A stretch of 870 nucleotides of DNA from Escherichia coli (GTDB taxonomy: Bacteria > Pseudomonadota > Gammaproteobacteria > Enterobacterales > Enterobacteriaceae). Positions 1 through 870 of this stretch are shown here, one piece after another. The position numbers were made by a program, and so were the translations under genes. Position 1 is the first letter of the stretch. Each line of letters starts with the position of its first letter. The stretch lies in assembly GCF_003334815.1 (NCBI RefSeq), contig NZ_QOWO01000114.1. The stretch is one strand, 5' to 3'. The notes below the pieces were generated by a model. That model did not search any database. It saw nothing but the letters and a program-made list of their open reading frames with translations, and was not told the origin of the DNA.

Positions 1-26
1 TGTAGATTCAATTGGTCAACGCAACA
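1..26. repeat. Left terminal inverted repeat (IRL) of IS30
   Basis: Seen in sequence: the 5' terminus TGTAGATTCAATTGGTCAACGCAACA is the IS30 left end as I recall it. The right-end partner (ending ...GATTGAATCTACA in the reference) is outside the window, so the inverted-repeat relationship cannot be shown here. The 26-bp extent is taken from the literature, not measured. Confidence 0.8.
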
Positions 27-49
27 GTTATGTGAAAACATGGGGTTGC

Positions 50-54
50 GGAGG
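50..54 (+). promoter_or_regulatory. Shine-Dalgarno / ribosome-binding site for the transposase gene
   Basis: Seen in sequence: GGAGG at 50-54, 8 nt upstream of the ATG at 63 (spacer TTTTTTGA). An in-frame TGA at 60-62 closes the frame immediately upstream, so ATG 63 is the first possible start. Confidence 0.65.
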
Positions 55-62
55 TTTTTTGA

Positions 63-870
63 ATGAGACGAACATTTACAGCAGAGGAAAAAGCCTCTGT
101 TTTTGAACTATGGAAGAACGGAACAGGCTTCAGTGAAATAGCGAATATCCTGGGTTCAAAACCCGGAACGATCTTCACTATGTTAAGGGATACTGGCGGC
201 ATAAAACCCCATGAGCATAAGCGGGCTGTAGCTCACCTGACACTGTCTGAGCGCGAGGAGATACGAGCTGGTTTGTCAGCCAAAATGAGCATTCGTGCGA
301 TAGCTACTGCGCTGAATCGCAGTCCTTCGACGATCTCACGTGAAGTTCAGCGTAATCGGGGCAGACGCTATTACAAAGCTGTTGATGCTAATAACCGAGC
401 CAACAGAATGGCGAAAAGGCCAAAACCGTGCTTACTGGATCAAAATTTACCATTGCGAAAGCTTGTTCTGGAAAAGCTGGAGATGAAATGGTCTCCAGAG
501 CAAATATCAGGATGGTTAAGGCGAACAAAACCACGTCAAAAAACGCTGCGAATATCACCTGAGACAATTTATAAAACGCTGTACTTTCGTAGCCGTGAAG
601 CGCTACACCACCTGAATATACAGCATCTGCGACGGTCGCATAGCCTTCGCCATGGCAGGCGTCATACCCGCAAAGGCGAAAGAGGTACGATTAACATAGT
701 GAACGGAACACCAATTCACGAACGTTCCCGAAATATCGATAACAGACGCTCTCTGGGGCATTGGGAGGGCGATTTAGTCTCAGGTACAAAAAACTCTCAT
801 ATAGCCACACTTGTAGACCGAAAATCACGTTATACGATCATCCTTAGACTCAGGGGCAAAGATTCTGTCT
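63..870 (+). CDS. insI: IS30 transposase (DDE-type, InsI), N-terminal 269 codons; 3'-partial, continues beyond the window
   Basis: Seen in sequence: ATG at 63 with upstream SD; frame open with no stop to position 869 (870 is the first base of the next codon). Translation: MRRTFTAEEKASVFELWKNGTGFSEIANILGSKPGTIFTMLRDTGGIKPHEHKRAVAHLTLSEREEIRAGLSAKMSIRAIATALNRSPSTISREVQRNRGRRYYKAVDANNRANRMAKRPKPCLLDQNLPLRKLVLEKLEMKWSPEQISGWLRRTKPRQKTLRISPETIYKTLYFRSREALHHLNIQHLRRSHSLRHGRRHTRKGERGTINIVNGTPIHERSRNIDNRRSLGHWEGDLVSGTKNSHIATLVDRKSRYTIILRLRGKDSV. Established knowledge: this matches the IS30 transposase, which has two N-terminal HTH motifs and a C-terminal DDE core. Not in the ORF track because no stop codon falls inside the window. 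Confidence 0.93.
   Translation, partial: MRRTFTAEEKASVFELWKNGTGFSEIANILGSKPGTIFTMLRDTGGIKPHEHKRAVAHLTLSEREEIRAGLSAKMSIRAIATALNRSPSTISREVQRNRGRRYYKAVDANNRANRMAKRPKPCLLDQNLPLRKLVLEKLEMKWSPEQISGWLRRTKPRQKTLRISPETIYKTLYFRSREALHHLNIQHLRRSHSLRHGRRHTRKGERGTINIVNGTPIHERSRNIDNRRSLGHWEGDLVSGTKNSHIATLVDRKSRYTIILRLRGKDSV

What the first reader, a model, noticed from the sequence alone, without database searches (positions are those of the whole stretch)
1..870. Window is entirely a known IS30-type insertion sequence, not a novel system
The terminus, the SD-ATG arrangement and the 269-codon translation all match IS30 and its transposase InsI. No sequence in the window is left unexplained by the element. 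The suggestion that the window contains an undescribed system is not supported by what I can read.
Basis: partly seen in the sequence, partly recalled or inferred. Interest (0 to 1): 0.25.

Follow-up and report, generated by a model that had tools for sequence, protein, structure and literature searches.

The report
Left 870 bases of IS30
The window is simply the first 870 of the 1221 bases of IS30, a very common and long-studied jumping gene of E. coli and its relatives, so it is ordinary and holds no undescribed system.

Summary
The whole window aligns without gaps, at 100% identity, to sequence that RefSeq labels "IS30-like element IS30 family transposase" in many E. coli genomes. Matches occur in 3660 of 5426 complete genomes, at 8297 places. 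The window differs at 2 of 870 bases from the copy annotated "insertion sequence:IS30A / insI1" in K-12 MG1655.

Base 1 is exactly the outer end of the 26-bp left inverted repeat. This follows from the K-12 annotation and from comparing a filled with an empty agaC site. GGAGG lies at 50-54 and the ATG at 63-65. The frame stays open for 269 codons to the window's end, out of 383 in the full protein.

The protein fragment passes the curated NCBIfam IS30 transposase model (126.5 bits, cut-off 80). It has the N-terminal helix-turn-helix domain and the start of the DDE core, including the first catalytic Asp (D237).

Two qualifications apply. The window holds 71% of the element, so the right repeat, D293 and E327 lie outside it, and whether this copy is intact cannot be told. 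It is also an allele with two amino-acid differences from K-12 InsI1 (R52H, V261L).

Rfam, tRNA, promoter, terminator and repeat scans found nothing further. Novelty: already known. Interest: very low.

The parts
1..26 (+). Left terminal inverted repeat (IRL) of IS30. It is the transposase binding and cleavage site, and base 1 is the element's outer end.
   Evidence: Pairs with a 26-nt IRR, 23/26 complementary, in full copies. Same start as the K-12 'insertion sequence:IS30A' feature. Boundary confirmed by the filled versus empty agaC site. Invariant in an 89%-identical relative, where the first substitution is at base 29. 26-bp IRs are stated in PMC9333248.
27..62 (+). Untranslated leader with the Shine-Dalgarno GGAGG at 50-54, 8 nt before the ATG.
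   Evidence: Read directly from the sequence. In-frame stop TGA at 60-62.
6..64 (+). Predicted RNA hairpin pairing the IRL with the SD/AUG region. It would form only in transcripts entering from outside the element. Its function is inferred, not shown.
   Evidence: MFE -19.7 kcal/mol, z = -2.3, 5 of 200 shuffles as good. A similar fold occurs in the diverged relative L007, -18.7 kcal/mol, z = -1.8.
63..870 (+). First 269 of 383 codons of the IS30 transposase (ORF-A / InsI). The frame is open at the window's end.
   Evidence: Translation. Annotated CDS WP_001254876.1 'IS30-like element IS30 family transposase' over the identical sequence. NF033563 at 126.5 bits, cut-off 80. 65 of 87 coding substitutions against an 89% relative fall on third codon positions, and aa identity is 250/269.
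78..185 (+). First, weakly scoring helix-turn-helix region (residues 6-41).
   Evidence: Pfam HTH_38, i-Evalue 0.014. Coordinates.
234..356 (+). Second helix-turn-helix domain (residues 58-98), the strong DNA-binding domain match.
   Evidence: Pfam HTH_38 at 1.3e-18 and HTH_23 at 3.9e-4. An N-terminal HTH is a family feature (PMC2516522).
747..870 (+). Start of the DDE (rve, RNase-H-like) catalytic core. The first catalytic Asp, D237, is encoded at 771-773 (GAT). D293 and E327 lie beyond the window.
   Evidence: Pfam rve on residues 229-320, 9.8e-14. D237/D293/E327 with spacings 55 and 33, matching the family motif D-(54-61)-D-(33)-E (PMC2516522).
730..760 (-). Position reported in the literature for the IS30 antisense-RNA promoter, which down-regulates transposase translation. 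This was not verified here.
   Evidence: A review states 'bases 730-760 out of 1200' (PMC9330008). The consensus promoter scan found no site on either strand.

Best explanation
The window is bases 1-870 of insertion sequence IS30 (1221 bp), the founding member of the IS30 family. It contains the left inverted repeat, a short leader with a ribosome-binding site, and the first 269 of 383 codons of the single transposase gene.

How the element works is taken from the literature on this same element, not tested here:
- The N-terminal helix-turn-helix region of the transposase binds the 26-bp inverted repeats.
- The DDE core nicks one strand at an IS end. [quoted passage not shown]
- Host replication converts the figure-eight into a minicircle or an (IS30)2 dimer, in which IRL and IRR abut across 2 bp.
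- This junction also assembles a strong promoter for the transposase gene.
- The junction is then cut and pasted into a hot-spot sequence or next to another IS30 end, making a 2-bp target duplication (copy-out-paste-in).

Shown here: identity, boundaries, domain content, the first catalytic residue, and purifying selection on the transposase frame. Inferred from the literature: every mechanistic step.
For: Identity to annotated IS30:
- 100% identity and 100% coverage to RefSeq-annotated IS30 copies. Matches occur in 3660 of 5426 complete E. coli genomes, at 8297 places, with a median of 2 and a maximum of 23 per genome that has any.
- 868 of 870 bases identical to K-12 MG1655 'insertion sequence:IS30A' with insI1.

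Element anatomy:
- Full copies are 1221 bp with 26-bp IRs, 23/26 complementary.
- Filled versus empty agaC site defines the ends and shows 2 extra bases.
- 2-bp duplications GT and AC flank the ATCC 11775 and K-12 copies.

Protein:
- NF033563 transpos_IS30 at 126.5 bits for the fragment and 277 bits for the full protein, cut-off 80.
- Pfam HTH_38 plus rve.
- D237-55-D293-33-E327 matches the family motif (PMC2516522).
- Third-position bias, 65 of 87 substitutions, and 93% aa versus 89% nt identity to a diverged relative.

Spread and mechanism:
- Found on 1210 plasmids of Escherichia, Citrobacter, Enterobacter, Salmonella, Klebsiella and others.
- Mechanism as described in PMC9333248.
Against: Nothing contradicts the identification.

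Limits:
- The right 351 bases (IRR, D293, E327) are outside the window, so it cannot be said that this copy is complete or active.
- The ISfinder reference entry itself could not be queried. The curated K-12 annotation served in its place.
- The window allele differs from K-12 InsI1 at R52H and V261L, with unknown effect.
- The simple promoter scan detected neither the resident promoter nor the published antisense promoter.
Confidence: 0.98

Rival explanations
1. The window comes from a truncated or otherwise defective IS30 remnant rather than a complete, mobile copy. An example would be a copy cut by another IS or by a deletion downstream of base 870.
For: The window stops at base 870 of 1221, so the remainder is unseen. 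Partial copies do exist. In 505 of 4129 E. coli records the best place covers less than 80% of the window. Plasmid hits cover only 1-617, 6-719, 121-870 or 1-109. A 280-bp remnant abuts an IS1 end in phage phi456.
Against: Within the window there is no frameshift, stop or rearrangement. Most records (3624 of 4129) carry at least 80% of the window. The exact allele occurs in full 1221-bp copies with an intact 383-aa ORF. An 870-base window ending mid-gene is most simply an arbitrary cut.
Confidence: 0.1
2. The window carries, overlapping the transposase gene, an additional undescribed functional unit. Candidates are a reverse-strand small protein (8-202, 64 aa; 388-567, 59 aa; 603-761, 52 aa) or a structured RNA.
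For: These reverse-strand ORFs exist and have no internal stops in an 89% relative. The 8-202 ORF keeps its ATG there.
Against: Their amino-acid identity to the relative is 86%, 72% and 64%. That is lower than the 89% nucleotide identity and far below the 93% of the transposase frame. The 388-567 ORF also loses its start codon. Substitutions concentrate on third positions of the + frame. Rfam finds no match up to E = 1 and there are no tRNA or tmRNA genes.
Confidence: 0.02
3. The window is not IS30 itself but a distinct IS30-family element that only resembles it.
For: Diverged IS30-like copies at 75-92% identity exist on Raoultella, Enterobacter and Rahnella plasmids.
Against: The window is 99.8% identical to K-12 IS30A and 100% identical to many E. 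coli copies. That is far above any threshold used to separate IS species.
Confidence: 0.005

Closest known systems
IS30 of Escherichia coli (K-12 copies IS30A/B/C/D, transposase InsI; RefSeq WP_001254876.1 allele)
   Same: Same element. The window is 868 of 870 bases identical to K-12 IS30A and 870 of 870 to copies in ATCC 11775, S88, ML35 and many others. It has the same IRL, the same SD-ATG spacing and the same reading frame.
   Different: Two substitutions against the K-12 copy: 217 A for G (R52H) and 843 C for G (V261L). The window holds only the left 870 of 1221 bases.
IS30-like isoforms on Enterobacterales plasmids (e.g. Raoultella planticola pRp_3, Enterobacter ludwigii CM-TZ4 plasmid)
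   Same: Colinear over all 1221 bases with an identical 26-bp IRL and the same ORF layout.
   Different: 89-92% nucleotide identity. The Raoultella copy has a 1-nt insertion after base 366 that breaks the frame. The Enterobacter copy lacks bases 1-319.
Other copy-out-paste-in IS (IS911/IS3 family, IS21, IS256)
   Same: A DDE transposase with an RNase-H-like core, a circular or dimer intermediate with abutted ends, and a junction promoter (PMC9333248; PMC9330008).
   Different: IS30 has a single unframeshifted ORF, a 2-bp junction spacer and duplication, and dual target preference for hot spots and its own IRs. A weak IS21 model hit on the C-terminus, 36 bits against a cut-off of 160, is far below threshold.

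Membership tests
IS30 (the element itself) | Near-identity in nucleotide sequence to a curated IS30 copy over the whole region | tested here: met
   868/870 identical to NC_000913.3 270541-271410, annotated 'insertion sequence:IS30A'. 870/870 identical to many RefSeq copies labelled IS30. ISfinder itself was not available.
IS30 (the element itself) | 26-bp imperfect terminal inverted repeats bounding a 1221-bp element | tested here: inconclusive
   IRL is present at window 1-26. IRR lies outside the window. In full copies identical to the window the IRs are 26 nt, 23/26 complementary, and the element is 1221 bp.
IS30 (the element itself) | 2-bp target-site duplication | not testable with these tools
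   The window has no flanking DNA. In related loci there are GT/GT (L001) and AC/AC (K-12) duplications. The agaC insertion adds 2 bases but reads AT/GT.
IS30 family transposase | Score above the curated cut-off of NCBIfam NF033563 (transpos_IS30, equivalog) | tested here: met
   126.5 bits for the 269-aa fragment and 277 bits for the full 383 aa, cut-off 80.
IS30 family transposase | N-terminal helix-turn-helix DNA-binding domain | tested here: met
   Pfam HTH_38 on residues 58-98, 1.3e-18, and a weaker HTH_38 on residues 6-41, 0.014. Both lie inside the window.
IS30 family transposase | C-terminal DDE triad with spacing D-(54-61)-D-(33)-E | tested here: inconclusive
   Only D237 (window 771-773) is inside the window. 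Full copies with the same sequence have D237-55-D293-33-E327, as the family motif requires (PMC2516522).
IS30 family transposase | Transposition through IR-IR junction circles or dimers (copy-out-paste-in) | not testable with these tools
   Known from experiments on IS30 (PMC9333248). No computation here bears on it.

The most novel reading that the evidence does not exclude
The predicted hairpin at 6-64 may be functional. In transcripts entering from outside the element, it pairs the left inverted repeat with the Shine-Dalgarno and start codon. This would keep read-through transcription from flanking genes from driving transposase synthesis, as is known for some other IS. Whether this has already been described for IS30 could not be checked in the held literature.
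Probability: 0.2. Interest if true: 0.12.

Novelty: already known. Interest (0 to 1): 0.03.

Why it matters
It matters only as a clean negative. The window can be removed from any list of candidate undescribed systems. IS30 was sequenced in the 1980s, its transposition pathway has been dissected experimentally, and it is present in about two thirds of complete E. coli genomes and on more than a thousand plasmids. In practice, such copies matter because they inactivate genes (here agaC in one strain), drive rearrangements and mobilise plasmid-borne genes. None of that is new.

Tried and rejected
Scans of the window that found nothing:
- Rfam at a permissive E-value: no match.
- tRNA/tmRNA scan: none.
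- Consensus promoter and terminator scan: 0 sites on either strand, so neither the resident promoter nor the published antisense promoter at 730-760 could be confirmed.
- Repeat search: only short two-copy matches of 10-13 nt, of the size the tool itself flags as often chance.

Other searches:
- Protein Data Bank sequence search with the full transposase: no relative at E <= 0.01, so there is no solved structure to lean on.
- Phage collection: only a 36-nt overlap with the window. It proved to be a 280-bp IS30 remnant (bases 835-1114) next to an IS1 end in the P1-like phage phi456.
- Reverse-strand ORFs as extra genes: rejected, because they are less conserved than the DNA itself in an 89% relative.

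Papers that are not held in the library:
- Siguier 2014 (PMC7190074)
- Kiss 2003 (PMC299879)
- Olasz 1997 (PMC179709)

Statements on HTH function and on the antisense RNA therefore rest on secondary citations. The large protein and metagenome searches and structure prediction were deliberately not used, because the answer did not depend on them.

Full report
**Observation**

The window begins TGTAGATTCAATTGGTCAACGCAACA. It has GGAGG at 50-54 and ATG at 63-65, directly after an in-frame TGA. From base 63 it runs as one open frame of 269 codons to the window's end.

**Identity**

Megablast of the whole window against all complete E. coli genomes gave 100% identity over 870 of 870 bases in many chromosomes. 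These include the type strain ATCC 11775, S88 and ML35. Matches occur in 3660 of 5426 genomes, at 8297 places (7069 chromosomal, 1228 on plasmids), with a median of 2 and up to 23 per genome that has any. The feature under the match is always "IS30-like element IS30 family transposase".

In K-12 MG1655 the corresponding stretch is curated as "insertion sequence:IS30A" (270541-271761, 1221 bp) with insI1. The window differs from it at two bases:
- 217 A for G, giving R52H
- 843 C for G, giving V261L

Identity is therefore 99.8% in DNA and 267 of 269 in protein.

**Boundaries**

In full copies identical to the window, a 26-nt inverted repeat (23 of 26 complementary) bounds exactly 1221 bp, and its left arm is window 1-26.

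An independent check comes from strain 98-3133, where the element interrupts agaC. The intact gene in another strain reads ..GTCAT|TCTGTTC... The interrupted one reads ..GTCAT|TGTAGA...TCTACA|GT TCTGTTC... The inserted DNA therefore starts on window base 1 and adds 1221 + 2 bases.

The window has no flanking DNA on the left and stops 351 bases short of the right end.

**Protein**

- The 269-aa fragment scores 126.5 bits against the curated NCBIfam equivalog NF033563 "IS30 family transposase" (cut-off 80). The full 383-aa protein scores 277 bits.
- Pfam finds HTH_38 at residues 58-98 (1.3e-18), a weaker HTH_38 at 6-41, and the integrase core rve at 229-320 (9.8e-14).
- The catalytic triad in full copies is D237, D293 and E327, with spacings of 55 and 33 residues. 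This fits the family signature D-(54-61)-D-(33)-E quoted in PMC2516522.
- Only D237 (window 771-773) is inside the window.

**Both strands and selection**

An 89.4%-identical, colinear relative on a Raoultella planticola plasmid was fetched. Comparison with it shows:
- 65 of the 87 coding substitutions inside the window fall on third positions of the transposase frame.
- Transposase identity is 250 of 269 amino acids (93%), above the DNA identity.
- The IRL is invariant.
- The reverse-strand ORFs listed mechanically are 86%, 72% and 64% identical at the protein level, which is below the DNA identity. One of them loses its start codon.

So there is no sign of a second coding layer. Rfam, tRNA, promoter/terminator and repeat scans added nothing.

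**Mechanism (from the literature, not tested here)**

IS30 transposes by copy-out-paste-in, as follows (PMC9333248):
- Replication then yields a minicircle or an (IS30)2 dimer, with IRL and IRR abutted across 2 bp.
- The junction forms a strong promoter (Pjunc) for ORF-A.

A review places an antisense-RNA promoter at bases 730-760 (PMC9330008). That is inside the window, but the simple consensus scan does not detect it.

**Spread**

The same sequence is on 1210 plasmids of Escherichia, Citrobacter, Enterobacter, Salmonella, Klebsiella, Shigella, Raoultella and others, most of them conjugative or mobilizable. The phage collection holds only a 280-bp remnant next to an IS1 end in a P1-like phage. 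No homologue by sequence has a solved structure.

**Verdict**

The finding is correct, and the object is ordinary and already known. Two qualifications apply. The window is the left 71% of IS30, so the integrity of this copy is unknown. It is also the common non-K-12 allele, WP_001254876.1.

The only mildly open point is a predicted hairpin pairing the IRL with the ribosome-binding site. Its energy is -19.7 kcal/mol with z = -2.3, and it is kept in the diverged relative at -18.7 kcal/mol. It might shield the transposase gene from read-through transcription. The evidence is weak and the interest is low.

Noticed in passing
L001 2501-3721 (E. coli ATCC 11775) and L003 2542-3762 (K-12 MG1655 IS30A): Both copies sit at the same position inside an IS911/IS3-family element with the same 2-bp duplication (GT, equal to AC on the other strand). 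They lie in opposite orientation relative to the flanks. This fits either two independent insertions into a symmetric hot spot or an inversion of the element. I did not decide between the two.
   Followed up: partly
L002 2496-2500 and 3722-3723 (E. coli O157:H16 98-3133, agaC), empty site L005 428-436: The IS30 insertion in agaC adds two bases, but the 'duplication' is imperfect (AT on the left, GT on the right) compared with the empty site GTCAT|TCTGTTC. One possibility is that a base of the 2-bp spacer from the donor junction was retained after mismatch repair, as PMC9333248 describes. Another is a later point mutation.
   Followed up: partly
window 6-64 (+): A predicted RNA hairpin pairs the IRL (6-25) with the SD/AUG region (45-64). 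Its energy is -19.7 kcal/mol, z = -2.3. An 89% relative keeps a similar fold despite substitutions at 45, 55, 58 and 62. It could mask translation initiation in read-through transcripts.
   Followed up: partly
L004 1501-1780 (Escherichia phage phi456, Punavirus P1): A 280-bp IS30 remnant (element bases 835-1114, 98.9% identical) begins directly after a sequence that I recognise from memory as an IS1 terminal repeat (..TACACTAAATCAGTAAGTTGGCAGCATCAC). An InsB gene is annotated nearby. It is an unannotated IS30 fragment in a P1-like phage.
   Followed up: partly
L007 701-1922 (Raoultella planticola plasmid pRp_3) and L006 1201-2103 (Enterobacter ludwigii plasmid): Both are diverged IS30-like copies (89.4% and 92.0%) with no annotated feature. 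The first has a 1-nt insertion after element base 366 that breaks the transposase frame. The second lacks the first 319 bases.
   Followed up: yes
window 174-186 and 691-703: A perfect 13-nt inverted repeat, TTCACTATGTTAA / TTAACATAGTGAA, lies 504 nt apart inside the transposase gene. No function is known to me. It could be chance, and I did not test it against shuffles.
   Followed up: no

Follow-up and report, generated by a model that had tools for sequence, protein, structure and literature searches.

[quoted passage not shown] The junction inserts at near-palindromic hot spots or beside an IS30 end, and a 2-bp duplication is left behind by host repair (PMC9333248). The same paper, citing Dalrymple 1987, places a strong promoter, Pjunc, at the IRL-IRR junction, and describes such junctions as highly unstable (PMC9333248). 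In Escherichia coli K-12 MG1655, the copy IS30A (NC_000913.3 270541-271761) is 1221 bp long and encodes the transposase InsI1.

The DNA analysed here, which we call the window, is a single stretch of 870 nt, and we regard it as almost certain that it corresponds to the first 870 bases of an ordinary 1221-bp E. coli IS30 element, with IRL at bases 1-26. Nothing contradicts the identification as IS30. Complete E. coli genomes contain copies, annotated as 'IS30-like element IS30 family transposase', that match the window at 100% identity; these identical copies have a full length of 1221 bp, of which 870 bp fall in the window while the last 351 bp of IS30, including IRR, lie outside it. The first base of K-12 IS30A corresponds to base 1 of the window; the 26-bp IRL, the ribosome-binding site and the transposase frame are common to the two, and 868 of the 870 bases are identical. 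The two differences are at position 217, which is A in the window (His52) and G in IS30A (Arg52), and at position 843, which is C in the window (Leu261) and G in IS30A (Val261). With these two substitutions the window copy is an allele of the element, and a very common one, whose protein is WP_001254876.1. Copies of this allele in E. coli ATCC 11775, S88 and WCHEC020031 are identical to the window at all 870 bases, and the combination 217A/843C is that of the top-scoring complete genomes. Among 53 near-identical full-length copies, mostly from metagenome contigs, 44 carry 217G.

More distant relatives were found in E. coli p027_SK3a (90% identity), on a Klebsiella plasmid (94%) and on an Aeromonas plasmid (76%); these and IS30H have the same gene layout as IS30. 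In IS30H and the other IS30-family relatives, IRL is identical or matches at 25 of 26 positions, whereas the coding part has diverged by 6-24%, and the window does not belong with these diverged variants.

The element is widespread. Any match to the window was found in 3,660 of the 5,426 complete E. coli genomes, and in 3,278 of them at least 80% of the window is covered at one place; 4,069 records match it at 99% identity or more, and a carrying genome has a median of 2 copies and a maximum of 23. The window sequence also occurs in 1,210 plasmid records, mostly from Escherichia, with others from Citrobacter, Enterobacter, Salmonella and Klebsiella. A scan of species-representative genomes with IRL bases 1-40 returned a single contig, from Pantoea piersonii, where the IS copy ends after 409 bases and diverges from base 288. 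That scan looks incomplete if ATCC 11775, an exact match, was included as expected, and the host range was not drawn from it.

The left end and the transposase gene

The coordinates of the features recognized in the window are collected in Table 1.

Table 1. Features located in the 870-nt window, with strand and the basis of each assignment
Feature	Position	Strand	Basis
IS30 IRL	1..26	+	match to IRR, flank divergence at base 1, start of curated IS30A
TAGATT, likely Pjunc -10 hexamer	3..8	+	inference from the modelled IRR-NN-IRL junction
Site reported as protected by an N-terminal transposase fragment	9..35	.	literature (Stalder et al. 1990, via PMC7780238)
GGAGG, ribosome-binding site 8 nt upstream of the ATG	50..54	+	read from sequence
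ORF-A, transposase gene of IS30, 5' part (codons 1-269 of 383)	63..870	+	open frame, NCBIfam match
Helix-turn-helix DNA-binding domain (Pfam HTH_38), residues 58-98	234..356	+	E=7.9e-19
Reported antisense promoter region of IS30	730..760	-	literature (PMC9330008)
First part of the DDE catalytic core, residues 229-266 (Pfam rve, weak match)	747..860	+	E=0.0099, truncated by window end

Bases 1-26 of the window read TGTAGATTCAATTGGTCAACGCAACA. When they are compared with the reverse complement of IRR, taken from copies identical to the window, 23 of the 26 positions match, after which there is no similarity. At four distinct chromosomal sites the flanking sequence changes exactly at base 1 and the element itself is identical. 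When chromosomal loci were combined with 120 metagenome contigs carrying IRL bases 1-40, we counted 37-38 distinct upstream flanks, every one of them ending at base 1. Base 1 is the real end of the element and not a chance resemblance to one. The preliminary description had taken base 1 as the first base of IRL, with no host flank, and both the start of IS30A and the divergence of all 37-38 flanks at that base bear it out. It had also held that the window could reveal neither the duplication at its target nor the gene interrupted, nor the presence of a partner copy, which is correct, because the window holds no flank and there are zero host bases before base 1.

The terminal repeat is well conserved, being invariant in the 94% and 90% relatives and retained at 25 of 26 positions in the 76% relative from Aeromonas. 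Bases 30-42, which lie outside the 26-bp repeat, are unchanged in all five aligned relatives, in line with the reported protection of bp 9-35 by an N-terminal fragment of the transposase (Stalder 1990, as quoted in PMC7780238). In the mechanism described in the literature, the N-terminal helix-turn-helix region of the transposase binds IRL and the 3' end is cleaved at the tip. The same tip may have a second role once the ends are joined: since a modelled IRR-NN-IRL junction places TTGACA, contributed by IRR, 17 nt upstream of TAGATT, the -10 half of Pjunc is likely supplied by IRL.

Downstream of the repeat, the frame opened by the ATG at position 63 continues for 269 codons without a stop up to the end of the window. 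In the identical copies the full transposase gene is annotated as 1152 nt, and its translation of 383 residues was confirmed. Despite the truncation of the protein, the NCBIfam model NF033563 ('IS30 family transposase') was matched with 126.5 bits against a cut-off of 80. In addition to the helix-turn-helix domain listed in Table 1, a second and weaker HTH_38 match was obtained at residues 6-41 (E=0.008). Only the beginning of the DDE core falls in the window, the rest lying beyond base 870. The motif HWEGD occupies residues 233-237, and its Asp237 (nt 771-773) is a candidate for the first catalytic Asp.

Other signals were sought within the same 870 nt. A review puts the antisense promoter of IS30 at 'bases 730-760' (PMC9330008). 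Our scan for consensus promoters and terminators gave zero sites on either strand of the window, so that the resident transposase promoter is not visible by that criterion, and a search of Rfam at a permissive threshold found no RNA family in the window. A perfect 13-nt inverted repeat, with arms at 174-186 (TTCACTATGTTAA) and 691-703 (TTAACATAGTGAA) that are 504 nt apart, lies inside the transposase gene, and a repeat of this length was reached in 5 of 2000 dinucleotide shuffles. It was considered as a conserved structure and rejected as probably due to chance: neither the 94% nor the 90% relative retains it intact, and the 76% relative recovers it only in part.

Target sites and neighbours of other IS30 copies

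Copies of the element elsewhere were used to characterize its targets. Of 31 distinct flank pairs, 18 showed an exact 2-bp duplication, where chance would give 1 in 16; the pairs without a duplication may have arisen by recombination between copies, or by chimeric assembly of metagenome reads across the repeat. When the flank preceding IRL was compared with the reverse complement of the flank following IRR, the half-site profile showed T at -13, an A-rich stretch over -12 to -7, then G and C at -5 and -4 and R and Y at -2 and -1, respectively. The same profile was present in both half-sites, which makes the target palindromic and fits the description of IS30 hot spots as 'nearly palindromic' (PMC9333248).

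The commonest targets are inside IS3-family elements of the IS911/IS600 type, adjoining their A AAA AAG run, and many IS30 insertions are located a few bases from this frameshift run. In K-12, IS911A is interrupted by IS30A, and IS30D is flanked by IS911B on one side and an IS600 fragment on the other. Copies of the WP_001254876.1 allele have inserted into an IS911-type element next to the fec genes and carry a GT duplication; those of ATCC 11775 and WCHEC020031, which are identical to the window, occupy the fec-adjacent site equivalent to that of K-12 IS30D, the commonest setting of the identical copies. The junction between the IS911-type sequence and IRL at this site occurs in 795 of the 5,426 complete E. 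coli genomes. The preliminary description had expected that any novelty would be in the flank. This expectation has a low prior, as the usual neighbours of IS30 are fragments of other IS elements, the equivalent of the IS30D/fec site among them.

We also observed that one IS911-type target (…AAAAAAGGCT[AC]CGCGCTCTTG…) carries IS30 in either orientation on different contigs (L001 and L018, and others). In five further metagenome contigs (L022, L040, L062, L063 and L083), the IS30 copy is itself interrupted, at bases 45-610. The interrupting sequences are presumably IS911-type or IS629-type ends, and interruption by such apparent IS ends points to mutual nesting of IS elements. An internal fragment of IS30, 280 bp long and unannotated, was found in the P1-type Escherichia phage phi456 (OR339795.1, L127 2501-2780), where it corresponds to IS30 bases 835-1114 with 98.9% identity. 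The sequence directly adjoining this fragment is, we assume, an IS1 end.

Limits of the window and possible surroundings

The start of the window at base 1 and its stop at 870 are best regarded as products of the way the sequence was cut or assembled and not as a property of the element, because 870 is not an IS end, a known breakpoint or the neighbour of a frequent SNP. As to which of the two processes was responsible, we lean towards cutting, either of the window itself or through a reference record of the element, such as a database entry or an annotated mobile-element feature beginning at the IS terminus, in which case the length of 870 would be arbitrary. Curated records annotate IS30 from exactly the base at which the window begins, and 870 falls in the middle of a codon of the transposase gene, at no biological landmark; the allele of the window (217A, 843C), however, differs from that of K-12 IS30A. 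The preliminary description had raised the possibility of a contig broken at a repeat. It is rather unlikely that the window is, or is part of, a contig of collapsed repeats from short-read assembly, in which a de Bruijn node shared by several copies starts at base 1. Collapse as such is plausible, since genomes that carry IS30 have a median of 2 copies and a maximum of 23, and assemblers do break in this region: the metagenome flank contigs stop mostly 50-55, 76-80 or 126-127 bases inside the IS, as a result of k-mer overlap, and one contig (L007) begins exactly at base 1. That contig is nevertheless just 1 of the 120 metagenome contigs carrying IRL bases 1-40; one further contig has 8 bases before base 1. 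A collapsed contig should, moreover, run to base 1221 or to a point where the copies differ, yet 870/871 is the site of no recurrent breakpoint and no frequent SNP. The breakpoints in other copies are scattered over 45-1162 with no match to 870, and no variant at 871 was seen in other IS30 copies.

The sequence immediately before base 1 could in principle hold the IRR of a second IS30, forming an active (IS30)2 junction, or the cargo of a composite transposon. Dimers are indeed formed by IS30, which also uses its own ends as targets (PMC9333248), and several copies are present on some plasmids. We nonetheless consider such an arrangement very improbable. In a search with the IS30 right end linked through 2 bp to the left end, at a threshold of 80% coverage, zero IRR-2bp-IRL junctions were found among about 14,000 places with an IS30 end in the 5,426 complete genomes, and an IS30 end is absent from all of the 37-38 distinct upstream flanks. 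The reported instability of these junctions (PMC9333248) also argues against one at this locus, and it is expected of an unstable intermediate that none should be fixed in 5,426 finished genomes. If IRR or cargo did precede base 1, the locus would represent either a transposition intermediate that had been captured or a compound transposon that is new.

Four records exceeded 80% coverage in the junction search and were rejected as dimer junctions, being internally deleted mini-copies with their tips facing outwards. A mini-IS30 in yfhB of K-12 AG100 (L128 3005-3130) keeps both ends, bases 1-90 being followed directly by the final ~40 bp of IS30, and could be the assembly collapse of a full insertion. 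On plasmid pAA of E. coli 042 (L129 2501-3055), another mini-IS30 has bases ~1-415 joined to the last ~143 bp, again with both ends kept.

The significance of a start at base 1 is very small, for the observation describes missing information rather than a feature of the element; its practical use is as a caution that a window starting at an IS end says nothing about its insertion. Work on IS30 goes back to the 1980s, the window shows no departure from the known element, the settings in which identical copies usually occur are well known too, and the copy that it holds is a common allele, already known.

Follow-up and report, generated by a model that had tools for sequence, protein, structure and literature searches.

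A predicted hairpin linking the left inverted repeat of IS30 to the ribosome-binding region: a plausible weak fold-back structure with counterparts across the IS30 family

The principle that a transcript entering an insertion sequence from outside can fold back at the left end of the element and limit transposase expression has been known since the 1980s. In IS10 (Tn10), fold-back inhibition of read-through transcripts has reportedly been demonstrated experimentally: the proximal arm, part of an inverted repeat near the left end, precedes the native start and the distal one overlies the ribosome-binding site (RBS), so that folding is restricted to externally initiated RNA, which is said to prevent fortuitous activation of the transposase. 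In IS50 (Tn5), a structure that reportedly forms only in read-through transcripts starting upstream of the native promoter occludes both the Shine-Dalgarno (SD) sequence and the AUG, lowering translation initiation. The left end of IS200 carries two separate elements, a terminator that acts against impinging transcription and a stem-loop that sequesters the SD, in the native mRNA as well, and unlocking the SD stem raised expression 50-fold (Ellis et al. 2015, PMC4513863). Here we compare these systems with the left end of IS30, where the inner end of the left inverted repeat (IRL) is predicted to pair with sequence abutting the SD. A literature search revealed no prior description of IRL-RBS pairing for IS30 or the IS30 family, and we regard it as a plausible new instance of this old principle.

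The stretch of DNA analyzed here (the window, 870 nt) is the left end of the classical, much-studied IS30 of Escherichia coli: it is 100 % identical to the first 870 nt of annotated IS30 copies, and of 5426 complete E. coli genomes, 3660 carry a 100 % identical copy; the annotation reads 'IS30-like element IS30 family transposase', with the coding sequence WP_001254876.1. A complete copy of IS30 (L081 701-1921) comprises 1221 bp and ends in TGTAGATTCAATTGGTCAACGCAACA and TGTAGATTCAATCTGTCAATGCAACA; its IRL and right inverted repeat (IRR) match at 23 of 26 positions and thus constitute 26-bp imperfect terminal inverted repeats. The single long open reading frame (ORF), that of an IS30-type DDE transposase, starts with the ATG at position 63 and matches the IS30 family transposase model of NCBIfam (NF033563, E = 1.5e-36), and the hairpin in question concerns the 62-nt leader that precedes it. 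Upstream of this ATG, the frame of the transposase contains two stops, TAG at 3-5 and TGA at 60-62. Frame 1, by comparison, is open from the tip of the element to the TGA at 64-66, which overlaps the start codon (AUGA), so that ribosomes translating a host ORF that enters in this frame would pass through the hairpin and terminate at the start codon; a partial 'hypothetical protein' of this type is annotated by PGAP (L081 686-766).

According to the original prediction, CGCAAC at 20-25 is the exact reverse complement of GTTGCG at 45-50, the 3' arm ends on G50, the first G of the GGAGG at 50-54, and a T6 run at 55-60 follows, all of which can be read directly from the sequence, as can the ATG at 63-65. 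The loop of 19 nt that was proposed to close this stem is correct as an interval (26-44), but this interval holds a second 6-bp stem, in which U28-U33 pair with A38-G43 under a GAAA tetraloop (G34 A35 A36 A37). The outer stem is not extendable by Watson-Crick pairs at either end (A19/G51, A26/G44), and on its own it is close to what chance would produce, hence borderline evidence only: the window contains 11 exact 6-bp stems with loops of 3-30 nt, compared to 5.9 +/- 3.0 in 1000 dinucleotide shuffles, 7.8 % of which reach 11, and the probability per fixed position is about 0.7 %. The composite structure is a different matter. Positions 20-50 are predicted to encode an interrupted 12-bp RNA hairpin of -11.9 kcal/mol (z = -4.4), and none of 200 shuffles is equally stable; the observation behind the original prediction is real and was understated. 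Few 31-nt windows of the element fold as stably, but 477-498 (-12.8 kcal/mol) and 742-772 (-12.6 kcal/mol), both of which are local hairpins inside the ORF, do so too. The latter lies near the region of the antisense promoter, placed by a review at 730-760. The ORF also contains a 13-nt perfect inverted repeat, TTCACTATGTTAA / TTAACATAGTGAA at 174-186 and 691-703, with arms 504 nt apart and a rough estimate of ~0.006 expected by chance in 870 nt; since its complementarity declines in relatives, to 12, 11, 10, 9 and 7 of the 13 positions, with no compensating changes, we regard it as probably a chance feature of the coding sequence. No match to the covariance models of Rfam 15 was found in the window, even at E <= 10. 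The coordinates of the leader features are given in Table 1.

Table 1. Features of the IS30 left end, in coordinates of the 870-nt window
Feature	Position	Strand	Basis and remarks
IRL of IS30	1-26	.	23/26 match to right end; 100 % identity to annotated copies
TAGATT, putative -10 of the junction promoter	3-8	+	17 bp from TTGACA of IRR with a 2-bp spacer
AUUCAA in IRL, predicted to pair with 59-64 only in RNA entering from outside the element	6-11	+	fold of 1-90
Candidate native promoter P30A	12-41	+	weak; relaxed enumeration
GGUC, predicted weak, mostly G.U pairing with 53-56 (GGUU)	14-17	+	fold
Outer stem, 5' arm CGCAAC, inside IRL	20-25	+	sequence, fold; 21-25 GCAAC family-conserved
Inner stem, 5' arm UUAUGU	28-33	+	minimum-energy and centroid structures
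GAAA tetraloop, hairpin cap	34-37	+	fold
Inner stem, 3' arm ACAUGG	38-43	+	fold; A38 and A40 92 % conserved
Outer stem, 3' arm GUUGCG, abutting SD	45-50	+	sequence, fold
SD GGAGG, only G50 in the strong stem	50-54	+	sequence; GAGG 51-54 conserved in IS30 clade
U6 run, SD-AUG spacer	55-60	+	not conserved; terminator scan negative
UUGAAU, predicted partner of 6-11, includes A63 and U64	59-64	+	fold of 1-90
Transposase ORF, first 269 codons, running off the window	63-870	+	NF033563; WP_001254876.1
Coding segment with CCUCU 94-98, predicted to pair with 48-59 including SD in short transcripts	89-100	+	fold; not conserved

In the minimum-energy fold of RNA that begins at the tip of the element (1-90), which amounts to -19.7 kcal/mol (z = -2.3), the hairpin is accompanied by two additional helices, one between 14-17 and 53-56, mostly of G.U pairs, and one between 6-11 and 59-64 (AUUCAA/UUGAAU), the latter touching A63 and U64 of the start codon. 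The folding energy of 20-50 is far from zero, as the original prediction requires; 30-90 alone, by comparison, yields an unremarkable -6.8 kcal/mol with z = 0.07. The two outer helices differ in their standing among the relatives described below: at least 23 of 25 relatives retain pairs 6-64, 7-63 and 10-60, although this reflects conserved columns, whereas the helix 14-17/53-56 is doubtful because 20 of 25 relatives lack pair 15-55.

Which RNAs would contain the hairpin depends on where they start. A stringent consensus promoter scan of the window detected no promoter. Relaxed enumeration gave a weak candidate native promoter, P30A, with a -35 (TTGGTC/TGGTCA) at 12-18 and a TG-extended -10 at 34-41, in the apex of the hairpin, and candidates of this kind would start transcription near 46-49. 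A similar arrangement, a potential promoter whose -35 falls within IRL and whose -10 falls within an 'internal symmetrical sequence', is attributed to Dalrymple (1984) by a paper citing that work, and, as far as this citing account goes, the symmetry of the leader had been noted by Dalrymple et al. A literature search for P30A and for the start sites of insI1 returned nothing usable. With the -35 placed inside IRL, the native start should fall downstream of the 5' arm at 20-25, and we infer that it is at or beyond position ~40. A second promoter (Pjunc) is known from the literature to be strong, to form when IRR abuts IRL, and is thought to drive high transposase levels. Indeed, IRR carries a perfect outward TTGACA that, with a 2-bp spacer, is placed 17 bp from TAGATT (3-8), a near-consensus arrangement. 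The start of the junction transcript would lie near 15, and junction RNA would accordingly contain the hairpin but not 6-11.

The predicted accessibility of the RBS in these classes of transcripts gives a mixed picture. Opening of 49-65 costs 10.4 kcal/mol when the RNA starts at 1, 9.7 kcal/mol when it starts at 15 and 5.4 kcal/mol when it starts at 41; the read-through value is robust to the upstream context (10.1 +/- 1.5 over 100 random flanks). Scrambling 20-25 in silico lowers the cost to 4.7 kcal/mol, and replacing or scrambling 6-11 lowers it from 10.4 to 8.0 kcal/mol. To this extent the folding calculations favor the proposed sequestration of the RBS in read-through RNA. It does not extend to the core of the RBS: opening of 51-65, from GAGG to AUG, costs 3.4-3.8 kcal/mol in read-through, 3.2-4.0 in Pjunc-like and 2.3-5.4 in native-like transcripts, with no difference among the three classes, so that the differential rests on positions 50 and below (C49, G50). 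Preferential sequestration of the SD itself is equivocal, because by unpaired probability the SD is more open in the long RNA (~0.46) than in the short one (0.03), where it is predicted to pair with CCUCU at 94-98; this pairing, like the hairpin at 82-99, is not conserved in relatives and represents an IS30-specific SD pairing. In Pjunc-like RNA the SD core likewise stays open despite the hairpin. The stem of IS30 thus abuts the SD but does not cover it, and the region predicted to be occluded is that directly 5' of the SD, the standby site. Occlusion of a standby site can reportedly lower initiation but need not.

We consider the most likely explanation of these observations to be that the IS30 hairpin is a fold-back structure limiting the translation of transcripts initiated upstream of the native start, a reading to which we assign a probability of about 0.45. 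Native mRNA, with the -35 of its promoter in the repeat, would start 3' of the 5' arm and lack the hairpin, which would form in RNA starting further upstream, that is, in read-through from host promoters and presumably in IRR-IRL junction RNA. With the 3' arm just 5' of the SD, the effect in IS30 would be weak and would consist in the loss of a single-stranded standby region and of G50; only externally entering RNA might, in addition, have G53-G54 and A63-U64 partly masked by the helices 14-17/53-56 and 6-11/59-64. The junction transcript argues against this reading, since it would carry the hairpin although Pjunc is credited with high transposase levels.

The original prediction likened the structure to those of IS10 and IS50, and this part of it is partly supported: the analogy is apt as to the class of mechanism, of which IS30 is plausibly a weak member, but the distal arm of IS30 covers neither SD nor AUG, only G50. 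Like IS10, IS30 has an inverted repeat near the left end, and with the candidate promoters its proximal arm would precede the native start, so that, as in IS10, only RNA initiated outside would fold. IS30 differs in that its distal arm reaches no further than the first G of the SD, in its junction promoter, which would yield RNA with the stem, and in that its effect is predicted, whereas that of IS10 was reportedly shown by experiment. The likeness to IS50 would lie in a structure confined to transcripts that start upstream of the native promoter; however, in IS30 both GAGG and most of the AUG remain accessible. IS200 is similar in using left-end inverted repeats to limit transposase expression and an mRNA structure that acts at the SD, but where IS200 has two elements IS30 has one hairpin and no terminator, and this hairpin would be absent from the native mRNA, given the start site proposed above.

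The precedent of IS200 makes it natural to ask whether the stable hairpin of IS30 followed by U6 at 55-60 might be an intrinsic terminator or attenuator directed against outside transcription. Between the strong stem and the U-run lie four bases other than U (GAGG), bridged only by weak G.U pairs, a terminator scan of the window yielded 0 sites, and the U-run is absent from relatives in Kluyvera, Budvicia, Aeromonas and Rahnella that keep the hairpin (its counterparts are ATTGTT in Kluyvera, ATCGTT in Budvicia and ATTAAT in Rahnella). With a U-run that is neither conserved nor contiguous with the stem, we rejected this explanation as exceedingly improbable. A further terminator-like arrangement was noticed within codons 7-14 of the ORF, where a hairpin of CAGAGG (82-87) with CCUCUG (94-99) precedes U5 at 100-104; the terminator scan missed it because a G.U extension of the stem consumes the U-run, and it is weakened by synonymous changes in relatives. 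The open SD core of the junction transcript, together with a start near 15 that would place the hairpin 5 nt from the 5' end, could instead suggest that the hairpin stabilizes the junction-promoter mRNA against 5'-end-dependent decay and does not inhibit translation. This proposal is purely inferential, and in distant relatives (see below) the same stem buries the SD, which points to inhibition; we consider it very unlikely.

To place the leader of IS30 in the context of its family, we used a genome scan that retrieved 80 loci (L001-L080) with 97 % to 41 % amino-acid identity and compared 59 IS30-family relatives. The length of the leader is strikingly fixed over the entire range of 41-97 % identity: the distance between the IRL tip and the ATG is exactly 62 nt in each of the 27 distinct near relatives, so that these can be compared without gaps, and it is 59-62 nt in 30 of the 34 distant ones. 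In most of the 27 near relatives, the GCAA/UUGC pairing is part of the minimum-energy fold. IRL positions 7-11, 17, 21-23, 25 and 26 are invariant among them, and because these include G21, C22, A23 and C25, substitutions in the 3' arm cannot be compensated by the 5' arm. In the 3' arm, T46 and C49 rank with the better conserved columns outside the coding sequence, and a single disruptive change within 45-50 occurs in 5 of 12 IS30-clade sequences. At pair 20-50, U.G is tolerated in four lineages; an apparent compensatory change at this pair (C-G to U-A) was rejected, as the same clade has C/A, A/A and A/G. The only pair that truly covaries in the near set is 32-39 (GC 11, AU 10, GU 2, CG 1). 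When the structure derived from IS30 is imposed on the near-set alignment A1, 73.8 % is paired, as opposed to 33-42 % when the structure is slid along the alignment, but a control for column conservation already gives 72.1 %, the observed value being reached by 1 of 500 shuffles. Hairpin z-scores are about -1 or weaker in many relatives, and the strand asymmetry of folding is clear only for IS30 (-13.5 vs -8.5) and Yersinia (-15.6 vs -11.4) and is absent in most relatives. RNAalifold returned empty structures, without a consensus, on the two broad alignments A1 and A2, because the register of the pairing shifts between clades. Within the IS30 clade, then, the evidence is one of conservation only, the 5' arm being invariant.

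The distant relatives look different. In elements with 41-48 % amino-acid identity, UGCAACAC.CU (20-30) pairs with AG.GUGUUGCA, i.e. with the SD and the spacer before the ATG, and the IRL-SD folds reach -20 to -30 kcal/mol. The same GCAAC 5' arm as in IS30 is used by elements of the L055/L062 type from Betaproteobacteria and the L037 type from Paraburkholderia, which also share the position of the ATG 59-62 nt from the tip and a -10-like sequence in the loop. Their 3' arm covers the SD along with the SD-AUG spacer, and the cost of opening is ~8-9 kcal/mol above that of the truncated leader, so that IS30 looks like a shifted, weaker form of this arrangement: the complement of GCAAC is located upstream of the SD, at 45-49, in IS30 but downstream of it, at ~56-60, in the distant clades. 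Other clades pair different sequences altogether, namely CCUUCCU with AGGGAGG in Burkholderia-/Paraburkholderia-type elements, with TATTAATAT in the loop, CCCC with GGGG in Microbulbifer, and CACC with GGUG in a Pseudomonadales element.

Three kinds of family-wide tests are supportive of these pairings, if not conclusive, as their controls leave some phylogenetic dependence. First, the real 5' segment (35 nt) occludes the RBS more than 100 dinucleotide shuffles do in 18 of the 21 types of leader (sign test p = 0.0015; mean z = 1.7), with z = 2.4 for the IS30 leader, for which 4 of 100 shuffles are as high. Second, among 33 distant sequences an explicit structure leaves 70.5 % of the cells paired, compared to 66.2 +/- 1.0 % after shuffling (reached in 0/500) and 32-51 % after sliding, and the covariation score is 0.192 compared to 0.152 shuffled (1/500) and at most 0.130 slid. 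For a homogeneous subset of 18 sequences, RNAalifold predicts pairing of 22-27 with 54-59, with a change from C-G to U-A at one pair. Third, in chimeric leaders that combine each RBS region with its cognate or with 24 foreign 5' segments, the cognate segment has a mean rank of 7.5 of 25 (Wilcoxon p = 1.6e-4) and comes first in 7 of 25 cases; that of IS30, whose stem is built on the invariant GCAAC, comes only 9th of 25 for this reason. Sequence, predicted structure and its stability, recurrence in the family and co-adaptation are what this analysis shows, and as judged from the sequences the inner end of IRL appears to pair recurrently with the RBS region across the IS30 family and to be co-adapted with it.

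These comparisons bear on two further explanations. The symmetry of the leader might serve a function at the level of DNA, given that the segment 12-50 would combine a weak native promoter with the inner end of IRL, to which the transposase binds, and with subterminal enhancers of transposition; GTTGC at 45-49 would then be a second, inverted copy of GCAAC involved in autoregulation or synapsis, and the RNA pairing a by-product. Binding of the N-terminal domain of the transposase has reportedly been mapped to positions 20-26 of the inverted repeat, and an enhancer composed of repetitive elements is said to lie within 51 bp internal to IRL. The decamer GAGATAATTG, reportedly described together with this enhancer, is found directly internal to IRR (L081 1880-1895). 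With a promoter and such sites in the same DNA, conservation need not reflect RNA, and the placement of the -35 in IRL and of the -10 in the 'internal symmetrical sequence' (according to the account cited above), the candidate -10 in the hairpin apex and the invariance of GCAAC all fit this explanation, as does the fact that an inverted DNA motif would co-vary with its partner too. However, there is no inverted GCAAC within 60 nt of the right end, and motif and complement are spaced differently, by ~10 bp, in different clades, which place the complement on opposite sides of the SD; an RNA stem fits these two facts better than a DNA site of fixed geometry. The clades that pair non-motif sequences with the SD and the tolerance of U.G at 20-50 argue in the same direction. 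G.U combinations exceed A.C combinations (72:33 and 67:25), an excess that is confounded by the G-rich SD. We regard a purely DNA-level role as rather unlikely.

The other explanation is that the pairing has no function, being a chance complement beside a constrained repeat that persists in close relatives by shared ancestry. The near-random number of 6-bp stems in the window, the other 31-nt windows that fold equally well, the disruptive substitutions in relatives, the failure of RNAalifold on the broad alignments and the lack of a differential at 51-65 are what this explanation would lead one to expect. It does not readily account for the z-score of the composite hairpin, for the recurrence of IRL-RBS pairing with varied sequences and registers in 18 of 21 leader types, for the advantage of cognate 5' segments in chimeras, or for the covariation in distant clades beyond the slide controls, and we consider it improbable. 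In the fold-back reading, the hairpin of IS30 would be the version, in this lineage, of a leader design common to the family, in which the inner end of IRL would fold back onto the RBS region and dampen the translation of upstream-initiated transcripts.

A bolder version of the fold-back reading is that the leaders of the family act as a conserved, co-evolving 'start-site sensor', in which the ATG is kept ~62 nt away from the tip, and that a shift of the arm in IS30 allows three classes of transcripts to be distinguished. Folding of the inner end of IRL on the RBS region would make translation dependent on where the RNA starts: in read-through RNA the standby site would be masked, together with G53-G54 and A63-U64 through the outer helices; junction RNA starting at ~15 would have the hairpin without the 6-11 helix, leaving SD and AUG open; and native RNA would have no hairpin. 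We think this unlikely as it stands, but if true it would reconcile protection from host promoters with a burst of transposase from the circle junction.

Resistance genes are mobilized and activated by IS30 and relatives such as ISApl1 and ISAba125, and how well the transposase is insulated from host transcription sets the frequency at which these elements jump. In the case of IS30, only a small effect is predicted, and the gain is incremental. For the family, if the fold-back of IRL onto the RBS is real, the fixed length of the leader would be explained, simple mutations to raise or lower transposition would suggest themselves, and the IS30 family would count among the elements that are shielded from outside promoters by RNA structure.

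Follow-up and report, generated by a model that had tools for sequence, protein, structure and literature searches.

The left end of the insertion sequence IS30 very probably carries parts of two different promoters for the transposase gene within its first 62 nucleotides. In the 870-nt stretch of Escherichia coli DNA analyzed here (the window), nt 1-62 comprise the left terminal inverted repeat (IRL) and a short leader, and we put at roughly 85% the probability of a reading in which this interval holds both a poor native σ70 promoter of the extended -10 type, with its +1 at G48, and the -10 half of a junction promoter, Pjunc, that would be completed only when the left end is joined to the right end of the element. 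The element, the weak native promoter and the junction promoter are all already known, the earliest descriptions dating from the 1980s.

The window corresponds to IS30 nt 1-870 and has 100% matches among the IS30 copies of many complete E. coli genomes, the element being present in 3,660 of 5,426 such genomes. It matches IS30A of K-12 MG1655 at 868 of 870 positions, and the two differences, at nt 217 and 843, both fall outside nt 1-62. These substitutions, G217A (Arg52His) and G843C (Val261Leu), set the window variant apart from K-12 IS30A, and the variant is a common one, with many 100% matches among complete genomes. As a full-length proxy we used the copy of E. coli ATCC 11775 (L001:1501-2721), which is identical to the window over nt 1-870, spans 1221 bp, and is flanked on either side by a GT 2-bp target duplication. 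The window starts at the IS tip, and target duplications were taken from other copies; elsewhere these are AC (K-12 IS30A and a derivative on plasmid pAA) or AT (a derivative in strain AG100).

The IRL occupies nt 1-26 of the top strand (TGTAGATTCAATTGGTCAACGCAACA) and pairs at 23 of 26 positions with the right terminal inverted repeat (IRR) of the identical full copy, the two forming imperfect 26-nt repeats (L001:1501-1526 and 2696-2721) that start TGTAGATTCAAT. The transposase reading frame begins at nt 63 on the + strand and stays open as far as the window reaches (nt 63-870), giving the first 269 codons of the 383-aa DDE transposase encoded by full copies, which RefSeq annotates as an IS30 transposase. 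A Shine-Dalgarno sequence, GGAGG, is read directly at nt 50-54 (+ strand), 8 nt 5' of the ATG. A comparison of the window with Rfam returned no match.

The native start was placed with the Cappable-seq table of K-12 transcription start sites (TSS) in U00096.2 coordinates (Ettwiller et al. 2016, PMC4782308), which lists a + strand TSS at 269812 with a relative read score (RRS) of 32.8 and an enrichment of 4.07. The table lists no other TSS from the IS tip to the ATG, and among the 81 TSS of that part of the table this one ranks fourth. The coordinate anchor is insI-1, given as 269827-270978 in the older coordinates of Table S1 of Kim et al. 2012; equating its ATG (window nt 63) with 269827 puts IS30 nt 1 at 269765 and, thus, the TSS at nt 48, the G from which the transposase mRNA would start with a 14-nt leader (+ strand). 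IS30A lies at 270541-271761 in NC_000913.3, and a coordinate offset of 776 nt uniquely puts seven of the eight TSS within the element on a pyrimidine-purine step. The mapping comes from one TSS data set in which reads were multi-mapped among the K-12 IS30 copies; since these copies share their sequence, multi-mapping leaves the position within the element unaffected. Promoter scores for nt 1-62 are rough, having been computed with an approximate σ70 matrix whose consensus-base frequencies follow the classical promoter compilations. The same matrix predicts internal starts at about nt 191 and 845, where Cappable-seq has TSS at nt 192 and 846, and this agreement validates the matrix and, with it, the coordinate transfer.

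The candidate elements of the native promoter that fit a start at nt 48 are an extended -10 on the + strand, consisting of TG (nt 33-34), one base, and AAACAT (nt 36-41), and a -35 inside the IRL (nt 12-18, + strand), either TTGGTC (nt 12-17, spacer of 18) or TGGTCA (nt 13-18, spacer of 17). Both the spacing to the TSS and conservation point to this -10. AAACAT ends 6 nt before nt 48, placing A37 at -11, T41 at -7, and T33 and G34 at -15 and -14, and neither IS30H (90% identical) nor an 81%-identical remnant in Enterobacter asburiae shows any change within nt 30-42. The pair TTGGTC-18-AAACAT is the top-scoring one in nt 1-62 and the seventh of 4,210 pairs on the + strand of the window. The candidate -35 sequences match the consensus at three of six (TTGGTC) and four of six (TGGTCA) positions, and 26% of random 62-mers equal or exceed the overall score of 4.9 bits (4.86 bits, the best of any pair in nt 1-62). 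A G14T change in the E. asburiae remnant makes nt 13-18 TTGTCA. The native promoter is best described as a poor one, with a -35 whose register is ambiguous, and transcription from it would begin at G48, directly ahead of the Shine-Dalgarno sequence and the ATG.

This assignment can be set beside the published IS30 promoter P30A (Dalrymple et al. 1984; Dalrymple & Arber 1985), which likewise is weak and has its -35 in the left inverted repeat and its -10 in a symmetrical sequence; in the passage of PMC9783932 that cites Dalrymple et al. 1984, the native promoter is described as having its -35 in the left repeat, with an internal symmetrical sequence supplying the -10. The start mapped by Cappable-seq to nt 48 agrees with the P30A region. 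What differs is that the assignment of TG-n-AAACAT and of +1 to nt 48 derives from the 2016 genome-wide data combined with a spacing argument. The activity of the native promoter is weak according to the literature, where an N-terminal transposase fragment is also reported to bind over the promoter region. Autorepression by the transposase is plausible in the light of these reports, because the -35 sits in the part of the IRL that is bound by the transposase N-terminal domain.

Two other accounts of native transposase expression were weighed. The preliminary description of this DNA had found only weak candidates upstream of the Shine-Dalgarno sequence, and this was right, since the built-in promoter scan of the whole window reported nothing at its threshold; the poor quality of the native promoter thus stands, and the hexamers that it proposed, together with the coordinates of one of them, do not. 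It had paired TTCAAT at nt 7-12 with TATGTG at nt 30-35 across a 17-bp spacer. TTCAAT is where it was said to be and each hexamer does match the consensus at three of six positions, but nt 30-35 read ATGTGA, TATGTG lies at nt 29-34, and the spacer is 16 bp. A native promoter made of this pair (nt 7-34, + strand), with a start at about nt 41, is extremely unlikely. Both hexamers are present, and their locations, TTCAAT in the IRL and TATGTG in the left arm of a symmetrical ATGT-N4-ACAT, are loosely compatible with the second-hand description of the native promoter; against this, the pair scores 0.05 bits on the approximate matrix, which is chance level, and TATGTG ends in G where T is nearly invariant in -10 sequences. 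At least one such pair of three-of-six hexamers with a spacing of 16-18 occurs in 93% of Markov-random 62-mers of the same composition; nt 1-62 contain nine of them against a null mean of 3.6, a number that 4% of random sequences reach. K-12 Cappable-seq data have no TSS at nt 40-43, where TATGTG would be expected to direct initiation, nor any other from the IS tip to nt 48, and the mapped K-12 start at nt 48 is 14 nt downstream of TATGTG, which contradicts the proposed pair as the transposase promoter by the very test that the preliminary description had set. Finally, T29 of TATGTG is C in both IS30H and the E. asburiae remnant. The score, the TSS data and the variation at nt 29 together rule against the pair, which we regard as a chance match.

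The second account holds that integrated copies depend for transposase expression mainly on read-in transcription from flanking genes rather than on an internal promoter. The poor sequence of the internal promoter speaks for it, as does an insI-1 TSS reported by Kim et al. 2012 that lies 184 nt upstream, in IS911A; that TSS, however, is based on two reads, from a data set restricted to uniquely mappable sequence. Within the element, Cappable-seq records at nt 48 an enriched 5'-triphosphate end that is stronger than most neighboring TSS, and read-in transcripts are predicted to form a stable hairpin (z about -3) at the left end. Read-in as the main source of transposase mRNA is consequently improbable, and we favor the native promoter with its start at G48.

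Weaker sense TSS are also listed by Cappable-seq (RRS 1.8-12) inside the transposase reading frame, at nt 102, 147, 192, 832 and 846 of the + strand, and further + strand TSS lie past the window, at IS30 nt 981, 1110, 1128 and 1209. Two promoters predicted by the matrix coincide with members of this set, TTCAAA(155)-18-TATGTT(179) with the TSS at nt 192 and TTGTAG(811)-16-TACGAT(833) with that at nt 846. An antisense promoter, on the - strand, has been reported at about nt 730-760.

The other promoter half in the window is TAGATT at nt 3-8 (+ strand), which the preliminary description had correctly located and singled out as -10-like. With A at position 2, T at position 6 and a four-of-six match to the consensus, this hexamer is unremarkable alone, and it becomes significant only when joined with the right end, which is outside the window. 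The preliminary description had also placed a TTGACA near the right terminus of IS30 and had argued that an IRR-2bp-IRL junction would bring the two into promoter spacing, in keeping with a strong junction promoter reported for (IS30)2; all of this is borne out. The IRR of the identical copy (TGTTGCATTGACAGATTGAATCTACA) contains a perfect TTGACA (IS30 nt 1203-1208) that is 13 nt away from the tip, and at a 2-bp junction the distance to TAGATT is 13 + 2 + 2, or exactly 17 bp. The resulting TTGACA-17-TAGATT scores 14.2 bits whichever two bases make up the spacer, with a null p of about 3e-4 among random sequences of the same length. In IS30 circles and dimers the IRR and IRL do abut through 2 bp (PMC9333248), and the part of that source that deals with the IRL-IRR junction describes a strong Pjunc there, which it attributes to Dalrymple 1987.

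TAGATT could instead be terminal sequence with a role only in transposase cleavage and strand transfer, its likeness to a -10 being a coincidence. Four-of-six hexamers are common, the IS tip is constrained by the chemistry of transposition, and several members of the IS30 family have no junction-spanning promoter; moreover, recognition and cleavage by the transposase also restrict the terminal bases, whose conservation alone is therefore no argument for promoter function. Such a coincidence would nevertheless have to produce, at the documented 2-bp junction, a spacing of exactly 17 bp from a perfect TTGACA. In addition, one of the three mismatches between IRL and IRR, at inverted repeat position 14, is what perfects the IRR hexamer, TTGACA as opposed to TTGACC on the bottom strand of the IRL. 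Together with the strong Pjunc described at the IS30 junction in the literature, these features make the absence of any promoter role for TAGATT a poor bet. We thus favor TTGACA and TAGATT, on the geometry of the junction, as the probable hexamers of Pjunc.

According to this assignment, TAGATT in an integrated copy would be without a -35 partner. Copy-out would yield a minicircle or an (IS30)2 dimer in which the IRR is joined to the IRL via 2 bp, and the junction would set the IRR TTGACA 17 bp upstream of TAGATT, creating a strong, transient Pjunc with a predicted start at about nt 15. Pjunc would then raise transposase synthesis for as long as the junction persists, up to its destruction by integration. 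The predicted promoter is the same as the known Pjunc of (IS30)2 dimers and minicircles in element, sequence and arrangement, with a -35 in the IRR, a -10 in the IRL, a 2-bp spacer and an orientation toward ORF-A; it differs in being only potential here, the window being a single left end. A review counts IS30 among the elements with transient junction promoters. The IS911 pjunc, the IS2 Pjunc and the IS21 junction promoter are likewise composed of an outward -35 in the IRR and an inward -10 in the IRL that reach 17-bp spacing in the circle or dimer junction only, and they too are strong, transient and destroyed by integration; the IS2 junction promoter, like that of IS30, needs a 17-bp spacer. 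The elements differ in the bases between their ends (1 bp, mandatory, in IS2; typically 3 bp in IS911; 2 bp in IS30). IS2 and IS911 also belong to another transposase family (the IS3 family) and rely on programmed frameshifting; IS30 has a single reading frame.

Eight more distant members of the IS30 family had their ends delimited from plasmids and were scored for junction-spanning promoters, the tips of their inverted repeats being uncertain by 1-2 nt. A strong junction promoter is predicted for IS30H, with the same hexamers as in IS30, and for ISPpu17, with TTGAAT-17-TAGAAT (p at or below 0.001), and a weaker one for an ISAba125-like element. In ISApl1, whose circle spacer has been reported as 2 bp, TTGACA-17-TACAAT is obtained only with assumed tips 2 nt outside the repeat cores. 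No junction promoter is predicted for ISCfr4, IS1394, or the Roseomonas and P. fragi elements. These predictions suggest that a split promoter is recurrent in the IS30 family without being universal. Hybrid outward promoters that pair an IS30-family IRR -35 with a flanking -10, such as those of ISAba125 upstream of blaNDM-1 or aphA6, resemble Pjunc in using the outward -35 located close to the right tip (TTGACA in IS30, TTGAAT in ISAba125) and differ from it in that their -10 comes from target DNA rather than from the IRL, and in driving neighboring genes rather than the transposase.

Natural junctions were sought as IRR-N(0-6)-IRL. None was present in 5,426 complete E. coli genomes and 72,556 plasmids, nor in the GTDB representative genomes, metagenome contigs and viral contigs; K-12, from which the TSS data come, likewise has no junction. 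This absence fits the reported instability of the junction (PMC9333248), and with no junction found, the window copy has Pjunc only as a potential promoter. A few records do have the two ends close by; these are internally deleted IS30 derivatives and were rejected as junctions.

Two of these derivatives have features of their own. In E. coli K-12 AG100, pgpC/yfhB is interrupted by a 126-bp mini-IS30 (L002:1605-1730) in which IS30 nt 1-90 are joined to nt 1184-1221 at a 2-nt microhomology, with an AT duplication; the TTGACA of its IRR lies 18 bp from a perfect flanking TATAAT, an arrangement that by sequence is a classic hybrid outward promoter. A 555-bp internally deleted IS30 on plasmid pAA of E. 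coli 042 (L003:601-1155) lies in an IS3-family element resembling IS911, and its insertion point is the dinucleotide that IS30A occupies in K-12. In ATCC 11775 the same site holds a full IS30 in the opposite orientation (the flanks in L001 and L004 are reverse complements, with an AC/GT duplication). These insertions suggest that IS911-type elements contain a hot spot in which IS30 inserts recurrently.

The bottom strand of the IRL carries what appears to be an outward -35, TTGACC (nt 14-19, - strand; GGTCAA on the top strand), 13 nt from the left tip and mirroring the TTGACA of the IRR. In a junction modelled with the ends of the ATCC 11775 copy it forms, on the opposite strand, TTGACC-17-TAGATT, which scores 12.9 bits and reads into the right end, and by its sequence the IRL bottom strand could also provide flanking DNA with an outward -35. 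Transcripts of the whole left end are predicted to fold into a long hairpin over nt 6-64 of the window (z about -3, with one of 200 shuffles as stable), with stems at nt 6-11/59-64, 14-17/53-56, 20-25/45-50 and 28-33/38-43. The 3' arm of this hairpin covers the Shine-Dalgarno sequence and the AUG, and since the TSS at nt 48 lies within that arm, native mRNA would be made without the 5' arm. The inner IRL sequence GCAAC pairs with GTTGC just upstream of the start codon and Shine-Dalgarno region, a pairing also seen, with different flanking sequence, in IS1394, ISCfr4 and a Methylophaga element. Fold-back inhibition, in which the hairpin would hide the Shine-Dalgarno sequence and AUG only in read-in transcripts, was considered and rejected, as predicted accessibility hardly differs among transcripts starting outside the element, at nt 15 and at nt 48. 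It is a speculative and rather unlikely idea that the junction promoter is two-faced and that the GCAAC/GTTGC repeat acts as a regulatory hairpin, or as a second transposase operator, that distinguishes native transcripts (from nt 48) from junction or read-in transcripts. We found no description of a two-faced junction or of the GCAAC/GTTGC repeat in the accessible literature.

The preliminary description is thus half right, its junction part being confirmed at the level of sequence and its native hexamers being wrong. Little of what is reported here is new, and its value lies in the annotation of known regulatory features of a known element. In annotating IS30, TAGATT at the tip should be entered as one half of a split promoter that would be silent in integrated copies, and the native promoter should be entered at TG-n-AAACAT, with its +1 at nt 48, and not at TTCAAT/TATGTG. 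How IS30 insertions can activate neighboring genes would, in turn, be explained by the outward-facing hexamers, TTGACA at the right end and TTGACC on the left-end bottom strand.

Follow-up and report, generated by a model that had tools for sequence, protein, structure and literature searches.

We found that the DNA stretch analysed here, 870 bp long and hereafter called the window, is the left end of IS30, and that the transposase it encodes begins with a tandem pair of helix-turn-helix (HTH) modules, HTH1 and H-HTH2 (HTH2). The explanation that best accounts for the evidence as a whole, and in which we have high confidence, is that the two modules are homologous and serve the binding of the element ends and insertion at hot spots. 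The direct results behind it are the identity of the element, the intact reading frame, the two HTH folds seen in the model, their mutual homology and, in sequence comparisons, the restriction of HTH1 to a subgroup of the family. The two HTH motifs of IS30 and their roles are already known and form a textbook part of a textbook element; experiments carried out from 1990 to 2010 dissected how they act in end binding and in the selection of targets, and HTH2 is annotated by any domain scan. What the present check adds is a set of boundaries (nt 63-356 instead of 63-320), the description of HTH1 as a subgroup-specific module homologous to HTH2, and the finding that this copy is an R52H allele of the linker between them. 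The coordinates of all features are given in Table 1.

Table 1. Features of the window, with nucleotide positions in the window and residue numbers in the transposase (AF2, AlphaFold2 model)
Feature	Nucleotides	Strand	Residues	Basis
IS30 left terminal inverted repeat (IRL)	1-26	+		26-nt inverted repeat in the identical full copy (L001)
Shine-Dalgarno GGAGG (50-54) and transposase start ATG (63-65)	50-65	+		read from sequence
HTH1 module	81-194	+	7-44	AF2, Pfam HTH_38, profiles, conservation
HTH1, predicted helix 1	81-116	+	7-18	AF2
HTH1, predicted helix 2	129-152	+	23-30	AF2
HTH1, predicted recognition helix	162-194	+	34-44	AF2
Inter-module linker (GGIKPHEHKRAVAHLT)	195-242	+	45-60	AF2, conservation
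H-HTH2 module	243-353	+	61-97	Pfam HTH_38, AF2, conservation, phrog_4646
H-HTH2, predicted helix 1	243-278	+	61-72	AF2
H-HTH2, predicted helix 2	291-314	+	77-84	AF2
H-HTH2, predicted recognition helix	324-353	+	88-97	AF2
Rest of the ORF: basic helical region, then start of the DDE core	357-870	+		NF033563, Pfam rve

The IS30 element and its transposase frame

The element in the window is IS30 itself. Its 870 bp are the first 870 bp of IS30 and are 100% identical over this length to copies annotated as 'IS30-like element IS30 family transposase'. Of 5,426 complete E. coli genomes compared by megablast, 3,660 contain a match. For the parts of the element that lie beyond the window, an identical full copy from E. 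coli ATCC 11775 (L001) was used. In this copy the IRL, the only one of the two terminal repeats contained in the window, has its partner (IRR) 1169 nt away. The two repeats are 88% complementary, with 23 of 26 positions identical, and delimit a 1221-bp element that lies between the two copies of a 2-bp GT target duplication (GT/IS/GT). The L001 copy thus displays the inverted repeats of ~26 bp, the length of ~1.2 kb and the duplication of 2-3 bp that characterize IS30-family elements. It is located within a frameshifted, truncated IS3-family transposase gene (L001 1486-1566 and 594-1498), an arrangement that looks like nested mobile-element insertions, and a partial 'hypothetical protein' pseudogene annotated there by RefSeq crosses the IRL into the start of IS30.

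The transposase frame opens at nt 63, the same ATG position at which RefSeq starts the CDS of the identical copy, and continues for 269 codons up to the end of the window without a stop. In the identical copy it extends past the window to a full ORF of 383 aa. Across nt 63-356 the remaining two plus-strand frames are stop-rich. Both HTH motifs had been described as intact, with no frameshift or stop, and the uninterrupted frame confirms it. The NCBIfam model NF033563 (transpos_IS30), with a cut-off of 80 bits, scored 126.5 bits on the 269 aa (residues 89-267), as anticipated for an IS30-family protein. For the full protein of 383 aa the score rose to 277 bits, and Pfam rve matched its residues 229-320 (E 1e-13). 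The first catalytic aspartate, D237 (nt 771-773), is the sole triad residue inside the window. The triad of the full copy, D237-(55)-D293-(33)-E327, agrees with the spacing known for the IS30 family, D-(54-61)-D-(33)-E (PMC2516522).

On the minus strand, an ATG-initiated ORF of 64 aa (window 8-202) lies antisense to the IRL, the start of translation and the codons of HTH1. It was rejected as the real coding feature, since conservation, domain matches and annotation all track the plus-strand frame.

Two further observations concern the ends of the element. Folded as plus-strand RNA, nt 1-80 form a long hairpin (-19.7 kcal/mol, z -3.18; none of 200 shuffled sequences folds as well) in which nt 6-25 of the IRL pair with nt 45-64, thereby engaging part of the GGAGG Shine-Dalgarno sequence and the AUG. 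This hairpin could form only on read-through transcripts started outside IS30. Preventing translation from external transcription is a known insertion-sequence strategy, and the hairpin would fit such a block. A perfect TTGACA lies 13 nt from the tip of the IRR (L001 2703-2708), and the IRL has a TAGATT at window nt 3-8. If the two IS30 ends were abutted with 2 bp between them, these hexamers would be 17 nt apart. Copy-out/paste-in elements have been reported to form junction promoters in their circular or dimer intermediates, and by analogy the spacing would match a promoter of this type. Within the window, a scan of either strand for sigma-70 promoters and intrinsic terminators found none, and a search against Rfam returned no match.

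The two N-terminal HTH modules

The peptides quoted in the original prediction as the two HTH segments are both exact: TAEEK...TMLR corresponds to residues 6-42 (nt 78-188) and LTLSE...VQRN to residues 59-98 (nt 237-356). The interval of nt 63-320 proposed for them starts correctly, at the ATG, but ends too early. Codon 86 ends at nucleotide 320, and the interval drops the last 12 residues of the second segment, SPSTISREVQRN, and with them the complete recognition helix predicted for HTH2. The correct interval for the tandem HTH region is 63 (or 78) to 356.

An HTH profile search of the first ~110 residues, which had been proposed as a test, matched Pfam HTH_38 (PF13936) twice. The result that would have spoken against the prediction, an N-terminal region matching neither HTH nor IS30-family profiles, was thus not obtained. 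At module 2, the match covers residues 58-98 (nt 234-356; model positions 4-44 of 44) with an E-value of 7.9e-19 and 67.6 bits, and all 48 of the 48 aligned homologues match the profile there. At module 1, the match is weak and below usual Pfam significance (residues 6-41, model positions 6-41 of 44), with E-values of 0.0083 for the 269 aa, 0.0018 for the first 110 aa and 0.014 for the full protein. The PHROG entry phrog_4646 (transposase) matched residues 55-101 (E 4e-14). Other NCBIfam models (Csa3 HTH, ECF sigma region 4, IS21, IS1, IS630 and Cbp1) matched the N-terminal 110 aa far under their cut-offs, which we read as generic HTH resemblance only.

With residues 1-110 as the query, 3,560 of 1.84 billion representative proteins matched at E<=0.001, and many relatives at 40-50% identity span residues ~2-109 as one stretch. 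Conservation was derived from an alignment of 48 sequences, the query and 47 trimmed homologues (41-67% identity), across which the dual-HTH layout is retained. The conserved positions are W14, W17, G20 and I26 in module 1, and E63-R64-E65, I67, S68, G70, S76, R78, A81, L84, R86, S89, T90, S92, R93 and E94 in module 2, where S89, T90, R93 and E94 are invariant. Mean column identity is 0.49 for HTH1 versus 0.74 for HTH2.

The AlphaFold2 model computed on this alignment (mean pLDDT 90.9) consists of two three-helix bundles joined by the linker, with block pLDDT values of 80-93 for HTH1 and 95-96 for HTH2; the secondary-structure check suggested for residues 1-110 thus yielded the two HTH bundles expected. 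With the Pfam matches and the 3,560 related proteins, the model places the HTH signal above chance level. A BLASTP comparison of residues 1-54 with residues 55-113 produced no alignment, hence no HTH1-HTH2 similarity at this level, and a recent duplication of the modules was rejected on this basis. Profile-profile alignment with hhalign brought HTH1 (residues 2-49) and HTH2 (residues 56-103) together in register, including the trailing GG motif, with a probability of 97.9% and an E-value of 3.7e-13. The two modules are therefore homologous, and the term tandem is apt. What establishes HTH1 as a predicted HTH is the AlphaFold2 model together with conservation and the alignment of its profile with that of HTH2; the Pfam match does not do so by itself.

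No IS30-family transposase with a solved structure was found in searches of the PDB. With the single sequence, 2lvs was matched weakly (E 0.012); with the alignment profile, it was the best match and extended over both modules (positions 15-92, E 5e-8). Weaker profile matches were obtained for the HTH of gamma-delta resolvase and the PAI subdomain of Sleeping Beauty at positions 3-44 (E 0.005-0.007), for the bipartite domain of Tc3 (E 0.005-0.02 for the three matches together) and for IstA. Foldseek placed bipartite domains (2lvs, Tc3, Mos1, Pax and SETMAR) at its top ranks, 2lvs being first, with no PDB match at E<=0.001 and with TM-scores of ~0.35. Such low global TM-scores are expected if the two tethered bundles are oriented arbitrarily to each other, and a flexible two-domain model can be superposed globally only to a limited extent. 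The fold class is thus a predicted one, resting on the secondary structure of the model and on sequence profiles. Since the PDB searches returned no IS30-family structure, the two-bundle model provides a reasonable basis for binding or retargeting design.

Several of these results could also be accommodated by an enzyme in which only HTH2 binds DNA, residues 7-44 being a helical extension that resembles an HTH and acts, for example, in multimerisation or regulation. The weakness of the Pfam match at residues 6-41 (E 0.002-0.014), the missing BLASTP similarity to HTH2 and the lower conservation of HTH1 (0.49 versus 0.74) are compatible with it, as is the dispensability of HTH1, which is absent from most IS30-family members. 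However, residues 7-44 are modelled with confidence as a three-helix bundle with HTH geometry, and they align in register with HTH2 at 97.9% in the profile-profile comparison. In addition, the profile matches at positions 3-44 are DNA-binding HTHs, those of gamma-delta resolvase and Sleeping Beauty, 2lvs is aligned over both modules, and mutagenesis by Nagy and co-workers in 2004 is reported to implicate HTH1 in the choice of target DNA. Taken together, these points make an HTH2-only mode of binding very improbable, and we retain two homologous HTH modules, both predicted to contact DNA, as the preferred reading.

Distribution of HTH1 and the linker allele

To assess how widely HTH1 occurs in the family, 72,556 plasmids were searched by tblastn with the 269 aa as query. 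Copies resembling ISCfr4 and copies from Rhodococcus, at ~42% identity, align from residue 2-5. At 25-37% identity, ISApl1, ISAba125, IS1394, IS18, ISRme10 and many rhizobial and lactobacillal copies align only from residue 53-58. The annotated CDS of ISApl1, ISAba125 and IS1394 starts 12-21 nt upstream of the match, and their N-termini run directly into the HTH2 consensus, as in ISApl1 (MMSTSYRHLTINEREKI...). The family profiles begin in the same part of the protein: phrog_4646 aligns IS30 residues 55-101 to its positions 3-49, and the match to the NCBIfam IS30-family model begins at residue 89. An extra HTH followed by a GGI.P...R.R linker, which marks the dual-HTH layout, is found here, in the 47 homologues and in the ISCfr4-like and Rhodococcus copies, and is absent from ISApl1, ISAba125 and IS1394. 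Because the distant members align or start at residue 53-58, HTH1 is an extra module confined to IS30 and its close subgroup, and H-HTH2 is the family-wide module. The ascription of two HTH motifs to IS30 in the original prediction is therefore right for IS30 and this subgroup, but does not extend to the IS30 family as a whole.

Two proteins of the representative library have unusual arrangements of these modules. In a metagenomic protein of 465 aa (P0093), eight near-identical tandem repeats of ~57 aa, each like IS30 HTH1 (FTPEQKAEAIRLVREGKNF.EVAREINTSP.NVRNWIRAEEQRTGQQIVPL), come after a hydrophobic N-terminus; this protein is without a transposase core. A 260-aa protein of the IS30 subgroup (P0091) contains the linker-plus-HTH2 unit in tandem, with 'NVVREAGGMAPVW.GRSRKHLSLEDREDISRGLALEQSLRVIALGLGRPTSTVS' occurring twice; this repeat may reflect a genuine internal duplication of the module or else an artefact of assembly.

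The linker, residues 45-60, has no helix in the AlphaFold2 model, and its conserved positions in the 48-sequence alignment are G45, G46, P49, R54 and L59. Codon 52 (nt 216-218) reads CAT (His) in this copy versus CGT (Arg) in the majority allele (G217A, R52H), and a plasmid copy compared over 807 nt differs from the window at this base alone. Of 3,879 E. coli records, only 340 have the exact 61-nt stretch with G217A as their best match; in 3,529 the best match differs from it by one mismatch. Position 52 is an arginine in 36 of the 48 subgroup homologues, and another homologue also has a histidine. In the model, R52H sits outside both HTH bundles; the description of both motifs as intact therefore still holds.

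In paired-like domains, the segment equivalent to this linker typically touches the DNA minor groove. By analogy, R52H might define a natural IS30 variant with an altered affinity for the inverted repeats or an altered balance between hot-spot and end-directed targeting, although we regard this as unlikely. Related to it is the reading that HTH1 may have arisen by internal duplication of H-HTH2 in the subgroup of IS30 proper and may have brought hot-spot targeting with it. A further possibility, that the copy is a decaying or attenuated IS30 whose linker change impairs DNA binding despite intact motifs, would agree with the minority status of the allele (340 of 3,879 E. coli records) and with the prevalence of arginine at position 52 (36 of 48). 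We give it very little credence, since the identical copy retains the full 383-aa ORF, both inverted repeats and the 2-bp target duplication, and since hundreds of records, chromosomal ones as well as a plasmid, contain the allele, a distribution that fits spread via transposition. The histidine of the other homologue and the location of position 52 outside both modelled bundles also argue against a loss of function. An intact transposase with two HTH modules remains our reading of this copy.

DNA binding and comparison with known systems

The two IS30 motifs were reportedly described by Stalder in 1990 and Nagy in 2004, with roles in end binding and target choice. Nagy and co-workers are reported to have found that H-HTH2 is needed for end binding and for all transposition, and HTH1 for insertion at palindromic hot-spot (GOHS) targets. 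We propose that the N-terminal domain is built of two homologous three-helix modules of the HTH_38 type, HTH1 (7-44) and H-HTH2 (61-97), tethered by a conserved basic linker (45-60) containing Gly and Pro. Within the 26-bp inverted repeats, of which the IRL is present here, H-HTH2 would read the subterminal part, and it would position the C-terminal DDE core at the element tips. HTH1 would add a second DNA contact, needed for palindromic hot-spot insertion according to the reported mutagenesis. The anatomy seen here fits this picture, in which the well-conserved module 2 would read the subterminal repeat and the more variable module 1 would contribute a further specificity. End binding and the footprint come from the literature, and the assignment of DNA contacts to each module is our inference.

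A role of the IS30 N-terminal HTH region in inverted-repeat binding and target selection, as originally predicted, agrees with PMC7780238 and PMC1525189. In the former, an N-terminal fragment of ~17 kDa of the IS30 transposase is stated to protect bp 9-35 of the ends (Stalder 1990, cited in PMC7780238), and the terminal repeats of IS30 type are described as bipartite, with a subterminal site for the N-terminal domain and a terminal site for the catalytic domain (PMC7780238). According to the latter, IS30 requires a FixJ-like H-HTH motif for specific target DNA binding (Nagy 2004, cited in PMC1525189). In another member of the family, ISApl1, the isolated HTH domain shifts both IRL and IRR in EMSA (PMC10916398).

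Likeness to the H-HTH of the LuxR/FixJ type is one of fold class only: FixJ (1x3u) and NarL (1je8) appear over positions 51-107 at a non-significant E-value of 0.51, and the GerE match to the IS30 N-terminus is not significant either (E 4.1). The nearest relative with a solved structure is Cbp2 of Hyperthermus butylicus (2lvs), which shares the tandem HTH and basic linker. Unlike the IS30 transposase, Cbp2 is a stand-alone DNA-binding protein that lacks a catalytic domain and binds CRISPR repeats. The model for Cbp1 (NF040595) scored 14.6 bits on the IS30 N-terminus, against a cut-off of 140.

The Tc1/mariner and Pax domains (Tc3, 1u78; Sleeping Beauty PAI/RED; Mos1; SETMAR) consist, like the IS30 domain, of two three-helix HTH subdomains and a linker. 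In the Tc1/mariner transposases, the HTH pair is N-terminal to a DDE/D core and binds the transposon inverted repeats, the same logic as in IS30. The two groups differ in the family of the catalytic core, the transposition pathway and the target rules, and their sequence similarity is marginal. The IS30-type pathway is copy-out/paste-in, through a circle or dimer junction. The matches to the paired-like domains are marginal (profile E 0.007-0.02, Foldseek E 0.015-0.2, TM ~0.35), and the resemblance is architectural and analogous rather than a demonstrated membership.

Within the family, the single-HTH members ISApl1, ISAba125, IS1394 and IS18 share with IS30 the H-HTH2 (LT..ERE.I......G.S...IA..L.RS.STISRE..RN) and the DDE core that follows it, at 31-37% identity from residue ~55 on. 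They are without HTH1, their annotated proteins beginning 4-8 residues ahead of the position equivalent to IS30 residue 53-58. The InsI protein of IS30 described in the literature, with HTH1 and H-HTH2, belongs to the same element and is the same protein as that encoded in the window. Its motifs are found where the literature places them, and the window copy differs from the majority-allele InsI solely by R52H in the linker.
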